Virus genome (UHGV): UHGV-1550212
From: a virus
Length of the DNA: 64,000 bases
Reading direction: 5' to 3' (one strand)
In this document: in pieces, positions 1-64,000 of the stretch
Layout: each line of letters begins with the position of its first letter
Position numbering within the stretch: the first letter of the stretch is position 1
The notes under the pieces: model-generated
The model's input: only the letters and a program-made list of their open reading frames with translations
Database searches by the model: none
What the model was told of the DNA's origin: nothing
Program-made: the position numbers and the translations under genes

Positions 1-635
1 CGATACCAAGGGTCAATGAATGCTTTGACAACTTTGTTTTTACCAAGCCACATATGTCGTAATACATGACGTTTAATGAAGCTTAGATATGTTTCATTGC
101 ATTGCAGCCATGTCATTTTGTCATCTGTGCCATCAATGTTTGTGACAAGTCCAAGACCTGTATCTTCGCAAATCTTCTTTATGACATCAATGCTTGTCAT
201 GTCATCAAATGATTGAACCATTGTTTGCTTCAATGCATCATCGACAAACAAATGTGCAGAAATTCGAATGTTGCCATTGTCTTGTTCTGCATTATCAATC
301 AAAAAGTCGGCTTTGATGACCTTAAATTCTGTGTCAGCAGTGTTGCCAATGTAAAGCGTTGCGATGTCATGCACAAGCGGAAAGTCATTGAACATAAAGT
401 TCGCATTGTCATTAAATGACAACTCAAACTGCGGCAAAAAATCTTTGCCATATGACAGCTCAAAGTACTGAATTGACCCAAAGGGCACATTCGTGTTGCA
501 CACATACACAAGTGGCACAAGTTTACCTGCAGACTTCAGCACAGATTTTGTCGAGTCTTCATTGACAGGGTCATAGTTGACCATTATGTCTCGCACTTCA
601 TCAATCAAAGTGCCCTTCAAAACTTCTTTGAGCAT
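1..635 (-). CDS. hypothetical protein, 3' end runs off the window start
   Basis: Minus-strand ATG at 635-633; frame open with no stop down to position 1 (translated by hand: MLKEVLKGTLIDEVRDIMVNYDP...). Not in the supplied track because it is partial. Confidence 0.5.
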   Translation of the reverse strand, partial: MLKEVLKGTLIDEVRDIMVNYDPVNEDSTKSVLKSAGKLVPLVYVCNTNVPFGSIQYFELSYGKDFLPQFELSFNDNANFMFNDFPLVHDIATLYIGNTADTEFKVIKADFLIDNAEQDNGNIRISAHLFVDDALKQTMVQSFDDMTSIDVIKKICEDTGLGLVTNIDGTDDKMTWLQCNETYLSFIKRHVLRHMWLGKNKVVKAFIDPWY

Positions 636-636
636 G

Positions 637-1101
637 TCAGAAGATGATTTTGCCTGCTTGCTGATTGATAATTACATGTGATGTGCTTCGCCTGTTTGCG
701 ACAATTGATGCATTAGATGCTTGTGCTTCAACTTTGTCTGTTGTAGTTTTATTGACTGTCTGTGGAACTGTTTTTGCATCTGCATTCTGCTTGTATGTCA
801 GCACTGTTATGGCATCATATACAGAAGTCTCAGGCACAAGCAAGATGTCATTAGGCTCAAAATCAAATGGGGACTTGCGATTGTTGAATGTCATCAATTG
901 CTCAATGCCGCGTTTATGCGCGTATACGTACTCAGATAAGCCAATAGGATTTGCTGCATACACAGGATGCACAAGAGCAACACCGCCGACACCGACAGTG
1001 TCAAATTGTCTTGATTGCGTAGCTGTTATGGGTTCATCTGAGTGCAATGTAACATTGTCAAGCAATGGCATTGCAACATCATCATAATTATCTGTGACCA
1101 T
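637..1101 (-). CDS. hypothetical protein
   Basis: 154-aa ORF tightly packed in the minus-strand array; no recognisable motif. Confidence 0.5.
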   Translation of the reverse strand: MVTDNYDDVAMPLLDNVTLHSDEPITATQSRQFDTVGVGGVALVHPVYAANPIGLSEYVYAHKRGIEQLMTFNNRKSPFDFEPNDILLVPETSVYDAITVLTYKQNADAKTVPQTVNKTTTDKVEAQASNASIVANRRSTSHVIINQQAGKIIF

Positions 1102-1153
1102 GGTAGATGTGGTTTATGCTTATGAGATTGAGACATGAAATTGAACATCAATG

Positions 1154-1777
1154 TTATGCATTGGCAATTTCAGATGGCATTCTGAACTTGATGTCATTAT
1201 ACACAAATGTCAATGTGAATGTCATCACGTTCTGGTCTACACGAGTTTTGTCATATGTGAGTTCTGAAATTGCAGAAAACACGACATCAATGAAGTCGAT
1301 GCCAAACAATGGTTTCTTTGCACCGCCATATGTCGCTACAAATCTGCAGGGCTGAAAGTAGATAGTTTCGCGTTTATCGTTAGCGTATCTGAACAAACTC
1401 TCTAAGCAACAAAAATAGCTTAAACCACCATTCGTCAATCTGCATGTCACCTGGATTCGCTTATCAAGTGCTTGATGAATTGTCTTGCTGCCCTTATGAA
1501 ACTGTGTAATTGACTTCTTCATGCCACTGTCATCAAGAACTTTATTGACATTCTGAGTAACAATTGGCATCGATATGCCCATCAATGACACAGACTGAAT
1601 TGAATCATGCAACAAGTCATTGATGTCATAAATGATTTGTGTTGGTTGTTGCACAAACACTTTATTGTAAGTATCAGCAATATCTTGCGGAATCAAATCA
1701 ATTGGCAAGTCAAAGCGAAACTGGTCTGACCGTGTATCGAGAATGAGCATATTTTTGATAATTTGTTTATGTACCAT
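1154..1777 (-). CDS. hypothetical protein
   Basis: 207-aa ORF; stop abuts the start of the upstream gene; no motif recognised. Confidence 0.5.
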   Translation of the reverse strand: MVHKQIIKNMLILDTRSDQFRFDLPIDLIPQDIADTYNKVFVQQPTQIIYDINDLLHDSIQSVSLMGISMPIVTQNVNKVLDDSGMKKSITQFHKGSKTIHQALDKRIQVTCRLTNGGLSYFCCLESLFRYANDKRETIYFQPCRFVATYGGAKKPLFGIDFIDVVFSAISELTYDKTRVDQNVMTFTLTFVYNDIKFRMPSEIANA

Positions 1778-2976
1778 TAACTGTCATACGACCAGTGACC
1801 ACAGTCATACACTGGCACAAATCCAGTGTCAAGCATTTCTTGCTCAATAAAGCCATCATCAAGCAAATGTTCACCTGACTTCGTATTGACCCAATGCTTC
1901 TTAATTGTGCATTCATCAACCACAAAGGGATTAAGTGCATTGTCAGTGCAATCAATGAACACATTATTCAAATGCGCGTCAATGACATGCAGCACAATTT
2001 CTGGGTTGTGCCAATCAAATATCATAAGTGGCGTGTAGCCACATACAATTGCAAGTTGTTGCTTCCACCAATGATAGTTTGGCTGTTTTGCTTCTGCGGC
2101 ATTTCGTTTAAAGCCATACACGCTATTATGAGTATGCGTCGGGTTAACGTCAATTAGCAGATTGCCATAATACAGGTCATATGATGTTATGCCAACATCA
2201 TGTTCAAACTCAAAATGCACACCAAGATGTTCTTCAATGTATGATTGCCACCATCTGTTTGGCGCAGATATGATTTGCCCATTTGCTTGCATACATTTAT
2301 TTGTCATGCAAAACCATGGCACACCGTAACGTTCCATACAGGTTTTTGAAATTGCAGCAAGCCATTCATCTTTGTCTCTATGCGGCCATGCATAACCATA
2401 ACGCAGACGACATGTTTGTTGAGCTTTAGCAACGATTGGCGCTAAACGTTCACCGTATATTTCACGTTTAGTTGCGATGGCTTTGCGTGGATTAGTCCAT
2501 CCAGCATCACCCCATCGCTCAAGCTTCGTTTGCTGAGATTTTTCAACAATCAGTTCAAGATTCTCACCATATTTTTGACGACGAGTTTGCATTGCTGCAA
2601 CATAATCTGTAATGCATCTATGGCCATACAAACGTTCTTTTGTCGCACTATGTGCTTTATCGCCATATGAACTGCCGTAGCGTGCAACTTTAGTGGCAAT
2701 TGTTTGCTTGATGTTGCCTGCTTTAGAACCATAACGAGCTTCTTTAGTTGCTACGCATTTTTGTTTGACTTCTGCTCTGTTCCAATTATGCTCAACGCCA
2801 TGTTTACGAAGATGGCCAATTTTCATGTTGTACACGTTTTTGATATGACCATGAGATGTCTTACGTGGTGCATATCGTACAAATGGTGTTTCTGCAAGCA
2901 ACTTATCTCGTTCAGCTTCAAGCTCTTTAATTCGAGCTTCAAGAGCTTCACCAGTCAAATGCTCTACATGTTTCAT
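1777..2976 (-). CDS. tandem-repeat protein (about 8 x TK..RYG-type units) with C-terminal nuclease-like domain; possible homing-endonuclease-like gene
   Basis: N-terminal coiled-coil LTGEALEARIKELEAERDKLL, then ~17-20 aa repeats (ATKEARYGSKAG, ATKVARYGSSYG, KYGENLE, RYGYAWP, ERYGVPWF), C-terminal LLIDVNP...H block. Paralog of 55801..56967 with identical 5' nucleotide stretch. Confidence 0.55.
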   Translation of the reverse strand: MKHVEHLTGEALEARIKELEAERDKLLAETPFVRYAPRKTSHGHIKNVYNMKIGHLRKHGVEHNWNRAEVKQKCVATKEARYGSKAGNIKQTIATKVARYGSSYGDKAHSATKERLYGHRCITDYVAAMQTRRQKYGENLELIVEKSQQTKLERWGDAGWTNPRKAIATKREIYGERLAPIVAKAQQTCRLRYGYAWPHRDKDEWLAAISKTCMERYGVPWFCMTNKCMQANGQIISAPNRWWQSYIEEHLGVHFEFEHDVGITSYDLYYGNLLIDVNPTHTHNSVYGFKRNAAEAKQPNYHWWKQQLAIVCGYTPLMIFDWHNPEIVLHVIDAHLNNVFIDCTDNALNPFVVDECTIKKHWVNTKSGEHLLDDGFIEQEMLDTGFVPVYDCGHWSYDS

Positions 2977-3473
2977 TCGTGTTTGCCAGTTTGAAATAAC
3001 GAATCAATTGGGATGTGAATACCAGGTTTGGATTGAATGTTCCATCCGCGCGCCAAACCATTAAGTACGCAGCTCGTAAGGTAAGAAAACGCGTTTTGAG
3101 TTACTGTTGGGTCAAACATTTGCCACTTTGACGCCAAAATTAACATGGCTTCTGCTGCGACATCTGCTTGTAAGTCTTTGTCCCTGTAGTATAAACGTCT
3201 CTGCACATGTTTGATAAGCAACTCAAACATGTGTATAAGTTTATTTGACAGCTGTCCAGATACTTTGCATGCGCATATTTCTGCACAAAGTTCTTTGCTG
3301 TTGATGTAATAGTTTGATGGCTGACCTCGCTTCTTTGTGTTTGCAGCTTCTTCACGAAGTTGGTCTTCAAGTTGTGTCAACATGTCATCATCTGACACGT
3401 ATTGAATATGCTTGTCTTCTGGTAGTTTAGATTCTATTGGTTGTAAGTTTTGCAGTGGCATAGCAGTGAGCAT
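2973..3473 (-). CDS. hypothetical protein (start trimmed)
   Basis: Track ORF begins at 3518 but would span the promoter at 3490-3518 and approach the terminator at 3523-3550; first ATG downstream of the -10 box is 3473. ATGA overlap with the downstream gene at 2973-2976. Confidence 0.45.
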   Translation of the reverse strand: MLTAMPLQNLQPIESKLPEDKHIQYVSDDDMLTQLEDQLREEAANTKKRGQPSNYYINSKELCAEICACKVSGQLSNKLIHMFELLIKHVQRRLYYRDKDLQADVAAEAMLILASKWQMFDPTVTQNAFSYLTSCVLNGLARGWNIQSKPGIHIPIDSLFQTGKHE

Positions 3474-3489
3474 TAAAATTCCTATATAA

Positions 3490-3518
3490 ATTGTACAACG
3501 CTTTGTGCACATTTGCAA
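3490..3518 (-). promoter_or_regulatory. sigma70-like promoter (TTGCAA-N17-TACAAT on coding strand)
   Basis: Plus-strand ATTGTA at 3490-3495 and TTGCAA at 3513-3518, spacer 17; upstream of 2973..3473. Confidence 0.5.
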
Positions 3519-3522
3519 TCAT

Positions 3523-3550
3523 AAAAAAGCTCAGCCAATTACGGCTGAGC
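3523..3550 (-). terminator. intrinsic terminator
   Basis: Perfect 8-bp stem GCTCAGCC/GGCTGAGC with 6-nt loop, followed on the minus strand by UUUUUU; downstream of 3578..4867. Confidence 0.6.
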
Positions 3551-3577
3551 TTTCATTGAGATGCGTCTTGTCTGCCA

Positions 3578-4867
3578 CTATTCTTTTGGCAGAAGTTCAG
3601 CAATGCGTGACTGCAATTGCTCTTTCTGCTTCAAGTAGCTATCAAGAATTTGCTGATGAGCTGCATAGCCCTCTGATGTCGGGTCCATGCTCTGCATTGT
3701 TACTTGAACTGCAGCAATGTCTGATTCAACATTATTGAGCACTGTTTGATATGCATCAACTTGTGCAGATGCACGAATTGCAGCTTTCATTGCAGTATCA
3801 TAATGTTCACGCCACATTGACTTGATGCATTCGATTTCTGGTGTGCTTACAGAAATTGACTGCAATGCTGCAATGAGTGCAACAATGCCGCCATACACTG
3901 TAATGATGCCAGACTGAGTATCAAGCATATTGAAGTGATTGCCATCAACTGCATATACAATGATAGGCGCAGATTGCAGCTTAACTGAATTGTCGAGAAC
4001 TGCAAGCTTTGTGAACTGCTGTGCTACTGCAATGACTGCATTGCAAATTGCCTCTGCAGTCTCAAATTCGCCAGCAACTTGCATGCTAACTTGATTGAGT
4101 TGCATATAAGTCTTGACTTTCTCAGCGAATTCAAGTGCAGTCATAACTTGTGAATCAAGCTCAACTGCATCTTGGCCAACAATGCGAACATGGCCGACAA
4201 TTGTGTCAGCAAAGAATGCTTCAGTCTTTGGACAATACTGAACAAGTGATATTGCATTCATCAATGCGATAGATTCTGCTGATGGCTCAGATGTTGTAGC
4301 ATACAGCAAATTGCCATCAGACACAGTGAACCACTTGCCAACTACAGGCAGACCCATGATGTCACCTGCAATAATTGCAAGCACATGCTGGCAATCACCT
4401 GTAGCAATGATGTGTTCGGGATTTGCTGCGTAGTAGATGTCTTTTGCCTGCTTAATGAGCGACTTCACCTCAGGGTACATGTCATAATTGTCAAGCACGC
4501 CATCAACTGCAATTGCTCGAATGATTGGCTCATCAGTTGATGCAACATCTACTGCATCTTCGATTGCTGACGCAGCCCTTTGCATATTTGCAGAGCCATC
4601 ACTCATCAAATCCTCCATGACAAGTGATGCTTTGAAGCCAAAGCCATCTGCACCAATTGCTGTTTTCTGTGATTTTGCAAATGCGCGTACAGCAGCATCT
4701 TTGCTATTTGCGGCGCTTTCCAAAATCAATGCAGCTTTTCGAAGAGTCAGACCAGACTTTTTGATTTGTGCAAGTGACTCATTGACAAAGTTTGCACCGC
4801 CAAAAGTCAATGCTTTGATGCCTTTGATACCTTGAACAAATGCATCAACGTTTACAGTATGTTTCAT
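3578..4867 (-). CDS. hypothetical protein with C-terminal coiled-coil
   Basis: 429-aa ORF followed by an intrinsic terminator; C-terminal heptad-like region (QQILDSYLKQKEQLQSRIAELL). Confidence 0.55.
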   Translation of the reverse strand: MKHTVNVDAFVQGIKGIKALTFGGANFVNESLAQIKKSGLTLRKAALILESAANSKDAAVRAFAKSQKTAIGADGFGFKASLVMEDLMSDGSANMQRAASAIEDAVDVASTDEPIIRAIAVDGVLDNYDMYPEVKSLIKQAKDIYYAANPEHIIATGDCQHVLAIIAGDIMGLPVVGKWFTVSDGNLLYATTSEPSAESIALMNAISLVQYCPKTEAFFADTIVGHVRIVGQDAVELDSQVMTALEFAEKVKTYMQLNQVSMQVAGEFETAEAICNAVIAVAQQFTKLAVLDNSVKLQSAPIIVYAVDGNHFNMLDTQSGIITVYGGIVALIAALQSISVSTPEIECIKSMWREHYDTAMKAAIRASAQVDAYQTVLNNVESDIAAVQVTMQSMDPTSEGYAAHQQILDSYLKQKEQLQSRIAELLPKE

Positions 4868-4874
4868 AGTCTAC

Positions 4875-6365
4875 TTATGCCTTTTTAGATTTGCGCTTTG
4901 CGGCAACTACGACTTCTGCTACGATAGCTTCTACAGTAGCTTCAGTTACAACAGACTTGTCTGCAACTTTTACAAGAGCTGCATGCAACTTGTAGTTGCC
5001 GACTTTGCTGAAAGTGCACTTGAATTCTGTTGTTGCGTTGTATTCTGCAGGTACTGCAAAACCACTGTCAGGACCCCATACACCAGTGTCTTCAAATGTC
5101 CAAGACTGTCCTTGTGAATCTGTTGCAGCGAATGTCACATGACCATCTTCAGGTGCTTCTACAATTTCATATTGCAGCTGAACGCCATCAACACCTGCTT
5201 TACCAACGACTTCAGTTGCAAGTGTTGCATTGATTGCAACTTCTGTTGTAGGCTGAATACTTGCAGGGACATCTACAGAAATCTTGTATTCTGACACTTC
5301 AGGCTGAACTGGCTCAGCAACAACTACTGTAGACTCTGCTTCAACAACTACACTGTCATCAGCAACCTTGGCAAGAACTGCATGCAACTTGTATGCGCCT
5401 GCCTTGCTAAAGATTACAGTGAACTTTGTAGTTGCATTGTATTCTGCTGGAATGTCAAAGCCTACTGCAGGACCCCAAGTTCCATTATCGACGAATGTGT
5501 ATTCATTGCCAGTTGTGTCAGTAGCCTTGAATGTCACATGACCATCTTCAGGTGCTACGTCCACGCCATAACGGAACTGAACTTTGTCAACGCCGACGTC
5601 GCCAACAGTCTTCGTTTTGAATGTTGCATCAAGCTCAACTTCAGTGTTTTCGATTATTGTTTCAGGTGCAGACATTTCGAACTCGTACTCAGACACTGTT
5701 TGTGCAGCTTGTTCAAGTTTGATGTTCTTTGTCTTGTTTGAACTCATAGTCTCACGACCAGCATGGCTAATGTAGCCCTCTTTAGACACTTCCCATACAA
5801 TTTCTTCGCCTGACAAAACAGTCAACGAATTGCGAACTTCGCCATTCATCTTGATAACTGCATCTGCAGGTTCTACATTAATTGTCAGTGTAGCTTTGCT
5901 AAGCTTAACAAGCTCCACTACTTGAATGACATCATGATTTGTGAGCGTGATTGTGCCCTCCTGAGATTCATAGCCCTCTTTCGACACTTCCCACTTAATT
6001 GGAATGCCTGCGGGCACATTCTCAAGCATCTTTGTAGCCTCACCATTGATTTCTACATGAGCATCTTCAGGCACTGGCTGAATTGTGATGCTGAACTTGT
6101 CTTTACCAGGTTCAGGGTCTGGTCCGGGTCCTGGGTCATCACCAGTAATTGCAGGGATGATAGTGTTTTCGATGACTTTCTGAGCTTCTGCAGTTGTGCC
6201 ATAGAATTTGAGAGTTTTCTTGGCTTCTTCTACAGACATCTTCTCAAGATTATCTGCAAGATATGTCAGACCAGTGACTGCAGCAATTTTCTGCCGCATT
6301 TCTGGGCTAATGACTACACCAGTAGATTTGACTACTGGAGCAGCTTGTTTTTGTTTCTTTGCCAT
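4875..6365 (-). CDS. protein with tandem internal beta-sandwich-like (Ig-like?) repeats
   Basis: Two ~125-aa near-duplicate blocks (VAPEDGHVTFKATD...PAEYNATTKF / VEAPEDGHVTFAATD...PAEYNATTEF) plus shorter WEVSKEGY repeats; start moved to in-frame ATG (MAKKQKQ) at 6365. Confidence 0.55.
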   Translation of the reverse strand: MAKKQKQAAPVVKSTGVVISPEMRQKIAAVTGLTYLADNLEKMSVEEAKKTLKFYGTTAEAQKVIENTIIPAITGDDPGPGPDPEPGKDKFSITIQPVPEDAHVEINGEATKMLENVPAGIPIKWEVSKEGYESQEGTITLTNHDVIQVVELVKLSKATLTINVEPADAVIKMNGEVRNSLTVLSGEEIVWEVSKEGYISHAGRETMSSNKTKNIKLEQAAQTVSEYEFEMSAPETIIENTEVELDATFKTKTVGDVGVDKVQFRYGVDVAPEDGHVTFKATDTTGNEYTFVDNGTWGPAVGFDIPAEYNATTKFTVIFSKAGAYKLHAVLAKVADDSVVVEAESTVVVAEPVQPEVSEYKISVDVPASIQPTTEVAINATLATEVVGKAGVDGVQLQYEIVEAPEDGHVTFAATDSQGQSWTFEDTGVWGPDSGFAVPAEYNATTEFKCTFSKVGNYKLHAALVKVADKSVVTEATVEAIVAEVVVAAKRKSKKA

Positions 6366-6452
6366 AAGATATTGTGAATTTGGTTGTTTATTCTTAACAA
6401 AATATGTACATACAGATGCAACAGATGATATGTCAGATACACAAAGCTGCAT

Positions 6453-6494
6453 AAAATGACCAGACTTGCAAATAAATTTAAGCAAGTCTGGTCA
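6453..6494 (-). terminator. intrinsic terminator
   Basis: 13-bp stem TGACCAGACTTGC/GCAAGTCTGGTCA, 12-nt loop, U-tract on minus strand; just downstream of the polymerase C-terminal ORF. Confidence 0.6.
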
Positions 6495-6509
6495 TCAGTT
6501 TTGATTGCA

Positions 6510-7802
6510 CTACAACAATGACGGCACTCGTTGAGTTTCAAGTGGGTCGCTGACATTGATGCCTGTGTATGCAACAAGTCGTTGTATTGGGCCAAGTACG
6601 AGTTTTTCGAACATGAGTCGTTTGTTCATTGGCGGCACATCTGGCATATACTTCGGTGTCGGCATTTCGCCTGGTGCAAAGCCAAATGCATCGCAATATT
6701 GACGAGAGCCAATTGGTATATTTGACAAATCTGACTTTGCTCTGTCAACAAAGTAGTAGAACACTCGACCGCCTTCAATCAATGGGTATCGTGTTTCCAA
6801 TCCATGTGCTTTGACAAGACAGTTATGCCAACAACATGCTCTATATTGAGGCAGTACACCTTTTGCTAACTGCCATTCACCATCATAGCTTAGCACATAG
6901 TCATGATACTTGTTTGCATTGACATATGCACAAAGTTTCTCCAAGTCTTGCTCGGCTTCAAAGCGTTTCCATAATTTCTGTATGAGCTTTGGATATGTCG
7001 CAGAAGTTAATTCGCCTCTGAACATTTTCTTGAATGCATAATCAAGCATTTGTCTAACAAGCATTGACGAGCCTGTTTGAATAAGTTCGATGCCTTTGCC
7101 TTGAATGTGCTCAGTAGGGTCTTCGAATACTCGACCATCTACATATATTTGAGCCTTTAAGTACTTTTTCTTTTGGGCAAATAATGCAGTGTCAGAAATC
7201 GTTTCGAGGTCAAATAGCAAAATTGAATTGCCGTGGCGTTTTGCGAGGTCTGCTGCATATGCACCATTGAATAACTCTTCCATACGATATTTGAATATCG
7301 CAAGAATCAAGTCATACCAATTTTTGCCTATGTAGCCAATTGATTTGACAGTTGGCTCAAAGTGAATGTACAAAGAGTCTGTATCAATGTACAACACTTT
7401 GTCTTCATAAGGCTCTTGCTTTGGCGACACAGACAAATCAAAATTGCCCTTCAATTGTGGGTCATTACGCAGCTTTTCATGCAATTCATAATCACACCAC
7501 CACTTATTGTTGAGATAGTCATTTGCTACTCGTTCACCAAAGTGAATGAAGTTGCGGCCTTCAGCAGTAATTGATTCTGCAACTGCCATATTAAAGAAGT
7601 GATAGAAACGATTGCTTGTAGCGCCATATATTGAGTTTCGACAACATTTTGCTGAGACTTGCAGTCCTGCATGCTTTAGTGATTCTTGCATTGCAAAATC
7701 TCTCAATTCAAATAGACGTTCAGTAGACAACTGGCTTAAATCACCAGTCAAATCTACTCCATCTATTTCAATTTTTGACATATCTATCTGAGCTTCTGCC
7801 AT
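6510..7802 (-). CDS. family B DNA polymerase, C-terminal part (motifs B and C)
   Basis: Contains K-x3-NSxYG (KCCRNSIYGATSN), YIDTDS and KKKY motifs; has its own promoter (7824-7853) and terminator (6453-6494). Confidence 0.85.
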   Translation of the reverse strand: MAEAQIDMSKIEIDGVDLTGDLSQLSTERLFELRDFAMQESLKHAGLQVSAKCCRNSIYGATSNRFYHFFNMAVAESITAEGRNFIHFGERVANDYLNNKWWCDYELHEKLRNDPQLKGNFDLSVSPKQEPYEDKVLYIDTDSLYIHFEPTVKSIGYIGKNWYDLILAIFKYRMEELFNGAYAADLAKRHGNSILLFDLETISDTALFAQKKKYLKAQIYVDGRVFEDPTEHIQGKGIELIQTGSSMLVRQMLDYAFKKMFRGELTSATYPKLIQKLWKRFEAEQDLEKLCAYVNANKYHDYVLSYDGEWQLAKGVLPQYRACCWHNCLVKAHGLETRYPLIEGGRVFYYFVDRAKSDLSNIPIGSRQYCDAFGFAPGEMPTPKYMPDVPPMNKRLMFEKLVLGPIQRLVAYTGINVSDPLETQRVPSLL

Positions 7803-7823
7803 AAGTTGTTTATTTTTGATTAA

Positions 7824-7853
7824 ATTGTACTACACATGTTGCAATTTTTGCAA
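7824..7853 (-). promoter_or_regulatory. sigma70-like promoter (TTGCAA-N18-TACAAT)
   Basis: 22 nt upstream of the polymerase C-part ATG (7802). Confidence 0.5.
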
Positions 7854-7866
7854 TACACATGTTAAA

Positions 7867-7899
7867 CCAAAATGCAGCAGCAGATGTTCTGCTGCTGCA
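7867..7899 (-). terminator. intrinsic terminator
   Basis: 11-bp stem TGCAGCAGCAG/CTGCTGCTGCA with 5-nt loop, U-rich tail on minus strand; downstream of 7944..8771 and upstream of the polymerase C-part promoter. Confidence 0.6.
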
Positions 7900-7943
7900 T
7901 CGGCAGGTATCTTCACAATTGTTTGAGTTGATTGCAATGCGAT

Positions 7944-8771
7944 TTAGAATGGCAGGTCGCCATCATCACCTACAGCATCAAAATCAGCAGCAATGTCATA
8001 TACCAACGTCATTGCGATTCGCAAATCACGTTTCTTAGATTTCAGACGCATGATGTCATGACCTGAATTGTTTGTGATGACTGAGCATTCAAACTCTTCA
8101 TTGCCGTCGATGAATGACAGCATTGATTTGTGAATTGTGATTGGCGACAAATCTGACGGATATGACGAATCAATCACATATTCAAAGTTGTTGTTCTTGG
8201 CAATTAGGCCTCGTTCAGTTGTGCGAATCTCAATGCCGGGCAGTTCCTTGTCACCTGTATTCAATGAGCCATACGATGACATGATGCCAAAGTGATTTGA
8301 CGTCAAATCGAGCTTTCTCAGATTTGTTGTGCTATCAAACAGCATTGACATATCATTGTCAGACAGCTCAAAGTAGCCAAGTGATGGCATTGAACAAACC
8401 TGATTGATTTTGAGCTGATTGTTTGAGATTACAATGAGCTCTGCAATTGTATCTGTACCAATTTGTTTGACATAGATTTCAATCATTGCATATGAGCCAA
8501 ATGCAGCAAGTACTCGATTGTTGAATTGCGTGCCATTGTAAATAAGCGCCTTGACTGTGACATCTTTGAGTGTAGACTCATAATGTTCGCAAATGTCAAG
8601 CACATTAAGTGTCTGCGACTTTACAAAGCTACTATTGCCAGCATCAGTTCTGATTCGCTGGTCATTGAGTGAAAAGCTAAGCTTGCCATCGCATTTTAAT
8701 GATGATGCAAACAATGCTCGCAGCATATCAATGTTTGCATTGCGTAACGTAATTTTGTTCAGATTTTCCAT
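7944..8771 (-). CDS. putative replisome/ssDNA-binding protein with SSB-like acidic C-terminal tail
   Basis: Ends ...DFDAVGDDGDLPF, resembling the polymerase-interacting acidic tip of SSBs (DDDIPF). No OB-fold evidence seen by eye, so function is tentative. Confidence 0.4.
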   Translation of the reverse strand: MENLNKITLRNANIDMLRALFASSLKCDGKLSFSLNDQRIRTDAGNSSFVKSQTLNVLDICEHYESTLKDVTVKALIYNGTQFNNRVLAAFGSYAMIEIYVKQIGTDTIAELIVISNNQLKINQVCSMPSLGYFELSDNDMSMLFDSTTNLRKLDLTSNHFGIMSSYGSLNTGDKELPGIEIRTTERGLIAKNNNFEYVIDSSYPSDLSPITIHKSMLSFIDGNEEFECSVITNNSGHDIMRLKSKKRDLRIAMTLVYDIAADFDAVGDDGDLPF

Positions 8772-8805
8772 CTTGTATCTATGTTGTTGATTTTCAATTT
8801 AATAT

Positions 8806-8834
8806 ATTGAACAACATTTGTTGACATTTTGCAA
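8806..8834 (-). promoter_or_regulatory. sigma70-like promoter (TTGCAA-N17-TTCAAT)
   Basis: Upstream of 7944..8771. Confidence 0.45.
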
Positions 8835-8839
8835 CATTG

Positions 8840-9214
8840 TCATCGATTGTCGCCTGACCCATGCAATACACCTCGCAATTTTCGAGACTGCAGTTTCTGA
8901 ATGTTAAGCTGACAAATGTCAGTTAAGCTGTAGCCCAAATCATGTGCAAGAGTTGCAGCATACCACATGACATCGCTGAGCTCTTTTGCGATTTCCTTGC
9001 GAATGTCTTCATTATCAAAATCACCATTCTTGTCTCGAATGACTTTTTTGACTTTGTCTGCAACTTCGCCTGCTTCACCCGTTAAGCCAAGTGTTGGATA
9101 GATAATTGCAGCTGATTTAGGATATACTGCGCTATCAAGCGCAGCAGTCTGATATTCATCAATAGTTGAAATCCAAGTGTGGTCGATTACGCCGTGTTCA
9201 TCTCGTTTAAGCAT
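8840..9214 (-). CDS. mazG: MazG-like nucleoside triphosphate pyrophosphohydrolase
   Basis: LGLTGEAGEVADKVKK ... EIAKELSDVMWYAATLAHDLGYSLTD is the typical all-alpha NTP-PPase pattern. Confidence 0.75.
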   Translation of the reverse strand: MLKRDEHGVIDHTWISTIDEYQTAALDSAVYPKSAAIIYPTLGLTGEAGEVADKVKKVIRDKNGDFDNEDIRKEIAKELSDVMWYAATLAHDLGYSLTDICQLNIQKLQSRKLRGVLHGSGDNR

Positions 9215-9215
9215 A

Positions 9216-9707
9216 TCATTTACGTTTTTGTTTGACTCTTAATCGTTTTTGCATAAATGCTCTTGTAGCTTCACCAAAAGCCATCTCGTCTCGTTCGCCA
9301 CCACAAAGCTTTGCAAGCTTATTGAATGTGTCTTGGTCAATCATTGTGTACGTTGAGTTGTTGACCACATGCAATGCAAACTGAATCAGCGGTGCGCCTG
9401 GCTGCAAGCAGAATGGCTCTTTACCTGCATTGTACACTGCAAGATGAATCTCGCCATGATAGTCTGAATCTACAAACTCACTTGTTTTGATGATAAGATG
9501 ATTTCGTGAAATGCCCGACTTATTGTAGGCAATCAATGCATGACCGGCAGGCACAAGTGCTTTGATGCCAGATGGAATTGCAATGCCCTCACCAGGTTGC
9601 AGCATTGTTTGCACAAAATCATTGGGTATGCAAAAGTCCCATGCGCCAGATTCTGCTGTTGACTTAAAAGGACTTTCTACATTTCTGCATTTTGCAAAGA
9701 ATAACAT
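9216..9707 (-). CDS. dut: dUTP diphosphatase (dUTPase)
   Basis: dUTPase-like motifs SGAWDF, VDSDYHGEI, LIQFAL and C-terminal GGERDEMAFGEATRAF. Confidence 0.7.
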   Translation of the reverse strand: MLFFAKCRNVESPFKSTAESGAWDFCIPNDFVQTMLQPGEGIAIPSGIKALVPAGHALIAYNKSGISRNHLIIKTSEFVDSDYHGEIHLAVYNAGKEPFCLQPGAPLIQFALHVVNNSTYTMIDQDTFNKLAKLCGGERDEMAFGEATRAFMQKRLRVKQKRK

Positions 9708-9730
9708 ATTAAGTATGTGTTTGTATGTTG

Positions 9731-10081
9731 TTAGTACATTTCTCGTTTAACAAGAGCTTTGCGTTTTGAGCGTAGCCCTGCCCTATTACGTAATTCTACT
9801 GACCAATCACGAATCATTTGCCATGCAATCCCACCACGTTGAATACCACCGTGCTTGAACATTTCATTGCAAATACCTTGAATAAACACCGCATCAGACT
9901 TTGTCAATGCGTCAACAATTTGACCATGGTTGTCTTCTGTCTTGACATCATTGCAAAGCTTAAGCTCATCTACTGAAAGTTCGCCAAGCAGCTCATAGTA
10001 GTATATGAGAGCTTTGCGTGCGGCAATTGCTTTTCTTGAATTGCCAGAATAAGACAAAGTCACATGTTTGCTCATATTCAA
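9731..10081 (-). CDS. hypothetical protein
   Basis: 116-aa ORF lying inside the insert that splits the polymerase; no motif recognised. Confidence 0.45.
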   Translation of the reverse strand: MNMSKHVTLSYSGNSRKAIAARKALIYYYELLGELSVDELKLCNDVKTEDNHGQIVDALTKSDAVFIQGICNEMFKHGGIQRGGIAWQMIRDWSVELRNRAGLRSKRKALVKREMY

Positions 10082-10095
10082 TTATTGTTATGGTG

Positions 10096-11601
10096 TTACA
10101 ATTTGATTGCGCCTCTACGAGCAAGCTCTTCTTCAATCAATCGAACATGATTGTTAGCATACCAAAATTGCAATTTTTTGTGATAATTGCGAACGTTGCC
10201 AAGCTGTTCTTGAGTTTCTTTATACATTGAAGGCTCTCTGTTGTCATACAGACAATTGTTGACTGACACAAAGTAATTTGGGTCTGCTTTGTAATGCTCA
10301 ATTTCATCAGGATTTGTTAAACGTCTAATAAAGTTGTCTGGTGAAATATTCGCCGAGCGCATACTTGACGGATACAATGAGTTTGCGTCAACACAGACAA
10401 CCATACGAGCCCAATGGTTAAATGGTTGCTTAACAAAGCCGCCCTCAAATGAATGTACTACATTCTCTGGGCCACCTTGAGCACATACAACTTTGCCGCC
10501 ATATTTGTTGTATAAGTATGTCATCATGACGCCCTCAGATTGCTTAACTGGTCCTTGGCAGTGATTCATGTCAATATTTGTCATATTTGACAATGACATC
10601 ACATTTGATATCAAGTCAGTTTTTGCAGCAATCATTGCATTGACCATAGTATCGACAGCATTGTATGCAATGAATGTGCATGGATGATACAAATACAGCT
10701 CTTTAAGTGTGCAATCATAGGGCAACTTACCTACGCCGAACATACGATGTGCAATGTAGTCAAGTCGCAATGATTCCTTTTGCCACACTGAATAGTCGTA
10801 TGTGTCCATGAGCTGCATGTAGTCATCAATGTACTTGTGATATGGCATACCATTGCCCCAGACAGTTCTGCCAACTGGAGATGCCAATGCTAAATCAATA
10901 TTGTGCATTGCGCATCGATTTTTGACATAGATGTTATCGAAGTCATTGATGTTCCAGCCTGTCAATGCAGGAATGTTTTTGAAGAGCTTAGTCACCCAAA
11001 AATGCAACAATTCATGCTCATTTGCATGTTGAAAAATTTTGACAGTTGGATGTTCTTTCAAATACGCAGCAAAGCAATGTTGACCCATATACTCTTGAAT
11101 GATGCCATTGACAAACTCAAATGCATCATCCAATGTTGGGTTTTGTTTGCCGCAGCTTTTGCGCAAATCATCATCATTCAACAAGTCAACAGTAGTCTGA
11201 ATGACACAATTGCATTGTTCATCGCATGTACTTATTGCATTAATGGGCATTTCAGCTTTGTCAGGCTTTGGAAAGCCATTGCCAATTTCAGTCTCAATAT
11301 CGTAAAAGTACAACTTTGGTCTACGATAAGCAAACAATTCAGCTTTGTCAGCTTCAGGCAATTCAAATAAGAATTGCAGCAAGTCAAATTGATTGAATCG
11401 TTTTGCTGTGACTCGAGTCACTGGCAATTTACGCCAATCTTGAATATCTGCATATTGAGGCTCTACGTGGTCTGATATTTGCCACACTGGAAATTGATAT
11501 GGCTGTTCACAGACTGGGTATGTTTTGATGTCAATGCCACCTTGCTCATTAACATATGAGACTTCAATGCCATGTGACAAATATGCTACGTCAACAATCA
11601 T
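10096..11601 (-). CDS. family B DNA polymerase, N-terminal part (3'-5' exonuclease domain and motif A)
   Basis: Exo I FYDIETE, Exo II NINDFD, Exo III YNAVDT, polymerase motif A DANSLYPS; stops ~100 aa after motif A; own promoter at 11630-11658. Confidence 0.85.
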   Translation of the reverse strand: MIVDVAYLSHGIEVSYVNEQGGIDIKTYPVCEQPYQFPVWQISDHVEPQYADIQDWRKLPVTRVTAKRFNQFDLLQFLFELPEADKAELFAYRRPKLYFYDIETEIGNGFPKPDKAEMPINAISTCDEQCNCVIQTTVDLLNDDDLRKSCGKQNPTLDDAFEFVNGIIQEYMGQHCFAAYLKEHPTVKIFQHANEHELLHFWVTKLFKNIPALTGWNINDFDNIYVKNRCAMHNIDLALASPVGRTVWGNGMPYHKYIDDYMQLMDTYDYSVWQKESLRLDYIAHRMFGVGKLPYDCTLKELYLYHPCTFIAYNAVDTMVNAMIAAKTDLISNVMSLSNMTNIDMNHCQGPVKQSEGVMMTYLYNKYGGKVVCAQGGPENVVHSFEGGFVKQPFNHWARMVVCVDANSLYPSSMRSANISPDNFIRRLTNPDEIEHYKADPNYFVSVNNCLYDNREPSMYKETQEQLGNVRNYHKKLQFWYANNHVRLIEEELARRGAIKL

Positions 11602-11616
11602 ATATCATTATCTTTT

Positions 11617-12027
11617 TTAGAATAGAGATATTGTACAACAATTTGATTCAGGTTGCCATTCTACAATATGCGCATCAAAGTGTTTGTTAAGCCAATGTGC
11701 AAGTATGTGTCTATGACAAAATGCAGATAGTCTGCACCAACATAACAATACAATGTCTCGTTCGCCTGCAAGAATCTTTATGCGATGCAGCATCAAACTT
11801 ATCTGTGACAATGCAGCGTCAAGTTTTGCTGCATATTGCTCTGCATATTGTGCATTGTCAAGCAAGCCTGCTTTATGCAAACGAACAAGTGACATGTAAT
11901 CAGGCATGACGTCAGTCCATGTAAAATCTGCTATGAAGCCCTTAGGCTTTGTTGCAGACACTTGAACAAGAAATGCGTTATCAGGCAGATGCCTGCATGC
12001 ATAATATGAAGTTAAGATTCTTGTCAT
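11617..12027 (-). CDS. hypothetical protein
   Basis: 136-aa ORF with Cys/His-rich C-terminal segment (LLCWCRLSAFCHRHILAHW). Confidence 0.45.
   Translation of the reverse strand: MTRILTSYYACRHLPDNAFLVQVSATKPKGFIADFTWTDVMPDYMSLVRLHKAGLLDNAQYAEQYAAKLDAALSQISLMLHRIKILAGERDIVLLCWCRLSAFCHRHILAHWLNKHFDAHIVEWQPESNCCTISLF
11630..11658 (-). promoter_or_regulatory. sigma70-like promoter (TGGCAA-N17-TACAAT)
   Basis: 29 nt upstream of the polymerase N-part ATG (11601); lies inside the 3' end of the preceding gene. Confidence 0.5.
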
Positions 12028-12947
12028 TCTACAATAATTGTTGCAAGTTTGTTAATTGGCTGTATGAACACATCAAAACCCTTAACAGTGCCGAACGCGT
12101 TTCGTTTGACTGCATATAACATTGCAGTGTTCACATCATGCTTTGCATAACGAGTTTCAATGACTTGACTGATGTAGCCTTTTGAGTCTCGAATGTATTC
12201 TATGCTTGTAGCAATTTTGTTTGCTTTGATAGAATTTACTGTTATCAATGCATCATTCTGACCATACGCATATTGCATTGTTGCTGTAGATGGCTTTGCA
12301 GCATTTACACTTAACTGCTGAATGACTTGCATTTTGCGACCATGCGAATCATAGTAATATGTGAATGTGCATGGAAACTTGCCAACCAAACTGTTCAAAT
12401 GATGCAACTGCTCATAATGATAGCTGAACTGCACTACACTGCTATTAGATTCGCAAATGCTGCTTGGTCTATAGTAGCCATTGAAGTACCCATACTGAAT
12501 TGAGTATGTTTCAAAACGACCTCTACGATACAAACTCAACAAACTAAGCATATTCGTCGCTTCATCAATATGCAAGAACTTGATGTCTGCGCATGCATTG
12601 CTCTTGGCATAATCAGCTGCATTCCACTTATCAACGACTTTCCAAGAGTAGCATTTGATGCTTTGATTGCGCTCATTGACAAAGTGTATACCATTTGACT
12701 GCACCTTTACAATGTCATAGCAATTCAAATGCCCATTACTGTCAATGAATTTTTGCAGCCAATTTAAAGCCATGATGTTTGTTGCAAATGTCTGTGCAAA
12801 TGCAATTTGGCCATCTGCAAATGCTGCAGTGTATGTCTTGTTCTTATCGTAGATTGGCAATGTCGCATCTGCATATGATGCTGCTACAAATGCATAGCCA
12901 ATCACATTATTCTCAGAACTCAAATTAGAGTGTCTTAACTGTTCCAT
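12024..12947 (-). CDS. hypothetical protein
   Basis: 307-aa ORF; 4-nt overlap with downstream gene. Confidence 0.5.
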   Translation of the reverse strand: MEQLRHSNLSSENNVIGYAFVAASYADATLPIYDKNKTYTAAFADGQIAFAQTFATNIMALNWLQKFIDSNGHLNCYDIVKVQSNGIHFVNERNQSIKCYSWKVVDKWNAADYAKSNACADIKFLHIDEATNMLSLLSLYRRGRFETYSIQYGYFNGYYRPSSICESNSSVVQFSYHYEQLHHLNSLVGKFPCTFTYYYDSHGRKMQVIQQLSVNAAKPSTATMQYAYGQNDALITVNSIKANKIATSIEYIRDSKGYISQVIETRYAKHDVNTAMLYAVKRNAFGTVKGFDVFIQPINKLATIIVE

Positions 12948-13144
12948 GTGCCATTACGCTTACGACGTTCAATTTCTGCTTCAACGTCATCAATGTCGTG
13001 ATTTATTTGAGCAAGACGAATGTCATTGTCGTACTCTTTAAGCAATTGTTCAAACAAATCTTCTTTGAACTGCTTCAAACGTTCATTTGAAAATGCTCTT
13101 ACATTCATATCAAAGTCTACAGTCTTTTTCAAGTTTCTTGTCAT
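12935..13144 (-). CDS. hypothetical small protein
   Basis: 69-aa charged ORF in the gene array. Confidence 0.35.
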   Translation of the reverse strand: MTRNLKKTVDFDMNVRAFSNERLKQFKEDLFEQLLKEYDNDIRLAQINHDIDDVEAEIERRKRNGTWNS

Positions 13145-13679
13145 TTATGACTGCATTCAACAAATAATTGACATGCTTACATGAATGACGATACATAAAG
13201 CCTGGGCAATCACAATATGCTTGCATTGATTCAGGATATAACACAAGTACATGTGAATTGCCTCGTGAGCCAAAGACCTTGTACTTGACTGGCGCTGTTG
13301 GCATGCCAATCAAATTGTTAATGTCTTGTGAATGCCTGATATTATGCAGTTGTTTAAGTGAAACCCAGTGTTCTGCGGCTTCAGTAGCAGACATCAAATC
13401 AATGCCAAATGCTTGTTTGTATTGTTGTTTGCAAAACAATTGCCATTTGTGTGCATATACAGAGTTCTTTTGCAGCATCTCTTTATGCAACAAATACTCT
13501 TCAATGTATCTTGGCTGCCAACGAGTTGACCATGACACAAATTCAGGCACAAACTGAATGTCTTCAAGAGTTGTGCCTGCTGGTACAGAATGCCAAGCAT
13601 CACCTGTGCATGCATAAGTACCGGTCGTTGTTACAATTATTGCCGGATTACATTTGCCAATGATTTGAATCTTGTCCAT
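13110..13679 (-). CDS. SWIM zinc-finger protein
   Basis: C-terminal CDCPGFMYRHSCKH fits the C-x-C-xn-C-x-H SWIM pattern; promoter at 13723-13751. Confidence 0.5.
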   Translation of the reverse strand: MDKIQIIGKCNPAIIVTTTGTYACTGDAWHSVPAGTTLEDIQFVPEFVSWSTRWQPRYIEEYLLHKEMLQKNSVYAHKWQLFCKQQYKQAFGIDLMSATEAAEHWVSLKQLHNIRHSQDINNLIGMPTAPVKYKVFGSRGNSHVLVLYPESMQAYCDCPGFMYRHSCKHVNYLLNAVINDKKLEKDCRL

Positions 13680-13722
13680 CTTATTTATGATTTGATGTCT
13701 TGTTATATTATTATATGTTGAT

Positions 13723-13751
13723 ATTGTACAACGCTAAGTGTCATTTTGCAC
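13723..13751 (-). promoter_or_regulatory. sigma70-like promoter (GTGCAA-N17-TACAAT)
   Basis: Upstream of 13110..13679. Confidence 0.5.
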
Positions 13752-13891
13752 TATCGCCGCCAATTTTTATTGATGGCGTTGCAAACAATGCAAGCAAACA
13801 CCAGCCACTTTTAGTAACTGCACAAGCAACTGCTATTGCAGCAAAGAAGCTTGCATAAATGATTGCTGCAGCAAGCCAACTTGTTTTATCG

Positions 13892-14143
13892 CTACATTTG
13901 TTGTTCGATGAGTTCTCCATTGATAATGTCTTTTCTGATGTAAACGCCCTTTAATGTTGGATGCTGCTGTACAAATGTCATGTGACCAATAACATGCACT
14001 TTGTGATTTTTGGGCAGTACAATGCCATACTCGAATATGGCATGAGTATCTGTAAATCGTAACAGTTTTACTGGAGATGTAACACAATTGACGAAGTATA
14101 GCTTGCCAACTTGCGCATCTGCTGCTTTGATTTTGTCTTTCAT
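13892..14143 (-). CDS. hypothetical protein
   Basis: Start trimmed to ATG at 14143 (MKDKIKAAD), immediately after the upstream stop at 14146. Confidence 0.35.
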   Translation of the reverse strand: MKDKIKAADAQVGKLYFVNCVTSPVKLLRFTDTHAIFEYGIVLPKNHKVHVIGHMTFVQQHPTLKGVYIRKDIINGELIEQQM

Positions 14144-14145
14144 TG

Positions 14146-14424
14146 TTATGCAATTTGAGTGCTGGCGTATTTTACTAGCCAAGCGTACACGTCATAATGA
14201 AAAATCTTCACATAATGTGGCATGCTAAAGCATTCACCGCAGCTACAATGAGCGTCAATATTACCTGTAATGACATTGTACGTCAGCCGAACAATTTCAT
14301 ATGACTCAGAACCCATTTGACAATGCTGCTTAATGTCAATTGTTCTGCCAAATCGCTTACGAAACCATATTACAAGCTGAGCATACAACTCATCAACGTT
14401 TGATGTCATTGAGCAATCTTTCAT
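14146..14424 (-). CDS. hypothetical Cys-rich protein
   Basis: 92-aa ORF with CSCGEC motif. Confidence 0.4.
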   Translation of the reverse strand: MKDCSMTSNVDELYAQLVIWFRKRFGRTIDIKQHCQMGSESYEIVRLTYNVITGNIDAHCSCGECFSMPHYVKIFHYDVYAWLVKYASTQIA

Positions 14425-14896
14425 ATGCGCAAGGATATTCAGGATTTGTCAGTATATGTTTGATGAACTGTTTAAGCTGCATTTTGCTGTCGAATGCTTG
14501 AACTGCAGGCTTGCCAACAAATTTGAGATATTTAATTGCTTCTTTAGCAAATTTGCCTGCAGAATTGCTGTCAAGCATTATGTATGATGTCAGAGTATCA
14601 ATCATAAAAATGCTTCGCCAACTTGGTGCGCCGCAAATGACTTCTACTGCATTTCTGTTAGGAATGCGTCGTACACGCACATTAAGAATAGTCATCAAGT
14701 CATTCCAAGATGCATCTCTGCATGTACATGGCTGCAAGTTCCGCTGACGTGTCATATGACACCAATACAAAATTGTGTTTGCAGGCAATTCTGCTCGTTC
14801 AGCTTTGCTAAGCTTATGGCCATCTGCTGCATAGACTGCTTGTCTGCTAATTTGAACAGAGCTAAGCTTGCCTCGTTTGTGCGTAACTGCTACCAT
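14393..14896 (-). CDS. hypothetical protein
   Basis: 167-aa ORF. Confidence 0.45.
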   Translation of the reverse strand: MVAVTHKRGKLSSVQISRQAVYAADGHKLSKAERAELPANTILYWCHMTRQRNLQPCTCRDASWNDLMTILNVRVRRIPNRNAVEVICGAPSWRSIFMIDTLTSYIMLDSNSAGKFAKEAIKYLKFVGKPAVQAFDSKMQLKQFIKHILTNPEYPCAYERLLNDIKR

Positions 14897-15288
14897 GTCT
14901 TTGCGTAGTTAATGAGCTGCTTAATATCACAGAATACAGGATTGTCGTACGCAGACTTGTTGTAATCGAAGATGACACAAATGTTGTTGCCAAGCAATCT
15001 GCAGTTGCCATAGATTTTTGCAATCTTTGTGTTACGTTTATTGTCAACGCAAATATTGATTGCTCGTACTTTCATGACATCAAGCCACTGACCAGTACAT
15101 TCATTCTGAACTGCAGATGGTTCACAAGTTGGCAATGCAAGCACATATGTCTTACCACTGTCAAGTCGTTCAATGACTTCACCATGATATTGAGGTTCAA
15201 GAATGTTGATGCCATTGACATCAGGATTTGCTGTTCGTAATGCAACTTTCAATTCTTCTGTAGTTGCGTTGTAATTTATTCTGTACAT
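14890..15288 (-). CDS. hypothetical protein
   Basis: 132-aa ORF. Confidence 0.45.
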   Translation of the reverse strand: MYRINYNATTEELKVALRTANPDVNGINILEPQYHGEVIERLDSGKTYVLALPTCEPSAVQNECTGQWLDVMKVRAINICVDNKRNTKIAKIYGNCRLLGNNICVIFDYNKSAYDNPVFCDIKQLINYAKTW

Positions 15289-15303
15289 ATCTATTGATAT
15301 TTG

Positions 15304-15540
15304 TTATTCGAAATCCGTGTCATCTGCATTTTCATTAGGGTCATAGATAAGCCATACAAATGCTGCACAGCCAAGTATGAATAAGCCTCCGCCAATGATT
15401 GTCGTAAAAACCGAACCAATCCAATGCTTCATAATATCACCGAGCGGATTCAATGTTTCATAGCCAATCATAAATGCGACAAATACAACTATTATTGCTG
15501 CTATTGCTTTGTTTGTGGTATTTCGTTTTATTGTTGCCAT
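15304..15540 (-). CDS. small membrane protein (2 predicted TM helices)
   Basis: Track ORF trimmed to ATG at 15540 (MATIKRNT...); the longer form would run through the conserved leader element and promoter; hydrophobic segments AIAAIIVVFVAFMIGY and TTIIGGGLFILGCAAFVWLIY. Confidence 0.45.
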   Translation of the reverse strand: MATIKRNTTNKAIAAIIVVFVAFMIGYETLNPLGDIMKHWIGSVFTTIIGGGLFILGCAAFVWLIYDPNENADDTDFE

Positions 15541-15567
15541 TGTAGTAGAGGTTTGTTGTGTTCTGTA

Positions 15568-15600
15568 TATTATGTTCGAATATATGAGGACATATATTAT
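15568..15600 (-). promoter_or_regulatory. conserved structured leader element, copy 3 (core only)
   Basis: Core TTATGTTCGAATATATGAG(G/A)ACATATATTAT with inverted repeat TATGTTC/GAACATA; in the 5' leader of 15304..15540. Confidence 0.45.
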
Positions 15601-15608
15601 ATATAGAT

Positions 15609-15637
15609 ATATTACAACACGCAAATCATTTTTGCAC
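15609..15637 (-). promoter_or_regulatory. sigma70-like promoter (GTGCAA-N17-TAATAT)
   Basis: Upstream of 15304..15540; the conserved leader element lies between -10 and the ATG. Confidence 0.45.
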
Positions 15638-15663
15638 ACTTTTATAAACCAAATTTCACAAAA

Positions 15664-15969
15664 ATGCAAACACAAGAAGTTTTAGATGCAATTGACATGT
15701 CGCAGTCAGCTCGCAATTATGCGCTTGGCACTGTATGCGATGCAGAAGAGCATGAAGATGCTGTTGAAGCAGTTATCGAAGATTACATGCAAGGCGCAAG
15801 AGAAATGTACGTCAAGCTGACTACATTTGTCAATGTTAATGATGCAGTGCCTGCAAACAACTACCCAGTCATTGCAAAGCTTGCAAATGACTCATATGCA
15901 GTTGCAACGTTTGAAAATGACATGTGGTCTGTCGACAACGTAGTTGCATGGCGCAAGTTGCACATTTAA
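15664..15969 (+). CDS. hypothetical acidic protein
   Basis: One of only three plus-strand genes; followed by a bidirectional hairpin terminator. Confidence 0.5.
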   Translation: MQTQEVLDAIDMSQSARNYALGTVCDAEEHEDAVEAVIEDYMQGAREMYVKLTTFVNVNDAVPANNYPVIAKLANDSYAVATFENDMWSVDNVVAWRKLHI

Positions 15970-15981
15970 GCCCTACAGCAC

Positions 15982-16015
15982 AAAAAAAGTCCGAGCATTG
16001 CTCGGACTTTTTTTG
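15982..16015. terminator. bidirectional intrinsic terminator
   Basis: Stem GTCCGAGC/GCTCGGAC with 4-nt loop, flanked by A7 and T7; sits between convergent genes 15664..15969 (+) and 16032..19373 (-). Confidence 0.65.
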
Positions 16016-16031
16016 TTGTGCATTGATTGGC

Positions 16032-19000
16032 CTATCGAACAATCGATGTAATTGATGCTACTGGTATCGTACCAATGATTGATGTAGTTGAGCGGAAGTC
16101 TGCATAGACTTTAATGTCAAATGTGAACTCCTTGCCACCAATGTAGCATATGAAATTCATTGTTTTTGTGTATGACAGCTTATTTTGCTGAGCATTGCTA
16201 TCAATATCAGATGAACCAACTGCATCAGTCATACGAGCTTGGAACAGCAATGGTATCAACAATGCATTATTTTCGCCAGGCTTAACTACATAAGCTGCAG
16301 AATCAGTGCTATTCGAAACTTGCATTTGATTGACTGCAGTTGGATTCAACAACAAGAATGCACCACGACTATTTGCACCAACTGCATAGACATCATTGTC
16401 TGTGAATGCACATTTAGGTGCGTTTTCTGCAGTAAGTTCAAGTGGCAGAATCTGCTGATACTTTGATTTGATGACAGAATTGAACTTAGCAAGCTCTGCA
16501 AATGCTGCAGTCAATGTTGCTTTTGTTTGTTCATTCTTATTTGCTGAGTATGCAATCCATGCTGGATGCTGAACAGACATCAGATTGTATGCATCTGGTG
16601 ATACTGTCGACTTCAATGCGATTGCTTCATAATCATCGCCATTCTTATGAACGAACTTGCGATTTGCTGCTTGTGCAGAAGTATCAATGTTTTGTGTTTC
16701 TACAGTAGACGATGATGGTGTTTCTGCAGCAACGTACAGCTTTTCTGTGCCTGCTACGTTTTTCAAGCCAGCATACAATGTTTGACCCATGTATTGACGA
16801 GTGCCATACGGTGCTAAGATGTCATTGCTGTCATATGCATCGCTGTTAAGTACAACAGGTACGTCATAGACATCTGCGAAATCTTGCAGCTTGTCTGTAA
16901 TATGCTGTGACAAGTCGCCATGATATCGTGGGTACAATGAGATGTTTTCTGCACCAATGTTGTAGAACTTCAACCAATATTGTCGAGTAAGCACTTTGCC
17001 ATAGTTGTCTGCTGAAGTGATGTCAAACTTATCTGCATAAGTGCCTGCAAACAAAACATTGCTTGACCCATTCAGAATTTCTGTTTGATTGCCCTCATCA
17101 TCTACAATTGCGACTCGAAGCATTGAGCCTTGATTCAAAATGATGTCTTTGAGCTGCGCAACTTCATTGCTAAGCGACAGTAGTTTTTCATATGTAGTCA
17201 CTTTTGCAAGCTCTGATGTGAAGAAGCCTGATGCAATGTTTTGAGCATTGTGGGCGTAGTAGATGTTGTTTTCTGAGAATGCATCTGCAATATGCTTGAT
17301 AAGTCCTTTGTTCTCAAGCATATTTTCAAGAGCCACATTTTGCTTATCAATTGCAAGTTCATCTTTAAGCGTGACGAACATTGCAGAAGCTGCAAGACTT
17401 TCTGGGAACTGAATGCTGACAATGTTTGACCACTCAGACTCATTGAGCACGTTTGGATAGCCTGCTTCACCAATCGCCTTAACGCGGAACTGAACAATCT
17501 CATTAGCAGAAATTGGAATTTCAAGCTGATTGCATGAGATTGCGTCAATTGATTCTGAATTGATTGGCTCCCATTGAATGCTACCATCGACAATGATTTT
17601 GCGACGAAGTGGCGTAAATACTTCATTCCATGTGCTAAATGCTGCTGTCGTAATTGTGCCTGCTGCATTTTCGATGTCAAATGTGTCTGCCTTTGCTACT
17701 GTGCCATTCAATGATGCATATCTGTACTGCACCTTGAATTGCACAATGTTTTGTGCTGCAGTAAACCTACTGATTGCAGGGTCTTGTACCGGTAAGAAGC
17801 CTCGAACTCTGAACTTTGGATTGTACAATGCGTCATATGCAGCACCATTGATATTCAGCATCTCATCAATGATATTTGTGAGTGTTTGCAGTCGTTCTGC
17901 TCTTTGCTGAGTCAATGTAACATATTGTGTAGATGCTTTTTGACGTTCAACGTCATTCTTGAAATTATTTGTATTGAGCTTTGACATCACAGATGCGATA
18001 TCAGAGTCAAGTACCGACATTTCTTGCTGAACTGCTCGTTTTTGATTGTACAATGACAAAATTCGAGATTTGTCAGTGTTGTCAATCAAATGCGTGTTAA
18101 GTTGAATGACTTTGAATGCTTCTGCTGACAATTGTAGACGATTTGGCTTAATTGCATATTGCGATGGCGCAAGCATATCAGTAGTCAATGCTGCAATATA
18201 AGCGCCAATTGATGCGTCGCCATGTGACAACATATACGAGTTTGCATTGACAAGCTCATTTGTTGCAGTACGAATTGTAAGTGTTGCAGTGTCAATCAAA
18301 ACTGCTGGGCTGTACTGAGCTACTGTGTTGTATGCATCATGCACAGGCGACAAGAACAGCACGAATTTTTCAGAATGTCGAAGTGGCACTTCAACGACTT
18401 TTCTAACAACAGGCTCTACAAAGACGAGGTCAGTGACTTCTACATTCAATGCATTCAAGCCTGCAGTACGCTGCAGTATGCATGTTTGTGACAGTTTGTC
18501 AATTGAGACAATTTGCAGTAATACTGAACCAGTCGGGTCTGATAACGTGTCACCGACTTTCAATGTCAGTGAACCGGCAGCCTTTGCGTCAATTGCATCA
18601 TATACAATGCTGTCAAGTTTGACAGCGATTGTGCCATTGTTCGCATTTTGCTTCTTGAGAATTTTGAAGCTGCCACTTGATGCTGCTCGTCGTGGTCGCA
18701 AATTAACTGTGAAGTCTTCAAGAGTATAGTCATCATCAGTATGCCAGCCATGCGCATCAATTTCAGCAAGCAATGCAGCATGGCTCATTTCAATGCCTGT
18801 TTGTGCCACAATTTGCTGCAATGCAGCAAACATGGCGTCTGAGCATATGTACTTTGTAACTTGACATTGTTTAAGATACGATGATGCTTGACCAGTCACA
18901 TCAATTTGCACGTGCATACCAAGCGCTGTTGTGCGTTCAAGCATATCATTGCCAAGTGCGACAACATTGTTATCTTCTGCTATCGTGCCTTGCAAAGTTT

Positions 19001-19373
19001 TCAAAGTCTCAGGCTGATTCAACAAGCTCATATGCACCATTGTACGCATATTGTTGTTTGCATCTACAAGTTGTGCATACAACTGCTCGCCATTATTTAA
19101 GCCTGTCAAGACTTTCATGTTTTGCTCAATGACAGCCATGCGACGTTGAATTGACGCAAAGCTTGGTACAGTAATGCTTGTTGTGCTGCCATCGTCATTT
19201 GTCAATGTTATTGTGACTGTATCTTCTGATGATGACACTGCAGCTTGCAGCACATCAAGGTATTGCAGACTATTGTCATACAGTTGCTTAATGTCTGACA
19301 GCAATTGTTGCATTGCATTTGTTGAAACTTCTGACATATGCTTAAAATGTGGTGTTTGAATATGTACAAACAA
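16032..19373 (-). CDS. large hypothetical protein (1113 aa), possibly virion-associated
   Basis: Long uninterrupted ORF, Ser/Thr/Asn-rich with a central coiled-coil-like stretch; no P-loop or catalytic motif recognised. Confidence 0.6.
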   Translation of the reverse strand: MFVHIQTPHFKHMSEVSTNAMQQLLSDIKQLYDNSLQYLDVLQAAVSSSEDTVTITLTNDDGSTTSITVPSFASIQRRMAVIEQNMKVLTGLNNGEQLYAQLVDANNNMRTMVHMSLLNQPETLKTLQGTIAEDNNVVALGNDMLERTTALGMHVQIDVTGQASSYLKQCQVTKYICSDAMFAALQQIVAQTGIEMSHAALLAEIDAHGWHTDDDYTLEDFTVNLRPRRAASSGSFKILKKQNANNGTIAVKLDSIVYDAIDAKAAGSLTLKVGDTLSDPTGSVLLQIVSIDKLSQTCILQRTAGLNALNVEVTDLVFVEPVVRKVVEVPLRHSEKFVLFLSPVHDAYNTVAQYSPAVLIDTATLTIRTATNELVNANSYMLSHGDASIGAYIAALTTDMLAPSQYAIKPNRLQLSAEAFKVIQLNTHLIDNTDKSRILSLYNQKRAVQQEMSVLDSDIASVMSKLNTNNFKNDVERQKASTQYVTLTQQRAERLQTLTNIIDEMLNINGAAYDALYNPKFRVRGFLPVQDPAISRFTAAQNIVQFKVQYRYASLNGTVAKADTFDIENAAGTITTAAFSTWNEVFTPLRRKIIVDGSIQWEPINSESIDAISCNQLEIPISANEIVQFRVKAIGEAGYPNVLNESEWSNIVSIQFPESLAASAMFVTLKDELAIDKQNVALENMLENKGLIKHIADAFSENNIYYAHNAQNIASGFFTSELAKVTTYEKLLSLSNEVAQLKDIILNQGSMLRVAIVDDEGNQTEILNGSSNVLFAGTYADKFDITSADNYGKVLTRQYWLKFYNIGAENISLYPRYHGDLSQHITDKLQDFADVYDVPVVLNSDAYDSNDILAPYGTRQYMGQTLYAGLKNVAGTEKLYVAAETPSSSTVETQNIDTSAQAANRKFVHKNGDDYEAIALKSTVSPDAYNLMSVQHPAWIAYSANKNEQTKATLTAAFAELAKFNSVIKSKYQQILPLELTAENAPKCAFTDNDVYAVGANSRGAFLLLNPTAVNQMQVSNSTDSAAYVVKPGENNALLIPLLFQARMTDAVGSSDIDSNAQQNKLSYTKTMNFICYIGGKEFTFDIKVYADFRSTTSIIGTIPVASITSIVR

Positions 19374-19400
19374 AAAGACTGCTGCAAATTATTGCAGCAG
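19366..19400 (-). terminator. intrinsic terminator
   Basis: 11-bp stem GACTGCTGCAA/TTGCAGCAGTC with 4-nt loop, then UUUUUGUUU on the minus strand. Confidence 0.6.
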
Positions 19401-19423
19401 TCTTTGATAATTGCTTGTTTATG

Positions 19424-20317
19424 CTATGTCAATGCAATAAAGACATCACCAGATTGCTCAGCCTCAAGCTCTTTTTCAACTGTCTGTTGCATTGTTTGAC
19501 CTTTTGACGCAAGTCTATCAAAGTTAATGCGAACATTGCCGGGCAACTTGAAGTCATATGTGCCAATGATATCTGCAAGTTCTTGCATGCATTGACCAGT
19601 GCAGTATCTCAAGAAACGTCTGTCTTCATACAATGACTGCAGTGGCACTCTTACCCAACACATCAACACCAAATCAGACCCTTCATTGTCACCAAGAATG
19701 TTCAGCTTATGACTAAATCTGTTGAAGTTATACGTGATTGTTCGTTGCAAAATGCTTTCATACGTGCCAATTTCATACATTGTCACCCACAAGTCATCTG
19801 CAATTGATGCATTTTGAGAACCTGCAGGCCCAGCGTAGTTAAATGACACACCGTTTGCTTCACTGTAAAAGTTAATTGAGTTGCTAAGCAGTCGTTCAAG
19901 ATAAAAGTTTGCACGACGCATTGACAGCTTATGCTGTGATTCAAGCAACTGCACATCTGATACAGCCCAGATTTGTGGCGGCAATTTGACAATTTTGTTT
20001 GCACCATCAGTCATGTCAATATCGCGAACAACAAACCAGCGCTCTTCAAGAGCAGACTCAGAATGTTCAAAAAACCATTCTGCGCATGTTTCAATGATTT
20101 GCGGCATACGAGTCTTCGGAATTGCAAAGGGCAATGCACAGCCTCGTGTGACTTCTTGAACAAGTCGCTCAATGAATCGCAAGTCTACACTGTAGTCGTA
20201 TTTAGAATTGATATTTTCGACTTCAGGCTTATTGCACTCATTTGTTGTTGCGCCTTCGACTTTCCAAGAAGTTGCGCCGTCATTGATTGGTGGCGCTGGT
20301 TTACGTTGAACTTTCAT
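19424..20317 (-). CDS. hypothetical protein
   Basis: 297-aa ORF followed by a terminator at 19366-19400. Confidence 0.5.
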   Translation of the reverse strand: MKVQRKPAPPINDGATSWKVEGATTNECNKPEVENINSKYDYSVDLRFIERLVQEVTRGCALPFAIPKTRMPQIIETCAEWFFEHSESALEERWFVVRDIDMTDGANKIVKLPPQIWAVSDVQLLESQHKLSMRRANFYLERLLSNSINFYSEANGVSFNYAGPAGSQNASIADDLWVTMYEIGTYESILQRTITYNFNRFSHKLNILGDNEGSDLVLMCWVRVPLQSLYEDRRFLRYCTGQCMQELADIIGTYDFKLPGNVRINFDRLASKGQTMQQTVEKELEAEQSGDVFIALT

Positions 20318-20375
20318 GCTTGATAACGTTGAACTTTCATGTGTCTTGTCTATGGTCTACGGTGTGTGAAACACT

Positions 20376-20933
20376 CTACGGTATGATGTTGAAATTGACT
20401 GCAAGCAACAATGATGTGACATCTTCGCCCAATGGAAATGAACCTGTAGTAAAACCAACTGTTTTTGTTTGTGTATATTGGCTGCTCAAATCGAAGTAGT
20501 ATTGTGATGGCGACAATTCTGGTGTAGCATGCGGCTCAGTTTGACCATTTCGAACAACCATCAATCGTACTGGACCATTGAATGTTGCTTTATGATTCGG
20601 CAATGCAGAACCGTTGTAGTTAAGCGACATGTATTGCATCGTAATTCGAATCTGCTCAGCATATGATTTGCTAAGGTCAAGTTGCTGAGTGCCTTGAACA
20701 CGTAGAATACTTGATTGTCCAGATGACTGCCAATTTGCATACACAGATTGCTCGTTGGTCGTTATGATGGCATTGCCATCAATATCGAGTAGTTCAACAG
20801 TCATCTGACCTGTCAAGCTGATTCGATTGCCAAGATTGTTGCCTACTACTGCAATGCTAACTGAAACGGGCTTCAAAGACCCCCCCTGCGCCACATTTTG
20901 TGAACGATAGTGGTCTTGTGTAACTGTTGACAT
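20376..20933 (-). CDS. hypothetical protein with 5' poly-G tract (paralog 1)
   Basis: Track start is a TTG; first ATG at 20933 gives MSTVTQDHYRSQNVAQGGS; a G7 run (coding strand) at 20880-20886 encodes the Gly-Gly. Confidence 0.5.
   Translation of the reverse strand: MSTVTQDHYRSQNVAQGGSLKPVSVSIAVVGNNLGNRISLTGQMTVELLDIDGNAIITTNEQSVYANWQSSGQSSILRVQGTQQLDLSKSYAEQIRITMQYMSLNYNGSALPNHKATFNGPVRLMVVRNGQTEPHATPELSPSQYYFDLSSQYTQTKTVGFTTGSFPLGEDVTSLLLAVNFNIIP
20880..20886 (-). repeat. homopolymeric G7 tract (coding strand) in 5' coding region
   Basis: C7 on plus strand; codons for Gly-Gly at residues 16-17 of 20376..20933. Confidence 0.8.
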
Positions 20934-20980
20934 ATCATAAAGTGTTTTGCGATGATGCAATCCACTTTATGAATGCATCA

Positions 20981-21352
20981 TCAGTTAAATAATGTTTGAA
21001 TTTTTATTGTAACGTCATTGCAGCCTTTTAGCAAGTCGACTTGAATCATATCGACAAATGCTGAACGATAACTTAAACCATTGCTGTACTGAACGTAAAA
21101 GTACTTGATATGCTCCCAATCATTTACGCAAGCTTTCGTAAAGTTATCTGACAACTGAATGCTTGTTGCTGATAGAGTCGTACATGCAACGTACGAATCA
21201 ACAAATATATGCAAGTCATTTACATTGATGTAACCAACGACATCAAGTTGATTTGTAAACGTGCTCAGCGGCAATGTCAGTATGATGTGGCCTAACTTAA
21301 CAGAGCCCCCCGCGTTTTGTGAACGATAGTGGTCTTGAGTAACGTGTGACAT
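20981..21352 (-). CDS. hypothetical protein with 5' poly-G tract (paralog 2)
   Basis: ATG at 21352 gives MSHVTQDHYRSQNAGGS; G6 run at 21306-21311; 5' nucleotides near-identical to 20376..20933. Confidence 0.5.
   Translation of the reverse strand: MSHVTQDHYRSQNAGGSVKLGHIILTLPLSTFTNQLDVVGYINVNDLHIFVDSYVACTTLSATSIQLSDNFTKACVNDWEHIKYFYVQYSNGLSYRSAFVDMIQVDLLKGCNDVTIKIQTLFN
21306..21311 (-). repeat. homopolymeric G6 tract (coding strand) in 5' coding region
   Basis: C6 on plus strand; residues 15-16 of 20981..21352. Confidence 0.8.
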
Positions 21353-21383
21353 ACTGTAATGAAATTGTTTGTTTGAATATGTA

Positions 21384-21995
21384 TTATGGTGTAATAATCG
21401 GTCCACCGCCAGGCAAACTTGAACATGTTTGCATATATGTGTACAACAAGTTACCTGCATTTTGCATAATGTTTGCAAACATCAATGTGATGCCTCGCAA
21501 ATCTGCTTCGCCTTCAAATGTGTTGATGAACGCTTGCTGTGCACATGCAAACATTACTGGCACAGTCGATGCACTTGTCATTGCAATCACAGGACCGCCA
21601 GGCGACAAGGGCAACACTGGTGGCGATGCAGGCACAGTTAAGTTTGTTGGAATCCATGCTGCAACTGCTGCAGCATAAGGCTTAAAGCCATTGCCAAACT
21701 TTATTGCAATGTTCTTTGGGTCTGCTTCACCTTGAAACGTTTCTATAAGTGCTTGTCTGCCTGCTTCAAATAAAGATTGCTCAAGTGCAGCAGTTGGACC
21801 TGCAGTTATTGGACCGCCAACAGGCAATCCTGTGCAAGTTGCAATGTAGCTTGCTACGCCTGTTGCAAACAATTGACTGAACTTGTTGGCAAACTTTGTC
21901 GCAATTTGTGGTCTATCATGCTCACCTTGAAAAGTTGCAGTATATGCTTGATATGCAATAGGCTGCACAGCAGCTTGCAATGTGGCACCTGGCAT
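21384..21995 (-). CDS. protein with three tandem ~70-aa repeats
   Basis: Repeats TFQGEHDRPQIATKFANKF / TFQGEADPKNIAIKFGNGF / TFEGEADLRGITLMFANIM, each followed by a PxGGP segment; start set to the ATG abutting the upstream stop. Confidence 0.5.
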   Translation of the reverse strand: MPGATLQAAVQPIAYQAYTATFQGEHDRPQIATKFANKFSQLFATGVASYIATCTGLPVGGPITAGPTAALEQSLFEAGRQALIETFQGEADPKNIAIKFGNGFKPYAAAVAAWIPTNLTVPASPPVLPLSPGGPVIAMTSASTVPVMFACAQQAFINTFEGEADLRGITLMFANIMQNAGNLLYTYMQTCSSLPGGGPIITP

Positions 21996-21996
21996 A

Positions 21997-22281
21997 TCAA
22001 TCCAACAATTGAGCAGCAGCAATTGCGCCAAGTGCTGCAGATATAAATGATTGCACAATGTATGATAAACTCCAGCAACGTTCTATTGCATAGAGTTTTG
22101 ACAAGCCACATGCAATGATATCAAGTGCGACTGCACACAATGTAACTGCAAGCAAATGTGTTCGCAATGGCACTTCAATTGTGTCGTATGTCATTAGTGT
22201 TGTTGCAAATGCAATGAATGCGATTATTACGCAGTGCAGCAGTGCAAACATCAAGCGTTCAATGAAATGTTGACTGTTCAT
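21997..22281 (-). CDS. small membrane protein
   Basis: 94 aa, three hydrophobic helices. Confidence 0.4.
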   Translation of the reverse strand: MNSQHFIERLMFALLHCVIIAFIAFATTLMTYDTIEVPLRTHLLAVTLCAVALDIIACGLSKLYAIERCWSLSYIVQSFISAALGAIAAAQLLD

Positions 22282-22283
22282 AT

Positions 22284-23162
22284 TTAGTCTTGGCCTTTAT
22301 CAATTGTTGCGATTTTTGATAGTGTCTCAGGCAAAAAGTCTGAGTCTTTTTTGTGTGTGTTGTTTGATGGTTGCTGCACTTTTGCAGGATATGTGCCAAA
22401 TACAGGTGCAAGTGGGCTTGTGTATGGGTTGCTTTGCGCAGTTGTTTGCAATTGCTTCATGACTTTTGCAAGATTGTCAACAACTTCTTTCACGTAATCA
22501 AGAACATTTTGATGCGCAGTTTTGTTGTCATCTCCAACTACACAAGGCTGTTCTGATTTATCTGTGCTGCCAAAGCTTAAGTGACCATCAGCAGTCATAT
22601 GAATGACACCATTTTTGTCAGCGTCAGTAGTCATATGAATTGATTTATCCTTACGCAAATTGATGTCTGTGCCATTGTAGTAAATGTGCCAGCCTTGTTC
22701 AGGTGTCCACCATATGCCAAACTTACCCTCTGCACCATATCGTTCAGCGTCATCGTAGACAACAATCTTTGCTTTGGCGTTTTCATCACCAATGACATCT
22801 TTTACTATATCTGAGCGAGAATCAAGATGCATCCAAGTCATATTATAGACGCCTCGACTCAAATCAAGCATAACCCAGTCACCCACAATTGGCGCATCAT
22901 ACATGTTCATCATGCTGCTATCTGCATAGCACCATGGCAGCTTGTCTGCAGCAATTTCATTGTCAGCAAATCGAGTAAAGCCGTCAATTTGACAGCGGAT
23001 GCGACATTGCAACATGTCATCATCAACATCAACAACTTCACCAATAAGCTTAACTGGCATGCCCTCTGTCAAAGACCCAATTGATGATGCAGTTATTGAT
23101 GCATTGTATGCTGATATCTTTTCAAACAGCTCTTCTTGAGTAACAAGCAACATATCAGACAT
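22284..23162 (-). CDS. hypothetical protein
   Basis: 292-aa ORF with repeated IHMT.D segments; 1-nt overlap with upstream gene. Confidence 0.5.
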   Translation of the reverse strand: MSDMLLVTQEELFEKISAYNASITASSIGSLTEGMPVKLIGEVVDVDDDMLQCRIRCQIDGFTRFADNEIAADKLPWCYADSSMMNMYDAPIVGDWVMLDLSRGVYNMTWMHLDSRSDIVKDVIGDENAKAKIVVYDDAERYGAEGKFGIWWTPEQGWHIYYNGTDINLRKDKSIHMTTDADKNGVIHMTADGHLSFGSTDKSEQPCVVGDDNKTAHQNVLDYVKEVVDNLAKVMKQLQTTAQSNPYTSPLAPVFGTYPAKVQQPSNNTHKKDSDFLPETLSKIATIDKGQD

Positions 23163-24592
23163 TACATTGAATCTTCATACACATTGATACGACCAAGCTT
23201 TGGCGACTTTTCTTGGTCAGGCTCATACACAGGATTTGCAAGTGCTTTCTGTGATAAGCTGTCATCATATTTTGCTACTGCAGACCCTTTGAGCAATTGC
23301 TTTGCTCTTGAATATGCAAACTGTGGATTTGTCAATGCTGCAATTTCAACAGCATTCAAGCCATAGACATTGCCAACAGTCTTGCCAACAAGTATTCGAC
23401 TTGCTTGCATATTAATTTCAGCCAACGCATTTGCTGCAGTTGACAATGCAAACTCTTTTGCATACTCAAGCGCTTCTTTAGCGGCTTTGTTGACTGCGTC
23501 TTTGAGTAGCTGTTTGACTGACTGGCCTTTCATTGTCGACACAACTTGCTGTGTAATCTTGCCATACTTGCTATCTTTTGCAAGCTTGACAAATTGCTGG
23601 CCATATGTCTCTTTCTTTTTCTCAACTGTTTCTGATGTGTCAGTGTCACTAAGAATTTTTTGAGACTGCACTACAAGACCCTTATGACTGTCTTTCATTG
23701 CTGCAAATGCAGACGAAATTGACAATGTGCCATATGACACTTTGATGTTGTTTGTCGCCATTGTAGGCTCAGCAGTGTTATCTATGTCTTGCACAAAGTT
23801 TGCACCAGAATCGGGCATAAATGCGCATTGACCAAAATTGAAGAGCACATACTGACCAGCGTTAATTACGACTGCGATGTCATCTGGTCTTGCCATTTGA
23901 GTTGATGATGACACGCCTTCTATACGTGCTTGCTGAATTGCTTTGATGTCTTCACCGTAGTTTGCAACTTCTGTTCTCGTATCACCAAAACTGTGCTCTG
24001 ACATACCAAGCATTTGCTCAACTTCATTGTCAAGTTTTAATGACTTGTCATCTGCAAGCTCTTCTTGGAATATGCGAACTTCTGTTACATACACAAACAT
24101 GTTGAAGCGTTGCAAGTTCAGTGGTAGCACATAGACCATGCGGTCGTAGTCATATAACACTTGCTTGAGCAGCGTGTTAATTGTCGCAAATCGCCAGTCA
24201 ACGCTTTCTGTCACAGTAAGCCCAATGGTTTTGTCATTCAAAATGACTTCTTTCATTGTTCGCTTATACGCATCAGCAAGCCCTTGAATGCCTGTAAAGC
24301 AATGAAACGCAGAGTCCTGAATTGCTTGCAGCATCTTTATGACAATTTCAAGCTGTGCATATCGCGTGTCATCACCAATTCGCTTCAAATATGCCAATGC
24401 GCTGTTCTTAAACTTAGCATCTGCAAGTAAACCCATTTCAGAGTCAAAGTTAAAGAACACTCTAAATGTCAAATACGTTGGGTCTTGATATGCATTGCAC
24501 AACACACCATTTATGACCTCTGGGTCAAGTGACATGAATTGGTATACACCATTGAACATGTCTATGCGTGAAGTTGCGTGATTTGATGGCAT
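23162..24592 (-). CDS. hypothetical protein
   Basis: 476-aa ORF with Lys-rich coiled-coil-like C-terminal region. Confidence 0.5.
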   Translation of the reverse strand: MPSNHATSRIDMFNGVYQFMSLDPEVINGVLCNAYQDPTYLTFRVFFNFDSEMGLLADAKFKNSALAYLKRIGDDTRYAQLEIVIKMLQAIQDSAFHCFTGIQGLADAYKRTMKEVILNDKTIGLTVTESVDWRFATINTLLKQVLYDYDRMVYVLPLNLQRFNMFVYVTEVRIFQEELADDKSLKLDNEVEQMLGMSEHSFGDTRTEVANYGEDIKAIQQARIEGVSSSTQMARPDDIAVVINAGQYVLFNFGQCAFMPDSGANFVQDIDNTAEPTMATNNIKVSYGTLSISSAFAAMKDSHKGLVVQSQKILSDTDTSETVEKKKETYGQQFVKLAKDSKYGKITQQVVSTMKGQSVKQLLKDAVNKAAKEALEYAKEFALSTAANALAEINMQASRILVGKTVGNVYGLNAVEIAALTNPQFAYSRAKQLLKGSAVAKYDDSLSQKALANPVYEPDQEKSPKLGRINVYEDSM

Positions 24593-24648
24593 ATTGTGTG
24601 TAGTTTGCTTTCTTAATTTTTGGATATATACACATACTCAAACAGCAC

Positions 24649-24681
24649 AAAAAAACTTCGCATCAATAACTTGATGCGAAG
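24649..24681 (-). terminator. intrinsic terminator
   Basis: 11-bp stem CTTCGCATCAA/TTGATGCGAAG, loop TAAC, U7 on minus strand; downstream of the secreted-protein gene. Confidence 0.65.
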
Positions 24682-24699
24682 TGTACTCAATACAATATG

Positions 24700-26361
24700 C
24701 TAACGACCGTAGCTGTATGCATTCGCCTTATCAGCATTTGCTTTGCGTGCATTGTTTCGTTGAGTTTGACTACGAATTGCTTTCTTATTGCCAGACGCTT
24801 CAAGTGCAGTATTGTACTGCTTAACTGCTGCATTGAGCTCATTCACAAATTGCTGTGTATTGCATTGTTCAAGCAGCAGCATGTTAGATGTCAATTGAGC
24901 AGACTCAGTATTGTCATTGAGCTGCTCCAAATCACGACAATTGTAATATGTGGTGACGTCATCATCTGTAATGCTGACACAAGTTGATGCAAATGCCACT
25001 GTAGGCTTAGCAATGTTGCATTCATATTCATAGTATTTGACGTCTTGATAGTCATATCCACCACTCAAGCGCTTAACTTTGACATTATTGCGAACTTTTT
25101 CTACTTTCTGAATGTTTGCTATCTGTGCAAGCTGTGCATACTTAGACGCATCAATGGTTGCAACTCCAAGCGATTCAGATGCTTTAATGTCTTCAAGCAA
25201 TTCATAAATTGCTGCAGCAATGTTTGACTTGATGCCTACATAATTTGCTGTTAGCTGCTGAGGCGTACGAGCTTGTTCAACAATCTTTACATTTTGACGA
25301 AGCTTAGCAAAGTTGTCAGTGCTTGTTAGCAATGCATTGTAGAGCAAAGTGTCATTTGCAGGCTCACCACCGTATTTGGCGCATAATGCATCATTAGGCT
25401 TGCCAAAAATGTCTTCAATGCGCTTTGCATAGATACCAGTTGGAATTCGTGCAACACTTCTGTTTGTCACATAGATTTCATTACCAGCTTCATCACAAAT
25501 TGCTAAATACTGGTTGTCTTCTGTGTACACTCTGTAAGTTTTGCCTTTGATGTTTTTGAGCTTGTATTTGCGATTGCTATTGTCAAACCACACACTATCG
25601 CTTTTGATGACATTGCCATCGGTGTCATAGTTTGCAAACCACTGAAAAGTTTTAGAATTGAAACTCTTAGACTGCACTGCATCGTTAGGTTCCCAAGTTG
25701 CATTTGGCAGCTGACGAGCATGCGTAGTCAATTCATATCGTCCATCGTCAGCATTCCATGTTTTTGTAATGATATGCGCCTTTGTTTTGTCTGTCCATAC
25801 AGTGCAAGTGCCATCAGATGTTCGCTCAGAATACATTTCACCAATAGGACTGATTTCCCAAAAGATGTCACCAGTTTTGCCAGCAGTCTGTACAAACTTG
25901 CGATTGTCTTCACCAGTGATTCTATCGATGCGACCAACAAGTTCATATTTGCTTACAGTGTATTCATAGCCATTGTCGTCATATGCAATAGTGTGTTTGA
26001 GTCTGCACTGATATTTGCCATTGTCGGTATACAACTCCTGATAAACTTCACGGCCTTTGCTGTCATATGACCACTTGCCTAACAGTTGACCAAGTGAATT
26101 GTATTCAAGCCAAGTGCCTGACTGCTTGCCATCATTGTCCCAAGTTCGAATCATAGCAAGTTGAGCGTTATCGAACCACTGTTCGTCTTTAATGACAACG
26201 CCTGCAGCATTCGTAGTAGTTCTACTACGCAAGCATTTGTCTACAAGACTTCCGTCTTTAAGTGTTTGCCAATGCGTCGTCGTGACTTTTTGTGCGTCTG
26301 CGTTTACATGCATAAGCACACTTGCCGCTAATACAAGCAGCAACATTTTTAGTGTTTTCAT
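24700..26361 (-). CDS. secreted repeat protein (MORN/YD-like repeats) with N-terminal signal peptide
   Basis: Signal-peptide-like MKTLKMLLLVLAASVLMHVNADAQ; repeated W/Y-x-x-Y-D/N-x-x-G-K units; terminator at 24649-24681. Confidence 0.6.
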   Translation of the reverse strand: MKTLKMLLLVLAASVLMHVNADAQKVTTTHWQTLKDGSLVDKCLRSRTTTNAAGVVIKDEQWFDNAQLAMIRTWDNDGKQSGTWLEYNSLGQLLGKWSYDSKGREVYQELYTDNGKYQCRLKHTIAYDDNGYEYTVSKYELVGRIDRITGEDNRKFVQTAGKTGDIFWEISPIGEMYSERTSDGTCTVWTDKTKAHIITKTWNADDGRYELTTHARQLPNATWEPNDAVQSKSFNSKTFQWFANYDTDGNVIKSDSVWFDNSNRKYKLKNIKGKTYRVYTEDNQYLAICDEAGNEIYVTNRSVARIPTGIYAKRIEDIFGKPNDALCAKYGGEPANDTLLYNALLTSTDNFAKLRQNVKIVEQARTPQQLTANYVGIKSNIAAAIYELLEDIKASESLGVATIDASKYAQLAQIANIQKVEKVRNNVKVKRLSGGYDYQDVKYYEYECNIAKPTVAFASTCVSITDDDVTTYYNCRDLEQLNDNTESAQLTSNMLLLEQCNTQQFVNELNAAVKQYNTALEASGNKKAIRSQTQRNNARKANADKANAYSYGR

Positions 26362-26668
26362 TGTTTGTTGTTATTTGAGATGGTTTTGGACAATTAGCAA
26401 AGAATGGATTGCATTTGTAGTTGTTCAGTCGCAAATCATCATACTGTGACTTGTCAATGTATTGCACTGTGACTTTGTTAAACGCTAGTTTAACGCCAAA
26501 TCGAGCAGCACATTGACCATACAACATATAACGATAATTGACGTTCTTACGAGATATGCTGCTGTCCTTATTAAAGGCTATTTTTCGTGTGCTTATGTAT
26601 GCAAATGTAACATCGCCATCAAGACATGTAAACTTGCGTGCATACACATATACTCGAACAGTTTTCAT
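26258..26668 (-). CDS. hypothetical protein (uncertain)
   Basis: Fills an otherwise non-coding 310 bp; start trimmed to the ATG after the upstream stop; 3' end overlaps the 5' end of 24700..26361 by ~100 nt in another frame. Confidence 0.3.
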   Translation of the reverse strand: MKTVRVYVYARKFTCLDGDVTFAYISTRKIAFNKDSSISRKNVNYRYMLYGQCAARFGVKLAFNKVTVQYIDKSQYDDLRLNNYKCNPFFANCPKPSQITTNNENTKNVAACISGKCAYACKRRRTKSHDDALANT

Positions 26669-26672
26669 AGCA

Positions 26673-27938
26673 TTACCGATATTTGATGTGCCATGGCCGC
26701 ATAAATGCACATACATTGATGCGGTTTGCATACACATATCGAAGCATTGCAACTGCATTGCTGACATCACTTACTGCAGCAGGTTCATAATTTGCATGCC
26801 CGCCAATCTTGGCATTCAAAGCATCACGAGTAACTGGCGTAAGACTGCCATTTCTGAGTTCAGGCCATAATTGTGCTGCAAGTGATGCATTGTTTACAAT
26901 GGCTTGCTTATGAAAGATTGCGTTTTCTCGTGCGTTCTTTTTGCAATTTGACTGCCACATGCCATATACGAAGTATGGCTGATGCATAACCACACAATTG
27001 CCAGATAACTGCAAAATTGCATGTACAAAGTCGATTGCAGTATCTGCGTCAAGACCCTTTGTTTTGCAGTCATTGTAGTCAATATTGTACAGCTTCAGCC
27101 ACTCTGCATCGAACAACTCATACGGGTCATTGATGTAAATGTGCTTGAACCACAGCAGCTCTGCATCAGAAGACATCACTGCAATATCTACTTGTGCAAT
27201 ACGCTGCCAGTCATTGTCAAATATGCTGCTTGGGATGTTGTCATGCTTTGCGCCACTGTAGCATGTCATTGCTGCTGTACAATGCAGCATTGGCCAAACT
27301 TGAAGTCGCTTGCAACATTCAGCAAAGACATCTGCACATGCATTGACATCAGCAAGAGCATCATGAGCGGATTCAAAGTCATGACCAAACAAGCCTCGAT
27401 ATGCATCTACAAGTTTTGCAGACCCATTGCTCAAATGCTTTGCAAAGCCTTTGTACAGAAACTTCGTGTCAATGACGGGGTATTGAGTCATAAAGTTTGC
27501 AGTTTTGCAACGCTGACATTCATAATCAAGAATCGTCAAGTCATACGGCGCATTGTGTGCAATGAGATGTGTTACGCCAAAACGTTCCAAGTCAAGTCTG
27601 AACTGGTCAAGCACTTTTTGCATGGGCTCTCCATGTTCATACAACTGCTCCATAGTATGACCATGCACAGCAAGAGCTTCTGCTGGCATATCATCAAAAC
27701 TGCTGTTGAATCTGCCAAGTGGCATTACAAGCATGTTGTTTCGATGCAGTTCTATAATGTTGCCCGCATAGTCAAGTCTGAAGATTTTGTATGCAAGCTG
27801 AACTACAAATGACATCTCTCGCAAGTCAATGACATCTTGCTTGTGATAATAGTCAACTGCTAAGCCTGTTGACTCAGTATCTATGCATGCGCATATCAGC
27901 TCTGTGATATGCTCTTTACTTTTATTGATATGTTCCAT
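26673..27938 (-). CDS. DEDDh-type 3'-5' exonuclease domain protein (DnaQ-like) with extra C-terminal domain
   Basis: Exo I CIDTESTGL, Exo II HNAPYDL, Exo III HDALADV. Confidence 0.7.
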   Translation of the reverse strand: MEHINKSKEHITELICACIDTESTGLAVDYYHKQDVIDLREMSFVVQLAYKIFRLDYAGNIIELHRNNMLVMPLGRFNSSFDDMPAEALAVHGHTMEQLYEHGEPMQKVLDQFRLDLERFGVTHLIAHNAPYDLTILDYECQRCKTANFMTQYPVIDTKFLYKGFAKHLSNGSAKLVDAYRGLFGHDFESAHDALADVNACADVFAECCKRLQVWPMLHCTAAMTCYSGAKHDNIPSSIFDNDWQRIAQVDIAVMSSDAELLWFKHIYINDPYELFDAEWLKLYNIDYNDCKTKGLDADTAIDFVHAILQLSGNCVVMHQPYFVYGMWQSNCKKNARENAIFHKQAIVNNASLAAQLWPELRNGSLTPVTRDALNAKIGGHANYEPAAVSDVSNAVAMLRYVYANRINVCAFMRPWHIKYR

Positions 27939-27940
27939 GC

Positions 27941-28606
27941 TTATGAGATTTTTTCTGCAATCAAGCCAGATGTAAAATCAGGATGGAACTGCAGAGGCCC
28001 ATTATCAATGACATTGATTTCAATATGGTTGCCATCGATGTCTATGACAGATGCTTTGTCAAAGCCTACAGGGCTATTGTAGATGTATGCAGTGCCTGAT
28101 TTGTCAATGACAATGTCACCATGAACAAAGTACTCACGTTCAGTTACTGCAAAGCCTCCGCAAGTTGCAGCATTGTTTGAATCTTGTTCGACATCGTAGT
28201 CAGCTTTCAATGCTTGTGCAAGTATAATGACATTTTTGTTGTACTTTCTGCGGCCAATAGGTGTGTCAATCATATTGATGAGCGACACAATCTTATCTTG
28301 CGGCGACATGTTCATAGCAGCATATTGCAATGCAGACACATAATACAACAATGTTTCAGTGCCATCATTGTCAATGCGAATTTGACAAATATCGCCAATT
28401 GCGATGTCATCAATATTGATGCAGACAACATGTTTAACATTGAATGTTTCATTACGATGCATTGACTTGACTACAATTTTCGTAATTACATTGTCATAAT
28501 CTCTTTCGATATGTGCTACTGTACAAATGTACATATCGTCATGCTCTGTAAAGCGATATTGTTTACTCATATGTGTAAGTGTGAAGTTGTTCAAAAACGT
28601 CTTCAA
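27941..28606 (-). CDS. hypothetical protein
   Basis: 221-aa ORF. Confidence 0.5.
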   Translation of the reverse strand: MKTFLNNFTLTHMSKQYRFTEHDDMYICTVAHIERDYDNVITKIVVKSMHRNETFNVKHVVCINIDDIAIGDICQIRIDNDGTETLLYYVSALQYAAMNMSPQDKIVSLINMIDTPIGRRKYNKNVIILAQALKADYDVEQDSNNAATCGGFAVTEREYFVHGDIVIDKSGTAYIYNSPVGFDKASVIDIDGNHIEINVIDNGPLQFHPDFTSGLIAEKIS

Positions 28607-28784
28607 TCAAGTTTGTTTCAAATGCAAACTCATTTTTTGATATGCAAGTGACCATATAAATGCCATCAATGTTTACGATGCTGCAATCATGACCATCTGG
28701 ACTAAATTTTCTGTCTTTGTACAGAATTTCAGCCATGATGAGTCGTTGATTAAGCATAAGTGGATTGCTATAGAATCGTTTCAT
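28563..28784 (-). CDS. hypothetical small protein
   Basis: 73-aa ORF; overlaps the downstream gene by 44 nt, so the start is uncertain. Confidence 0.35.
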   Translation of the reverse strand: MKRFYSNPLMLNQRLIMAEILYKDRKFSPDGHDCSIVNIDGIYMVTCISKNEFAFETNLIEDVFEQLHTYTYE

Positions 28785-28788
28785 ATCA

Positions 28789-29010
28789 TTAAGCTTCTTT
28801 GAAATTCAAGCAATTATTGAACCAGAGTTCTTCTGAAATCGTAAGCTCCAATTCAAAGCAGTTATTCTTGATGAAGTCGGTCGGGTCATAATTGAAATAC
28901 ACATATTCACCTGAATAGTGAAAAGGCTGTTCCATAGCAATCAATGCGAACATTAAACGGTCAATGTCCTTTTTATTGCCGTATGCTACGTAAACTTTAA
29001 TCTGTTTCAT
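28789..29010 (-). CDS. hypothetical small protein
   Basis: 73-aa ORF with promoter at 29040-29068 and the shared AAAACCTCTACAACA-ATG initiation context. Confidence 0.4.
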   Translation of the reverse strand: MKQIKVYVAYGNKKDIDRLMFALIAMEQPFHYSGEYVYFNYDPTDFIKNNCFELELTISEELWFNNCLNFKEA

Positions 29011-29039
29011 TGTTGTAGAGGTTTTATATTATATATTAA

Positions 29040-29068
29040 TATATTACAACATTTGTTGTCAATTTGCA
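29040..29068 (-). promoter_or_regulatory. sigma70-like promoter (GTGCAA-N17-TAATAT)
   Basis: Upstream of 28789..29010. Confidence 0.45.
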
Positions 29069-29100
29069 CAATTGTTGTTAACAAAATGCATTACATTGAC

Positions 29101-29135
29101 AAAAAAATAAAGGCTCAGTTTGTATAACTGAGCCT
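29101..29135 (-). terminator. intrinsic terminator
   Basis: 8-bp stem AGGCTCAG/CTGAGCCT with 9-nt loop, U-rich tail; downstream of thyA. Confidence 0.55.
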
Positions 29136-29155
29136 CTTGAAATGACACGAACTTA

Positions 29156-30214
29156 TTACTGCTTCAAGCCTGTGAACAGTTCATACTTGAATGCAGGCCC
29201 TGCTGTGTAAGCCTCAAAGTAGAAGTCACCAATATTGATGCTTGCAATAGCGTCATCGACAGCTTTCTTGTAGCCTACACGTTCAATTGTCTGCTTATCG
29301 CATTTACGCCAATATGTGCTGTGCATCATAAGCGTGGGTGATGCAGCATAGTCTACTGCAAGCTGTTGTTTTGCAGTGTCAATGTGATGTTCATAGATGT
29401 GCACATCATTGCCAGTCCAAATGAACTCTCTTGCCACACAGTTAGTCAATGTTGCAACAATATGTGTAAGCAATGCATATGATGCGATATTGATGGGCAC
29501 ACCAAGACACATGTCACAGCTACGCTGAGTAAGCGCACAGTCAAGCCACATGCTTGGTACTTGAGCAGAATCAAGGCATTCTGCAGAACCATCATGCACA
29601 AGCATGCTATCATTAGCAATCTGAATTCGTTCTTCAAGAGTCATTGGCTGACAATTGAACTGAAACAGCATATGACATGGCGGCAATGCCATCTGAGACA
29701 TTTGCGCAGGATTCCATGCAGACACGACTTTGTAGCGGCCAGTTGGATTGATGACAATGTCTTTAATGCAAGTTGCAAGTTGGTCAAATCCACTGTCATT
29801 GAAGTTGCGCCACTGATACCCATAGATAGGTCCGCAATCACCATACTCAGGTTTGCTGAATTTTGTGTTGTGCAGTTCTGTGCACCAAGTGTCAAAGTCG
29901 ACATCTTCACCTGGATGCAGCTTTTGCCAATGACGATATGCATCCTGATGCCAGAACTTTGTAATGCCAAGCGTGTCAAGCGTTTTGACATTAGTGTCAC
30001 CTGACATAAACCACAGAAGTTCTCCAATGACGCCTTTGACAAACATTCTCTTGGATGTCAACAGTGGAAAGCCTTTACGCAAATCAAATCGCATTGATTC
30101 TACAAACAATGACTTTGTGCGAGGCATGTTTTCACGAGCAGGTTCCTTAAATCTGCCATGCTCAATAACATTATTAAGTACTCTCAAGTACTCAGTGTCG
30201 TGTTTGATATTCAT
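29156..30214 (-). CDS. thyA: thymidylate synthase (ThyA family, dUMP-specific type)
   Basis: ThyA blocks GELLWFMSGDTN, GPIYGYQWR, SAWNPAQMSQMALPPCH, QRSCDMCLGVPINIASYALL (Asn retained), WTGNDVHIY; ~60-aa C-terminal extension. Confidence 0.85.
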   Translation of the reverse strand: MNIKHDTEYLRVLNNVIEHGRFKEPARENMPRTKSLFVESMRFDLRKGFPLLTSKRMFVKGVIGELLWFMSGDTNVKTLDTLGITKFWHQDAYRHWQKLHPGEDVDFDTWCTELHNTKFSKPEYGDCGPIYGYQWRNFNDSGFDQLATCIKDIVINPTGRYKVVSAWNPAQMSQMALPPCHMLFQFNCQPMTLEERIQIANDSMLVHDGSAECLDSAQVPSMWLDCALTQRSCDMCLGVPINIASYALLTHIVATLTNCVAREFIWTGNDVHIYEHHIDTAKQQLAVDYAASPTLMMHSTYWRKCDKQTIERVGYKKAVDDAIASINIGDFYFEAYTAGPAFKYELFTGLKQ

Positions 30215-30875
30215 GAATGGGATGTTTATGAGTGTCTAATGATATGTCTGAGAATTCATATGCATACTTTGATATTGCAACACCATTTGCGTCTTCAAAT
30301 GCTTCTGTAAAGTTGCTGTCAATCCATCGTTTGACAGACTTAACTCCGCCTAAATGACATGCTGCAAGCAATGATGCTTCGGTTATTATAAATGCGCTAT
30401 CATTGTATGTCGCTTTACGCCCAATTGCGTCATAGCAATTGTAGTGCTGCAGCAATTCTTGTTGACGTTCAAGTAGCATATGCTGTGCCGCAATCTGCTT
30501 TGTAGAATCTTTGGCAATTTCTTGCAGTGACCAAGTCAATCCTTTGTATCGTACCAAGTCATCATGAGCAATCTTTGTTAGCTGCCATCGCCCTGTTGCG
30601 CCAAATCGATTTGTGATATGCCAACGATTACGAGATTCAAGATAGCCCAGCTTGTCTAAGTATTCTGCAAAGCTGCAAGTTTCTGGTTCAGTGACGTCTA
30701 ACAAGACGTGTACATTTGACAAATTTGCGACTGGCGCATATGTGACATGTTTTGTTGCAGTGCAATCACATAATGTCGGCCATGCAATGATAAAAGCAAC
30801 ACCAATTTTGATGAGCGATTCACATAATCTTATCATTTGTTTGAAATTAGTGAAGAGCACTTGCAGGCAGCTCAA
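30192..30875 (-). CDS. membrane-anchored lytic transglycosylase-like (SLT domain) protein
   Basis: YLESRNRWHITNRFGATGRWQL resembles the SLT motif ES..N..A.S..GA.GLMQ; N-terminal hydrophobic anchor. Confidence 0.5.
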   Translation of the reverse strand: MSCLQVLFTNFKQMIRLCESLIKIGVAFIIAWPTLCDCTATKHVTYAPVANLSNVHVLLDVTEPETCSFAEYLDKLGYLESRNRWHITNRFGATGRWQLTKIAHDDLVRYKGLTWSLQEIAKDSTKQIAAQHMLLERQQELLQHYNCYDAIGRKATYNDSAFIITEASLLAACHLGGVKSVKRWIDSNFTEAFEDANGVAISKYAYEFSDISLDTHKHPIHEYQTRH

Positions 30876-30901
30876 TCTCCTGACAGTACACTGTCATGCA
30901 A

Positions 30902-32779
30902 TCAAAAGCCTGCAAAGAAATCAGCATCAGCAGCATCTTGCTGAGGTGTCGACTCTTGTTCAATCACAAATCGACTGTGCAACTTTTGATTATGTTTTAT
31001 GTATGGCATAATGCGCCGGATTGATTCGTCAATGACAAATGTTTCACACCAGTCATTTGCATGTCGAATGCCTCGACCAACTGACTGTACGAAGCTTTGA
31101 TAGCACTTGTTGCGATACCAGCTTTCGTGATTTGCAGCCTTTGTTTTTACTACGATATCACCAAGTGACTGCCAAGGTAATTTTGCAACAATTTGACATC
31201 TACAACGATTGTCTGGTAAGTCAACGCCTTCAGTAATGCTAAAGCCTACAAGTACGTAGTTAGTGCCATCAGCAAGCATTGCAAGTTTATTTTGTTTGTC
31301 TTCAGCATTGACATATGTCAGCATTCTGCGTTTGTGCTTGCTGTTGTTGATGATATAGTTTGCAATGTCTCGTGTTGATGTGTGTATGATACAGTTGCAG
31401 TCATGTGTATCAAGAATGCTGTCAATCTTCTCAACAAGTCGAGGCATATTTGCTGCTTTATTCTTGTAGCTCAATGACAACGCAGGTTTGCACAGTACAA
31501 TGGGCGATTTGCTAAAATCCCAATCAGGCTCCATGTAGAATGCTACATAGTTTTTGATGCCATTGAGCGTAGCAAATGTATCAATGTCACCAATTGTCGC
31601 TGACATCCACAATTGTGCATGCGTAGCATCACTATGATGCACCAGTGTATTTGCAAGAAGCTCATCATTGACACATTTGAATTGCAAGCTGTTTGTTGCA
31701 GCATCAAGTACTACAAGCATGTCACCAGGTGATTGTTCAGTTGCATCAAGCATTGTAATGATTGAATATGACAACGTATCACAGCTGGCAACAAAGCGAA
31801 TGAACGCTTTCTCAAATTGACCAAGCATTTTGCCTGAATCCTGAAGTTCACGTAGCTTTTCATATGCAGTATGCAAAAAGTCTACAAGTTCTGACAACTG
31901 CTGTGCAAGCACTCTTGCTTCTGCTCGCATTGTTGCAATGTCATATTGTGTTGTTGCAAGCTTAATGACTGCTTTGACTTGTGCAAACACATTGTTGCGA
32001 AGTTCTACATATTTGTTCTGATTTTCAAGAGTCATGATACCTGCAATCAGTGACTCGGCCTTTGTGCAATTCTGAATGAATCGAGGACCAATTGACGTGT
32101 CAAGAAAGCCTGACAAAATGTCATCAATCTTATGGCACTCATCGAATATCGTCAATTCACGAGGCCCAAACAAGTTTTTGACGCAATTAACTTGTATCAA
32201 CCAGTACGCATAGTTAAGCACTGTGCAATTTGCTGCGGCAGCCTTTTGACGAGTCTGCAAATATGCGCATTTAGGTCCACATGGCAATGCAAGAGCTTTC
32301 TTTGATGACAACCCGTCTTGTTGGCATTTGCCCATACTGAATGGCAGACCATTGACATGACAAATGTAATTGTCTCGACCTTTGAGCATTACACAACTTC
32401 TGAATGCTGAAGTAGTTGTGTCTGCTTTAGCATTGTTGTCGTACAAATATTGTTGAATGAACTTGTCATACTGGTCTTGCAGCAGTTTATCAGAAGTCAG
32501 CACATACGACTTGAAGAATGTTGCGCAAAACATCGCAACCACAGATTTTCCCGTTCCAGTCGCTCCCTGCAATATGACATGTTGCCCATTTGCAATTGCT
32601 CGAATAATGTCGATGATTAGATGACGCTGAGTTGCATCAAAACGCGCTTGGTCCCACTTGCATGTCTTTGATTGCGCAAGATATGCTGAGAATTTATCAA
32701 TATGTGCTACAATAAGCTCATCAAGTTCTTGCTGAGATTGCTCTTCTGTCTTATGTTCTGCTGGTGTTAGTCTACCCAT
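30902..32779 (-). CDS. Rad3/XPD/DinG-like SF2 DNA helicase (Fe-S type)
   Basis: Walker A GATGTGKS, DECH box, four-Cys cluster between motifs (CHVNG...C...C...C), motif VI QSVGRGIRH; preceded by promoter and conserved leader element. Confidence 0.75.
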   Translation of the reverse strand: MGRLTPAEHKTEEQSQQELDELIVAHIDKFSAYLAQSKTCKWDQARFDATQRHLIIDIIRAIANGQHVILQGATGTGKSVVAMFCATFFKSYVLTSDKLLQDQYDKFIQQYLYDNNAKADTTTSAFRSCVMLKGRDNYICHVNGLPFSMGKCQQDGLSSKKALALPCGPKCAYLQTRQKAAAANCTVLNYAYWLIQVNCVKNLFGPRELTIFDECHKIDDILSGFLDTSIGPRFIQNCTKAESLIAGIMTLENQNKYVELRNNVFAQVKAVIKLATTQYDIATMRAEARVLAQQLSELVDFLHTAYEKLRELQDSGKMLGQFEKAFIRFVASCDTLSYSIITMLDATEQSPGDMLVVLDAATNSLQFKCVNDELLANTLVHHSDATHAQLWMSATIGDIDTFATLNGIKNYVAFYMEPDWDFSKSPIVLCKPALSLSYKNKAANMPRLVEKIDSILDTHDCNCIIHTSTRDIANYIINNSKHKRRMLTYVNAEDKQNKLAMLADGTNYVLVGFSITEGVDLPDNRCRCQIVAKLPWQSLGDIVVKTKAANHESWYRNKCYQSFVQSVGRGIRHANDWCETFVIDESIRRIMPYIKHNQKLHSRFVIEQESTPQQDAADADFFAGF

Positions 32780-32827
32780 TCTAAATGAGATTTAGATTAT
32801 GTTCGAATATATGAGAACATATATTAT
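32779..32827 (-). promoter_or_regulatory. conserved structured leader element, copy 1
   Basis: ~48-bp element with two inverted repeats (ATGTTC-N10-GAACAT and CTAAAT-CTC-ATTTAG) ending at the ATG of the Rad3/DinG-like helicase. Confidence 0.5.
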
Positions 32828-32837
32828 TTGTAAAAAT

Positions 32838-32866
32838 ATAATACTACAATCAGCATACATTTGCAC
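32838..32866 (-). promoter_or_regulatory. sigma70-like promoter (GTGCAA-N17-TATTAT)
   Basis: Upstream of the Rad3/DinG-like helicase; leader contains the conserved element. Confidence 0.45.
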
Positions 32867-33018
32867 TTTGACATAACTGATTGATACTCAATCAGTTATG
32901 AGTTTATAAAAGTTTTCAAAAGTAGGGTGTTGTTGTTTGAGTAGAGTGTTGCTGATTCTGTCAGCTGTCTTGTTTGCGTTATCGATTGCTTGCAAACTGT
33001 CAGCTGTCATAGAACATC

Positions 33019-33056
33019 ACAAAAGCAAGCAGACTACAATTGCAGTCTGCTTGCTT
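33019..33056 (-). terminator. intrinsic terminator
   Basis: 13-bp stem AAGCAAGCAGACT/AGTCTGCTTGCTT, then UUUUG; near-identical palindrome recurs at 49383-49410. Confidence 0.55.
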
Positions 33057-33077
33057 TGACATAGTTGTAATGTGAGT

Positions 33078-33434
33078 CTACTTGCGCATAAACAATGCAG
33101 CAAGCCAATTCACTGGCTTGTCAATAAGCTGCTTCCACATAGTCCAATTGTACATGCCATGCGCAAACATTGTAAGAGCAAACAACAGCATGCACATTGA
33201 TACAAGCCAATCAGCAAATGGCATATTGCCCCATCGAATGTACTCGAAAATGCCAACTTTAACAAGCTGAGCAAACAAAATGAGCATTACAGCCATTGCA
33301 AGTCGCATCCAGACTACATATTGCTGAGTCTTATCTACAAACTTTGCAATCAATGCTGGCACAAAGTACATAATGTACGCAAACAGCAACAAGCAAAAGC
33401 CTGCATACAGCAGATTAGAAATAAAAGCTCCCAT
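33078..33434 (-). CDS. multi-pass membrane protein (holin-like?)
   Basis: 118 aa, 3-4 hydrophobic helices; terminator at 33019-33056. Confidence 0.5.
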   Translation of the reverse strand: MGAFISNLLYAGFCLLLFAYIMYFVPALIAKFVDKTQQYVVWMRLAMAVMLILFAQLVKVGIFEYIRWGNMPFADWLVSMCMLLFALTMFAHGMYNWTMWKQLIDKPVNWLAALFMRK

Positions 33435-33437
33435 ATT

Positions 33438-34319
33438 TTATCGTTTGAATTTGATGAAGTGTTCAGCATCAAGGCCCTCAAATATGTACGGGTCAAGAGT
33501 TTCCCAGAAGTTTGAGTATGTCGTTGTCTTTGCAATACTTGTCTGCTTTGACAAGTTCATGTTTGGATAGCCAAGCATTGCATAGTGTCGCTCATATATG
33601 TGCATTGACGTTGCATTATGCATATAAGCGCCAAGCTTAAGACCAAGTTCATTTGCGACAAGTTCTTGCAACAAAGTGAATGCAAACTGGTCGTTACAGA
33701 AGCCCCAAATGACATCATTGCTTCGCATATATGTTGTCAAGTACAGCTTATCACCACGAACATTGAAAACAAGATTCAATGTGCACGGCATATCTTTGCC
33801 AGTGTAGTTTGCATATTGCGGCTCATAAATGCTAATAACTGCTCGTCTTGTGCATTCATGATTTCGCAAACGTTCAATGACATCTGCAATCTGCTTGTGC
33901 CAAATTGCGCCATACTGTGAATTGACATTGACGCCATCATCACTGAACTGCTTCCAACGAGGCAAATAACGTTCAATGCATTCAACTGCAGGATTGGCTG
34001 TCATATACCATGCAAATTCTGCAGCAGCATTGAGCTTTTTCCATGGTCGTACATCAATCTTGATTTGTCGCTGTGAAGGGTCCTGAATAACTACAGACAC
34101 ATTCAGCAATTCTTTTGTTCGAGTCACTGTTTGTGCATTGTTGCCCTTTGATTCTACAAACTCACCTCTACAATGAAGTTCATACAAAATTGAGCGAAAT
34201 GCTTCTGTTGCAGTGTTTTCAACGATTGTCGTCTGTTGATAGCATAAATTTGACGACAATGCTTCAGCATCATTGTACTTTATGCTGTCATTGTCATAAG
34301 GTGAATTTTTTGTGTGCAT
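33438..34319 (-). CDS. ThyA-family pyrimidine hydroxymethylase/methylase, cytosine-specific type (dCMP hydroxymethylase-like)
   Basis: ThyA-like blocks EFAWYMTANP, YGAIWHKQ, TRRAVISIYEP, DMPCT (catalytic Cys), YMRSNDVIWGFCNDQFAF where the ThyA Asn aligns with Asp; start trimmed to 34319 to avoid a 116-nt overlap. Confidence 0.55.
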   Translation of the reverse strand: MHTKNSPYDNDSIKYNDAEALSSNLCYQQTTIVENTATEAFRSILYELHCRGEFVESKGNNAQTVTRTKELLNVSVVIQDPSQRQIKIDVRPWKKLNAAAEFAWYMTANPAVECIERYLPRWKQFSDDGVNVNSQYGAIWHKQIADVIERLRNHECTRRAVISIYEPQYANYTGKDMPCTLNLVFNVRGDKLYLTTYMRSNDVIWGFCNDQFAFTLLQELVANELGLKLGAYMHNATSMHIYERHYAMLGYPNMNLSKQTSIAKTTTYSNFWETLDPYIFEGLDAEHFIKFKR

Positions 34320-34344
34320 ATTTTGGGATGTTTGTTTTTTATTA

Positions 34345-35439
34345 TCATACAACGATAGTATCTCGTTTGCAATCTGTTTTGTCAAATATTGAACAACAAT
34401 ACGATGCAGATTGTTCTTTGATTTCAAGAGCTTCATCATTATCAAGTGATGAAATGCCATCTATGTATGCTTTTGCATTGCCAGCAATGTCATCATTTGT
34501 TAACAACGCTGCACGACGTTCAGTGCCAAAGAAGCCAAAGCACAATTGATGTTGCAGTGCTTCACGAGAAGTCTTGTCATCAAACTCTGATTTCATGTGT
34601 TGCATAAATTCGACAATATCATCAATGTCGCATTGAGTAAAGTCAATGCACAATTTATGCATGTACTTGAATCGTTTGTAGTCTGTTGCAAGAATTTCTG
34701 GGTGCACAATGAACAACGTCTTTTTGCTGTCTATTGGATTTGCAATGACTGATGCTTGAACATAATCGACAAGCATACCAGATTCACGAAGTTGCTCAAT
34801 TGTTTTGCCAAACACATGCCCAAGCGTGTCATCAAACCACTTCAAGTATGCTTCACTGTCTTCATCTTTTGACGCGCCAACAATGTAAATCTCATTGACT
34901 CCAAGTGCTTTGAGACGAGTATCAGACAACATAGTATTCAATTGATGCTGCACGTACAGCATTGGGCTGCTATGCAAAACCGTTTTAACAATCTCACAAG
35001 CAATGTCCATATATGCATAGTCAAGCTTTGCAGATTTTGACACATACACTGCACGTTGCTGCAATGGCTCAATTGCCGAGCATGTAGTTACAAAGTTGCC
35101 AACACATTCTGCTACTGCAATGTCATGCAAGTCATCTGCAATGTACACAATACTTGACAAGTCATCAAATGTTTGAACAAGTTGCTGAAGCTTTGTTTTG
35201 TAATTGCAGAGCATCAATGACTTGATGTTGCAATTACTTAGCATTGTCTTGATGAGTCGTTGACCTGCTTCAGTGCTGTCACCAGAAATGACATGCACAT
35301 CGCAGTCAAACCAGTTCAGCATGTCAATTGCATGCCGAACACCATATTGCATTTGTTTTGCAAACTTACCAGATTCATTGAACAGCATTTCACCTGACAT
35401 AATGCCGTCAAAGTCACATACGATTTGAAGTCTGTCCAT
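34345..35439 (-). CDS. HAD-superfamily (KdsC-like) sugar-phosphate phosphatase domain protein with unknown C-terminal domain
   Basis: IVCDFDGIMSGEMLFNESGKF (DxDG motif I), VHVISGDS, YIADDLHDIAV (motif IV), resembling KdsC/YrbI-type phosphatases. Confidence 0.5.
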   Translation of the reverse strand: MDRLQIVCDFDGIMSGEMLFNESGKFAKQMQYGVRHAIDMLNWFDCDVHVISGDSTEAGQRLIKTMLSNCNIKSLMLCNYKTKLQQLVQTFDDLSSIVYIADDLHDIAVAECVGNFVTTCSAIEPLQQRAVYVSKSAKLDYAYMDIACEIVKTVLHSSPMLYVQHQLNTMLSDTRLKALGVNEIYIVGASKDEDSEAYLKWFDDTLGHVFGKTIEQLRESGMLVDYVQASVIANPIDSKKTLFIVHPEILATDYKRFKYMHKLCIDFTQCDIDDIVEFMQHMKSEFDDKTSREALQHQLCFGFFGTERRAALLTNDDIAGNAKAYIDGISSLDNDEALEIKEQSASYCCSIFDKTDCKRDTIVV

Positions 35440-35443
35440 GCTG

Positions 35444-35749
35444 CTACAATTTTGAAGTTAAGTCAATTCGAATTTTGTCTGCATTGCTTTGGTCTACAAA
35501 TCTGTCATCAAAGAAACATTCAACTACGACAAGCTTCTTTGAATTCACAAATTCAATTAGCGATTTTTGCATTGCATCAAGCTGTTTCATGCATTTGCAA
35601 AAACTGCTGTATGACATGATTTGCTTTGGTGACATATCAAATGCATCCGCAATTCGCTGATGAGCAATCTTTTTTGATGTTGCAATAATGACATCTGCTT
35701 TGTTATCATTTGCATGATTGCCAAATATCGCAATATGATAAACTTTCAT
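35444..35749 (-). CDS. hypothetical protein
   Basis: Start set to ATG at 35749 (MKVYHIAIFG...); alternative start at 35776. Confidence 0.4.
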   Translation of the reverse strand: MKVYHIAIFGNHANDNKADVIIATSKKIAHQRIADAFDMSPKQIMSYSSFCKCMKQLDAMQKSLIEFVNSKKLVVVECFFDDRFVDQSNADKIRIDLTSKL

Positions 35750-35803
35750 TGTATGAGTGATTTTACTGTTATACATTTATGTTATATATGCACATTGTGC
35801 CAG

Positions 35804-38800
35804 TTAACAAATTGATGATGTGCCATCAGTGTTTGCTACAACTGTCAATGCGCTATCAAACTCATCTTGCTGTAACACATGGTCAACTATGAGTGTTTTG
35901 CGAATTGCAGAAAGCTTAGTAAGCAACTGCATCAACACTTGCTGATAATTGATGGTGTTGACGTCATGCTCAGCGCCAACAATCTGCCCGTTGCTAAGCT
36001 TGCCGCTAATTTCATCAATGAGCAAGATGTTGCCAACTTTGTTTAAGCGTTGAGTCAAAATGAGATGCACGATTGCAAGACCTGCGAAAGTCCCTTCCAT
36101 ACCAGACATTTGACTTACACTTCGAATTGACTTCGAGCCCATCAAGTCAATCATCTTTAGCACATTGTTGTCATTGATGTCAAAGAACACTCGGTAGTTC
36201 AATGAATCAAGCAAATCATTGAGCTGTGCATTCAGTGATGTTGCAATTGCTGCAAAGACATATGAAACTAAGCCTCGTTTGCTTGTGCACTGCTTATATG
36301 CATTGTACACCAAGTTTGCAATGTTCCACTTTTTCGAAGCTTGCAAATCTTTCTTGAGAGCTTCAATTCGCACATTGTTTGCTGACAAGTCTGCTTGCAT
36401 TGTTGCAATTTCTGCATTGATGCTTAGCAGTTTTGAGTTTGCTTCAGTTTCATGCTGCTTAGCATCATCAATGTCGACTTGCAATGCAGCGTTTGCCACA
36501 ATATGCTGCTGAGTTTGCTGTGCATGTTCAAGTGCAAATGCTGCAGCAGTCTTGTCAATCTCAAGTTGTTTAAGAGTAGACTCATATGATGCTTTCTTAT
36601 CATATTCTGCTTGAGCAATTTCAAGTTCAGCATTTATTGCAGCCAGTTCTGATTCTACTGCAGATTTTGATTGCAATACATCTTGCTTTGCTTGTTCAGC
36701 TTTACGTTTGATGTCTGCAAGTTGATTTGTGATATCTGCAATTTGCGTTTTGACTGCTTCAACTTCAAGCAATGTTGCTGCAGTAGCCATTGGCTGTGCA
36801 ATGAATGCATCCAAGTCTCTTTGCGCATTGACTACAGTTCTTTGCAAGTCATTAAGCTTTTCTGCATGCATATCATATGCAGCTTTATGTGCTGTATTCA
36901 GTGCAGCAATTATTGCATTTGAATCTGTGACATCAATGATTGCTGCTTGCAATTGCTCAATCTCATACTTCAAATTGCCAATTTTGACAACATTCTCATT
37001 GAATTGCTCTGTCTTTTGCGCGTATTCTTGACGCAACTTAGCAAGCTCAGTTGACAACCACAGCTTGTATGCTTGCCCTGTGCCAGATGTCAAATCATTT
37101 GTGCACACAGGACATTTATCATTTTCAAGTTGCTTTTGCTTGTCTATAACATTGTCGATGTTTGTTTTTGCAGCAGATACTTCTGTTCTAAGTGCATTTT
37201 GAACAGTGTTGATGTCTTCAATTTGCTTTTGCAAAGCATCTATTTTTGCCCGAGTGTCTGCATTATATGACTTGCCAAGATTTACCAGCACAGAATCAAT
37301 GCGCTGCTTTGCTGCATCATATGCAAGCTTTGATTCATCAAGCTTTGTTCTGTACAATGATTCTGCATGCGCAACTTCTTTCTGCACTTTTGCAGATAGC
37401 TCATTCTGTTTTGTAAGCAGCTCAGCATATGTATTGTGCAGCTGTGAGCCAGATGCTATGACATTTGTGTATGCTGCATTAGCTTCATTGTCAATATTAG
37501 TGAGTTGTTGCTCAATCTGCGCTTTTACTGTTTGCAATTTAGACATGTCTTGCAATGCAAGTGCAGCAATGTCAAGCTCAACTTTGCGAATCTTTGCAAC
37601 GATGCTATCGACATTTGCTGTTGCATCTTCTACAGTTAAAATATCTGCAGGAATTTGATGCAGTCTTTTTGAGAGCTCTTCTACTTTTGCACGTGCTTTT
37701 GTAAGTTTTGCAGACCATTCCCTTTGATTATCTTGTCGTAACTGCAAAGAGTCATTGAGTTCATTGCAAGTTGTATTGAGAGACTCAAGTTCTGCTTTTA
37801 TTGCGACATCAGTCAATGCGGGCTTACTAAGGCCATCAAACAATGCGGCCTTTGCAGCATCATTAGAATTGCCCAGTTGCACGAATGTGTTGATGCCAAG
37901 AGTATCAAGCAACCAGTCATTCAATGAATTTGAATCCATTGCAATGATTTGGTCAAGTAATGTCTGATTGATGCAGACATATCGCGACAATTCCCAGATA
38001 GAACCAAAGATTGCGTATAGCGTGTCTTTGATTTCATGCTGTGGCACTACGTAGTCATCTGACAATCTTACAAGCTGCACAGTCTCATTGACTGCTGACA
38101 CGTTATCTCGCCATGAGCCATCTGCATTTATTCGAGAGCCCCGTTTGAATCTACGTTCAAGTGTTCGAGTTAATTTGTAGTGAACATTTTGACCAGCTAC
38201 TACATGTACAAATACACAAGATGCTTCAAGCTTATCATATGACTCATTGTCAATCAATTTGTCATTGAAGTATGTCAAAGCGTTCTGCTTTGTTGCTGCA
38301 GAAGACTGTCCAGCGTCAATAAAGCCAGTCAGCAGCCATTTAATGAGTCTGAAGATTGTTGTTTTGCCATTGCCGTTGTTGCCTCTAACTTGTGTAAGCT
38401 GTGCAAGATTGTCAAAGCTGACATCGACATCTTTCAATGCCATGAACTGATTTGCTTTGACATTTTGAATGACGTATTTTGCAACTTCAGTGTCAAAAGA
38501 CAATTTATCAATTTGCTCATCAATCAATGACTTGAACATGTCAACAAACTGCTGAGCGTCTTCAGTAGCAACTATAGCATTGCGTTCAATGTACGCATTG
38601 ACCCAGTCAAGTGCAGCATCTTTAAGCCATTCAGCAGTTTGAACTTTTTGCAGCAAATTGTCGCCATTTGCATCTACAGCATTGATTGAATCAATGACAG
38701 CAGAATCATACAGAATGTCAATTGCGGCAACAACGTATGAACTTACAAGATTCTGTGCAATGCGCTCAACAATGCCAGACAGTTCGGGCTTTGTGACCTT

Positions 38801-39730
38801 TGACTTGATTTTGATTTTGTTGATGCGACCAGGATTGATGAGTGCAATCTTATCTGTTTTGATGTCATTGTCAATTGTGATTGTATGATAATGCACAAGC
38901 TGCTCAAGCGAATGCCACTCTACTACAATTCGCTTGTTGTCAATATCGATGTCAAGCAAGTTGTAGCCATGTTCTGCAGTGCCCTGTTGCGTTGCAGTGT
39001 CATTCAACAAATAGTCGCCTTCACCAAAATCTCTGACAATTGGCGAGCCGCAGTATGTCAATGTCTTGGTGCCAGAAGTCCATATTGCATGTTTGTGAAT
39101 ATCACCCATTGCAACAAAGTTGCTGTGAAACTGTGTTGCATCTATACGACTGTCATTGTCACCACGAACAATGCAGTCATCAAAGTTGACGCAATTCTTT
39201 ACAGGGTCATGGAACAGCTCAATAACACACATTGATGACAATGCAGCAATCTGCGATTCGTCAAGTGATGCCCAAGGCGAATATGTGCCACCAGACCACT
39301 TCTCATTTTGAGCCCATACTGCAGCAGCAAAACCAGGTGCAAGCAGTTCAACTCTTGAACTGTTGATATACTTGATTCGCTTGTCATCAATTGCAGTTAC
39401 AAGCTTGTCAATGCTATCTGTCCACTGCATTTGTGAACCATCACCAGCATCAAATGTGTTATCACGTTGCTTCAAATCATGATTGCCAGCAGTAATGACA
39501 ATTTGAAGCTTGTCATTGACTTCAAGCATGCCTTTGAGCAGCTTAACAAACAGCGACTCTTCAAGTGAATTGCTGTTCCACTGCTCAAACACATCGCCAA
39601 CAATAAACACAAACTCAACCGACTTTGCTTTGTCAATTAGTTGTTTGTTGATGTGCTCATATTCTACGAAACGTCGTAAATGCCCTTGTCGAACATTATA
39701 TTGAATGTCTGCTATGTGAAGTGCTTTCAT
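35804..39730 (-). CDS. fused SbcD-SbcC (Mre11-Rad50-like) nuclease/ATPase
   Basis: N-terminal calcineurin-like phosphoesterase motifs (HIADIQ, IVGDVFE, TAGNHD, GDIHKH); Walker A GNNGNGKTT; long coiled coil with CPVC zinc hook; C-terminal LLIDE Walker B. Confidence 0.8.
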   Translation of the reverse strand: MKALHIADIQYNVRQGHLRRFVEYEHINKQLIDKAKSVEFVFIVGDVFEQWNSNSLEESLFVKLLKGMLEVNDKLQIVITAGNHDLKQRDNTFDAGDGSQMQWTDSIDKLVTAIDDKRIKYINSSRVELLAPGFAAAVWAQNEKWSGGTYSPWASLDESQIAALSSMCVIELFHDPVKNCVNFDDCIVRGDNDSRIDATQFHSNFVAMGDIHKHAIWTSGTKTLTYCGSPIVRDFGEGDYLLNDTATQQGTAEHGYNLLDIDIDNKRIVVEWHSLEQLVHYHTITIDNDIKTDKIALINPGRINKIKIKSKVTKPELSGIVERIAQNLVSSYVVAAIDILYDSAVIDSINAVDANGDNLLQKVQTAEWLKDAALDWVNAYIERNAIVATEDAQQFVDMFKSLIDEQIDKLSFDTEVAKYVIQNVKANQFMALKDVDVSFDNLAQLTQVRGNNGNGKTTIFRLIKWLLTGFIDAGQSSAATKQNALTYFNDKLIDNESYDKLEASCVFVHVVAGQNVHYKLTRTLERRFKRGSRINADGSWRDNVSAVNETVQLVRLSDDYVVPQHEIKDTLYAIFGSIWELSRYVCINQTLLDQIIAMDSNSLNDWLLDTLGINTFVQLGNSNDAAKAALFDGLSKPALTDVAIKAELESLNTTCNELNDSLQLRQDNQREWSAKLTKARAKVEELSKRLHQIPADILTVEDATANVDSIVAKIRKVELDIAALALQDMSKLQTVKAQIEQQLTNIDNEANAAYTNVIASGSQLHNTYAELLTKQNELSAKVQKEVAHAESLYRTKLDESKLAYDAAKQRIDSVLVNLGKSYNADTRAKIDALQKQIEDINTVQNALRTEVSAAKTNIDNVIDKQKQLENDKCPVCTNDLTSGTGQAYKLWLSTELAKLRQEYAQKTEQFNENVVKIGNLKYEIEQLQAAIIDVTDSNAIIAALNTAHKAAYDMHAEKLNDLQRTVVNAQRDLDAFIAQPMATAATLLEVEAVKTQIADITNQLADIKRKAEQAKQDVLQSKSAVESELAAINAELEIAQAEYDKKASYESTLKQLEIDKTAAAFALEHAQQTQQHIVANAALQVDIDDAKQHETEANSKLLSINAEIATMQADLSANNVRIEALKKDLQASKKWNIANLVYNAYKQCTSKRGLVSYVFAAIATSLNAQLNDLLDSLNYRVFFDINDNNVLKMIDLMGSKSIRSVSQMSGMEGTFAGLAIVHLILTQRLNKVGNILLIDEISGKLSNGQIVGAEHDVNTINYQQVLMQLLTKLSAIRKTLIVDHVLQQDEFDSALTVVANTDGTSSIC

Positions 39731-39731
39731 A

Positions 39732-39781
39732 TTCTAAATGAGATTTAGATTATGTTCGAAATATATGAGAACATATATTAT
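39732..39781 (-). promoter_or_regulatory. conserved structured leader element, copy 2
   Basis: Near-identical to the 32779-32827 copy (one A insertion); immediately upstream of the SbcD-SbcC ATG. Confidence 0.5.
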
Positions 39782-39789
39782 ATGTTGAT

Positions 39790-39818
39790 ATTGTACAACA
39801 TATGTTATCATTTTGCAA
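39790..39818 (-). promoter_or_regulatory. sigma70-like promoter (TTGCAA-N17-TACAAT)
   Basis: Upstream of the SbcD-SbcC gene; leader contains the conserved element. Confidence 0.55.
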
Positions 39819-40155
39819 GCATTTTGATGATTGCATCTATCACAGTTTCACTGAGCAAGTAGTAGACAACGCTTATCAGCAATGATATCAGTACTGCAGC
39901 TGTGATAAATTGCAACGCATTCACAATTGCACGCACAAATGTTATCTGCGTGTTGTATGCAAGCACTATGCAGCATAGCACAATAATGACACACCAGACT
40001 ACAATTGCATATGCAGGCATCAATGAATTTGTCCATATGCAGTACAATACAGTAATTAGCATCAAAAATGCTATTGCTCTGATAACTGACACAATGATGT
40101 CTATGTAAGGCTTCATTGCACGCAAATGAACTCTTGGTTTATGTTGCTTCATCAT
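39808..40155 (-). CDS. multi-pass membrane protein
   Basis: 115 aa, highly hydrophobic. Confidence 0.5.
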   Translation of the reverse strand: MMKQHKPRVHLRAMKPYIDIIVSVIRAIAFLMLITVLYCIWTNSLMPAYAIVVWCVIIVLCCIVLAYNTQITFVRAIVNALQFITAAVLISLLISVVYYLLSETVIDAIIKMLAK

Positions 40156-41390
40156 GACTTTATGTACAATTCTGCAAGTTGTCTGGTGTACAGTCGTGGA
40201 TTATGATATGCTTTCCAATACGCAGTAGACTTTATTGCAGCAAGAATTTCATCATAATGTTTGACTGCTTCTGCTACAACTTCATCAAGCACGCTCAAAT
40301 CTTCTACACTGACAAGCAACCATTTTTCTACAATATCAATGAACTCCTGATTGCAATTGAAGCCATACTTGTAGTTGCAAGTATCAAGTACAAGTGGAAT
40401 GCAATCATTTGTCAATGCTTCAAAAAATCTACGAAGACTGAAACAATTCTCATCATATGATGGAATGCTCAATGTAAACTTGGCAGTCTTGATGAGTTGC
40501 AAATACTCTTCGTATGGAATCAGAGGACCATTGTGCTTCCATTGATTATTGTGTCGTCTTGTCGTGTACTTGAACAAAAACTTTGAATTGTCAAGTTCAC
40601 AAAGATGGTCCATGCGTAAAATGTAGTTATAGCGGTCTCTTCTGTCAGGCCAACTGTCAGTCATCGCAAACACAAAGTCTCTTTGCTTGTCACATTTTGC
40701 TGACATACCTCTATGCTGACACATGCAATACCAATATTGCTGCGATGGGCTGAACTCAAACTTTGAATGATGCTCACTTCCATCTTTGCATTGCTGAACA
40801 TAAATGTTGTCAGGCACAAAGTGAAAATAAAAGTGTCGAATTTGCAAGTCATTGATGTAGTCAAGCTTATGCTGCAATGGGTCTTCACAGAAATTGTAAC
40901 ACTGAATATGCTTTGCTGCTGCGTACTCAGCAACTATGAACGTGCACATCCATTGCAATGCAATATCTTCACTCTTCAAAAAGTTTACAAGCGGCTCATT
41001 TGGATGCGCTTTGCATTCATTGAACATTTTGTACCACTTGCATTGCTCCATATCGTACTTTGATACTGTATTGCCATTAAAGAACGACACAGTGTCAATT
41101 TTGAATGCATCAAGTTGTTTATGCACAATGTCAAGTGCTTGTGCGTATGTGATTGTCTCATCAGACATTATCTGCGCAAACTTGATTGGATGCGCATGCA
41201 AATTTGCGATAGTGTCTGCCGACATTTTACGCTGTGTGTGATAATCGACATACAAAAACTGACACTTGTCTGTAAGCAATTCAAGCATTGCTACAGATTT
41301 CCATCGAATTGCTTGAAAGAAATTGAAGTGTGCAGTTTGAAAGATGAGATGCGTAGGTTTATCAGAATGAGTCAAAGTTTGCATGGACAA
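40152..41390 (-). CDS. putative glycosyltransferase-like protein (cassette copy A1)
   Basis: Paralog of 44432..45988 (shared EDPLQHKL, PSQQYWY, FTLSIPSYDENCFSLRRFFEAL...CIPLV); the last block resembles a GT-B C-terminal motif. Confidence 0.4.
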   Translation of the reverse strand: MSMQTLTHSDKPTHLIFQTAHFNFFQAIRWKSVAMLELLTDKCQFLYVDYHTQRKMSADTIANLHAHPIKFAQIMSDETITYAQALDIVHKQLDAFKIDTVSFFNGNTVSKYDMEQCKWYKMFNECKAHPNEPLVNFLKSEDIALQWMCTFIVAEYAAAKHIQCYNFCEDPLQHKLDYINDLQIRHFYFHFVPDNIYVQQCKDGSEHHSKFEFSPSQQYWYCMCQHRGMSAKCDKQRDFVFAMTDSWPDRRDRYNYILRMDHLCELDNSKFLFKYTTRRHNNQWKHNGPLIPYEEYLQLIKTAKFTLSIPSYDENCFSLRRFFEALTNDCIPLVLDTCNYKYGFNCNQEFIDIVEKWLLVSVEDLSVLDEVVAEAVKHYDEILAAIKSTAYWKAYHNPRLYTRQLAELYIKS

Positions 41391-42547
41391 ATGTCGCAGT
41401 TATGTTGATGTTTGTGTTTATTTATGAAGTCATATGTCACTGCAAAAAAGTGCTTTGCAATGTCATATCGAGTTTTCAAATATGCTGCTTGGCGTTCACA
41501 AAACGCTGCATAAATGTCTGGGTGTCGTTTGAATGCAGCAATGCGTTGCTGTACTTGTTCTGCAGAATGTACATATGACACTTTGCTCAAATATGCATCA
41601 TCTGCAAATAATCGTCTGTCTTTGTCAACTGCGCAATCAACAAAAGTTGCAATTCGTGCAACAATGGCTTCACCAACACGATTTGGCATCAACCCATATT
41701 GCTCATATTGTTGGTCACCGATAGCAATGTGCGCTGCTGCATATGACATTGCATATGGCACACTATAAAATGGCACACTAAAATCAAATGAGCAATTTGA
41801 CTGTAGTAGTTGCGTTTGTGCATCAGACAATCTACTTGTCAAGTTGCCTGTATGTTTGTGCTCACCAAGAAAACTTGAGCGACAACCTGAATCTACATAG
41901 TATCGAATGACTTTGTTTATGCGACTGTCAGATAGCATATGCCAATCTCTTGTAGCATATATCAAGTCTACTGTTTTTGCACCAATATGACGAGGCTCTA
42001 TCGCAACATTGCTGTATGTTGGCAGCATGAACAATGGCAGCCATTTGACATTGTTGAACACTGAATGTTCATTTGACAAATTCATGCACTGGCTAAGTTC
42101 AAGTACTGGCTCATCATACACGCCATGCAGTTCAACTCTGCCTGCATGCACAAAGTTGACACGCTTAAATGGAAATCGCATATCAGTGCAAACCGTCATT
42201 CTTGCTGCAGTAGACATTCGCCACATAGCATGCAGCTTAACAACTGCTTCGGCTTGAGGTCGAGGCAGCATATTTAGCAAATCAATCCAGCCACCCCACA
42301 AAATCCAAACATCATTTGAACAGATGTTGAATTGCAAACTCAATATGTCTTCTACTGTTGCAGCAATGATGTCATGCCCATTGATGCTTGCAAGGTGCTT
42401 TCGTTGATTTGCAATAAGAATGACTTGACTGAACGGAGACTCTGGAAATGACACAAGCGCCTTTGCAAACAACACGGGTTCTTGTGATACCAAGTTGTTT
42501 GAGTATGGGTCGATTATGCAATCAAGCTTGTGTATGAAAAGTCTCAT
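41372..42547 (-). CDS. hypothetical enzyme-like protein (cassette copy B1)
   Basis: Paralog of 45985..47151 (shared N-terminus LFI.K.D, TDxRF.F, L.PNR). Confidence 0.45.
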   Translation of the reverse strand: MRLFIHKLDCIIDPYSNNLVSQEPVLFAKALVSFPESPFSQVILIANQRKHLASINGHDIIAATVEDILSLQFNICSNDVWILWGGWIDLLNMLPRPQAEAVVKLHAMWRMSTAARMTVCTDMRFPFKRVNFVHAGRVELHGVYDEPVLELSQCMNLSNEHSVFNNVKWLPLFMLPTYSNVAIEPRHIGAKTVDLIYATRDWHMLSDSRINKVIRYYVDSGCRSSFLGEHKHTGNLTSRLSDAQTQLLQSNCSFDFSVPFYSVPYAMSYAAAHIAIGDQQYEQYGLMPNRVGEAIVARIATFVDCAVDKDRRLFADDAYLSKVSYVHSAEQVQQRIAAFKRHPDIYAAFCERQAAYLKTRYDIAKHFFAVTYDFINKHKHQHNCDICPCKL

Positions 42548-43278
42548 TTTGCAGACGATTCAAAAAATTTGTAGACATCACAGTTAGCAATGTGGTCATT
42601 CCAAGCATCTTCAGAGTCTGCAACAAAGCCACAATGACAGCGTTTTGGCTGCCAAACTGGTTCAACTACTGCAGGCATTGCTTCTTCAATAGTGTTTGCA
42701 GGTTCATTATCTGCTGGCAATACTTCAACGTCTTCAACTTGTGCTGCATCTTGTTGTGCACGCTGCTCAATGACATTGCCCTCAAAGTCAAACTGAATGC
42801 CAGCTTGTTCTGCTTTTGTACGATTGTTACGAGCTACGAACAAATACGCAAAGATGAATTCGACAAGCGCTATGGCAAGTGACTTCAGTGCATTGACAAG
42901 AAGCATGATGCCCGTTGACAAGTGGCCGTCAAAGCTCAAAAATACGAACACGCATGTAAAGCATGACATAAACACTGCAATCAGTGGAATGTTCTTGTAT
43001 TTTGGCAACAAATCAGAGTTGACTGATGTAAGCAACACAACGAATTGATAACCTATTGCAAGCCAATAGTCGCCAAACACTGCATAGATATGCGTAGTGA
43101 TGCCAATAAGAAATGTGATAGTCACAATCATAATGAGCAACACACTTGTCAGAAAGTCTGCAATAGAATTGCTGAGCTTGTCATACCAGTGTTTGTTGAC
43201 AATTGATGTGTTGGCTACGCGCACTTTACTAAGTGCATCTATGCCGCTTTTGATATTTGATTGTGCTTTCATACACAT
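42544..43278 (-). CDS. membrane protein with cytoplasmic acidic C-terminal domain
   Basis: 244 aa, about four TM helices, then Cys/His-containing tail (CHCGF...HIANCD). Confidence 0.5.
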   Translation of the reverse strand: MCMKAQSNIKSGIDALSKVRVANTSIVNKHWYDKLSNSIADFLTSVLLIMIVTITFLIGITTHIYAVFGDYWLAIGYQFVVLLTSVNSDLLPKYKNIPLIAVFMSCFTCVFVFLSFDGHLSTGIMLLVNALKSLAIALVEFIFAYLFVARNNRTKAEQAGIQFDFEGNVIEQRAQQDAAQVEDVEVLPADNEPANTIEEAMPAVVEPVWQPKRCHCGFVADSEDAWNDHIANCDVYKFFESSAK

Positions 43279-43284
43279 ATAATG

Positions 43285-43422
43285 TTATATCATATCTACA
43301 CACAAAGCAAATGCTACTGCAAGTGCAGCCATAATTGCATATACGACTATCGATGCAATATAATCTGATTCAGGATTCCACTTATCAGGTGTGTTAAGCT
43401 TGTGATACTTGTCTCGTCTCAT
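43285..43422 (-). CDS. possible small membrane protein (45 aa)
   Basis: Hand-translated MRRDKYHKLNTPDKWNPESDYIASIVVYAIMAALAVAFALCVDMI; sits just downstream of a terminator-like hairpin; below the track length cutoff. Confidence 0.25.
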   Translation of the reverse strand: MRRDKYHKLNTPDKWNPESDYIASIVVYAIMAALAVAFALCVDMI

Positions 43423-43430
43423 CTTGAGTC

Positions 43431-43481
43431 AAAAAATGATGGCTGCTGCTACATTTTGTGAAATCATGTGCAGCAGCCATC
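43431..43481 (-). terminator. terminator-like hairpin (possible attenuator or sRNA 3' end)
   Basis: 12-bp perfect stem GATGGCTGCTGC/GCAGCAGCCATC with 20-nt loop, followed by UUUUUU on the minus strand; lies ~55 nt downstream of a promoter. Confidence 0.5.
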
Positions 43482-43530
43482 TGGCAGGTTTCTTGCTTTG
43501 TAAAGCTTGGATAGAGGATGGATTTTATAT
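43431..43530 (-). ncRNA. candidate ~100-nt small RNA or transcription attenuator (speculative)
   Basis: Defined only by promoter (-10 at 43537-43542) upstream and a strong hairpin/U6 terminator at its 3' end; no sequence family recognised. Confidence 0.2.
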
Positions 43531-43536
43531 GTTGAT

Positions 43537-43565
43537 ATTGTACAACATGCAAAATGCATTTGCAT
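43537..43565 (-). promoter_or_regulatory. sigma70-like promoter (ATGCAA-N17-TACAAT) with adjacent 17-bp tandem repeats
   Basis: Followed ~55 nt downstream by the terminator-like hairpin 43438-43481. Confidence 0.4.
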
Positions 43566-43594
43566 TTTGATACAACATGCATTTTGATACAACA
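43561..43594. repeat. perfect 17-bp tandem direct repeat x2 (TGCATTTTGATACAACA)
   Basis: Read directly; overlaps the -35 region of promoter 43537-43565, next to an AAAATGCA-TT-TGCATTTT palindrome. Confidence 0.7.
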
Positions 43595-43601
43595 TATATT
43601 G

Positions 43602-43817
43602 TCATTTTGCACAGTCTGAGGCAATCAAATCTTTGTCAAAGCATTCATCTATAATGTCTTCAATAAGATACGCTTCGACATTGTTAAGCTTCAAGATATC
43701 TACGAGTTTTGCTTTGATATCGCAAGCTAATGCAGATTCAACTGTATGCAATATGACTGATGATGCGACATGCTTGTCTGTCATCATTTGTAATTGCTGT
43801 GGTGTTACTCTACTCAT
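43602..43817 (-). CDS. hypothetical small protein
   Basis: 71-aa ORF with 4-nt overlap to the upstream kinase gene. Confidence 0.35.
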   Translation of the reverse strand: MSRVTPQQLQMMTDKHVASSVILHTVESALACDIKAKLVDILKLNNVEAYLIEDIIDECFDKDLIASDCAK

Positions 43818-44386
43818 GCGCCAAGTTCAGCTAAGCATTTTAGCACATTGTCTTGCAGACTTACATTGTTGTCGATTTCGACAATATGCAATGGTGAGTT
43901 CTTTCGCCACTCATCATATGCAGCAATCATTTTATTGCGTTTGTTGACATCAATGTTGACATCGCCACAAAAGTTATCAACAAAATCTGGTGCAACATCA
44001 CGCTTGCATAAGAACACTATATGCGGCAATGTTGCAAGCTTCTTTTCATATGCTTCAAAGAATGCTTGATGCTTATCAGTGTGCAACTCTTTGTAAAGCG
44101 TTGTGTTAAAGATTTGATGTGTGATGAACGAACGGTCACACAAAAATGTTGCTTTGCCAAAGCCTTTAGAGTCATTTCCAATGAACTCTAAGAAGAAGCG
44201 CCAATCATAAAAGAACGCTTCATTGAGGTCCCAAGGTTCGGGCATTGGGTCATCACCTGACTCATGCTGTTGCCACCAAGAACGAGATGTTCGTTTGCAA
44301 TTGATAAACCATGGGCGCCACTTCATCAATTCATTGATGAGTGTTGTTTTGCCTGAAGCTTCTACACCTTCAAATATCGCTATCAT
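43814..44386 (-). CDS. P-loop deoxynucleoside monophosphate kinase-like protein
   Basis: Walker A IFEGVEASGKTT and a CDRSF (DRY/DRS-like) motif as in thymidylate/dNMP kinases. Confidence 0.6.
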   Translation of the reverse strand: MIAIFEGVEASGKTTLINELMKWRPWFINCKRTSRSWWQQHESGDDPMPEPWDLNEAFFYDWRFFLEFIGNDSKGFGKATFLCDRSFITHQIFNTTLYKELHTDKHQAFFEAYEKKLATLPHIVFLCKRDVAPDFVDNFCGDVNIDVNKRNKMIAAYDEWRKNSPLHIVEIDNNVSLQDNVLKCLAELGA

Positions 44387-44411
44387 TGTGTATTATGTTT
44401 GATTTTTGATT

Positions 44412-44440
44412 ACAGTACAACGTAGTTATGCTCATTGCAC
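44412..44440 (-). promoter_or_regulatory. weak sigma70-like promoter (GTGCAA-N17-TACTGT)
   Basis: Upstream of the dNMP kinase gene; -10 is a poor match. Confidence 0.3.
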
Positions 44441-45988
44441 TTCTACGAATGGCTCTTTCAACACAAAGCTGTCACCATTGCAACATGCGGCTGAGCCATC
44501 GTCTGCATCAAGTGCACATGACATATCAGACTTGCAGAACTTGCAATATAAACATGACCATGCATGACTCATGAAGTTGTTTGCTTCACAAATTGCGCAA
44601 CGCTCATGCATAAGTGCATTGTCGCAATTATCACAAGACTTCTTGATTGGCACAGTTTTGTTGATGTATGCAAGATGCAATGCAATATCATACACAAAGT
44701 CACCCGTATATTGCTGAATGAAATCAGTATGCCACAACTCTTTTAACAATTGTGCATGTCTATATGGCTGAACAATGTCTTCAAGATGCTGCAAGTCATC
44801 ATCGCTAACCATGAGCTTCTTAATGACAAATTGTTTGAACTGTGGCCATCTGTCAAACATATAGAGTTTGCATGAGTTGTGCACAAGTGGAACACAGCCA
44901 AGCACAATGCTTTCACAGAATCTACGCAAACTAAAACAGTTTGCATCATATGACGGCACAATCAATGTGAATCTGCTATGCTTGATGAGTTCAAGGTATG
45001 TGTCATATGGCAGTAGCTTATCTGACAATTGCTGTTGTTGTTTGTCTCTGCTGAAAAATCTGAACACAATACCCTTGTCAATTGCATCTTGATTGTGCAG
45101 ATGCATGAGTTTGTTGATGAGTTCTGTGCGTTCAGTTTTGTCTCGCCAAGTATTCGTCAATGCAAATGCAAAATTCAGTCGCTTGTCATCAAACGTCGCT
45201 TCAATATCATTCCAAGTTTTGTCATGCAAATACCAGTATTGCTGTGATGGGCACCATCCATAATATGCAATAGCATCTTGTTCTGCTGTAACGTCATACA
45301 CATATGCAGAATTGTATTCAAGGCCAAGCCTTTTGACGTTGTTGCAGTCATGAAAGTACCAATGCTGCACTTTGAATATCTTTGATGCACTGAATGCGCT
45401 TTCATATGGCCCTGAATAGCGATAGTCAATGTAATTGAGCTTGTGCTGCAATGGGTCTTCGACAAAGTTGTTTATGACTGTGCCTTGTTGTTTGCCCTTA
45501 GTCTTGCGAGCATTCAATGCAACATTGTATTGCATGATGACTGACAGCATCTCATACACTACATACATGAGTGCTTTGTAGACTGAGCCTGCTGCGTCAA
45601 TTAGTGGCAAATCACGTTTGACTGATGTAGCGCCAAATGTCTTGCAATATGCAGAAAATGTGTCAAGTTCTGCTTGCTGAAATGAATTGCATGCACCATT
45701 GAATATGTTGAATGTTGCAATGTAGCTCATATTGCAAGATGTCATTGACATATCAAGACGCTTCATAATGTCGACAATGCGACATTGAGCAAAATCTGAC
45801 ACATCAACATATTTGACATGATGGCCTGATGTAGTCAAGCCATCTGCGACATCTTTCATCTGTGGCACAAAGCCTACAACAATGAATAAGTCATCTTTGT
45901 TTGCTCGTTCAAACATTGCTGCACTTTTCCAAGTCAATGAATTGAAAAAGTCTATGTAGCCAGTTTGAGTGATTATATGCGTTCTCAT
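44432..45988 (-). CDS. putative glycosyltransferase-like protein (cassette copy A2) with Cys-rich C-terminal extension
   Basis: Paralog of 40152..41390 (EDPLQHKLNY, PSQQYWY, FTLIVPSYDANCFSLRRFCESIVLGCVPLV); extra CDNCDN...C cluster. Confidence 0.4.
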   Translation of the reverse strand: MRTHIITQTGYIDFFNSLTWKSAAMFERANKDDLFIVVGFVPQMKDVADGLTTSGHHVKYVDVSDFAQCRIVDIMKRLDMSMTSCNMSYIATFNIFNGACNSFQQAELDTFSAYCKTFGATSVKRDLPLIDAAGSVYKALMYVVYEMLSVIMQYNVALNARKTKGKQQGTVINNFVEDPLQHKLNYIDYRYSGPYESAFSASKIFKVQHWYFHDCNNVKRLGLEYNSAYVYDVTAEQDAIAYYGWCPSQQYWYLHDKTWNDIEATFDDKRLNFAFALTNTWRDKTERTELINKLMHLHNQDAIDKGIVFRFFSRDKQQQQLSDKLLPYDTYLELIKHSRFTLIVPSYDANCFSLRRFCESIVLGCVPLVHNSCKLYMFDRWPQFKQFVIKKLMVSDDDLQHLEDIVQPYRHAQLLKELWHTDFIQQYTGDFVYDIALHLAYINKTVPIKKSCDNCDNALMHERCAICEANNFMSHAWSCLYCKFCKSDMSCALDADDGSAACCNGDSFVLKEPFVEVQ

Positions 45989-47151
45989 GATTTGAATGTT
46001 TGTTCAAGAATTGTATAGCACTGTGCAATCATTGTTGCAAGAGCTTTTTGCTGAAGCTGTTTGCAATTTGAAGATATTGTGTATTGCTGACGCTCAGTTG
46101 TAGTACTGCTTAATGTCGCAAATTGCAGGTACTCATCTTCTGACATGATATCAGCAAACAATGCAGACAATTCATAATCTACAATGACATTTGAGCAGTT
46201 TGCAAGTACGCCTTCAACCCATCGATTTGGCAACAAACATGCTTGCACATACAATGAATCGCCGACTACAAGATTGCACATTGACTGCGACATTACATAC
46301 GTCATCATGTCATATGGCACTTTGTACTTAAGTGTGAAGTTTTGTGCTGCTGACTTAATTGCTTGCAGAATTGTGTCATCAAGATATGATGTTATAAGGC
46401 AAGTATTGTATGCCTGCATAATGTAACGCTCAATCACGCTTCTACGATACTCGTCAAGATATGTGAAACCTGCACAACTTGCACAACATGCATATTGCTG
46501 CTTTATGTCAGCAAAGCTACACACATGCGCTTCAATTGCATTTTGCATTGTTGCTTGTCGTTTGAGCAATCTTGGCTCTTTAATGCATTGAAGCTTCAAT
46601 GCATTGACTGCTGCAATGATTTGCAATGGCACAAACACGCATTGAGACTCATCAAGCCAAGCATACTTGAGATTTTTATGTTGACACAGATGCGTAATGT
46701 TGTCTTTTTGTGATTCTAAGTACTCTTTGTAATTATGCAATCGCTTTGTCAATGTGCACTCTTTGTCAAAATCAAATCGCAAATCAGTTGTTAGTGTAAA
46801 TTTGCGAACATTTGACAAGCACCATGCTTTGAATGCATTCCACAGAACATCTTGCTGAAATTCTGAACAATGTTCAAGAGCAGCCTTTGAGCCCTGCCAG
46901 AATATTGCGCAATCATCTGATTTTGCACACTTCAGCATATCTTGCCATGCATGTATGCTATTGATGATATGCACTTTATTATGCACAAGCTCATTAAGTG
47001 TTGCATGCTTGTTCTCAGGGTCGCCAAACACGTATACTGTATCAAACATTGTTTGAACAAACCCTGCAAATGCAATGGGTTCTGTATGTTTAAGATGCTG
47101 TATGTCTGAACGCACACATGTGTCAAATTTCAAAATGAAGAGTTTGCTCAT
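45985..47151 (-). CDS. hypothetical enzyme-like protein (cassette copy B2)
   Basis: Paralog of 41372..42547; promoter at 47181-47210. Confidence 0.45.
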   Translation of the reverse strand: MSKLFILKFDTCVRSDIQHLKHTEPIAFAGFVQTMFDTVYVFGDPENKHATLNELVHNKVHIINSIHAWQDMLKCAKSDDCAIFWQGSKAALEHCSEFQQDVLWNAFKAWCLSNVRKFTLTTDLRFDFDKECTLTKRLHNYKEYLESQKDNITHLCQHKNLKYAWLDESQCVFVPLQIIAAVNALKLQCIKEPRLLKRQATMQNAIEAHVCSFADIKQQYACCASCAGFTYLDEYRRSVIERYIMQAYNTCLITSYLDDTILQAIKSAAQNFTLKYKVPYDMMTYVMSQSMCNLVVGDSLYVQACLLPNRWVEGVLANCSNVIVDYELSALFADIMSEDEYLQFATLSSTTTERQQYTISSNCKQLQQKALATMIAQCYTILEQTFKS

Positions 47152-47848
47152 ATGCTTTGCAATTATCTATTACATGTTGATATTGTACTTCATCTATGAT
47201 GTGATTTGCAATGACACCATATGACGTGTCATACATTGGCATCTTCTCATATGACAATGCTGCGTCAAGATTGCATATCACATAATTGCAATGCACAATG
47301 TCATCTACATTGTCACTAACTGCTACGATATTGACGCAATTTGCAAGAAATGCATCATCAAAGTCTACTTGATTGCATGCAACCTCATAATCTGCAGCAC
47401 TTCTTGGGTACCAATATAACTCAATGCCGGCACTACTAAGTAGTCGCAAGCCATCTATGTGATGATACAAGTCAACAAAATGCACTTGCTTAACGCCTGC
47501 TTGCAAAATAAGCTTTGCGCAATCAATGCATGGACTATATGTTACATATAGCACTGCGTCATTTGCAGTCGCATTGCCATATTTGCACAGCTTCATCAAT
47601 GCATTTGATTCTGCATGCAAAACTTCTTTGTTGGTTTTGATGCCTGCTGATGTTGCATGTTCACAACAATTTGACATGCCAGTTGGCATGCCATTGTAGC
47701 CATCTGAAATTATGCAGCCATCTTTTACAAGCAATGCGCCGACTTTTGCTCGCTGAGCATGTGAATTTAATGACCAGAGCTCAGCCATTTTAAGATATAT
47801 GAGATTTCGTTGAAACCACTTTGTTTCAGACCAAGTTAGCCATTTCAT
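47123..47848 (-). CDS. dCMP deaminase (zinc-dependent cytidine/deoxycytidylate deaminase family)
   Basis: HAESNAL and YSPCIDCAKLI zinc-binding motifs; ~90-aa C-terminal extension. Confidence 0.8.
   Translation of the reverse strand: MKWLTWSETKWFQRNLIYLKMAELWSLNSHAQRAKVGALLVKDGCIISDGYNGMPTGMSNCCEHATSAGIKTNKEVLHAESNALMKLCKYGNATANDAVLYVTYSPCIDCAKLILQAGVKQVHFVDLYHHIDGLRLLSSAGIELYWYPRSAADYEVACNQVDFDDAFLANCVNIVAVSDNVDDIVHCNYVICNLDAALSYEKMPMYDTSYGVIANHIIDEVQYQHVIDNCKAYEQTLHFEI
47181..47210 (-). promoter_or_regulatory. sigma70-like promoter (TTGCAA-N18-TACAAT)
   Basis: Upstream of 45985..47151, inside the 3' end of the dCMP deaminase gene. Confidence 0.45.
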
Positions 47849-47852
47849 ATGC

Positions 47853-49235
47853 TTATAGTGAATTTATGATTTTGCTGAAGTCTGTTACAATGTTTGAATG
47901 CAACTCAATGAGATAGTTGTCTTGCAATGTCATAAGCTCATCAAGTTCATCTACACTTAATGACTTGAAGACTTCTGCACAATGCTTGGCATTTTTGATG
48001 TGTGCGACTTTATGATACTTGATAAAGTCAGGACACACACAATTATTCACGTACATACAAGGCAAGCCTGCAAGCATTGATTCAGTTGCTCTGAATGTAA
48101 TTGCGTTGCATTGTTTCATATTCTCTTCACACACAATGTATGCAAAATCGAACTGTGACAAGTATGTTAACATGTCAAAATACTTGATTGTGCCATCATA
48201 GACATGTGGCATATCAATGTCAATATTGCCGACAACATGAGTTTCGATGTCTGCGCAGCCAAGCAAATCAATGACTTCTTGTTTGCGTTCAGCACACATG
48301 TCATTCCAAGCCACCATCGGCATTGCAGTAGTCAACTTGCCTGATTGCAATTTTGCTAAACGTTTTTCATTATGTGATGCATACAATGGAATGCCTTCAA
48401 GTCTTGCATGCTGAATTGCGTTGACATTGATTTCTGTCAACATTGACAACGCATTATGTATGTTCTGCGCTTGTGTGACAACTGTCATCTTTTTGCAGTG
48501 CAATCTAAAGTTTGCAATGTGTGGCACGAGTCGTAAATCATACCATAGCCATACAATGTCGCCCTTCCATGATTCAATGAGCTGCTTGTGCTGTTTGTAG
48601 ATGACTGACTGACTCATCGAGTCATTCATTGCTGAGCATACAATGTACAACACACCATATTTGTCAATTGAGTGCTGCACATAGTCAGCTGAGCAGCATA
48701 GCACATCTTTGTCGAAAAGTTTTGGGTCATGCACTTCTGCATCATCTACAATAAGATGCGCCTTGTATTGATGCCGCTTTGTTACATCAATGATGCGAGC
48801 AATTGCGAAACATTCTCTGCTTTGAATGTCTGTCTTGTCTTGTCGCAGCTGGTCTTGTGTTCGTACTGGATACGCAGGTTTCAGTATTACAGGCACAAAA
48901 TGTGTTTTTGCAGAATATGGTGCATCTACTGCAGCAAACTCCGCGTTGCATCGTTGTGAATGCAGATGTCGTGCATATGATTGCAACAATTCATGAATCA
49001 TTGCAATATACTCTTCCAATTCAAACAGCTCGTGTTCAGTTGCGTTTGTTATGTCAACTACGACAGTTTGTCGCACAATTGGATACACACAAATAACGTA
49101 ATCATTATATGGCAGTGGAATGCCTATAAATGTTGAGCATCTGTTTCGAAGCCATGCAATGCAATCAACATCAAACACAATTTCATATTGCTGCTGCAAA
49201 GCATTTAATTGCGCTATAATCAAATCATTGTGCAT
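47853..49235 (-). CDS. putative GT-B fold glycosyltransferase
   Basis: C-terminal ...YIVCEENMKQCNAITFRATESMLAGLPCMYVN resembles the E-x7-E / G.P donor-binding motif of GT1/GT4 enzymes; two tandem promoters upstream. Confidence 0.45.
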   Translation of the reverse strand: MHNDLIIAQLNALQQQYEIVFDVDCIAWLRNRCSTFIGIPLPYNDYVICVYPIVRQTVVVDITNATEHELFELEEYIAMIHELLQSYARHLHSQRCNAEFAAVDAPYSAKTHFVPVILKPAYPVRTQDQLRQDKTDIQSRECFAIARIIDVTKRHQYKAHLIVDDAEVHDPKLFDKDVLCCSADYVQHSIDKYGVLYIVCSAMNDSMSQSVIYKQHKQLIESWKGDIVWLWYDLRLVPHIANFRLHCKKMTVVTQAQNIHNALSMLTEINVNAIQHARLEGIPLYASHNEKRLAKLQSGKLTTAMPMVAWNDMCAERKQEVIDLLGCADIETHVVGNIDIDMPHVYDGTIKYFDMLTYLSQFDFAYIVCEENMKQCNAITFRATESMLAGLPCMYVNNCVCPDFIKYHKVAHIKNAKHCAEVFKSLSVDELDELMTLQDNYLIELHSNIVTDFSKIINSL

Positions 49236-49264
49236 GTTCGTATTGTTTTATCATATATGAATAT

Positions 49265-49293
49265 ATTGTACAACATGTATTGAGCTTTTGCAC
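49265..49293 (-). promoter_or_regulatory. sigma70-like promoter, proximal of a tandem pair (GTGCAA-N17-TACAAT)
   Basis: 29 nt upstream of the GT-B gene ATG (49235). Confidence 0.5.
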
Positions 49294-49317
49294 AACACTT
49301 GTTGTTAAAATATCGTC

Positions 49318-49346
49318 ATTGTACAACATAAAGTGCATACTTGCAC
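49318..49346 (-). promoter_or_regulatory. sigma70-like promoter, distal of a tandem pair (GTGCAA-N17-TACAAT)
   Basis: ~53 bp upstream of the first copy; a third, degenerate unit overlaps the terminator palindrome. Confidence 0.45.
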
Positions 49347-49374
49347 TTTGTGTTGCTAAAAATATCGTTATTGT

Positions 49375-49410
49375 ACATAAAACAAGCAGACTGCAATTGC
49401 AGTCTGCTTG
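49375..49410 (-). terminator. intrinsic terminator
   Basis: 28-bp perfect palindrome CAAGCAGACTGCAATTGCAGTCTGCTTG followed by UUUUAUG on the minus strand; downstream of 49456..50001. Confidence 0.55.
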
Positions 49411-49455
49411 CACTTTACTAACCCTTAAAATCAATGACACTATGTCAATGTCATT

Positions 49456-50001
49456 TTAATTTGCGTCTGCTTCCTGCAATTCAGCTTCAGCAGTCTTTTC
49501 AGCAAGTTCGGCTTGCTTACGCTTGTCGATTTCCTGCAAACATGCGTCAAGTGCAGTGGCGTTTTCACGATACTGCTCATCGAACTTCTGTACTTCTGCT
49601 GCAGGTGCCTCAAGCAGATTGTTGAGTGAATCAAGTGCTGCAGCAACCTGAGCACCCTTGAACTTCGTCGTCGATACAGCACGAACAATGTACTTGAACT
49701 CGAAGATGCCCATGGTGCTTCGTCCTTTTGCAGCGCCCGTAGCCCATGCAGCAAATGCGACAACATCACGCATAAGTTGCATATCAAACTCAAGCTGCGG
49801 CAAAACAAGTTCGCACACATTACGTGCAACAGACTTGAGCAATTCGCCATCAGTCGTGACAATCATCTGCATTGACTGCGATTTGTCTTCGAGTTCTTTT
49901 CGAGCTTCACTGAGCGACTTTTTGAGTGCTTCCAGTTGCTCCATTGTCATGTCTTTGAGTTCAGTTGCAGGCTTTGCTGCAACAGCATTTTTCTTTGCCA
50001 T
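49456..50001 (-). CDS. hypothetical Lys/Ala/Glu-rich protein
   Basis: Start set to ATG at 50001 (MAKKNAVAAKP...); coiled-coil-like; locally GC-richer coding sequence. Confidence 0.45.
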   Translation of the reverse strand: MAKKNAVAAKPATELKDMTMEQLEALKKSLSEARKELEDKSQSMQMIVTTDGELLKSVARNVCELVLPQLEFDMQLMRDVVAFAAWATGAAKGRSTMGIFEFKYIVRAVSTTKFKGAQVAAALDSLNNLLEAPAAEVQKFDEQYRENATALDACLQEIDKRKQAELAEKTAEAELQEADAN

Positions 50002-50015
50002 ATGAATAAATTGTG

Positions 50016-50576
50016 TTATGAGATGATTTTGATGATTGCTAATGCTAATGCTGCTAAGCACAATGCACTTAACAGAATCTTCCATATTGCAGCGGAACAT
50101 CTTAACAATCGTAAGGGCTGTTCTTCTGCATATGCAAGATATTCAAGTTCAGCAACATTTGACATCACAGTTCTAATGATGCCATTACCAGTGTAGTTAT
50201 GTCGAAGCGTTACGACATCAAGCAGATTGTTTTGCACAAGTTGATTGAAGACAGGTTCCATGCGTTCATGCATGATGTGCTCAACAATTGCAACTGAGTC
50301 AAGTGCTTCAAATTCTGTACCTTGTATTGTTGCAATGACTTCAGCAGGGAGCTGCGTATGCACAATGAGACATCGTTGTTCATTGAACAATGCAAATCCA
50401 CTGTTCTTCAAAAATGTCAAAAAGTACTCATGCTCAGGGTCATTAAGATAGTCAAGCAGATATTGATGCCACTTGTTAGCTTCTGCATCAAGCTTGTTTA
50501 GACGTCGAATGACACCAAATGGCCATAAAGCCAATTTGACGTTGTGGAGGATGGTTTTATATTTCATATGCATCAA
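50016..50576 (-). CDS. hypothetical protein with C-terminal membrane anchor
   Basis: 186 aa ending in hydrophobic LSALCLAALALAIIKIIS. Confidence 0.45.
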   Translation of the reverse strand: MMHMKYKTILHNVKLALWPFGVIRRLNKLDAEANKWHQYLLDYLNDPEHEYFLTFLKNSGFALFNEQRCLIVHTQLPAEVIATIQGTEFEALDSVAIVEHIMHERMEPVFNQLVQNNLLDVVTLRHNYTGNGIIRTVMSNVAELEYLAYAEEQPLRLLRCSAAIWKILLSALCLAALALAIIKIIS

Positions 50577-51571
50577 TGTTCAAGATGACATGCGCCATTC
50601 TGACAGCCTGTATTGCCATCTGACACGCTTGCAAGATTTGCATTGTTGCTGCCGCCAGCAGCTTGACCAGCATTGCCAGATGAGCCTACAATGCTTATGA
50701 GTCTGCTATCAGACATTGCAGAGCCTACATTAGCTGAACCTGATTTGCTTGGCAATGATATTCTGGCTTCATCATAGTTGCCACCAAATGTGATGTTCAA
50801 ATCAAGTGTAGAATCATCACCATCAATGTCAATGTCGTGCTCGTAGTCTGTAATGATGTCATCGCCAGCCCATATATTATCGCCAGAATTAATTGCAGGA
50901 TATTGCAAGTGTAATGTCAATGGAAGCTTGATGACTGCATCAATGTCTTCTTTGCCATGCGCAATTGTATGCTGAGCATCCATAGAAGACACATCAAATT
51001 CATATGATGCGCCATGCATGGTGCCTGCCCAGACAAAGCCATACATGTTCAACTGATACAGCTTGCTAAGCAAATACTCGTAAGTCTCAAGCGCAGTTAG
51101 CCAATCTGTTGAAAACACTTGAGCATTGATTGCAAAGTCTACTGGTATTCGTCTCATTGTGCTATACAATGCAACAGGCACGCCGTCAATTGTAGCAATC
51201 AAACGAATCTGTGTATCTTGCATGCCAAGTGCTTGTTTGTTGATTCGATGCGACTCTACTTCAACAACACATCGTGGCACAGTTTGAACAAAGTTCTTCG
51301 CGTCAACTAATGCATTTTCAAGTGAATTTGTTGGTGTATTGCCAACTGGGCTTGAGCCTTTACCAACAAGTTCACCTGACCAATATCGTTGGTCGCCAGT
51401 GCTCAGCATGTATGTTGGCATATTCAGACGAGCATACAAATCAGACAGCAGACCAATAAATGCATTACGAAAGAAGTGCTGAAATGTCACGTCTTTTGCA
51501 TTGACTTGCTGTTTGATTGCAGCTTGAGCTGATTTCAGCTCAGCTGAGCCTCTGTTCAGTGAATCTTTCAT
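50573..51571 (-). CDS. hypothetical protein with Gly/Ser/Asn-rich C-terminus
   Basis: 332-aa ORF; 4-nt overlap with upstream gene. Confidence 0.5.
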   Translation of the reverse strand: MKDSLNRGSAELKSAQAAIKQQVNAKDVTFQHFFRNAFIGLLSDLYARLNMPTYMLSTGDQRYWSGELVGKGSSPVGNTPTNSLENALVDAKNFVQTVPRCVVEVESHRINKQALGMQDTQIRLIATIDGVPVALYSTMRRIPVDFAINAQVFSTDWLTALETYEYLLSKLYQLNMYGFVWAGTMHGASYEFDVSSMDAQHTIAHGKEDIDAVIKLPLTLHLQYPAINSGDNIWAGDDIITDYEHDIDIDGDDSTLDLNITFGGNYDEARISLPSKSGSANVGSAMSDSRLISIVGSSGNAGQAAGGSNNANLASVSDGNTGCQNGACHLEH

Positions 51572-52002
51572 TGGTCAAGCATGTCATTAGCTGCTTTTTG
51601 CTGCATAACAAGTTTTAGCAAAGCGTCATTACCCTGTGATTCAAGCATGTCTTTAGCTATGATGAGCTTGTTTGTGTATGACAACTGGTCCCAACAAAGC
51701 TTTGTGTCAAGCTCATAGTATGTGTTGATTGCATCAAACACATCAATAAGCTGCAAAGCATTTCTTGTTAACGCAGCGCATTTTGCGATGCACTCATTGT
51801 ATTTTGTAGGCTCAATGAACTTGTATTTGCGAAGTCTTATTCTAATGTACCTGTGATACGAAGACTTTTGCAAAAACTGTTCTATTGTAGATGTTGCTGA
51901 TGCTACTACAGTGTCGTCATTGATTGAAAGCTTGTCGTATTTGATTTCAAACCGCTCAAGTTCCGTAGATAGCCATTCATTGTCAAATATCGACTTGCCC
52001 AT
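51568..52002 (-). CDS. hypothetical protein
   Basis: 144-aa ORF. Confidence 0.45.
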   Translation of the reverse strand: MGKSIFDNEWLSTELERFEIKYDKLSINDDTVVASATSTIEQFLQKSSYHRYIRIRLRKYKFIEPTKYNECIAKCAALTRNALQLIDVFDAINTYYELDTKLCWDQLSYTNKLIIAKDMLESQGNDALLKLVMQQKAANDMLDQ

Positions 52003-52026
52003 AGCGTATGAACTGCTTATAGTGTG

Positions 52027-52344
52027 TTATTGCATATTGTCGACAATCAGCTGTTCAAGTGCAATAGCTGACAATGCACCAGTAGCACGACCAACTTCAA
52101 TGCAATCACGAAAGACAATTGTCGTTGGCACTGAACGAACATTGTGAGTGCTATCAAGTTCATCGCACTCTTCAACATTCACTTCAGCAAATGTCACCTT
52201 GCCATTGAATTTCTTTTCAGTTGACTCGAAAATTGGCGCATAGCCTTGACAAGGCACGCACCATGGCGCACTGAACTTCACTACAACGAGCGGATTGTTT
52301 GCAAGCGCTCGAGCCATTTCGGCTTTATGTTTGAGTTGCAACAT
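52027..52344 (-). CDS. thioredoxin
   Basis: Active-site WCVPC within a thioredoxin-like context (VVVKFSAPWCVPCQGYAPIFE). Confidence 0.8.
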   Translation of the reverse strand: MLQLKHKAEMARALANNPLVVVKFSAPWCVPCQGYAPIFESTEKKFNGKVTFAEVNVEECDELDSTHNVRSVPTTIVFRDCIEVGRATGALSAIALEQLIVDNMQ

Positions 52345-52384
52345 ATCTTTGTATTTTTGTTATTGCAGTTATATTTATACGCAA

Positions 52385-52825
52385 TCATGCATTGTCTTCT
52401 ACAGCAAGAACAACTTCAAGCAATCTTGCGGTGCTTTTGCTAATGTTCTTATCTTTGACGTTGGTGAGCTTTTTAAGGTCATACTGCATGATACGCTCAA
52501 GCTTCTTTGCAGACTTGACTATGTCAACATCTTCAGCACGCATTGCTTTTGCAATTTGTGCTGCAAAGATGCGCTTATAGATATCAAGTTCTACGAAATC
52601 TACTGCTTTGATGCCCTGTTCTTTGTACAGCTCAGTCAATGCTAAGCCAAACTGATTTGACGCTCTGTCAAAATCAACTTTTGTTGCGGGCTGTTGTGTT
52701 GCATTTGCTGCAGCTTGAATTCGCTTTGTGACAAGCAAATAAGTGTCAAACACACCTTTGAGGTCTCGCTGCTCAACTATAGGCCGCAGCATTTCTTTGA
52801 TTTCAGTAGAAGTGTATGGTTGCAT
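52385..52825 (-). CDS. hypothetical protein
   Basis: 146-aa ORF with promoter at 52845-52873. Confidence 0.45.
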   Translation of the reverse strand: MQPYTSTEIKEMLRPIVEQRDLKGVFDTYLLVTKRIQAAANATQQPATKVDFDRASNQFGLALTELYKEQGIKAVDFVELDIYKRIFAAQIAKAMRAEDVDIVKSAKKLERIMQYDLKKLTNVKDKNISKSTARLLEVVLAVEDNA

Positions 52826-52844
52826 ATTGTTTTGTTATATGATT

Positions 52845-52873
52845 AATGTACTACGTAGCATCAACTTTTGCAC
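52845..52873 (-). promoter_or_regulatory. sigma70-like promoter (GTGCAA-N17-TACATT)
   Basis: Upstream of 52385..52825. Confidence 0.45.
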
Positions 52874-52878
52874 AAATG

Positions 52879-54474
52879 TCAAAGCTTGAATTTTTGCACT
52901 TTTGCATCTACTGGCATCTTTTCAGCGTCATAGATTCGTTTTCGAGCAGCAAAGTGTTGCATGTCATAATTGCAGTAGCAATAGCCTTTGCGAAGCTTGA
53001 CAAGCATATCACTGTGAATTGTAAGCTTATGTGCAATATCAATAATGATTGCTTTCTGCTTAAGTGGATGCTTACGCAACAGTCGCCCAATTGACTGCAA
53101 TGTTACGTTGTCAGATTTGCCAATCATCAAGAATGCAGCATAAAACCAAGCATGCACAGATACGCCTGTAGATAATGTACCAGTTGTTGCAATCATGATG
53201 TGTCTGTCAGGCTCTGCTTCCATCATTGCAAGCATGTCTTTGCGTTCATGCAAGGGTACATCACCTCTAATGATGTGAACAACCTTGTCAACACCAGACT
53301 GCTGTATGAATGTTTGACAAGCATCATAGATGTTCTGCACATGGTCTCGTCGTTTGCAAAGTACAAGAGCATTTTTGTCAAGCGAACAAATGATTTTTGC
53401 AATGAGCTTGTTAGCATCGACATAGTTCATGCAATGATGTTGTTCTGCTGGAAGCAGTCTTGCAGTGTTATCAAACACTTCAGGATGCTCTTCAAGATAC
53501 TGCACAAATGGCGCATCATATTCTGCTGAATGCTCAATGACTACTCGTTTGATTTCAAAGTCAGACACAATGTTCTTTTCAAGTGCTTGAGCTACGCCAA
53601 ATGTGCCCAATATTGGCCCAATGTATGATTCAATTGTCAAACGAGCTGCAGTATGCTCAAGTGGCAATGAACCAGACACTCCAAGACGATAATGAGCTTT
53701 TGTGCAATGACTGAAGATTTCACGAATTGATGCTGCAGGTGCACCATGAGCTTCATCAGTTACAATGAAGTCAAACTGTTCGAAAAAGTCTGCTGGCATA
53801 TTGACAAGACTTTGATATGTGCCGACAACCATATCTGCATCTTGCATCTTGTACTCATTGCGAACACCTGAATGGATTTTGTAGAGTTTGTAATTCTTGT
53901 TTGCTAAATCTGACTCATTTTGTTGATAGCTGACAACAATATCGTCAAACGCTTGTGACACGAGATGCACCGAGGGCACAATCATAAGTGTTTTGCCATT
54001 GATTCTCTTGCTGTCTTTTAAGAAGCGACTAATTACATAAACAAGAGCTGTTTTGCCATAAGAAGTCGCAAGGCGCAAACAACATTTCTTGAATTTGCAA
54101 GCAGTCAAAATGAATTTGAGCTGGTCATCACGCATGTCAAATGGCATATCAAGACATTCTGACCATTGCTCAAGCTCTTCAAGTGACACAATGCGGTCAA
54201 AGTTGTCAATGAGGCCCTCAATCTTGACTTCATATGGAATTGGCTTACGCAATTGTAGGTCCCAGATACGCTTCCATAAGCCAAATGGCAGGTATACGCC
54301 ATTGAACACATAGCAAATTTGCCCATTCCAATCTGTTTTGCGTCCTTTGCGCTTATTGACTGCTGCTGCAACAAAGTTTGGCACTTCTGCAGTAGCTTCA
54401 GCATACAATTGCTTGACTTCCAAATCATTTGCTTCGACAATCTGAAGCAAATCGCCTATGACTTTAAGTCTCAT
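52879..54474 (-). CDS. SF2 DEAH-box helicase (UvsW-like)
   Basis: Motif I LATSYGKTA, motif II IVTDEAHGA, motif VI QSIGRLLR; start trimmed to the ATG at 54474 downstream of the terminator hairpin at 54491-54528. Confidence 0.75.
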   Translation of the reverse strand: MRLKVIGDLLQIVEANDLEVKQLYAEATAEVPNFVAAAVNKRKGRKTDWNGQICYVFNGVYLPFGLWKRIWDLQLRKPIPYEVKIEGLIDNFDRIVSLEELEQWSECLDMPFDMRDDQLKFILTACKFKKCCLRLATSYGKTALVYVISRFLKDSKRINGKTLMIVPSVHLVSQAFDDIVVSYQQNESDLANKNYKLYKIHSGVRNEYKMQDADMVVGTYQSLVNMPADFFEQFDFIVTDEAHGAPAASIREIFSHCTKAHYRLGVSGSLPLEHTAARLTIESYIGPILGTFGVAQALEKNIVSDFEIKRVVIEHSAEYDAPFVQYLEEHPEVFDNTARLLPAEQHHCMNYVDANKLIAKIICSLDKNALVLCKRRDHVQNIYDACQTFIQQSGVDKVVHIIRGDVPLHERKDMLAMMEAEPDRHIMIATTGTLSTGVSVHAWFYAAFLMIGKSDNVTLQSIGRLLRKHPLKQKAIIIDIAHKLTIHSDMLVKLRKGYCYCNYDMQHFAARKRIYDAEKMPVDAKVQKFKL

Positions 54475-54490
54475 GACATGACTTGTTATG

Positions 54491-54528
54491 AAAAAGAGGC
54501 TCAGACAGACATTGTTTGTCTGAGCCTC
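54491..54528 (-). terminator. intrinsic terminator
   Basis: 11-bp stem GAGGCTCAGAC/GTCTGAGCCTC, U5 on the minus strand; downstream of 54554..55684. Confidence 0.6.
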
Positions 54529-54553
54529 GAGCATCTTTGATGCGTTTGTGCTA

Positions 54554-55684
54554 CTACTTGAGCCCGTTGATGAATGCTTCAGTTTCAGCATCCATCGTTG
54601 CTGCTGCAGGTGCTGCTGCCGGAGCTGCTGCAGGTGCAGGTTCTGGTGCAGGCGCTAAAGCTGCTGCAAACGGGTCAATGGCTGTCTGAGCTGCTGGTGC
54701 AGTAGCAGGCGCAGCTGCCTGAGCTGTTGCAGGTGCAGGCTGAGTAGTCTGTGCCTGCTGAGCTGCTGACGAATTGATGACAATGTCAGGCCAGATATCC
54801 GACACATCCTTGTAGTTAGCAAGGCGCATCTTAACCTGACGCTTGATGTCATCAGAAGCTTCGTGGTAGCCCCACTCCTTTTCGACATTCGGGTACTCCT
54901 TGAGCATGTCGACAATCTGCTGCATAATTTGCTGCTTGTATGCAGGGTCAGTGTCATACTTCGCCTGGTCAACAAGCGTGCCATCTGCAAGCAGCATCGA
55001 CGATACGTTGGGCGAAATCGTCGAAGTCTCGTAGTCACGCATTTCAACGCCATTGACGTCTTTCAGCGTAATCTTCAAGAGAATGTCGTGGCCCTTAACG
55101 GGATGGAACATGTCCATAGGCTGAGCACCCATCTGGATGTCTTCGTCGGTAGGCTTCATTGCAGACATGCAACGCTTGTAGATGGCTGCAGGGAGTCGAT
55201 ATGGGAGTACTTTCCCAACGTTCTCAGGGTGCACTGAATCAGCCTTGATTTGCACGAGGCAAGTGTACTGACTCTGCATGCTGAACTCTCGCTTTGCAAG
55301 CGCTTCCTGCTGAGCATCCTTGGTATTGATGAGTTCCCAGTAGAATGCCGAAATGGGACACCATCCATAGGGCTTCATCAAATTTTCAGGATTTTCAGGA
55401 TGCGGATTCGGCGAGCTCGGCGAATTGTAGCGGAAGCCCTGATTAGCGCCAGTGCCAAACCAGTAGTAACGGACGATTGAAATCGGCACCGCGGGGTCAT
55501 TCAAGTTCGGCAGAATTCGAATGACTGCTCGATAGATTCGGTCCTTACTTTCGGAAGGCTTAGGATTAAAAAACTCAGGTCCTGCAGAACGTTCCGGCTT
55601 AGCAAAGCTTGCTACATTGTCCGGCTGGACATCAAAGATTGACAGCGGCTGATTACCGGTCTGCCCATTTTCAATTTGTGACAT
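54554..55684 (-). CDS. hypothetical protein with Ala/Pro-rich low-complexity C-terminal region
   Basis: 376 aa; visibly GC-richer codon usage than neighbours; C-terminal (AP/AAP)n linker then a short conserved-looking tip; possible abundant DNA-binding protein. Confidence 0.5.
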   Translation of the reverse strand: MSQIENGQTGNQPLSIFDVQPDNVASFAKPERSAGPEFFNPKPSESKDRIYRAVIRILPNLNDPAVPISIVRYYWFGTGANQGFRYNSPSSPNPHPENPENLMKPYGWCPISAFYWELINTKDAQQEALAKREFSMQSQYTCLVQIKADSVHPENVGKVLPYRLPAAIYKRCMSAMKPTDEDIQMGAQPMDMFHPVKGHDILLKITLKDVNGVEMRDYETSTISPNVSSMLLADGTLVDQAKYDTDPAYKQQIMQQIVDMLKEYPNVEKEWGYHEASDDIKRQVKMRLANYKDVSDIWPDIVINSSAAQQAQTTQPAPATAQAAAPATAPAAQTAIDPFAAALAPAPEPAPAAAPAAAPAAATMDAETEAFINGLK

Positions 55685-55771
55685 CGCAATAAAATTTTAG
55701 AAAGTTTAACAAAAAGTTTGAAATGAACTCTTCAGAAAAGCTTCAGAAGTTTATTTGTTATTTGTATATGT

Positions 55772-55800
55772 ATTGTATAACATGCAAAGTACTTTTGCAC
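55772..55800 (-). promoter_or_regulatory. sigma70-like promoter (GTGCAA-N17-TACAAT)
   Basis: Upstream of 54554..55684 with ~87-nt leader. Confidence 0.5.
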
Positions 55801-56967
55801 TTATCTTGCATGACCACAGTCATCTGCAAGCAGTTTAGCATGACCGCAGTCATATACTGCAACATAACCGACGTCAATCATCTCTTGTTCATCTTGACCG
55901 ATATCTTCAATATGTTCTTTTGTCTTCAAATGACACCAGTGCTTATGAATGGTTGACTTGTCATCTGACAACTGCGGGTTGAGCGCGAAGTCAGCTGAGT
56001 CTACTTGTTCACCTGCAAGATGCTTTCTAATGGCGTCAATGACTTCGTTGTCATCCATCCATTCGAATATTGTAATGCAAGTGTAGCCATGCTTAAGAGC
56101 AAGTTGAGTTTTGTCGAAGTGGTAGAATTTGCCAACTGGCTTATTGTGTTTTGTGCGCCCAGTTAAATATGCAAAGCCATATGTTGCATTGTGTGACCAA
56201 AGAGGATTAACTTCAATCAAAAGTTTGCAGTATTCATTACAATAGTCAAGGTCATATGACCATCGCCCAAGATTGACATTATCAAGCCCGCAATCAATAC
56301 CAAGTTCTTGCAGCAATTTGTCGTGCCACCAATGGTTTGCTCGTGATTTTACATGACCTTGAGCATCACGGCATTTAGTAGTCATACAAAACCATGGCAC
56401 ACCATGTCGTTCCATATTGACTTCTTGAACGCGTTCAAGATTGCCGCTCTTATTGCCATAACGTTGCTGTTTTGTTTGCAATGCAGCATCAATATTGCCC
56501 CATGCATTGCCATATCGTTTTACAACAGTTTGTTTGCGTTTTTCAACATCACAGCACTTATTGCCATATTTACGCAATTTAGTGTCAAATGCTTTTTGTG
56601 TATTGCCTATGCCACGTTTGCCCCATTTGCGCTCTTTGCCTTGTTGACATCGTTCTTGGTCACCCCATGTGCTGCCATATCGTTCTAAATTTGTTTGTCT
56701 ACGTTTTTCAACATTGCCTGCTTTGCATCCATGTCGTGCTAAATTTGTTTGTTGTTGTTTAGCTACGCAATCTTTGTTACGTGCAGGAAATTCAACGCCT
56801 AATGAACGTAGACAGCCAATTCTACGATTATAATTACGTTTAATATTGCCGTGTGATGTTTTACAAGGCCCATATCTTACAAACTCAGTTGTTCTCAACA
56901 ACTCATCTCGCTCTTGCTCAAGCTCTGCAATGCGCTTCTCAAGAGCTTCACCAGTTAGTGGCGTCAT
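55801..56967 (-). CDS. tandem-repeat protein (RYG/KYG units) with C-terminal nuclease-like domain; paralog of 1777..2976
   Basis: Same architecture: LTGEALEKRIAELEQERDELL coiled coil, repeats (ARHGCKAG, ERYGSTWG, KYGNKCC, RYGNAWG, RYGNKSG), C-terminal LLIEVNP...H. Confidence 0.55.
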   Translation of the reverse strand: MTPLTGEALEKRIAELEQERDELLRTTEFVRYGPCKTSHGNIKRNYNRRIGCLRSLGVEFPARNKDCVAKQQQTNLARHGCKAGNVEKRRQTNLERYGSTWGDQERCQQGKERKWGKRGIGNTQKAFDTKLRKYGNKCCDVEKRKQTVVKRYGNAWGNIDAALQTKQQRYGNKSGNLERVQEVNMERHGVPWFCMTTKCRDAQGHVKSRANHWWHDKLLQELGIDCGLDNVNLGRWSYDLDYCNEYCKLLIEVNPLWSHNATYGFAYLTGRTKHNKPVGKFYHFDKTQLALKHGYTCITIFEWMDDNEVIDAIRKHLAGEQVDSADFALNPQLSDDKSTIHKHWCHLKTKEHIEDIGQDEQEMIDVGYVAVYDCGHAKLLADDCGHAR

Positions 56968-57719
56968 TTCACTTCAGGTTTTGCTTGCTTGGCCAACTCA
57001 GCTTCAGCATTGAACTCTTTGCCCTCAGCTTTCATTGTTTCAGCATAAGTCTTTTCATCAGTGTAACGTTCTACGCCATCACCAAGCAGTTTTGCAACTT
57101 CATCATCTGCTTCAAACAATGGCTGTGGATTGTCATCATTGTCATCTTTGAGTTGCTCAAATGTGCTGTTATGCTTTTCTGCAATTTTGATGAGGTCAAC
57201 GATTGAACGAGTTACGAGTTCACCATTGATGCCTGACTGTTGTTCAGATTGACCAGTGCCTTGTTGCAATTCTGCTTGAGTTGCTCGAACATTATTATTG
57301 AGTGATGCAAGTACATTGGGAAGAGTTCGACAATATGATATATATTGCTGAACCAACGACATTGCATCATTCTGCAGTTTGATGAGAAACGCAAACTCAC
57401 CCATGCCTCCGCCTTGTGCATCAATGCGCTCGAATACTGAATCAAGTGCATGCATTGCATAGAACACTTGTTTGCAAAGTAAATTGATGTTTGTCTTCTC
57501 CATCTCAATTGATGCATCGATAAATGGCGACTTAACATCTGCTGCTATGCACAATTTGCGAACTTCATCAACGTATTTTGAACACTTGTCAAGTGTCTTG
57601 TCAAGTTTGCTTCGGTCAAACTGCTTGTAAACTTCTAACGCATCGCTTACTTCTGCAGCATCCAATATTGCATTTGCTGCAGCCAATTCTGATTCTCTGC
57701 TCATCTCAAAATGGTCCAA
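56964..57719 (-). CDS. hypothetical acidic protein
   Basis: 251-aa ORF with ATGA overlap to the upstream gene. Confidence 0.45.
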   Translation of the reverse strand: MDHFEMSRESELAAANAILDAAEVSDALEVYKQFDRSKLDKTLDKCSKYVDEVRKLCIAADVKSPFIDASIEMEKTNINLLCKQVFYAMHALDSVFERIDAQGGGMGEFAFLIKLQNDAMSLVQQYISYCRTLPNVLASLNNNVRATQAELQQGTGQSEQQSGINGELVTRSIVDLIKIAEKHNSTFEQLKDDNDDNPQPLFEADDEVAKLLGDGVERYTDEKTYAETMKAEGKEFNAEAELAKQAKPEVK

Positions 57720-58315
57720 GCTTCAATAATTGCTGAAAAATCTTCAAATGACATCGTAGTATAGCCTGCGTCGCCCCAAGATACACCCCAGCTATTCTTG
57801 ATGATGAATGCGTCTTTTGTGTAGCCCACAATTGACACTGCATGACCACCAAAATTACCATCGCCTTTCCAGAAATGCTCAGCTTCAATGTCTTTTACGA
57901 GCATGCCAACAAATACAGGCCCATTTGCCACAACAGCAGATTTGACTTCATCAATTGTGTAACAACGTCTATATGCAGTTATTGGCAATTGCTCTGAGCC
58001 CTTTGACATCTTGATTGGCTGCGCTTTGAGCAACTTAAAGACGTCACGTGGAATCATGCCCTCTTGAGGCGCATTTGAACGACGCTCATACAATGCTTTG
58101 ATGTCAAGCTTGCCTTGCATAGACAGCACAGAAGACCACCAGTCAATCATTGTTGCTGCTGTGTAAGCTGCACACATTGATGTACTGCCTTGGTCTTCTA
58201 CTTGAAGTTGAGCCAACTTGTACACAAGTGGCAAATCAGTTTTTGCATCAAAACGCAAGTCTCTGTCATCTTTAGGTGACTGGATGTAGCCCAGTCCATA
58301 TGTTGTATGTTTCAT
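57701..58315 (-). CDS. papain-like (C1 family) cysteine peptidase
   Basis: Catalytic-triad contexts QGSTSMCAAY (Cys), GGHAVSIVGY (His), IKNSWGVSWGDAGY (Asn-Ser-Trp). Confidence 0.65.
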   Translation of the reverse strand: MKHTTYGLGYIQSPKDDRDLRFDAKTDLPLVYKLAQLQVEDQGSTSMCAAYTAATMIDWWSSVLSMQGKLDIKALYERRSNAPQEGMIPRDVFKLLKAQPIKMSKGSEQLPITAYRRCYTIDEVKSAVVANGPVFVGMLVKDIEAEHFWKGDGNFGGHAVSIVGYTKDAFIIKNSWGVSWGDAGYTTMSFEDFSAIIEAWTILR

Positions 58316-58330
58316 ATCAGATAATGTATC

Positions 58331-58603
58331 TCATTGCTCATGCCAGTGCCTTGTCAAGTCAAACATTGCTTCACGTTGCGCCTTTGTGCATTTCGTAGTA
58401 CCTTCCACAGCTGTAATATCGAATGTAGCATAATTGCTCAAGTTCTGCAACTGGGTCATATGCAAGACTAATTGGCATATTGTATGCGTCAACAACTCTG
58501 GTTTGAGCTTTTGCAACAATATGTCAGCAGTTTTGCTATGTTCAGCAAAGTCACAGTAGGTGACTTGGCCTGATGGGCTTAACCAGCAAGATTGCATTGT
58601 CAT
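58331..58603 (-). CDS. hypothetical small protein
   Basis: 90-aa ORF. Confidence 0.35.
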   Translation of the reverse strand: MTMQSCWLSPSGQVTYCDFAEHSKTADILLQKLKPELLTHTICQLVLHMTQLQNLSNYATFDITAVEGTTKCTKAQREAMFDLTRHWHEQ

Positions 58604-58974
58604 TCATTTGGTTGAGGCTCAATTCGCATAACTACACGCACAGAATCTCTGTAAGGATACACTGATGCGACAATCAAATACCAACGTTTGTTGTCAACTT
58701 TGCCATTTGACTTAATGTATGGCGCTGAAGTAGTAATGTATCGAGCATGTTTGAATGTCGTATCTACTCTTGCAACAAGACAGGTAGAATCAGTCACTTG
58801 AGCATGCCACACATCAATTTCTGGTAAATACGTGTTATGAGCATTGCATACACTATCAACAAATTCTCGTGGTTGCAAAGTGACAGTTGACACATATGTT
58901 GGCTTAACTGCAGCGCATGCAATGCATACAATTGCAATGAACAACAATGTAAATCGTTTCATATTCTTAGACAT
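58600..58974 (-). CDS. putative lipoprotein
   Basis: N-terminal MKRFTLLFIAIVCIACAA signal with lipobox-like Cys. Confidence 0.45.
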   Translation of the reverse strand: MSKNMKRFTLLFIAIVCIACAAVKPTYVSTVTLQPREFVDSVCNAHNTYLPEIDVWHAQVTDSTCLVARVDTTFKHARYITTSAPYIKSNGKVDNKRWYLIVASVYPYRDSVRVVMRIEPQPNE

Positions 58975-59236
58975 TTTGTAGTTCTACAATATCATATCGC
59001 TTATGCAATTCAGACCAGTCATGAACGTAGCCTGTCATAAAGACGTGCAACATGTGTGGCTTGTTGTCAGCATACTTGACTGCACCTGCAGCATCTTTGA
59101 TTTGCTTGGCTGTTAGCCAAACTTCTGCATTGTTGTTTGCATACACGCAACGATACACCGGTTCTGATAATTCAGTCACTGTGATTTTCTTGCCATTGCG
59201 AAGTATGCATCGTACTTGTTTGTCCATTGCTTGCAA
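58967..59236 (-). CDS. hypothetical small protein
   Basis: 89 aa; shares a C-terminal GYV..W.EL...Y pattern with 59551..59745. Confidence 0.4.
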   Translation of the reverse strand: MQAMDKQVRCILRNGKKITVTELSEPVYRCVYANNNAEVWLTAKQIKDAAGAVKYADNKPHMLHVFMTGYVHDWSELHKRYDIVELQNV

Positions 59237-59257
59237 TTTATGATATTGTTAAGATAT

Positions 59258-59554
59258 CTACAAAAAGCAATACACCATAAAACCCAAGAACATAATTATT
59301 GCAGGCTGCATGATGCAATACATAAAGAAGTGTGCAGCAATCGGCAATTCACTGAACTTGTTAAATGCGTCATGATTCTTGAACAATGTCAGTACAAATG
59401 ATATCCCAATTGCATGCTTAAGCGATAACGCAGTCAATGCGGGCCACACAGGCATCACAAACCACTCCCAGAAGTTCATAATAATGCAGCCATTCAGAAT
59501 GTAGCCTAACAGCATGAACATAATGCATGCAACAGTTGTCAGAAAGTTTTTCAT
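59258..59554 (-). CDS. membrane protein
   Basis: 98 aa, three hydrophobic helices. Confidence 0.4.
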   Translation of the reverse strand: MKNFLTTVACIMFMLLGYILNGCIIMNFWEWFVMPVWPALTALSLKHAIGISFVLTLFKNHDAFNKFSELPIAAHFFMYCIMQPAIIMFLGFMVYCFL

Positions 59555-59745
59555 ATACGCTCAAGTTTTATGATGTCAGTTCTTAATGATTTGTATACAG
59601 CAAATAATTCAGTCCAGCCTCGTACATAACCAACGCCGATTACATGCAATGCGTGTGCATCTGGTTTTGTATGGCAATGTCTTGCATGAGGCTGCTGTTC
59701 AAGTTCTGCTTGTGTAAGATAAACCTTTGATGTGTCATCATACAC
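59551..59745 (-). CDS. hypothetical small protein
   Basis: 64-aa ORF; track start is GTG, true start uncertain; weak paralog of 58967..59236. Confidence 0.3.
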   Translation of the reverse strand: MYDDTSKVYLTQAELEQQPHARHCHTKPDAHALHVIGVGYVRGWTELFAVYKSLRTDIIKLERI

Positions 59746-59972
59746 AAAGCATGGAAATACTGGCTATGCAAGTTCTGTTATGTCAATGTCTTGGCCATTA
59801 GATAGCCTTGCAAGATATAATGTGTTAGTTTGCATATTACATTGAGATATTAAGAATTCGCTTGACTACAGAATCGATATCATTGTTTACAGAATTGCGC
59901 AGTTACATGTGAACATTAGAATCAATGAACAAGTTATGAAACGTTGACGCAGCTTGAACAACTTGTTCGATT

Positions 59973-60263
59973 TTATGCTCGTACGAGTTTGATGACACAG
60001 TGCCGACAAGCTGCAAAAGTACTCAATATTGTTTCTACTTTGACACTGTACTGCACGTCAATGACACGATATGTGCCACACAATGCAGACATTTCTTGAC
60101 GACGTTCTGCAGGTACATTGACACTGTCTGTCAAATTGATGATTGCGCCAATCTGCATAGATGACATGACTGCAAATTGTTCGGGACCTACTTCTGCTTT
60201 GCGATATGCGACTTGTTTGTTGTTTTCGCAAATGCTGAATGCTACTATATAATCTGGTGTCAT
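59973..60263 (-). CDS. hypothetical small protein
   Basis: 96-aa ORF. Confidence 0.35.
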   Translation of the reverse strand: MTPDYIVAFSICENNKQVAYRKAEVGPEQFAVMSSMQIGAIINLTDSVNVPAERRQEMSALCGTYRVIDVQYSVKVETILSTFAACRHCVIKLVRA

Positions 60264-60275
60264 GATAGTCGCGTT

Positions 60276-60755
60276 TTATTCATTATCGTCATCATATCCT
60301 ATGCAATCTTCAAGACTTGCAAAGTCATCATCAAAGTCATCGAATTCAGGCTCTTTATTGCACCATTTGTAAGGTGGATTGTTGAGCAATTCAAGCTCTA
60401 TTGCATTTGACTGTGCAGAAATCGGAACATATTCGAATGCTTTGACTGACATGTTAAATTTGATACAATGCAGCCACGGAAACATATCAGTGTCCTCATG
60501 CACAATTGGCTGACGAACGTAGTCTTTCATTGCAATGAACTTGCTGCTGTCGTCCCAGTCTTCAATAGGTATTTCAAACTGCGATATGACAGTATGACAG
60601 CTTTCAAAGAAATTGCAGGATACACCTACAATAACATGAGAGTCTGTACGTTGGCGTTCTATTGCAAGAAAGTCATATTTCTTAGAAAGACGAACTTCTC
60701 CATGCTTCTCTAAGAAGATTTTAAGAAGCTCTTTGTTAATGTCGTTGATGTTCAT
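60276..60755 (-). CDS. hypothetical protein with strongly acidic C-terminus
   Basis: 159 aa ending EFDDFDDDFASLEDCIGYDDDNE. Confidence 0.45.
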   Translation of the reverse strand: MNINDINKELLKIFLEKHGEVRLSKKYDFLAIERQRTDSHVIVGVSCNFFESCHTVISQFEIPIEDWDDSSKFIAMKDYVRQPIVHEDTDMFPWLHCIKFNMSVKAFEYVPISAQSNAIELELLNNPPYKWCNKEPEFDDFDDDFASLEDCIGYDDDNE

Positions 60756-60777
60756 TGTTGTAGAGATTTTAAGTTGT

Positions 60778-61089
60778 TTAATGCCGAGTTTTTGCAGATA
60801 TAGCTACTTTAATTGTTGCTTTAATTTGTTCGATTGCATCTTGTGAGAACAATTCTGACACTGCTAAATAGTGATACCATGATGTTGGCGCTGCCTGCAT
60901 ATCAGTTCGTTTAATTGCGAACCGAAGTTCTTTTGGTGAACCAAGGCAACCCATATATTGGCAGCTTATTAGCTTAACTTGCACATTGTTAATGCTGCTA
61001 TGAATAGCAAGATGAGACAGATTTATTCTGTCATAGAATTTTAGATGCTTGAGTTGTTTTTCAATTGCTTTGAATGTGTTTGTGTTCAT
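60778..61089 (-). CDS. hypothetical protein
   Basis: 103-aa ORF with promoter at 61128-61156 and the shared initiation context. Confidence 0.4.
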   Translation of the reverse strand: MNTNTFKAIEKQLKHLKFYDRINLSHLAIHSSINNVQVKLISCQYMGCLGSPKELRFAIKRTDMQAAPTSWYHYLAVSELFSQDAIEQIKATIKVAISAKTRH

Positions 61090-61127
61090 TGTTGTAGAGG
61101 TTTTATATCATATATTGATATATGATA

Positions 61128-61156
61128 ATTATACTACAACAATCATAAATTTGCAC
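61128..61156 (-). promoter_or_regulatory. sigma70-like promoter (GTGCAA-N17-TATAAT)
   Basis: Consensus -10; upstream of 60778..61089, in the divergent region shared with the plus-strand genes. Confidence 0.5.
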
Positions 61157-61255
61157 TAATTTAATATATATAATATGTCAATAAATTTCACATACAAAAG
61201 TCTTTTCGCTTATGAAAACTACTCAACTCTGGTTTGAACGCCAGCAGTCAATCGC

Positions 61256-61262
61256 GGGGGGG
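61256..61262 (+). repeat. homopolymeric G7 tract separating upstream ATG from the main ORF
   Basis: ATG at 61212 and ORF 61280..61912 are in different frames across this tract. Confidence 0.8.
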
Positions 61263-61279
61263 CTCTTCGTGACACAGGC

Positions 61280-61912
61280 GTGCACATATATGTGCGTGAC
61301 AATGCTGATAACATTGTTAATGGGTTAGCTTGCTATTTACACTGTATTGAAACAGGGCGAACACTTCAAAGAGGCTTGTATACAAGCAATAATGGTGATG
61401 GCGTCACATTTTACATAACTGGTGATGACTATAAGCAATTAGTCGGTTCAACAAAAGATGCACAGTTTTATCTTATTGACACACCTGATGCTGCAAATAT
61501 GTCTTGGTTATCTGTAGCATTTACACTTAGATATGGCGCAGATATTGCTAACAACACACTAAATGTCAATATTGAAGCGTTCAAATCATGCGAAGTAACA
61601 ATAACTAACAGTGGCAATACATGCAGTTGCACCGCAATGCTTGAATGCAAGTTGCCAGCGGCAATTAAACTGTCAACAATTTGCAATACATCAGTAGCAT
61701 CTAATGTCAATGTGTCAGTTAATATAACAGCAAATAGCTTGGCTGCTAATTTTAGAGTTGGCAATAGCTTATCTGCAAAATTGACACATGTCGGCATATG
61801 GTCTATTGCTAATGCTTCTTATGTTTCACCAATATATGAGGGCGCTATAATTGTAAGAACACTGTCTGACATATTTCATGTGTTCATAACAGATAATACA
61901 ACACTTGCCTAA
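61280..61912 (+). CDS. hypothetical protein; likely phase-variable (5' ATG at 61212 is out of frame across a G7 tract)
   Basis: Track ORF starts at a GTG; an upstream ATG (61212) reads MKTTQLWFERQQSIAGG through the G7 run at 61256-61262 and stops at 61328; one extra G would fuse it to this ORF. Confidence 0.4.
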   Translation: MHIYVRDNADNIVNGLACYLHCIETGRTLQRGLYTSNNGDGVTFYITGDDYKQLVGSTKDAQFYLIDTPDAANMSWLSVAFTLRYGADIANNTLNVNIEAFKSCEVTITNSGNTCSCTAMLECKLPAAIKLSTICNTSVASNVNVSVNITANSLAANFRVGNSLSAKLTHVGIWSIANASYVSPIYEGAIIVRTLSDIFHVFITDNTTLA

Positions 61913-61937
61913 GTTTTTAACATAAACTCCTCAAATC

Positions 61938-62435
61938 ATGAACATTACAATGAACTGGGGGGGCTCTAAATTAGTCTACCTGCAGCTTGTTATTGGTGAT
62001 GCTTCATTGTACAACTTTGGCACTACTGAAACAATGGCGATACAAGGTACAATATCGCTTGACAATGTGGCAGTTAACATACCAACGTCAGGCTTTCCTA
62101 TCAAAATGATGGAATGCCGCGGTGGTGAAACTTACGCCATTGGTGCGTTAATGATGCCAAAAGCTTATGACTACTCAAACTTTGCTGCAAAAATTGGCTT
62201 TGGCTGTTATGCAGCAGATGGCCGTGGCACCGGCAATATTTACAACATCAATGCGTATGCCAACATCAACAGCACAAGCCCTGGTGGCAATCCTATACTG
62301 TTAACTTCTATGGCATGGCAGTATCCATTGGGTGTTGGTGATAAGTTTACATTGCCAATGTCAAACCCATCTGTCAAAGTTAACAATGGAGATATCGTGT
62401 CAATCATACTTAAGAATGCAAAGAAAGTCAGCTAA
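61938..62435 (+). CDS. hypothetical protein with 5' poly-G tract (in frame)
   Basis: MNITMNWGGS...; G7 run at 61957-61963 in codons 7-9; followed by a plus-strand terminator. Confidence 0.5.
   Translation: MNITMNWGGSKLVYLQLVIGDASLYNFGTTETMAIQGTISLDNVAVNIPTSGFPIKMMECRGGETYAIGALMMPKAYDYSNFAAKIGFGCYAADGRGTGNIYNINAYANINSTSPGGNPILLTSMAWQYPLGVGDKFTLPMSNPSVKVNNGDIVSIILKNAKKVS
61957..61963 (+). repeat. homopolymeric G7 tract in 5' coding region
   Basis: Codons 7-9 (W-G-G) of 61938..62435. Confidence 0.8.
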
Positions 62436-62461
62436 CTGACAAACGCATCACATATAAGCAA

Positions 62462-62495
62462 TGCACCACTGAGATTTCTCAGTGGTGCATTTTTA
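62462..62495 (+). terminator. intrinsic terminator
   Basis: 13-bp stem TGCACCACTGAGA/TCTCAGTGGTGCA with 2-nt loop, followed by TTTTT; downstream of 61938..62435. Confidence 0.65.
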
Positions 62496-62500
62496 TGTTA

Positions 62501-62552
62501 TTTGCAAGTGGAGTTGTCACCCACCTCAGCACAATTTGGCGACCTCATTGAT
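62501..62552. repeat. 52-bp direct repeat, copy 1
   Basis: TTTGCAAGTGGAGTTGTCACCCACCTCAGCACAATTTGGCGACCTCATTGAT; identical except one base to 62586-62637. Confidence 0.75.
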
Positions 62553-62585
62553 GTTAATAAACATCATTCAGTGGTTGATGACTTG

Positions 62586-62637
62586 TTTGCATGTGGAGTT
62601 GTCACCCACCTCAGCACAATTTGGCGACCTCATTGAT
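62586..62637. repeat. 52-bp direct repeat, copy 2
   Basis: TTTGCATGTGGAGTTGTCACCCACCTCAGCACAATTTGGCGACCTCATTGAT; period 85 bp; in the convergent intergenic region 62496-62737. Confidence 0.75.
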
Positions 62638-62737
62638 AGTGCGTTGATGGCGAATTTTACACGACATCTATATACTTTAATGTACCAACCTAAGCATACG
62701 ATGATCTATATGCAAAAGTAAGAATTTTAAGTATTTA

Positions 62738-62771
62738 TACAATAAAAGCGACCCAAATCATTAGGTCGCTT
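62738..62771 (-). terminator. intrinsic terminator
   Basis: 8-bp stem AAGCGACC/GGTCGCTT with 10-nt loop and U-rich tail on the minus strand; downstream of the BNR lipoprotein gene. Confidence 0.5.
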
Positions 62772-62797
62772 CTTATATATTCCACCATTAAAACTGG

Positions 62798-63799
62798 CTA
62801 TTTTGCTGGCACAGCAATTATTCCACTTGGAACAGTTGTTATAATGCCTCCATTTTCATCTTTAACTATTTCTGTGGGTGTCCATGTTTCACCATCTATT
62901 GATGTTGTTATCATATTAACATATTTGGAATAACTATTATTCCAAGAACGGCCGACAGCAATAAACATTTCACCATTATATATGACATCCATCCAATTAC
63001 CATTAACATCTGTGGTGAATTTTGTCCAAGTTTGTCCATCATTGGATGTAAAAATATGCCCGTTAGAACTACTACATACGAATTTACCATTGCCAAACGC
63101 CATTCCATATCCTATAAGCATACTCGACGGTACTGCATATTTTGACCAAGTTGTACCATCAGTAGACACTCCAATATATGTACTACCATTGCCCATTGTA
63201 ACAAACCTGCCATTGCCATACGCAATTGACAACAAACCGTGACTTGAATCAAACCATTTCGGCGTTGTCCAACTTGTCCCATTGGCGGAGGTTGATATAC
63301 GGCCACTACTACCAACCACTACGAATTTACTATTACCGTATGCAATATCAGCCCAATTATATGTAGCAGAGGAATCTACTTTATAAGTTGTCCAATTTGT
63401 ACCATCAGTGGATACTGCGATATAACTATATTGGCCACAGACAACAAATTTTCCATTCGCATATATAATTCCATTCCATGTATAAGAAGAACCTGCTATT
63501 TGTTTCGGCGTTGTCCAATTCACGCCATCGGTTGACGTTGTTACATATCCATTCGCACCAACAGCTACGTATTTTCCATTACCATATGCAATGGCATTCC
63601 AACCATTTGTACCAACTACTGCCATAATGTTTTCTTCGATTTTAATTGTTCTTAAATCTTCGGTCAACGGCGGAGTAGTCGGTTCTTCCGGCTTTTCAAT
63701 AGGTGGTTCTACCGGCTCATCAAATCCCCCCCCGTCATTTTTCTCGCAGGATGCACACATCCAAGCACATACCGCAATGCAAATCATCTTTTTAATCAT
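62798..63799 (-). CDS. BNR/Asp-box repeat (beta-propeller-like) lipoprotein with 5' poly-G tract
   Basis: Lipoprotein-type signal MIKKMICIAVCAWMCASC; six repeats each with S-x-D-G-x-x-W-T (STDGVNWT, STDGTNWT, VSTDGTTWS...); G8 run at 63726-63733 encodes NDGGGF. Confidence 0.6.
   Translation of the reverse strand: MIKKMICIAVCAWMCASCEKNDGGGFDEPVEPPIEKPEEPTTPPLTEDLRTIKIEENIMAVVGTNGWNAIAYGNGKYVAVGANGYVTTSTDGVNWTTPKQIAGSSYTWNGIIYANGKFVVCGQYSYIAVSTDGTNWTTYKVDSSATYNWADIAYGNSKFVVVGSSGRISTSANGTSWTTPKWFDSSHGLLSIAYGNGRFVTMGNGSTYIGVSTDGTTWSKYAVPSSMLIGYGMAFGNGKFVCSSSNGHIFTSNDGQTWTKFTTDVNGNWMDVIYNGEMFIAVGRSWNNSYSKYVNMITTSIDGETWTPTEIVKDENGGIITTVPSGIIAVPAK
63726..63733 (-). repeat. homopolymeric G8 tract (coding strand) in 5' coding region
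   Basis: C8 on plus strand; encodes GGG just after the lipoprotein signal peptide of 62798..63799. Confidence 0.8.
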
Positions 63800-64000
63800 A
63801 ACTGCGTTTTTTAAGGTTTGTATAAATCGACATTAAAAGTAGTCATTTCAGATGATATTGCAAAATCGGAATTTCAGCAATCATTTCGGTTGTACGGTCG
63901 TTTTTACAATCGTGCCCTTTGTTCCGACAATAATTACATCCACAGTTTTTTTCGTCTTGGCTGCATTCTGTGCCCAATACCAAAGTGTCGTTACATTCAT

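Follow-up and report, generated by a model that had tools for sequence, protein, structure and literature searches.

Phase variation through homopolymeric tracts is well known from the contingency loci of Campylobacter, Neisseria and Haemophilus, and programmed -1 frameshifting is known from dnaX and from the G/GT tail chaperone genes of phages. Hypermutable poly-G tracts borne by the phages themselves have been described in the Campylobacter Fletchervirus (Sorensen et al. 2021, cited in PMC11959909 and PMC12823448), a type of system marked by tracts in genes for receptor-binding proteins, with an effect on which hosts are recognised. A 2025 review (PMC11959909) calls phase variation carried out by a phage itself an 'exceptional case', known from Campylobacter Fletchervirus. 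A comparison of another kind is offered by ipI, ipII and ipIII of T4, which are internal-protein genes with a capsid targeting sequence (CTS; PMC9026906, PMC3012670); ipII and ipIII have aaaggaaacatATGAAAACATATCAAGAATTTATTGCCGAAGC in common.

The 64-kb stretch of DNA analysed here, called the window below, matches a contig in IMG/VR at 100%, the identity spanning 11.7 kb; the contig comes from a phage of ~175 kb. This phage is a distant T4 relative and its host is probably a member of the Bacteroidota; a gp32-like SSB and a T4-superfamily polymerase are encoded in the window, and the closest relatives of the polymerase are found in Chryseobacterium and Tenacibaculum jumbo phages. The region 60000-64000 gave no nucleotide match by blastn among 50,697 phage records. 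The body of the gene designated here gene 1 has 10 homolog clusters at 82-93% identity, from gut metagenomes throughout, and the related assemblies include scaffolds of 175-181 kb. We consider it probable that gene 1 and its neighbour gene 2 are leader-poly-G-body genes switched ON and OFF by mutation of tract length, a reading largely supported by the comparison of related sequences.

Leaders, tracts and bodies of gene 1 and gene 2

The features of the two genes are as follows.

61199..61211, plus strand: 13 nt upstream of the leader A start (AGTCTTTTCGCTT), belonging to the repeated leader A cassette
61212..61255, plus strand: leader A coding segment (ATG...GC, 44 nt), encoding MKTTQLWFERQQSIA(GG)
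61256..61262, plus strand: G7 tract of gene 1, codons 15-17, at the putative OFF length
61212..61328, plus strand: product of the G7 state, 38 codons, leader plus out-of-frame tail, with TAG at 61326-61328
61234..61236, plus strand: third-frame TTG, which a G6 or 9-nt tract brings in frame with the body
61262..61912, plus strand: body of gene 1 in frame 2, running from ALRDTGVHIYV... through the stop codon (61910-61912)
61280..61282, plus strand: internal GTG, the ORF callers' start for a 210-aa ORF
61938..61956, plus strand: leader B of gene 2 (ATGAACATTACAATGAACT, encoding MNITMNW), start context at the 91st percentile
61957..61963, plus strand: G7 tract of gene 2, in frame (putatively ON), codons 7-9 being TGG GGG GGC
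61938..62435, plus strand: gene 2 coding sequence, 165 aa, an orphan with a probable C-terminal beta-sandwich
62460..62496, plus strand: intrinsic terminator, a hairpin with 15-nt perfect arms and a T run, ending the gene 1-gene 2 unit

Re-reading of the sequence agrees with an earlier note on this DNA that the ATG at 61212 (frame 0) reads through the G7 tract to a stop ending at 61328, the body lying in another frame. The long ORF of gene 1 is open from just 5' of the tract, its earliest start codon being the GTG at 61280. Adding one G in silico yields a 233-aa fusion beginning MKTTQLWFERQQSIAGGALRDTGVHIYV, and the joining of ATG and ORF that the note had predicted for a G8 tract exists in nature: genome L072, with G8, encodes P0039, which is exactly this leader-body protein. 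With G6 the body comes in frame with the TTG at 61234, whose context score lies at the 43rd percentile and whose equivalents are the called starts of P0034 (MNASSQSRGALRD..., L073, G6) and P0042; this TTG is a possible alternative, leaderless start. Gene 1 combines a 5' coding tract of at least 6-7 nt, tract lengths that differ between relatives, and a toggle between a truncated and a full-length product (38 aa vs 233 aa). In gene 2 the in-frame G7 at codons 7-9 is directly followed by CTCT, as is the gene 1 tract, just as the note had described.

Leader A, of 17 codons (MKTTQLWFERQQSIAGG), is nucleotide-identical before at least three unrelated bodies per genome. Its copies A1, A2 and A3 share 13 upstream nt and 44 coding nt, and the AT-rich 13 nt, similar to other start sites of the phage genome, are unchanged before all leader A copies, that is, before three different bodies and in multiple genomes. 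The start context of ATG 61212 is typical (41st percentile of 54 reference starts), and that the leader ATGs have typical or strong contexts speaks for switching. A diverged copy, A', found in the gene 2 orthologs, has kept W-F-E-R-Q-Q despite four synonymous changes, an argument for translation of the leader and for constraint on its peptide sequence. Beyond the tract, the rest of the 38-codon product differs among A1, A2 and A3 and is thus not a conserved peptide. Between genomes the homology ends exactly at the tract, and BLASTP detected no paralogy between gene 1 and gene 2, nor among any of the tract-associated bodies. A metagenome scan with the leader A sequence found only three extra loci, and a viral scan with the leader C sequence (of the genes described in the next section) found the window's own genome only. 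A protein search with a 40-aa query retrieved no 90%-cluster representative with the leader; this negative has a limited reach, since the clusters are not represented by their ON forms.

The orthologs of gene 2 carry leader A' in place of the window's leader B, with the homology breakpoint exactly at the tract, so that gene 2 of the window appears to be ON because its leader differs from that of the orthologs and not because of its tract length. This is a caveat to the earlier note's reading of the two genes as the OFF/ON pair that tract-length switching predicts, a reading otherwise supported by the lengths found among relatives. Relatives of leader B (MNNTMNW) precede other poly-G genes in related phages, for example in L074.

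Both the bodies and the leader peptide are under purifying selection. For gene 1, most lineages compared with one another give a dN/dS of 0.30-0.45, and comparisons with the L001 lineage give 0.52-1.06. For gene 2 the value is 0.06-0.16, and all six differences in the 24 codons that separate its tract from the first internal ATG are synonymous. Neither protein has a Pfam or PHROG match, in a scan that covered the neighbours as well. The gene 1 body is predicted to be an all-beta orphan protein, its AF2 model (pLDDT 37) being unusable. The gene 2 model (pLDDT 53) shows a marginal beta-sandwich for which Foldseek returned nothing significant from PDB and BFVD (TM of 0.34 or less), the insignificant matches being tail-fibre-tip-like and CBM-like; a HMMER search of 1.84 billion representatives with gene 2 returned the orthologs and two weak matches to low-complexity repeat proteins only.

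Placement and length of the tracts

The two tracts described above are the only runs of six or more Gs on the plus strand of the 64-kb window, and the three runs of six or more Cs (63726-63733, 20880-20886 and 21306-21311) are each a sense poly-G near the 5' end of a minus-strand gene.

62798..63799, minus strand: lipoprotein gene, with signal peptide and Cys, and BNR-like repeats
63726-63733, sense strand of the minus-strand lipoprotein gene: G8 tract, directly past the lipobox, in frame
20376..20933, minus strand: gene C2 with leader C (MSTVTQDHYRSQNVAQGG...) and an in-frame sense G7 at 20880-20886, start context at the 94th percentile
20981..21352, minus strand: gene C1 with leader C (MSHVTQDHYRSQNAGG...) and an in-frame sense G6 at 21306-21311 that precedes CTCT

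All five G or C runs of this length thus read as poly-G on the sense strand and lie no further than about 25 codons into a gene. By chance about 0.55 runs of G7 or longer would be expected per strand. The probability that all five would fall by chance in the sense-oriented 5' zone is about 5e-6, or about 2.5e-4 when the 21311 tract is left aside, since the start of its gene, C1, was assigned from the paralogous leader and the context. The placement of the tracts is non-random. Loci of the leader, poly-G and body type comprise at least five genes in the window and at least 11 loci across the phage group.

The variation in length anticipated by the earlier note was found at both tracts (G6, G7 and G8 in gene 1, G7 and G8 in gene 2), also between otherwise identical contigs. 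The orthologous tracts of gene 1 are G6 (L073), G7 (the window and at least six other lineages), G8 (L072) and G6TGG (L001-4), with G7 as the majority length; those of gene 2 are G7 or G8. In three independent cases, contigs from different samples had no mismatches over 0.6-3.8 kb except for indels of a single G in the poly-G, the heterogeneity being one between samples. The tract of paralog A2 occurs as G6, G7 and GGGGAGGG; the last, 8 nt long, is in frame, was called in L082 as a 259-aa leader-body fusion, and is an interrupted, 'locked ON' allele. From the interrupted tracts G6TGG, GGGTGGG and GGGGAGGG it follows that certain lineages no longer belong to the switching regime. Another tract, B1, ranges through G7, G8, G9, G10 and G11 and is in frame at G9 only. 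Some of the variant contigs have a coverage of merely 3-5x, so that single cases of length variation could be assembly errors. The short contigs L075, L076 and L077 start or stop at a tract, an indirect indication of possible length heterogeneity within a population.

Consensus assemblies hardly ever show a leader-bearing gene in frame: A1 (gene 1) is ON in one of about nine lineages and gene 2 with leader A' in none of about 12, and for the leader A and A' genes an in-frame consensus is rarer than random tract lengths would give.

In the mechanism that we propose, a run of 6-11 Gs on the sense strand would connect a short leader, which has a good start codon, to a variable body. During replication of the phage DNA, slipped-strand mispairing would add or remove a G, and the body would thereby enter or leave the frame of the leader ATG. 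Gene 1 of the window, with G7, would be OFF, the ribosomes that start at 61212 halting at 61328, and gene 2, with G7 and a different leader, would be ON. Progeny populations would then be likely to contain minorities with differing combinations of accessory proteins, the phage carrying a bet-hedging system of the contingency-locus kind. We infer that the switching takes place at the DNA level during replication, is frequent within one population and is adaptive. The rarity of in-frame consensus sequences, the low coverage of some variant contigs and the interrupted tracts speak against it, as do two further points: highly mutable tracts would be expected to be longer than G7, and G on the sense strand in every tract is not demanded by DNA slippage alone. 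The sense-G bias may stem from a constraint on the encoded residues, Gly-Gly instead of Pro-Pro, or from a mechanism at the RNA level.

Other explanations of the tracts

Such an RNA-level mechanism could also account for the loci by itself, if a -1 slip on G GGG GGG or stuttering of RNA polymerase were constitutive, G7 being the selected functional length and some fusion always being made. The slippery heptamer is in phase, with zero-frame codons GGG GGG at 61257-61262. Tracts are sense-strand G on whichever DNA strand the gene lies, G7 is the majority at A1 in at least six diverged lineages and occurs also at A2 and A3, the body being in the -1 frame in all of these, and the bodies are under purifying selection despite their out-of-frame consensus. 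We nevertheless regard constitutive recoding as quite unlikely. No stable structure was found 3' of any tract (z-scores from -1.2 to +1.0), the sequences past CTCTTCGTG are unlike between paralogs, and the heptamer is not conserved, being replaced by G6, G8, G6TGG, GGGTGGG and GGGGAGGG alleles; the gene 2 orthologs with G7 require a +1 and not a -1 shift, and the natural G8 allele codes for the fusion directly. The likeness to programmed -1 frameshifting is confined to the in-phase X XXY YYZ heptamer at G7 and the -1 position of the downstream frame, whereas the site at codon 16 is not near the end of an ORF, a stimulatory structure is lacking, the heptamer varies among orthologs and the direction of the shift differs by locus. 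Recoding at the tract may act as an additional mechanism beside tract-length switching.

It is very improbable that the tract is irrelevant to gene 1, that is, that a 210-aa protein is made from the GTG at 61280 and the ATG at 61212 opens a separate short upstream ORF. The earlier note had set its proposal against precisely such translation combined with tracts of constant length; the lengths differ, and GTG 61280 has the worst context of the starts examined. The 20 nt upstream of it are 35% AT, below all 54 reference starts, its PWM score is -5.5, and both this GTG and the internal ATG 62034 of gene 2 have contexts at or below the 2nd percentile, which makes GTG 61280 an unlikely initiation site. 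All gene callers do choose internal starts for the body, the GTG is an ATG in L066, L072 and L082-84, and the dN/dS of gene 1 stays below 1 although its consensus is G7. Against this, the tail of the short ORF is unconserved, whereas the leader peptide before the tract is conserved and reused on unrelated bodies; in-frame fusions occur naturally (P0039 and the 259-aa protein of L082); and the codons of gene 2 that lie 5' of its first internal ATG are under purifying selection.

A technical origin of the differences in length, through faulty sequencing or assembly of the homopolymers, with gene 1 being out of frame as an artefact or as a pseudogene in decay, is hardly credible despite the 3-5x coverage of some variant contigs, an artificial G27 run at the end of one contig and the dN/dS near 1 of gene 1 against the L001 lineage, because many independently assembled samples show the same G7 (the 110x contig L005 and the 175-181-kb scaffolds among them), the window is identical to the IMG/VR contig over 11.7 kb, and errors would neither confine all tracts to the sense strand and the 5' ends of genes nor keep the leader peptide and a gene 2 dN/dS of ~0.1.

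Two further candidates were rejected. The consensus of double-glycine bacteriocin leaders is LSxxELxxIxGG; here the G run itself accounts for GG, and the residues at -7/-8 (Q, R) are off consensus. A search for a C39 peptidase or exporter gave a sub-threshold C39-like match in a 204-aa papain-like protease (57701-58315) and no exporter. Stop-codon recoding was discarded as the long ORFs are normal under code 11 and, past the TAG at 61326-61328, a TAA is soon met.

Comparison with known systems

The architecture of the leaders appears to resemble the capsid-targeting cassettes of T4. Leaders of 10-19 residues, nucleotide-identical together with their upstream sequence, precede unrelated, fast-evolving bodies in both cases, both phages belong to the T4 superfamily, and both leaders open with M-K-T-x-Q, position 7 being aromatic. 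In contrast, MKTTQLWFER and MKTYQEFIAE are weakly similar past MKTxQ, the leader here has WFE and no L/I-x-E cleavage motif, and the T4 cassettes are without a homopolymer. The leaders might on this analogy be read as CTS-like sorting signals, the tract making the set of virion-packaged (ejected) proteins phase-variable and the joint shuffling leaders and bodies; we find this doubtful. Leader A could in that case be a three-state switch (tagged with G8, leaderless from TTG 61234 with G6 or a 9-nt tract, off with G7), and leader, G run and CTCT would constitute a recombination joint for shuffling between loci and between genomes. If true, such an arrangement would provide combinatorial and stochastic diversity of accessory proteins, possibly for anti-defence or host range.

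With regard to tract-length switching, the loci share with the bacterial contingency loci a 5' coding homopolymer, putative slipped-strand changes of +/-1 with ON/OFF translation, the large number of loci and a majority-OFF state at several of them. They differ in being virus-borne, in having mostly shorter tracts (G6-G8 with leader A, G7-G11 with leader B) that are always sense G, and in that each tract coincides with a breakpoint of recombination between leader and body.

The closest likeness among phages is to Fletchervirus, which, as described in the papers citing it, also has several coding poly-G tracts per genome, with lengths that shift the frame, and mixed phage populations. Here, in contrast, switching is predicted from sequence comparison, and the lineage and the probable host differ, the features being Bacteroidota-like. 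The tracts lie in the first 7-25 codons, directly 3' of conserved portable leaders, and the genes that would be switched encode small orphan proteins and a lipoprotein, none of them identified as receptor-binding. No relatedness to Fletchervirus was detected, there being no blastn match and the polymerase being nearest to those of other phages. We found no earlier description of a tract at the joint of a portable N-terminal leader and a variable body.

If tract-length switching is confirmed, gut phages could hedge their bets through heritable and reversible subpopulations, with a bearing on host range, on the coexistence of phages and bacteria and on the 'frameshifted pseudogenes' of metagenomes, and gene callers would be mis-annotating all leader-poly-G genes from internal starts. 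Phage poly-G switching has previously been reported in one other phage group only, and the data indicate a multi-locus poly-G switch system in an uncultured gut phage lineage of ~175 kb that is unrelated to Fletchervirus.

Tract lengths at gene 1 and gene 2 and in related phages

The frame opened by the ATG at 61212 of gene 1 (plus strand) crosses a G7 tract (61256-61262) and ends at the TAG at 61326-61328, and the long ORF ending at 61912 lies in the -1 frame relative to this ATG. As no start codon is present for that ORF between its last stop and the tract, the ORF listing places its start at GTG 61280. Addition of one G yields a 233-aa protein, MKTTQLWFERQQSIAGGALRDTGVHIYV... In gene 2 (61938-62435, plus strand) the G7 tract at 61957-61963 forms codons 7-9 and is in frame; CTCT directly follows the tract in both genes. 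The earlier note had described this arrangement, which our reading of the sequence confirms. It had also predicted that G8 would fuse ATG 61212 to the ORF: contig L072 carries G8 and encodes exactly the 233-aa fusion (protein P0039). The length variation expected from tract-length switching was likewise found in the comparison between contigs, with G6, G7 and G8 at gene 1 and G7 and G8 at the gene 2 orthologs. The OFF/ON pair (body out of or in frame with the leader ATG) calls for a refinement. Gene 1 is OFF and gene 2 is ON, but the latter is due to a leader swap, leader B standing in place of leader A'.

Tract lengths among about 30 related loci, at which every tract was tabulated
Gene 1 (A1): G6 (L073), G7 (the window plus six or more other lineages), G8 (L072), G6TGG (L001-4); in frame with the leader ATG only at G8
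Paralog A2: G6, G7, GGGGAGGG (L082/83); in frame only with GGGGAGGG
Gene 2 with leader A': G7, G8, A+G7 (L005); never in frame, G6 or G9 being needed (G8 in L005)
Gene 2 in the window, with leader B: G7; in frame
B1, another poly-G locus: G7, G8, G9, G10, G11; in frame only at G9

At A2, the GGGGAGGG allele measures 8 nt, is in frame and was called as a 259-aa leader-body fusion; it amounts to an interrupted, 'locked ON' allele. In three independent cases a single-G tract difference was the sole change between zero-mismatch contigs (0.6-3.8 kb) from different samples; the only other difference among such pairs was one T5 indel. Because otherwise identical contigs differ by a single G in the tract, these comparisons between samples carry the signature of tracts mutating far faster than their surroundings. 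The T5 indel, at L001 2792 versus L003 (homolog of window 60276-60755, minus strand), alters the called gene from 84 to 159 aa; homopolymers other than poly-G therefore also vary. Contig L077 ends in a 27-G run (2277-2303), 2 nt short of the C-tract position in its relatives, which in all likelihood arose in sequencing or assembly and calls for caution with tract lengths taken from short low-coverage contigs. The short contigs L075, L076 and L077 start or stop exactly at poly-G tracts, which suggests assembly breaks from heterogeneity.

A leader B-type start, MTFKLNW, is followed by G7, G8, G9 or G10 at L001 6236-6264 (minus strand) and at the same site in L005, L006, L030, L067 and L082. Only 29 codons follow the tract, and a 135-145-aa gene starts about 20 nt beyond. 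The site may be either a short upstream ORF subject to phase variation or a second place of frameshifting.

Leaders, bodies and selective constraint

When start contexts were scored against 54 reference starts in the window, ATG 61212 was typical (41st percentile) and ATG 61938 strong (91st percentile); GTG 61280 fell below all 54 (35% A+T, PWM score -5.5), and the internal ATG 62034 of gene 2 lay at the 2nd percentile. In the 24 codons of gene 2 between the tract and this internal ATG all six differences among relatives are synonymous; the segment is thus translated in the body frame. The dN/dS values were 0.06-0.16 for gene 2 and 0.30-0.45 for gene 1, rising to 0.52-1.06 against the L001 lineage, where the interrupted tract of gene 1 makes its own GTG start. 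Between leaders A and A', four synonymous changes fall inside W-F-E-R-Q-Q, and nonsynonymous changes occur only outside this core; the leader is thus constrained as a peptide.

In the leader A cassette, 13 nt of upstream sequence and 44 nt of coding sequence are followed by the G run and CTCTTCGTG. The cassette is nucleotide-identical ahead of at least three bodies (A1, A2 and A3) with no detectable similarity to one another, and the A3 body is wholly different between two genomes. Where gene 2 has leader A' in the orthologs and leader B (MNITMNW) in the window, homology breaks precisely at the poly-G tract, and additional leader B cassettes precede other bodies in relatives. Since leaders recur on unrelated bodies and homology breaks at the tract, the tract appears to act as a frame switch and, at the same time, as the junction at which modules can be exchanged.

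Other tracts of the phage and its probable host

The G+C content of the window is 40.4%, with about 0.55 G7+ runs expected per strand. The gene 1 and gene 2 tracts are its only G>=6 runs on the plus strand, and its only three C>=6 runs are each the sense poly-G of a minus-strand gene near the start:
63726-63733, minus strand: G8 just past the lipobox cysteine of a lipoprotein gene
20880-20886, minus strand: G7 in a gene beginning MS(T/H)VTQDHYRSQN
21306-21311, minus strand: G6, then CTCT, in a paralogous gene with the same beginning
20376-21352, minus strand: these tandem paralogs, a third leader class with G7 or G6, both in frame, in the replication-side gene block

For all five tracts to lie in sense orientation within the narrow 5' zone of genes, the chance is about 5e-6, or about 2.5e-4 when the tract whose start was assigned from its paralog is left out. 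The switch has many counterparts in this phage. G is in the sense strand at all 11 distinct loci of the phage group, irrespective of the coding DNA strand, which may stem from tolerance at the coding level (Gly-Gly instead of Pro-Pro) or from a component acting on RNA. No orthologs of the tandem pair were retrieved from other genomes.

The lipoprotein (62798-63799, minus strand), with BNR-like repeats, may function at the surface or in exclusion and be subject to phase variation; its gene is missing at this position in most relatives. Between its 3' end and the gene 2 terminator lies a non-coding 55-nt direct repeat (62498-62552 and 62583-62637; 96% identical, 85 nt apart). The region downstream of gene 2 is hyperplastic, since its gene content varies between relatives (window 62436-64000; L001 3650-6648; L005; L074), and several large scaffolds (L003, L004, L072, L074) terminate there.

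The minus-strand replication module encodes a DNA polymerase, helicases, an SbcC-like protein and a gp32-like SSB. The polymerase is nearest to those of Chryseobacterium and Tenacibaculum jumbo phages (36% and 29% identity), with T4-like phages next. No nucleotide match to deposited phages was found; the final 11.7 kb of the window are identical to IMG/VR contig UViG_3300045988_152288 (174.6 kb), and the relatives are gut-metagenome contigs of 175-181 kb. Given A/T-rich start sites without Shine-Dalgarno motifs and a Bacteroidota-style lipoprotein signal, we infer that the host is likely a member of Bacteroidota.

Also on the minus strand, the protein at 4875-6485 combines head-fibre dimeric domains (E = 6e-21) with a PEGA domain and represents a structural gene adjoining the replication genes. 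The proteins at 40152-41390 and 44432-45988 have weak exostosin/GT47-type glycosyltransferase matches, below the Pfam cut-off, and might have a role in the glycosylation of DNA or of the surface. A papain-family cysteine protease of 204 aa (57701-58315; Peptidase_C1, E = 2e-10; a C39-like match stayed below threshold) is conserved in every relative and lies a few kb away from the genes with leaders.

Rarity of the in-frame state and comparison with known systems

In nearly all consensus assemblies, leader A and A' genes are out of frame. A single lineage has A1 ON, A2 is ON only where its tract is interrupted, and gene 2 with leader A' is ON in none of about 12 lineages; no 90%-cluster representative carries an in-frame leader. 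Among natural genomes, gene 1 is seldom ON. The main rival to tract-length switching is that some product arises when ribosomes slip by -1 on G GGG GGG or when the polymerase stutters, which could explain why the bodies are under purifying selection despite the out-of-frame consensus; however, no stimulatory structure was found, the heptamer is not conserved and the needed shift direction varies from locus to locus. Under tract-length switching, the ON variants are possibly minorities selected only episodically, as is typical of contingency loci.

The proteins of gene 1 and gene 2 are both orphans without Pfam or PHROG matches; among 1.84 billion representatives no remote homologs were found beyond two weak matches to repeat proteins, and fold searches with the structure models, which were poor or marginal, gave nothing significant. 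The T4 internal-protein genes encode 10-19-residue capsid-targeting propeptides before highly diverse bodies, including anti-restriction proteins (PMC9026906, PMC3012670), and resemble the genes described here in placing a short leader before such bodies. In the T4 genome, ipII and ipIII have MKTYQEFIAE and an identical upstream region in common, and ipI starts with MKTFKEF. Leader A (MKTTQLWFER) agrees with MKTYQEFIAE only in M-K-T-x-Q and in having an aromatic residue as its seventh, and it has no L/I-x-E cleavage motif; a kinship of the leader A genes with the internal-protein genes is put forward as a hypothesis by analogy.

Phase variation through homopolymers is a classical phenomenon of bacteria. 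For phages, a 2025 review called it 'an exceptional case', known from the Campylobacter Fletchervirus phages (PMC11959909); this case is also cited in PMC12823448. The present case shows the features of a contingency locus at the sequence level, and the tract-length-switching interpretation is supported by the comparative data. In contrast to Fletchervirus, it concerns an unrelated, uncultured gut phage, of which the leader-tract-body cassette organisation is distinctive.

Follow-up and report, generated by a model that had tools for sequence, protein, structure and literature searches.

The pair of direct repeats analysed here, in the genome of virus UHGV-1550212, probably represents the silent-end junction, present in two tandem copies, of a locus at which tail-fibre-like cassettes are switched. 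The window, i.e. the whole stretch of DNA that was analysed, was 64,000 nucleotides long. The second repeat copy was found to form the beginning of a cassette gene, which was interrupted by an IS1595-family transposon (IS). In related genomes the same cassettes were found at both ends of the locus, with the breakpoint at a 47-nt box to which the repeats belong. The explanation taken as a whole, in which the repeats are silent-end junction copies of a switching locus with an IS-hit silent cassette, is considered likely. From the comparison of sequences we infer that the inversion is ongoing and adaptive, i.e. programmed switching rather than recurrent evolutionary rearrangement.

The window is part of a ~176-kb phage-like contig (ENA ERZ27261301, k119_106340), in which nearly all genes were found on the minus strand. 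The genome was found to contain T4/PAU-like replication genes (a family B polymerase, gp32, an SbcCD-like nuclease and helicases). Among cultured phages, the greatest similarity (25-31% amino-acid identity) was found with jumbo phages of Bacteroidota and with Sphingomonas phage PAU, and the virus is probably an uncultured gut phage infecting Bacteroidales. The minus-strand ORFs at positions 1-58000 of the window were found to include two thymidylate-synthase-like genes, dCMP deaminase, MazG, dUTPase/dCTP-deaminase-like genes and DUF488, which together point to a remodelled nucleotide pool or a modified base.

Repeat pair and cassette gene

A preliminary description of this DNA had reported near-perfect 52-bp direct repeats, 85 bp apart and differing at one base, and this was confirmed; the copies at 62501-62552 and 62586-62637 differed at 1 of 52 positions, with a start-to-start distance of 85 nt. 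A repeat search of the window extended the pair to 55 nt per copy with two mismatches (96% identity), separated by a spacer of 30 nt (Table 1). The mismatches, A/G and A/T, were both located within the flank. The copies were relatively GC-rich, as had been stated (0.46-0.47 vs 0.40 for the window). The exact 45-nt core was present only twice in the 64-kb window, whereas 0 of 100 dinucleotide shuffles yielded two matches. Each copy was found to contain a 22-nt flank followed by box DNA encoding PTSAQFGDLID(SALMA). The spacer was found to be homologous in five lineages and about 27% variable.

Table 1. Positions of the features of the locus within the window
Feature	Position	Strand	Description
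Arm of perfect long inverted repeat	61166..61275	+	110 nt, just upstream of the 210-aa gene; self-blast locus 166-275 vs 5130-5021, 100%
210-aa gene	61280..61912	+	beta-rich; first plus-strand gene in an otherwise minus-strand region; no Pfam/PHROG match
165-aa gene	61938..62435	+	directly upstream of the silent cassette end; no Pfam/PHROG match
Intrinsic terminator of 165-aa gene	62460..62491	+	hairpin with 14-bp stem, then T-run
Repeat copy 1	62498..62552	+	22-nt b-flank 62498-62519 and first 33 nt of box 62520-62552; no variable region behind
Cassette ORF, 5′ portion	62551..62662	+	in-frame ATGs at 62551, 62578 and 62647; ...VELSPTSAQFGDLIDSALMANFT, then interrupted by the IS
Spacer	62553..62582	+	30 nt: 17-nt insert, then degenerate remnant of the box 3′ part (AGTGGTTGATGAC vs AGTGCGTTGATGGC)
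Repeat copy 2	62583..62637	+	b-flank 62583-62604 and box; 5′ end of silent cassette gene
Full box	62605..62651	+	47 nt, encodes PTSAQFGDLIDSALMA; putative crossover site
Target-site duplication TTTTACAC, left copy	62655..62662	.	8 bp; same 8 bp after the right IS end in L001
IS1595-family transposon, left part	62663..64000	-	2572 bp in total, extends past the window end; transposase gene beyond 64000
Lipoprotein-like passenger gene	62798-63799	-	333 aa, inside the transposon

It had also been stated that no ORF explains the repeats, which is incorrect. Within the ORF at 62482-62721, the stretch from about 62551 or 62578 to 62662 was found to be the genuine start of a cassette gene, which is truncated by the IS at 62662. 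Copy 2 is in frame with this gene, and the intact form of the truncated gene was found to continue in three contigs (L001, L009 and L018; contigs are given by L numbers and proteins by P numbers). Intact forms found elsewhere include P0001 and P0036, the latter, in L018, being an intact homologue of the window cassette with 99% protein identity. The rest of the cassette ORF (QVTASG...INRAFYK) is located beyond the IS, outside the window; when the two sides of the target site were joined, a plus-strand ORF reading ...VELSPTSAQFGDLIDSALMANFT followed by QVTASGTINVV...LINRAFYK was restored.

A database search gave 31 homologues of about 135 aa. The alignment of these homologues was found to contain the invariant box PTSAQFGDLIDSALMA, followed by a variable body of ~100 aa and a conserved C-terminus (LINRAFYK). 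Two alternative sequences were found in front of the box, MAVQTRSVLKTYFETGDK in state a and ...CL(H/Q)VELS in state b, the latter being the flank found in the window repeats. The a-state proteins contained the constant N-terminus MAVQTRSVLKTYFETGDK-PTSAQFGDLIDSALMA. The silent copy begins only at the 47-nt box, and its first 18 codons were found to be replaced by the unrelated 22-nt flank.

No sequence match of the cassette protein was found in Pfam, PHROG or PDB. The AlphaFold (AF2) model of P0008 (pLDDT 86.8) was found to consist of a beta sandwich preceded by two helices at the N-terminus. In Foldseek, the model was matched to the N-terminus of the CBA120 tailspike TSP4 (E 3e-3), more weakly to T4 gp9/gp10, and to many tail-fibre/baseplate models of BFVD (E 1e-5 to 4e-7, TM about 0.45-0.5). 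The cassette N-terminus was matched by tblastn to a Flavobacterium phage 'structural protein' (E 8e-5), and the cassette genes border a module of structural genes, among them those of BACON-like and 1442-aa repeat proteins. Going by the predicted model, the cassette products may be tail-fibre/baseplate-like proteins. One family member, P0046, was a 236-aa chimera of two paralogs fused at the ALMA motif, arising from ectopic recombination or misassembly. In L011 (10487-10500) the inner paralog was found to contain a stop at codon 4 (ATG GCT GTA TAA), so that both cassettes and paralogs can be inactivated in some strains.

Inserted transposon and locus layout

The repeats had been placed in a convergent intergenic region, in the gap between plus- and minus-strand terminators. 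Both terminator hairpins were found, the left one being kept in all relatives in the alignment, but the right one (about 62744-62775) belongs to the IS1595-family transposon starting at 62663. The locus only looks convergent and intergenic because the IS brought in the minus-strand lipoprotein gene and the right terminator, and the convergent region as described is an artefact of the insertion. To judge from the sequence, the 333-aa minus-strand gene to the right of the repeats is a transposon passenger and not a phage gene. This passenger was found to be a BNR/beta-propeller-like lipoprotein, with internal repeats at 63011-63614 (120-123-nt period, five copies at 67-78%) that are consistent with beta-propeller blades.

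The transposon was found to start with an imperfect 71-nt terminal inverted repeat (77% overall, tips identical at 26 of 27 positions), and to cut the cassette gene at 62662/62663. The transposon part of the window was covered by a public contig, L001, at 99.97% identity, in which the element continues to 13297; the transposase gene of L001 was found to contain the Pfam domains DDE_Tnp_IS1595 and Zn_ribbon_IS1595. In its transposase with the N-terminal zinc ribbon, its terminal inverted repeats, its 8-bp target duplication and its passenger gene, the element is like other members of the IS1595 family; it is unlike them in its location inside a phage genome, within a silent cassette. The element was common to L004, L005 and L006 up to exactly GATGTC, followed by divergence. 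Two IMG/VR contigs with the 333-aa gene were identical downstream to exactly ...TATATAGATGTC, and beyond that point contained unrelated DNA. Other copies (L004, L005, L006, L020 and L021) were found in unrelated contexts, and no matching 8-bp duplication was found for the copy in L004. The chromosome of Alistipes timonensis JC136 was found to carry a copy with 92-93% identity. The IS in the silent cassette would leave the flipped state defective in the window strain.

The IS-free locus was reconstructed from L002 and L009, two scaffolds of one sample that both end at the IS target site from opposite sides, and from the inverted-repeat ends of the 176-kb contig, whose two ends are inverted repeats of each other. 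In the orientation of the window, the IS-free locus was found to contain the 210-aa gene (+) and the 165-aa gene (+), followed by the terminator, copy 1, and copy 2 with the VarP1 cassette (+). These were followed by a 142-aa paralog (+), a central bidirectional terminator, a 134-aa paralog (-) and P0008 (-). P0008 is located outside the window and contains the full N-terminus, the box and Var8; it is presumably the expressed copy. The 210-aa gene was found to be syntenic in L007, L015 and L018, and the 165-aa protein had an exact match on the 176,073-bp contig k119_106340 (ENA ERZ27261301). The arrangement of two genes, a terminator and two inverted genes was found with the same design on the single contig L018 and partly in L012, L013, L015 and L019.

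The box of copy 2 and that of P0008 form a 52-nt inverted repeat of 98% (locus 1604-1655 vs 3377-3326). The homology of the boxes begins exactly where the N-terminal flanks diverge and ends at the start of the variable parts. An inner inverted repeat of 281 nt (91%) was found to extend from the 3′ ends of the cassettes through the intergenic spacer into the beginnings of the inner paralogs. The partner of the 110-nt arm is located upstream of a 217-aa structural gene, outside the window (L009 8301-8410; L007 8307-8197). The two 110-nt arms, about 4.7 kb apart in the IS-free locus, bracket the 210-aa and 165-aa genes, the cassette segment and the 217-aa gene. This inverted repeat was conserved at 97-100% in all relatives (seen in L007, L009, L010, L011, L015 and L018), and could be a shared promoter/leader or serve as arms for the inversion of a larger segment. 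Tandem 34-nt repeats, each with a hairpin (3.6 copies, 98% matching), were found immediately in front of the expressed a-state gene in L009 (9632-9796), L007 (about 7160-7250) and L018 (12059-12137); these may be a promoter/operator array.

Related genomes and alternative readings

Every variable type was found in both the a and the b contexts, the a and b copies being from different or unidentified samples. The matches, written from b to a, were the window to P0001/P0036, P0005 to P0008, P0016 to P0010, and P0011 and P0014 to P0019, P0023 and P0026. The variable parts of P0032, which is in the b-state and present on 72 contigs, and of the a-state protein P0034 were found to be identical; P0034 was confined to two contigs of ~1 kb, as a minority flipped form might be. 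Between the window phage and L018, a 923-bp block of box, VarP1, 142-aa gene and terminator was found to be inverted at 97.2% identity, whereas the outer flanks were collinear at 90-93%. The breakpoint of this inversion was the first base of the box. L018 was thus found to carry, in the a-state, a cassette with 99% protein identity to the one that is silent and IS-disrupted in the window. The two loci are more than one inversion apart, their other arms carrying different cassettes. The expressed Var8 type of the window was found at the silent end in L013, inverted, at 92.8%. Because the same cassettes occur at either end in relatives and the 923-bp block is inverted exactly at the box, the box appears to be the crossover point for cassette switching. 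A recombination site had been one of the four candidates listed in the preliminary description, and it is the one that was retained.

In the proposed mechanism, the outer P0008-type copy, with its full N-terminus, would presumably be expressed, and the inverted silent cassette starting at the 47-nt box of copy 2 would form the opposite end of a segment of ~1.8 kb. A crossover between the two inverted boxes would flip the segment, so that the expressed N-terminus would acquire the other variable body together with the paralog downstream of it, in the manner of the Mu G and P1 C segments. The engine may be the homologous recombination of the phage itself, or an unlinked or host enzyme.

The alternative that survives best, although it is unlikely, is that the locus is only a scar: an ancient inverted partial duplication with a 5′-truncated pseudogene, in which the repeats arose by slippage in decaying DNA, switching is not taking place, and the cassettes were occasionally exchanged by homologous recombination between co-infecting phages. 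It would be in keeping with the recombinase searches, in which no serine or tyrosine recombinase (Resolvase, Phage_integrase) was found by Pfam in the 59 window ORFs and none in the gene calls around the locus in L010, L016, L017 and L018. The box is also not a symmetric site: the best 26-mer was symmetric at 6 of 12 positions (shuffle mean 6.65; 96% of the shuffles were equal or better), and no Gin/Hin-type half-site was found in it. The silent cassette tolerates the IS, copy 1 decays in some lineages, and between the 54 nt upstream of copy 2 and the expressed gene a weak similarity was found over the initial 18 codons of the latter (p about 0.02), as a decayed copy predicts. The simple-layout relatives hold the same perfect box. 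However, the silent-end box was found to be invariant, with 0 of 47 variable columns vs 14 of 51 in the adjacent DNA across five lineages (p=5e-5). Coding constraint alone does not explain this identity, because 9-11 nucleotide differences were found in the inner paralogs, although the encoded peptide is almost the same. The silent cassettes were intact ORFs in every IS-free relative, and each variable type was present in both contexts, one pair with an identical variable sequence. The inverted block, at 97%, was more similar than its flanks (90-93%), so that the transfer or inversion was recent and not ancient.

A silent end was absent from the simple layout of L007, L016 and L017. The expectation that conservation of the box needs an inverted partner in the same genome was not borne out in L016 and L017, which keep a perfect box. 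In L007, a single gene was found whose box combines the outer and inner types, which is what a deletion between tandem paralogs would produce.

The cassette-switching reading also covers the tandem arrangement of the repeats. The tandem unit was found to contain the flank, 33 nt of the box, the 17-nt insert and the degenerate remainder of the box. Copy 1 would be an extra flank and box unit from tandem duplication or unequal crossing-over, with no cassette behind it. A search for further copies had been proposed; the motif was not found again in the 64-kb window, and 0-3 units were found in the relatives. Three silent-end units with an 84-nt period were present in L019, and two intact units in the window and in L012. 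Two units were also found in L013, the first with 4 mismatches, and in L014 and L015, the first with a 28-nt internal deletion. L018 contained one hybrid unit, in which copies 1 and 2 are collapsed, and no units were found in L007, L016 and L017. The period of the window, 85 nt, is out of frame, and that of L012 is 84 nt with a stop codon; the reading frame of the spacer was not conserved, being closed by a stop in L012 and in frame in L014 and L019. In L019 (607-1140) all three units were found to share the reading frame of the cassette, and the resulting ORF is 177 aa long. Because the units vary in number and state among the relatives and the spacer frame is not kept, copy 1 appears to be a dispensable product left by unequal crossing-over or tandem duplication, sometimes re-homogenised with copy 2. 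It could also act as an alternative, non-productive crossover point, in which case the junction would read a-flank, box and GTTAATAAAC....

A 38-mer of the box was found in the JGI metagenomes in one contig, L019, and an exact 20-mer of the box in IMG/VR only in the one related contig. An exact 29-mer search of IMG/VR gave no match, and the 32-mer of the Var31 junction gave none in IMG/VR or the JGI metagenomes. No match of the region was found by megablast among the INPHARED phages.

It is highly improbable that the repeats are cis-regulatory or RNA elements, i.e. a tandem promoter/operator, a 5′ UTR structure or the duplicated small-RNA genes that had been suggested. In favour of this reading, they are located between two terminators and just upstream of a gene start, or overlap it. 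Folding of all 362 nt of the region was also more stable than that of shuffled sequences (z about -5), an excess for which the two terminator hairpins account. No Rfam match was found at 61000-62800 even at E<=1, and nothing relevant was found in the whole window with Rfam at the gathering threshold or in the tRNA/tmRNA scan. The repeats are homologous to the coding sequence of the paralogs, their copy number is 0-3 in close relatives, copy 1 is internally deleted in L014 and L015, and the motif occurs nowhere else in the 64 kb.

Replication-origin iterons and a packaging site, the remaining earlier candidates, can be dismissed as barely credible together with a phage mini-CRISPR (55-nt repeats, 30-nt spacer): they share only the geometry of two direct repeats 85 nt apart with a 30-nt spacer, whereas for iterons or a pac/cos site there are two copies only (usually at least three for iterons), no AT-rich unwinding element or initiator gene was found nearby, and the repeats are absent from the otherwise syntenic L007, L016 and L017; the spacer is homologous across the five lineages and not variable as in CRISPR, no cas genes were found in the Pfam scans, and the repeat encodes the conserved peptide of a protein family. 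A diversity-generating retroelement was rejected, with no RT domain, mismatches that are not adenine-specific and the repeat at the conserved 5′ end of the gene. A protein repeat was also rejected, as the 85-nt period is not a multiple of 3 and the same peptide is read only in different frames, with the frame of the spacer unconserved.

Known switching systems and biological meaning

Invertible tail-fibre segments are those of Mu (G, Gin), P1/P7 (C, Cin), e14 (Pin) and p15B (Min). The locus is like these segments in having the crossover site inside a fibre-type gene at the junction of the constant N-terminal and variable C-terminal parts, where the 52-nt, 98% inverted repeat was found. It is also like them in having two sets of a variable part and a downstream gene in opposed orientation (VarP1 with the 142-aa gene vs the 134-aa gene with Var8, with a terminator between), one end having the promoter and N-terminus and the other being silent, and in having the same cassettes at either end. 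Unlike these segments, no adjacent serine invertase was found, and the 47-52-nt box does not have the dyad symmetry of the 26-bp Gin/Hin-type site. Other differences are a constant part of just 18 codons, small proteins (about 135 aa), a silent-end site present in 1-3 tandem iterations, and a carrier that is not a temperate phage of the Mu/P1 type but a large phage whose replication module is T4/PAU-like. The results do not support placing the locus in the Gin/Hin family.

In shufflons (R64 pilV/Rci), an adjacent tyrosine recombinase acts on short (10-31 bp) asymmetric sites. The locus is like the shufflons of R64 and of BV01-like phages in containing several C-terminal cassettes of a surface-recognition protein with short conserved repeats between them, and in its nested inverted repeats, which permit more than one rearrangement. 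It is unlike them in that no Rci-type or other recombinase was found around it, in its longer, coding repeats of 47-52 nt and 281 nt, and in that two of its four genes, the inner ones, are complete and are not promoterless fragments. The BV01-like Phocaeicola phages, which are also gut Bacteroidales phages, contain a recombinase-flanked tail-fibre shufflon (PMC13596623).

Exchange without a dedicated enzyme is found in two further systems. Tetart et al. are said to have reported in 1998 that recombination between conserved motifs in T-even tail-fibre genes swaps adhesin specificity. The likeness to the T-even phages lies in a virulent-looking genome with its own recombination/replication machinery, and in conserved blocks that flank the receptor-binding parts, and may extend to an exchange that needs no dedicated site-specific enzyme; the T-even exchange, in contrast, takes place between genomes and is not an intramolecular flip to a silent store. 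In lytic cyanophages, recombinase-independent isomerisation at inverted repeats was described (bioRxiv 10.64898/2026.02.14.705889). It also has no dedicated site-specific enzyme, but it inverts about 30 kb between repeats of 400-700 nt, and gene splicing is not known for it. Tail-fibre genes also figure among the systematically predicted programmed inversions. Invertible tail-fibre segments and shufflons are already well known; the present locus differs in that no recombinase was found linked to it, that its coding box is long and asymmetric, that its silent end is iterated in tandem, and that it is carried by a large phage with a T4/PAU-like replication module.

A wider interpretation is tentative and on the whole doubtful. 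In it, a large, apparently virulent gut phage would flip a 1.8-kb segment without a linked recombinase to switch its receptor-binding tip, the iterated boxes (1-3, 84/85-nt period) would give in-frame, extended or frameshifted (off) fusions, and the silent store would be a safe harbour for transposons with passenger genes, the host possibly being Alistipes. The 92-93% identical element of Alistipes timonensis is a host lead for this phage group. The locus is also a warning that an IS insertion, together with assembly breaks at nested inverted repeats, can disguise a coding recombination site as an intergenic repeat.

If the switching is active, host-range variation of the Mu type would extend to abundant uncultured large Bacteroidales gut phages, one cassette allele alone being found on about 70 assembled contigs. 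It would operate without a linked invertase, so that searches for inversions anchored on recombinases would miss such systems. The 47-nt box is a concrete site at which gut phages that track phase-variable host surfaces may be studied.

Follow-up and report, generated by a model that had tools for sequence, protein, structure and literature searches.

We contend that the run of eight guanines near the 5' end of a lipoprotein gene in this phage DNA probably acts as the switch of a contingency gene that travels as the passenger of an IS1595-family 'transporter IS' that is native to gut Alistipes. In the mechanism that we propose, slipped-strand mispairing during DNA replication would add or remove one base in the G run. 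With the flanking sequence present here, a run of 8 or 11 would join the signal peptide and lipobox to a propeller and give the full lipoprotein (ON), and at other lengths translation would stop after 25-29 codons (OFF). The gene would be off by default and turned on in rare cells, given that the commonest length, G9, leaves the gene OFF whatever the flank type and always lies one step from ON. The window, as the term is used below, is the whole stretch of 64,000 nucleotides that was analysed, and the element and its surroundings are laid out in it as follows.

62482..62662, plus strand: 5' part of an interrupted phage ORF, with a tandem 85-nt duplication encoding ..SPTSAQFGDLID..
62655..62662, no strand: target-site duplication, TTTTACAC on the plus and GTGTAAAA on the minus strand; its second copy lies beyond the window (L001 395-402)
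62663..64000, minus strand: part within the window of the IS1595-family element, 2,572 bp in total, which ends at window-equivalent position 65234
62663..62688, no strand: right terminal inverted repeat, GACATCTATATACTTTAATGTACCAA on the plus strand
62740..62769, minus strand: likely intrinsic terminator for the passenger gene, still within the element, GCGACC-TAATGATTTG-GGTCGC and then TTTTATTG
62798..63799, minus strand: passenger gene for a 333-aa predicted lipoprotein, from the ORF, its homologues and an AlphaFold2 model
63800..64000, minus strand: conserved spacer from the transposase to the passenger gene, 248 nt in total, 201 nt of them in the window

The element is an IS1595-family insertion sequence with a passenger gene unrelated to transposition. 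The same 26-nt inverted sequence, GACATCTATATACTT(C/T)AATGTACCAA, is found at both ends, with weaker complementarity out to ~55 nt, and in the phage a perfect 8-bp duplication, GTGTAAAA, stands on both sides; the IS1595 family makes target-site duplications of 8 bp. Wholly beyond the window (L001 669-1589) lies a gene for a 306-aa transposase that matches the profiles DDE_Tnp_IS1595 (PF12762; 7.9e-37, 127 bits, cut-off 27) and Zn_ribbon_IS1595 (PF12760; 1.2e-14, 54 bits, cut-off 25.4). The lipoprotein gene (L001 1838-2839) falls inside the element bounds (403-2974). The sequence-only reading had called this gene phage-encoded, which is only partly right, since the inverted ends and the 8-bp duplication place it inside an insertion sequence that entered the phage genome. 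IS1595-family elements with passenger genes are termed 'transporter IS', by the account of Siguier, Gagnevin and Chandler (2009) given in PMC3129680, and the present element resembles them in its transposase with an N-terminal Zn-ribbon and a DDE domain, its inverted repeats, its 8-bp duplication and the unrelated passenger inside its ends. What sets it apart is its passenger, which is predicted to be a surface lipoprotein and combines a hypermutable tract with an exchangeable body; no descriptions of lipoprotein-type cargo on IS1595-family elements were found in the literature. Literature searches likewise returned no papers on this element, which may already bear a name.

The terminator was read directly from the sequence; its loop of 10 is longer than the limit of 8 set in the pattern scan, which therefore missed it. 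No Bacteroidota-type promoter motif (TAnnTTTG) was found upstream of the lipoprotein gene, and a sigma-70 promoter scan stayed near background (31 found against 22.7 +/- 4.3 expected). The 248-nt spacer also holds a small Cys-rich ORF.

Over 80 contigs from the human gut, and Alistipes timonensis as well, carry copies of the element, at many different sites, although the counts of loci do not equal independent events because the copies share ancestry. Perfect 8-bp duplications of their own, all different and AT-rich, flank 24 further loci, and in 80 other loci the homology breaks off at these two ends (L001 ~399-403 and ~2974-2984). A stretch of 2,574 bp is 100% identical in two unrelated flanks, those of the phage and of locus L002, and corresponds to the element plus two chance-matching bases. 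Most copies are on contigs dissimilar to this phage, among them contigs of 270-805 kb and the genome of A. timonensis. A genome scan with the family alignment recovered only Alistipes (A. timonensis JC136 and an Alistipes MAG), a yield of just two loci that reflects the narrowness of the derived peptide patterns. The transposase is intact in 69 loci (dN/dS 0.03), and one copy (L005) is without one blade of the passenger protein and has a truncated transposase. PHROGs and Pfam gave no match for the flanks of L002 apart from one weak primase-like match, and no tRNA genes were found.

The passenger protein begins with a signal peptide and a lipobox-like CASC site; a Gly3 tract and a Pro/Glu linker come next, and an Asp-box beta-propeller makes up the rest. 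These parts map to the gene in this way.

63746..63799, minus strand: signal region, codons 1-18, with the n-region MIKK, the core MICIAVCAWM and C-A-S-C
63726..63733, minus strand: G8 homopolymer (C8 on the plus strand), codons 23-25 (Gly-Gly-Gly) of the lipoprotein gene
63656..63745, minus strand: post-Cys segment, codons 19-48, with E-K-N-D, the Gly tract and the linker FDEPVEPPIEKPEEPTTPPLTEDL
62801..63655, minus strand: predicted beta-propeller body, residues 49-333, six blades with S-x-[DN]-G-x-x-W; 24 strands modelled

A lipoprotein-type signal peptide had been claimed for this gene, and the N-terminus has the look of one, with the positively charged MIKK n-region, the hydrophobic core that follows it (mean hydropathy of residues 5-17, +2.17) and the lipobox-like CASC. 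The strict lipobox pattern of the PROSITE PS00013 type, [LVI][ASTVI][GAS]C, is narrowly missed, solely because of the Cys at -3, and matches once Cys is allowed there (M-C-A-S-C). The strict form is present in 45/120 homologues, which carry Cys at the equivalent position, followed by D/E-K-D/E. Cys18 is the likely lipidation site, at which the signal peptide would be cleaved before lipidation. The residues after it, E-K-N-D, resemble the Bacteroidota lipoprotein export signal, described as C-X-K-(D/E)2 or CS(D/E)2 after Cys+1 (PMC5080379, PMC6222051). The match is imperfect, as C-E-K-N-D has K at +3 and E at +2 with a single acidic residue at +4/+5 where the motif has two; relatives read C-D-K-E-E or C-E-K-D-N-D-D at this site. 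This acidic N-terminus would probably send the protein to the outer face of the outer membrane, where the Pro/Glu stalk would carry a Ycf48-like Asp-box propeller that may bind some ligand.

The plus-strand letters at 63726-63733 are CCCCCCCC, which is G8 on the coding minus strand, and codons 22-25 of the ORF read GAC GGG GGG GGA (D-G-G-G), four residues past Cys18 of MIKKMICIAVCAWMCASC. The coordinates of the tract and its place 22 codons into the ORF, both claimed beforehand, are confirmed by the sequence itself, and it is indeed the longest homopolymer of the 64-kb window, the runner-up runs being 7 nt. A G8 run is by itself not significant, because base composition predicts ~0.29 G/C runs of at least 8 nt per 64 kb, and chance thus gives one in about a quarter of windows. 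As judged from sequence comparison, the non-randomness of the tract rests on its fixed codon position and on the exclusive length variation between copies. Over 80 independent copies, and a second subfamily too, have the tract at this same codon, and the 5' coding region has a homopolymer of at least 7-8 nt, as contingency genes require.

Slippage control, which had been offered as a possibility, is supported by tracts of G6, G7, G8, G9 and G11 in public assemblies, whose length sets the frame between signal peptide and propeller. Among 80 metagenome loci, G9 is found in 63, G8 in nine, G7 and G6 in three each and G11 in two. Copies were also compared in seven groups of at least 99.5% identity over 1.66 kb, and no homopolymer but the G tract changes within them: its length differs in three of the groups, and control A/T runs of 5-7 nt differ in 0/11. 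A G9 copy, L022, differs by one codon from the window's body. A point against the switch is that in all four of the few same-site locus pairs from different samples the tract length is equal. The lengths were taken from consensus assemblies, and given that homopolymer lengths are error-prone, the difference between G8 and G9 might be ascribed to errors of sequencing or assembly. We consider this extremely unlikely: G8 with identical flanks is found in four loci that represent seven contigs, G9 recurs in dozens of independent assemblies as well as in an isolate genome, and the A/T runs of the same elements are without such variation.

The window's flank, G(n)ATTTGATGAG, brings the signal peptide in frame with the propeller at n = 8 or 11. 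It is one of three flank types, and the sister flanks, with one extra or two fewer bases, are ON at 7 and 10. G9 is out of frame in all three, and in the second subfamily G9 is OFF and G10 is ON. Only 3/69 scorable copies are in frame, and each of the 66 OFF copies lies one step from ON. Such an arrangement recalls the poly-G contingency genes of Neisseria, for instance pilC, with its G run in the signal-peptide region, and the lipoprotein gene hpuA. The likeness to these genes and to those of C. jejuni extends to an early G run of 8-11 that toggles the frame, to lengths that cluster at G9/G10, to OFF alleles with intact ORFs and to surface products, which are predicted in the present case. 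The differences are that the gene is here an IS passenger with many copies and sites, that the host is a commensal gut Bacteroidales and that no allele type is ON at the modal length.

The prevalence of the OFF state could also be taken for decay, with most copies being pseudogenes broken at a fragile homopolymer whose length varies neutrally and switches nothing. This would agree with the 66/69 copies that are out of frame, with extra truncations in a few bodies (L008, L021, L031, L032, L064 and L068), with the lost blade and truncated transposase of L005, and with a body dN/dS of 0.42, which is much looser than that of the transposase. Random decay would, however, lead to both wrong frames and to more lesions, whereas every OFF copy is exactly one step away from ON, and 59/66 of them retain an ORF of 280 aa or longer after the tract. 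The body dN/dS is still below 1, and the tract is kept in place in front of bodies that are 29-50% identical and in the second subfamily. We regard decay as very improbable.

An unlikely alternative to the poly-G switch is that G9 is not silent, and that RNA polymerase slippage or ribosomal frameshifting yields a low, constant expression with no heritable on and off states. The dominance of G9, although out of frame, in three flank types and a second subfamily would fit such a process, as would the intact downstream ORFs and the phage's own leader genes, which are likewise one base out of frame, even where the tract is interrupted. Homopolymer slippage reportedly serves gene expression in IS elements. 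The flank types argue against it, given that type A needs one base fewer and types B and C one base more; one directional frameshift mechanism cannot serve all flank types, because opposite corrections are needed. In-frame variants also exist at the DNA level (G7, G8, G10 and G11), and most documented cases of efficient transcriptional slippage involve A/T runs. The dominance of G9 can moreover arise from mutational bias alone, as it does in C. jejuni, where G8 tracts gain and G10-G11 tracts lose bases and G9/G10 are the commonest lengths (PMC3401435).

The part of the protein that the tract would switch carries six S-x-[DN]-G-x-x-W motifs, at residues 89, 130, 171, 212, 252 and 300 (spacing ~41), each preceded by a YGNGKFV-like strand, in agreement with the six Asp-box-like repeats noted earlier. 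An AlphaFold2 model of the 333-aa protein (pLDDT 84.7, pTM 0.81) has 24 strands, with pLDDT below 50 for residues 1-26 and confidence still low (block means of at most 57) as far as about residue 40. The prediction is a beta-propeller fold, as the sequence-only reading had it, and the blade count is probably seven rather than the six given there. Six blades with Asp-boxes would be completed by a closure blade from N- and C-terminal strands, a count drawn from strand positions. The best match by fold is Ycf48 (E 1e-10, TM 0.60-0.65), which is also the best by sequence profile (1.8e-10), at only ~15% identity. Like Ycf48/HCF136, a photosystem II assembly lipoprotein, and like the Bacteroidota family DUF6242 / DUF6242_C, the protein has an Asp-box propeller of ~300 residues after a lipoprotein signal; unlike Ycf48/HCF136 it has no photosystem context, and the likeness is one of fold, not function. 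Pfam scores remain below cut-off for both BNR_2 (22.1 against 31.4) and DUF6242 (22.2 against 29), the latter being the best Pfam family among relatives, some of which pass its cut-off. The repeated Asp-boxes and the weak BNR_2 match are shared with sialidase-type BNR propellers. A sialidase was considered and rejected: the protein is without an F/Y-R-I-P motif, has only four arginines in 333 residues, and nothing suggests catalysis. The bodies of the copies form 11 clusters of ~47% identity behind a nearly identical 5' region, and this comparison indicates that the propeller body is exchanged among element copies.

In the source of the window, a large Bacteroidota phage, the element disrupts an ORF, and in the reconstructed empty site a single open frame spans the junction. 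Read from its assembled tract, the phage copy is ON, which is the rare state. Most simply, this copy would be a recent hitch-hiker whose state was inherited from the donor copy. It is unlikely that the gene is a phage accessory gene, whose lipoprotein alters the host surface, for example by superinfection exclusion or receptor masking, and is switched by the phage through the tract. The gene does lie on a phage contig and is ON there, and given that ON is rare in an unbiased sample (3/69), this state could reflect selection. Both phage-element junctions were recovered in a second sample (L003), so that the IS-bearing phage is present in at least two samples. Phages are known to encode lipoprotein exclusion factors, namely Llp of T5 and Cor of phi80 and N15, with which the gene shares its status as a lipoprotein gene in a phage genome. 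In contrast to these, it came on an IS with its own ends and duplication, breaking a phage ORF, and it is absent from the corresponding region of the closest relative, a phage of 175.6 kb that is 94% identical. The identical element in L002 is also G8 in an unrelated flank, consistent with a founder effect. When IMG/VR was scanned for exact matches to both tract flanks, none was found, and the upstream flank (5' sequence) alone was found on only one other contig, adjoining integrases. The lipoprotein gene had no PHROG match to any exclusion family. The exclusion function suggested by the sequence-only reading is thus without specific support, because the gene is an IS passenger and not a native phage gene, most copies are on contigs without similarity to this phage and the 94%-identical phage lacks the element in the corresponding region. 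Megablast of 60000-64000 against the phage collection gave no match, nor did PHROGs and Pfam for the neighbouring phage ORFs.

Phase variation in Bacteroidales has been described mainly via invertible promoters (review PMC11868660), whereas this locus points to a slippage-based switch in gut Bacteroidales. Since the switch is packaged with a transposase, a family of variable surface proteins could multiply, exchange bodies and cross into phages. Because G9, the usual state, is out of frame, gene callers and NCBI annotation mostly miss the signal peptide, and many homologues are given out-of-frame N-termini (e.g., MRYVLGCVHPARKMTGG.. and MRLCMCIMRSKCWGG..); as a result, most of the family carries the annotation of cytoplasmic hypothetical proteins. 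A look-up of protein clusters did not contain the exact 333-aa sequence, which a contig look-up did return. The IS inside a lytic-type jumbo phage, with its duplication intact, documents phage-mediated carriage of transposable elements, which to our knowledge is considered rare. A G9 copy is present in a cultured strain, A. timonensis DSM 25383, at ~110 kb on NZ_FNRI01000001, and this makes the system testable.

A wider scenario, which we advance only as speculation and consider rather unlikely as a whole, would have the IS spread an off-by-default, poly-G-switched surface propeller with interchangeable binding bodies among Alistipes, a Parabacteroides-like subfamily and phages. The phage would use its ON copy, for example, as a receptor mask or decoy, and together with the phage's own poly-G leader-body genes this would amount to a two-sided arms race between host element and phage by the same slippage mechanism.

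As a separate observation, the phage has G7 genes of its own, in which a shared leader is joined to variable bodies. In the assembly every one of them is out of frame by one base, even a gene whose tract is interrupted. The related phage has inverted leader copies; a switch by inversion between them was rejected after consideration, since both copies share the same promoter and leader and inversion would alter nothing. Campylobacter phage genes with hypermutable poly-G tracts (Sorensen et al. 2021, Cell Rep 35:109214), as they are cited in PMC10877375, resemble these G7 genes in having the tract at the 5' end. The likeness does not extend to the G8 tract, which belongs to the IS, and the G7 genes differ from the Campylobacter ones in their construction from a shared leader and variable bodies that are out of frame.

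At 63726-63733 the plus strand has a C8 run, a G8 tract on the minus strand, which exceeds every other homopolymer in the window, none of them longer than 7 nt. This tract lies 22 codons into a 333-aa open reading frame (62798..63799, minus strand) that opens with MIKKMICIAVCAWMCASCEKNDGGGFDEPVEPPIEKPEEPTTPP and is read as GAC GGG GGG GGA across the tract (codons 22-25). A motif search of this frame gave six S-x-[DN]-G-x-x-W motifs (residues 89, 130, 171, 212, 252 and 300), so that both the tract and the six Asp-box-like repeats described in the sequence-only reading are confirmed. Given that about 0.29 G/C runs of at least 8 nt are expected per window from composition, the G8 run by itself is unremarkable, and its significance stems from the comparison with other copies of the element carrying it. 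A/T runs of at least 8 nt number zero in the window versus about six expected from composition; the phage window appears to avoid long A/T homopolymers.

Seven public contigs encode the identical 333-aa protein, and all of them carry a gene for a 306-aa transposase on the same strand, upstream of the lipoprotein gene and separated from it by a 248-nt spacer. The transposase matches the profiles DDE_Tnp_IS1595 (7.9e-37) and Zn_ribbon_IS1595 (1.2e-14), and it was invisible at first because its gene lies just past window position 64000. Locus L001, the end of the 176,073-bp contig containing the window (L001 x = window 65637 - x), and locus L002 have 2,574 bp in common at 100% identity and share neither side beyond. 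Inverted repeats, GACATCTATATACTT(C/T)AATGTACCAA, are found at both ends of the shared unit, the insertion in the phage has the 8 bp GTGTAAAA perfectly duplicated on either side (window 62655-62662, with the second copy outside the window), and L003, from a different sample, holds both phage junctions. When the element and one of the two 8-bp duplicates are excised in silico, one continuous open frame results (..SPTSAQFGDLIDSALMANFT before the junction, QVTASGTINVVANTTYW.. after it); hence the insertion disrupted an ORF of the phage. The gene earlier called phage-encoded does sit in a phage contig, but the inverted ends, duplication and disrupted ORF around it identify it as cargo of an insertion sequence. 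The element shows all IS1595 family features tested and, as an insertion sequence with a lipoprotein gene as cargo, fits the 'transporter IS' idea; no paper on it was found in the literature searched.

In the conserved transposase-lipoprotein spacer, a small Cys-rich ORF (..CSQDEKNCGCNYCRNKGHDC..; window 63843-63983, minus strand; 46 aa, called as 39 aa) is readable in the Alistipes timonensis copy too. Just outside the window (L001 99-407, minus strand), the outward-facing IS end supplies an in-frame ATG, with MSFT instead of MANFT, so that gene calling still picks up 102 aa left over from the interrupted phage ORF. The cargo variant at L005 (P0002) lacks 48 residues, roughly a blade, and comes with a truncated transposase; P0032 is a 401-aa protein in which an IS1595 zinc ribbon is fused to the propeller.

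The DNA around the element is that of a large phage. Its PHROG matches include DNA polymerase, helicases and an SbcC-like nuclease, and a 1,113-aa protein shares 23-31% identity with proteins of Bacteroidota jumbo phages and Sphingomonas phage PAU. An IMG/VR contig of 175,564 bp is about 94% identical across window 53188-62498 and has no element at the corresponding region.

In a genome scan, relatives of the element were found in Alistipes only, namely in A. timonensis JC136, where a transposase gene precedes the G9 copy, and in an Alistipes MAG. A metagenome contig scan, with the 26 nt ending in the tract start as query, revealed at least 80 loci, mostly labelled human gut. Homology to L001 ends at the element's two ends in all listed loci; 24 of these have perfect 8-bp AT-rich duplications of their own and 69 an intact transposase (dN/dS 0.03), which marks the element as active and abundant. 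The flanks of L008-L087 (about 0.4 Mb), presumably largely Alistipes DNA, contain 14 more G/C runs of at least 7 nt, eight of them exactly 9 nt, which hints at further slippage-prone loci in these genomes.

Among the 80 loci listed of the at least 80 that exist, the tract is G9 in 63, G8 in nine, G7 in three, G6 in three and G11 in two. In-frame (ON) lengths differ between copies because three flank types exist.

Flank types 3' of the tract and their ON lengths
Type A (that of the window): G(n)ATTTGATGAG; ON at 8 and 11
Type B: G(n)TATTTGA..; ON at 7 and 10
Type C: G(n)TTGATGAG; ON at 7 and 10

Three of the 69 listed loci with enough downstream sequence are ON (L019 G11, L035 G11, L070 G7) and 66 are out of frame (OFF). 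All 66 listed OFF copies are exactly one step off an ON length. Decay of the cargo gene is a rival explanation for them, yet 59 of the 66 still have an ORF of 280 aa or more behind the tract; the dN/dS of the body, the propeller part downstream of the tract, is 0.42. Another rival is expression of the gene through polymerase or ribosome slippage. The body of L022 (G9) is one codon different from that of the window, and L005 has the window's flanks but G9, the gene caller there having taken a TTG start in an alternative frame. Such alternative-frame N-termini are frequent among the best 120 homologues (e.g., MRYVLGCVHPARKMTGG.., MRLCMCIMRSKCWGG..), and a single 90% cluster contains both wrong frames of one body. 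In a second subfamily (MRKQIL..CASCDPETGGG), with one member labelled Parabacteroides and an IS1595-type transposase divergently oriented, one locus that is very widespread has G9 and is OFF, and copies elsewhere have G10 and are ON. That the variation is an artefact was weighed in a control comparison of elements grouped at ≥99.5% identity over 1.66 kb: the G tract varies in length within three of the seven groups, and 11 A/T runs of 5-7 nt show no length difference in any of them. With lengths from G6 to G11 in other copies, a toggled frame and constant control runs, the proposed slippage control of the tract is supported.

Poly-G tracts of C. jejuni most often stand at G9/G10; at G8 they mostly gain a base, and at G10-G11 they mostly lose one (PMC3401435). 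The element's tract may, by analogy, have its mutational resting point at G9 too; since G9 is the OFF state throughout the element family, we infer that resting point and OFF state coincide. G8 is shared by the phage copy and the identical copy at L002, and a founder effect is thus favoured over selection in the phage; a phage exclusion gene is a further rival explanation.

Residues 1-18 of the product have a basic start followed by a hydrophobic core, as expected of the claimed lipoprotein-type signal peptide, but with Cys at -3 they fall short of the strict PROSITE-type lipobox, which 45 of the 120 best homologues match, with the Cys at the equal relative position. The E-K-N-D after the Cys is similar to the Bacteroidota export signal C-X-K-(D/E)2 or CS(D/E)2 without matching it, and tract-less relatives are closer (C-D-K-E-E). 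The AlphaFold2 model (pLDDT 84.7, pTM 0.81, 24 beta strands) has pLDDT below 50 for residues 1-26 and low confidence up to about residue 40. It predicts a propeller, as did the earlier proposal of six blades, but strands 49-63 and 326-331, outside the six Asp-box repeats, probably close a seventh. Top matches by fold and by profile are to Ycf48, a seven-bladed lipoprotein propeller, the fold being Ycf48/DUF6242-like; Pfam BNR_2 and DUF6242 scores for the 333-aa protein are under the cut-offs. A sialidase was rejected, as the 333-aa sequence has no sialidase motif. A distant relative joins this propeller type to a phage tail-fibre N-domain (Mtd_N), which fits a predicted role as binding module. 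Bodies at the listed loci form 11 clusters at 90% identity (median pairwise identity 47%) and follow a near-identical transposase and 5' region, typically reaching about residue 99.

The best-supported account is that of a probable surface lipoprotein whose gene would be toggled by slipped-strand mispairing of the G run, would be OFF by default and would be disseminated with the whole unit via IS1595 transposition; the initial interpretation is, as a whole, partly supported. Such a switch would work like those of Neisseria pilC and hpuA and the C. jejuni poly-G genes, and no paper on slippage-based switching in Alistipes was found in the literature searched.

All four G/C runs of at least 7 nt in the window, G8 included, are poly-G on the sense strand and at most about 25 codons from a start, and the phage therefore seems to own contingency genes.

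Phage genes with 7-nt runs
61212-61912: G7 at 61256-61262
61938-62435: G7 at 61957-61963
20376-20960, minus strand: C7 at 20880-20886

A leader, MKTTQLWFERQQSIAGG, starts with the ATG at 61212. At G7 it is out of frame with a 210-aa body and at G8 it would join this body; the other two tracts are in frame. In the roughly 94% relative (IMGVR_UViG_3300045988_149023; L089, L090, L091), the leader family (MKTTQLWFERQQSIAGG; one copy MKTPQFWFERQQGLAGG) precedes four genes with differing bodies, with G7 in three and an interrupted GGGTGGG in one. All four leaders are out of frame, three needing +1 base and one -1 or +2, so these genes are either mostly OFF or expressed via programmed frameshifting or polymerase slippage. 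The 165-aa protein of 61938-62435 has two relatives among 5.8 billion proteins, both 133-aa internal-Met calls, which is what out-of-frame tracts in them would produce.

In the 5' part of the IS-interrupted ORF, a 55-nt sequence (..VELSPTSAQFGDLID..) occurs twice (62498-62552 and 62583-62637; 96% identical), its copies being read in different frames because their 85-nt spacing is not divisible by three; its homologue in the related phage (..TGDKPTSAQFGDLVDS..) is on the opposite strand, and the region was therefore rearranged between both phages. A perfect 15-bp inverted repeat at 62460-62491 (AATGCACCACTGAGA / TCTCAGTGGTGCATT), T-rich on either side, looks like a bidirectional terminator closing two plus-strand genes. 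A 28-nt sequence (60744-60771 and 61078-61105; 89% identical) spans the start codons of two neighbouring small ORFs together with their upstream regions, and may be their shared 5' control region.

Small ORFs behind the 28-nt repeat
60276..60755, minus strand
60778..61089, minus strand

Window positions ~59228-60276 form about 1 kb without a called gene, where the related phage is about 770 bases longer (at ~59950).
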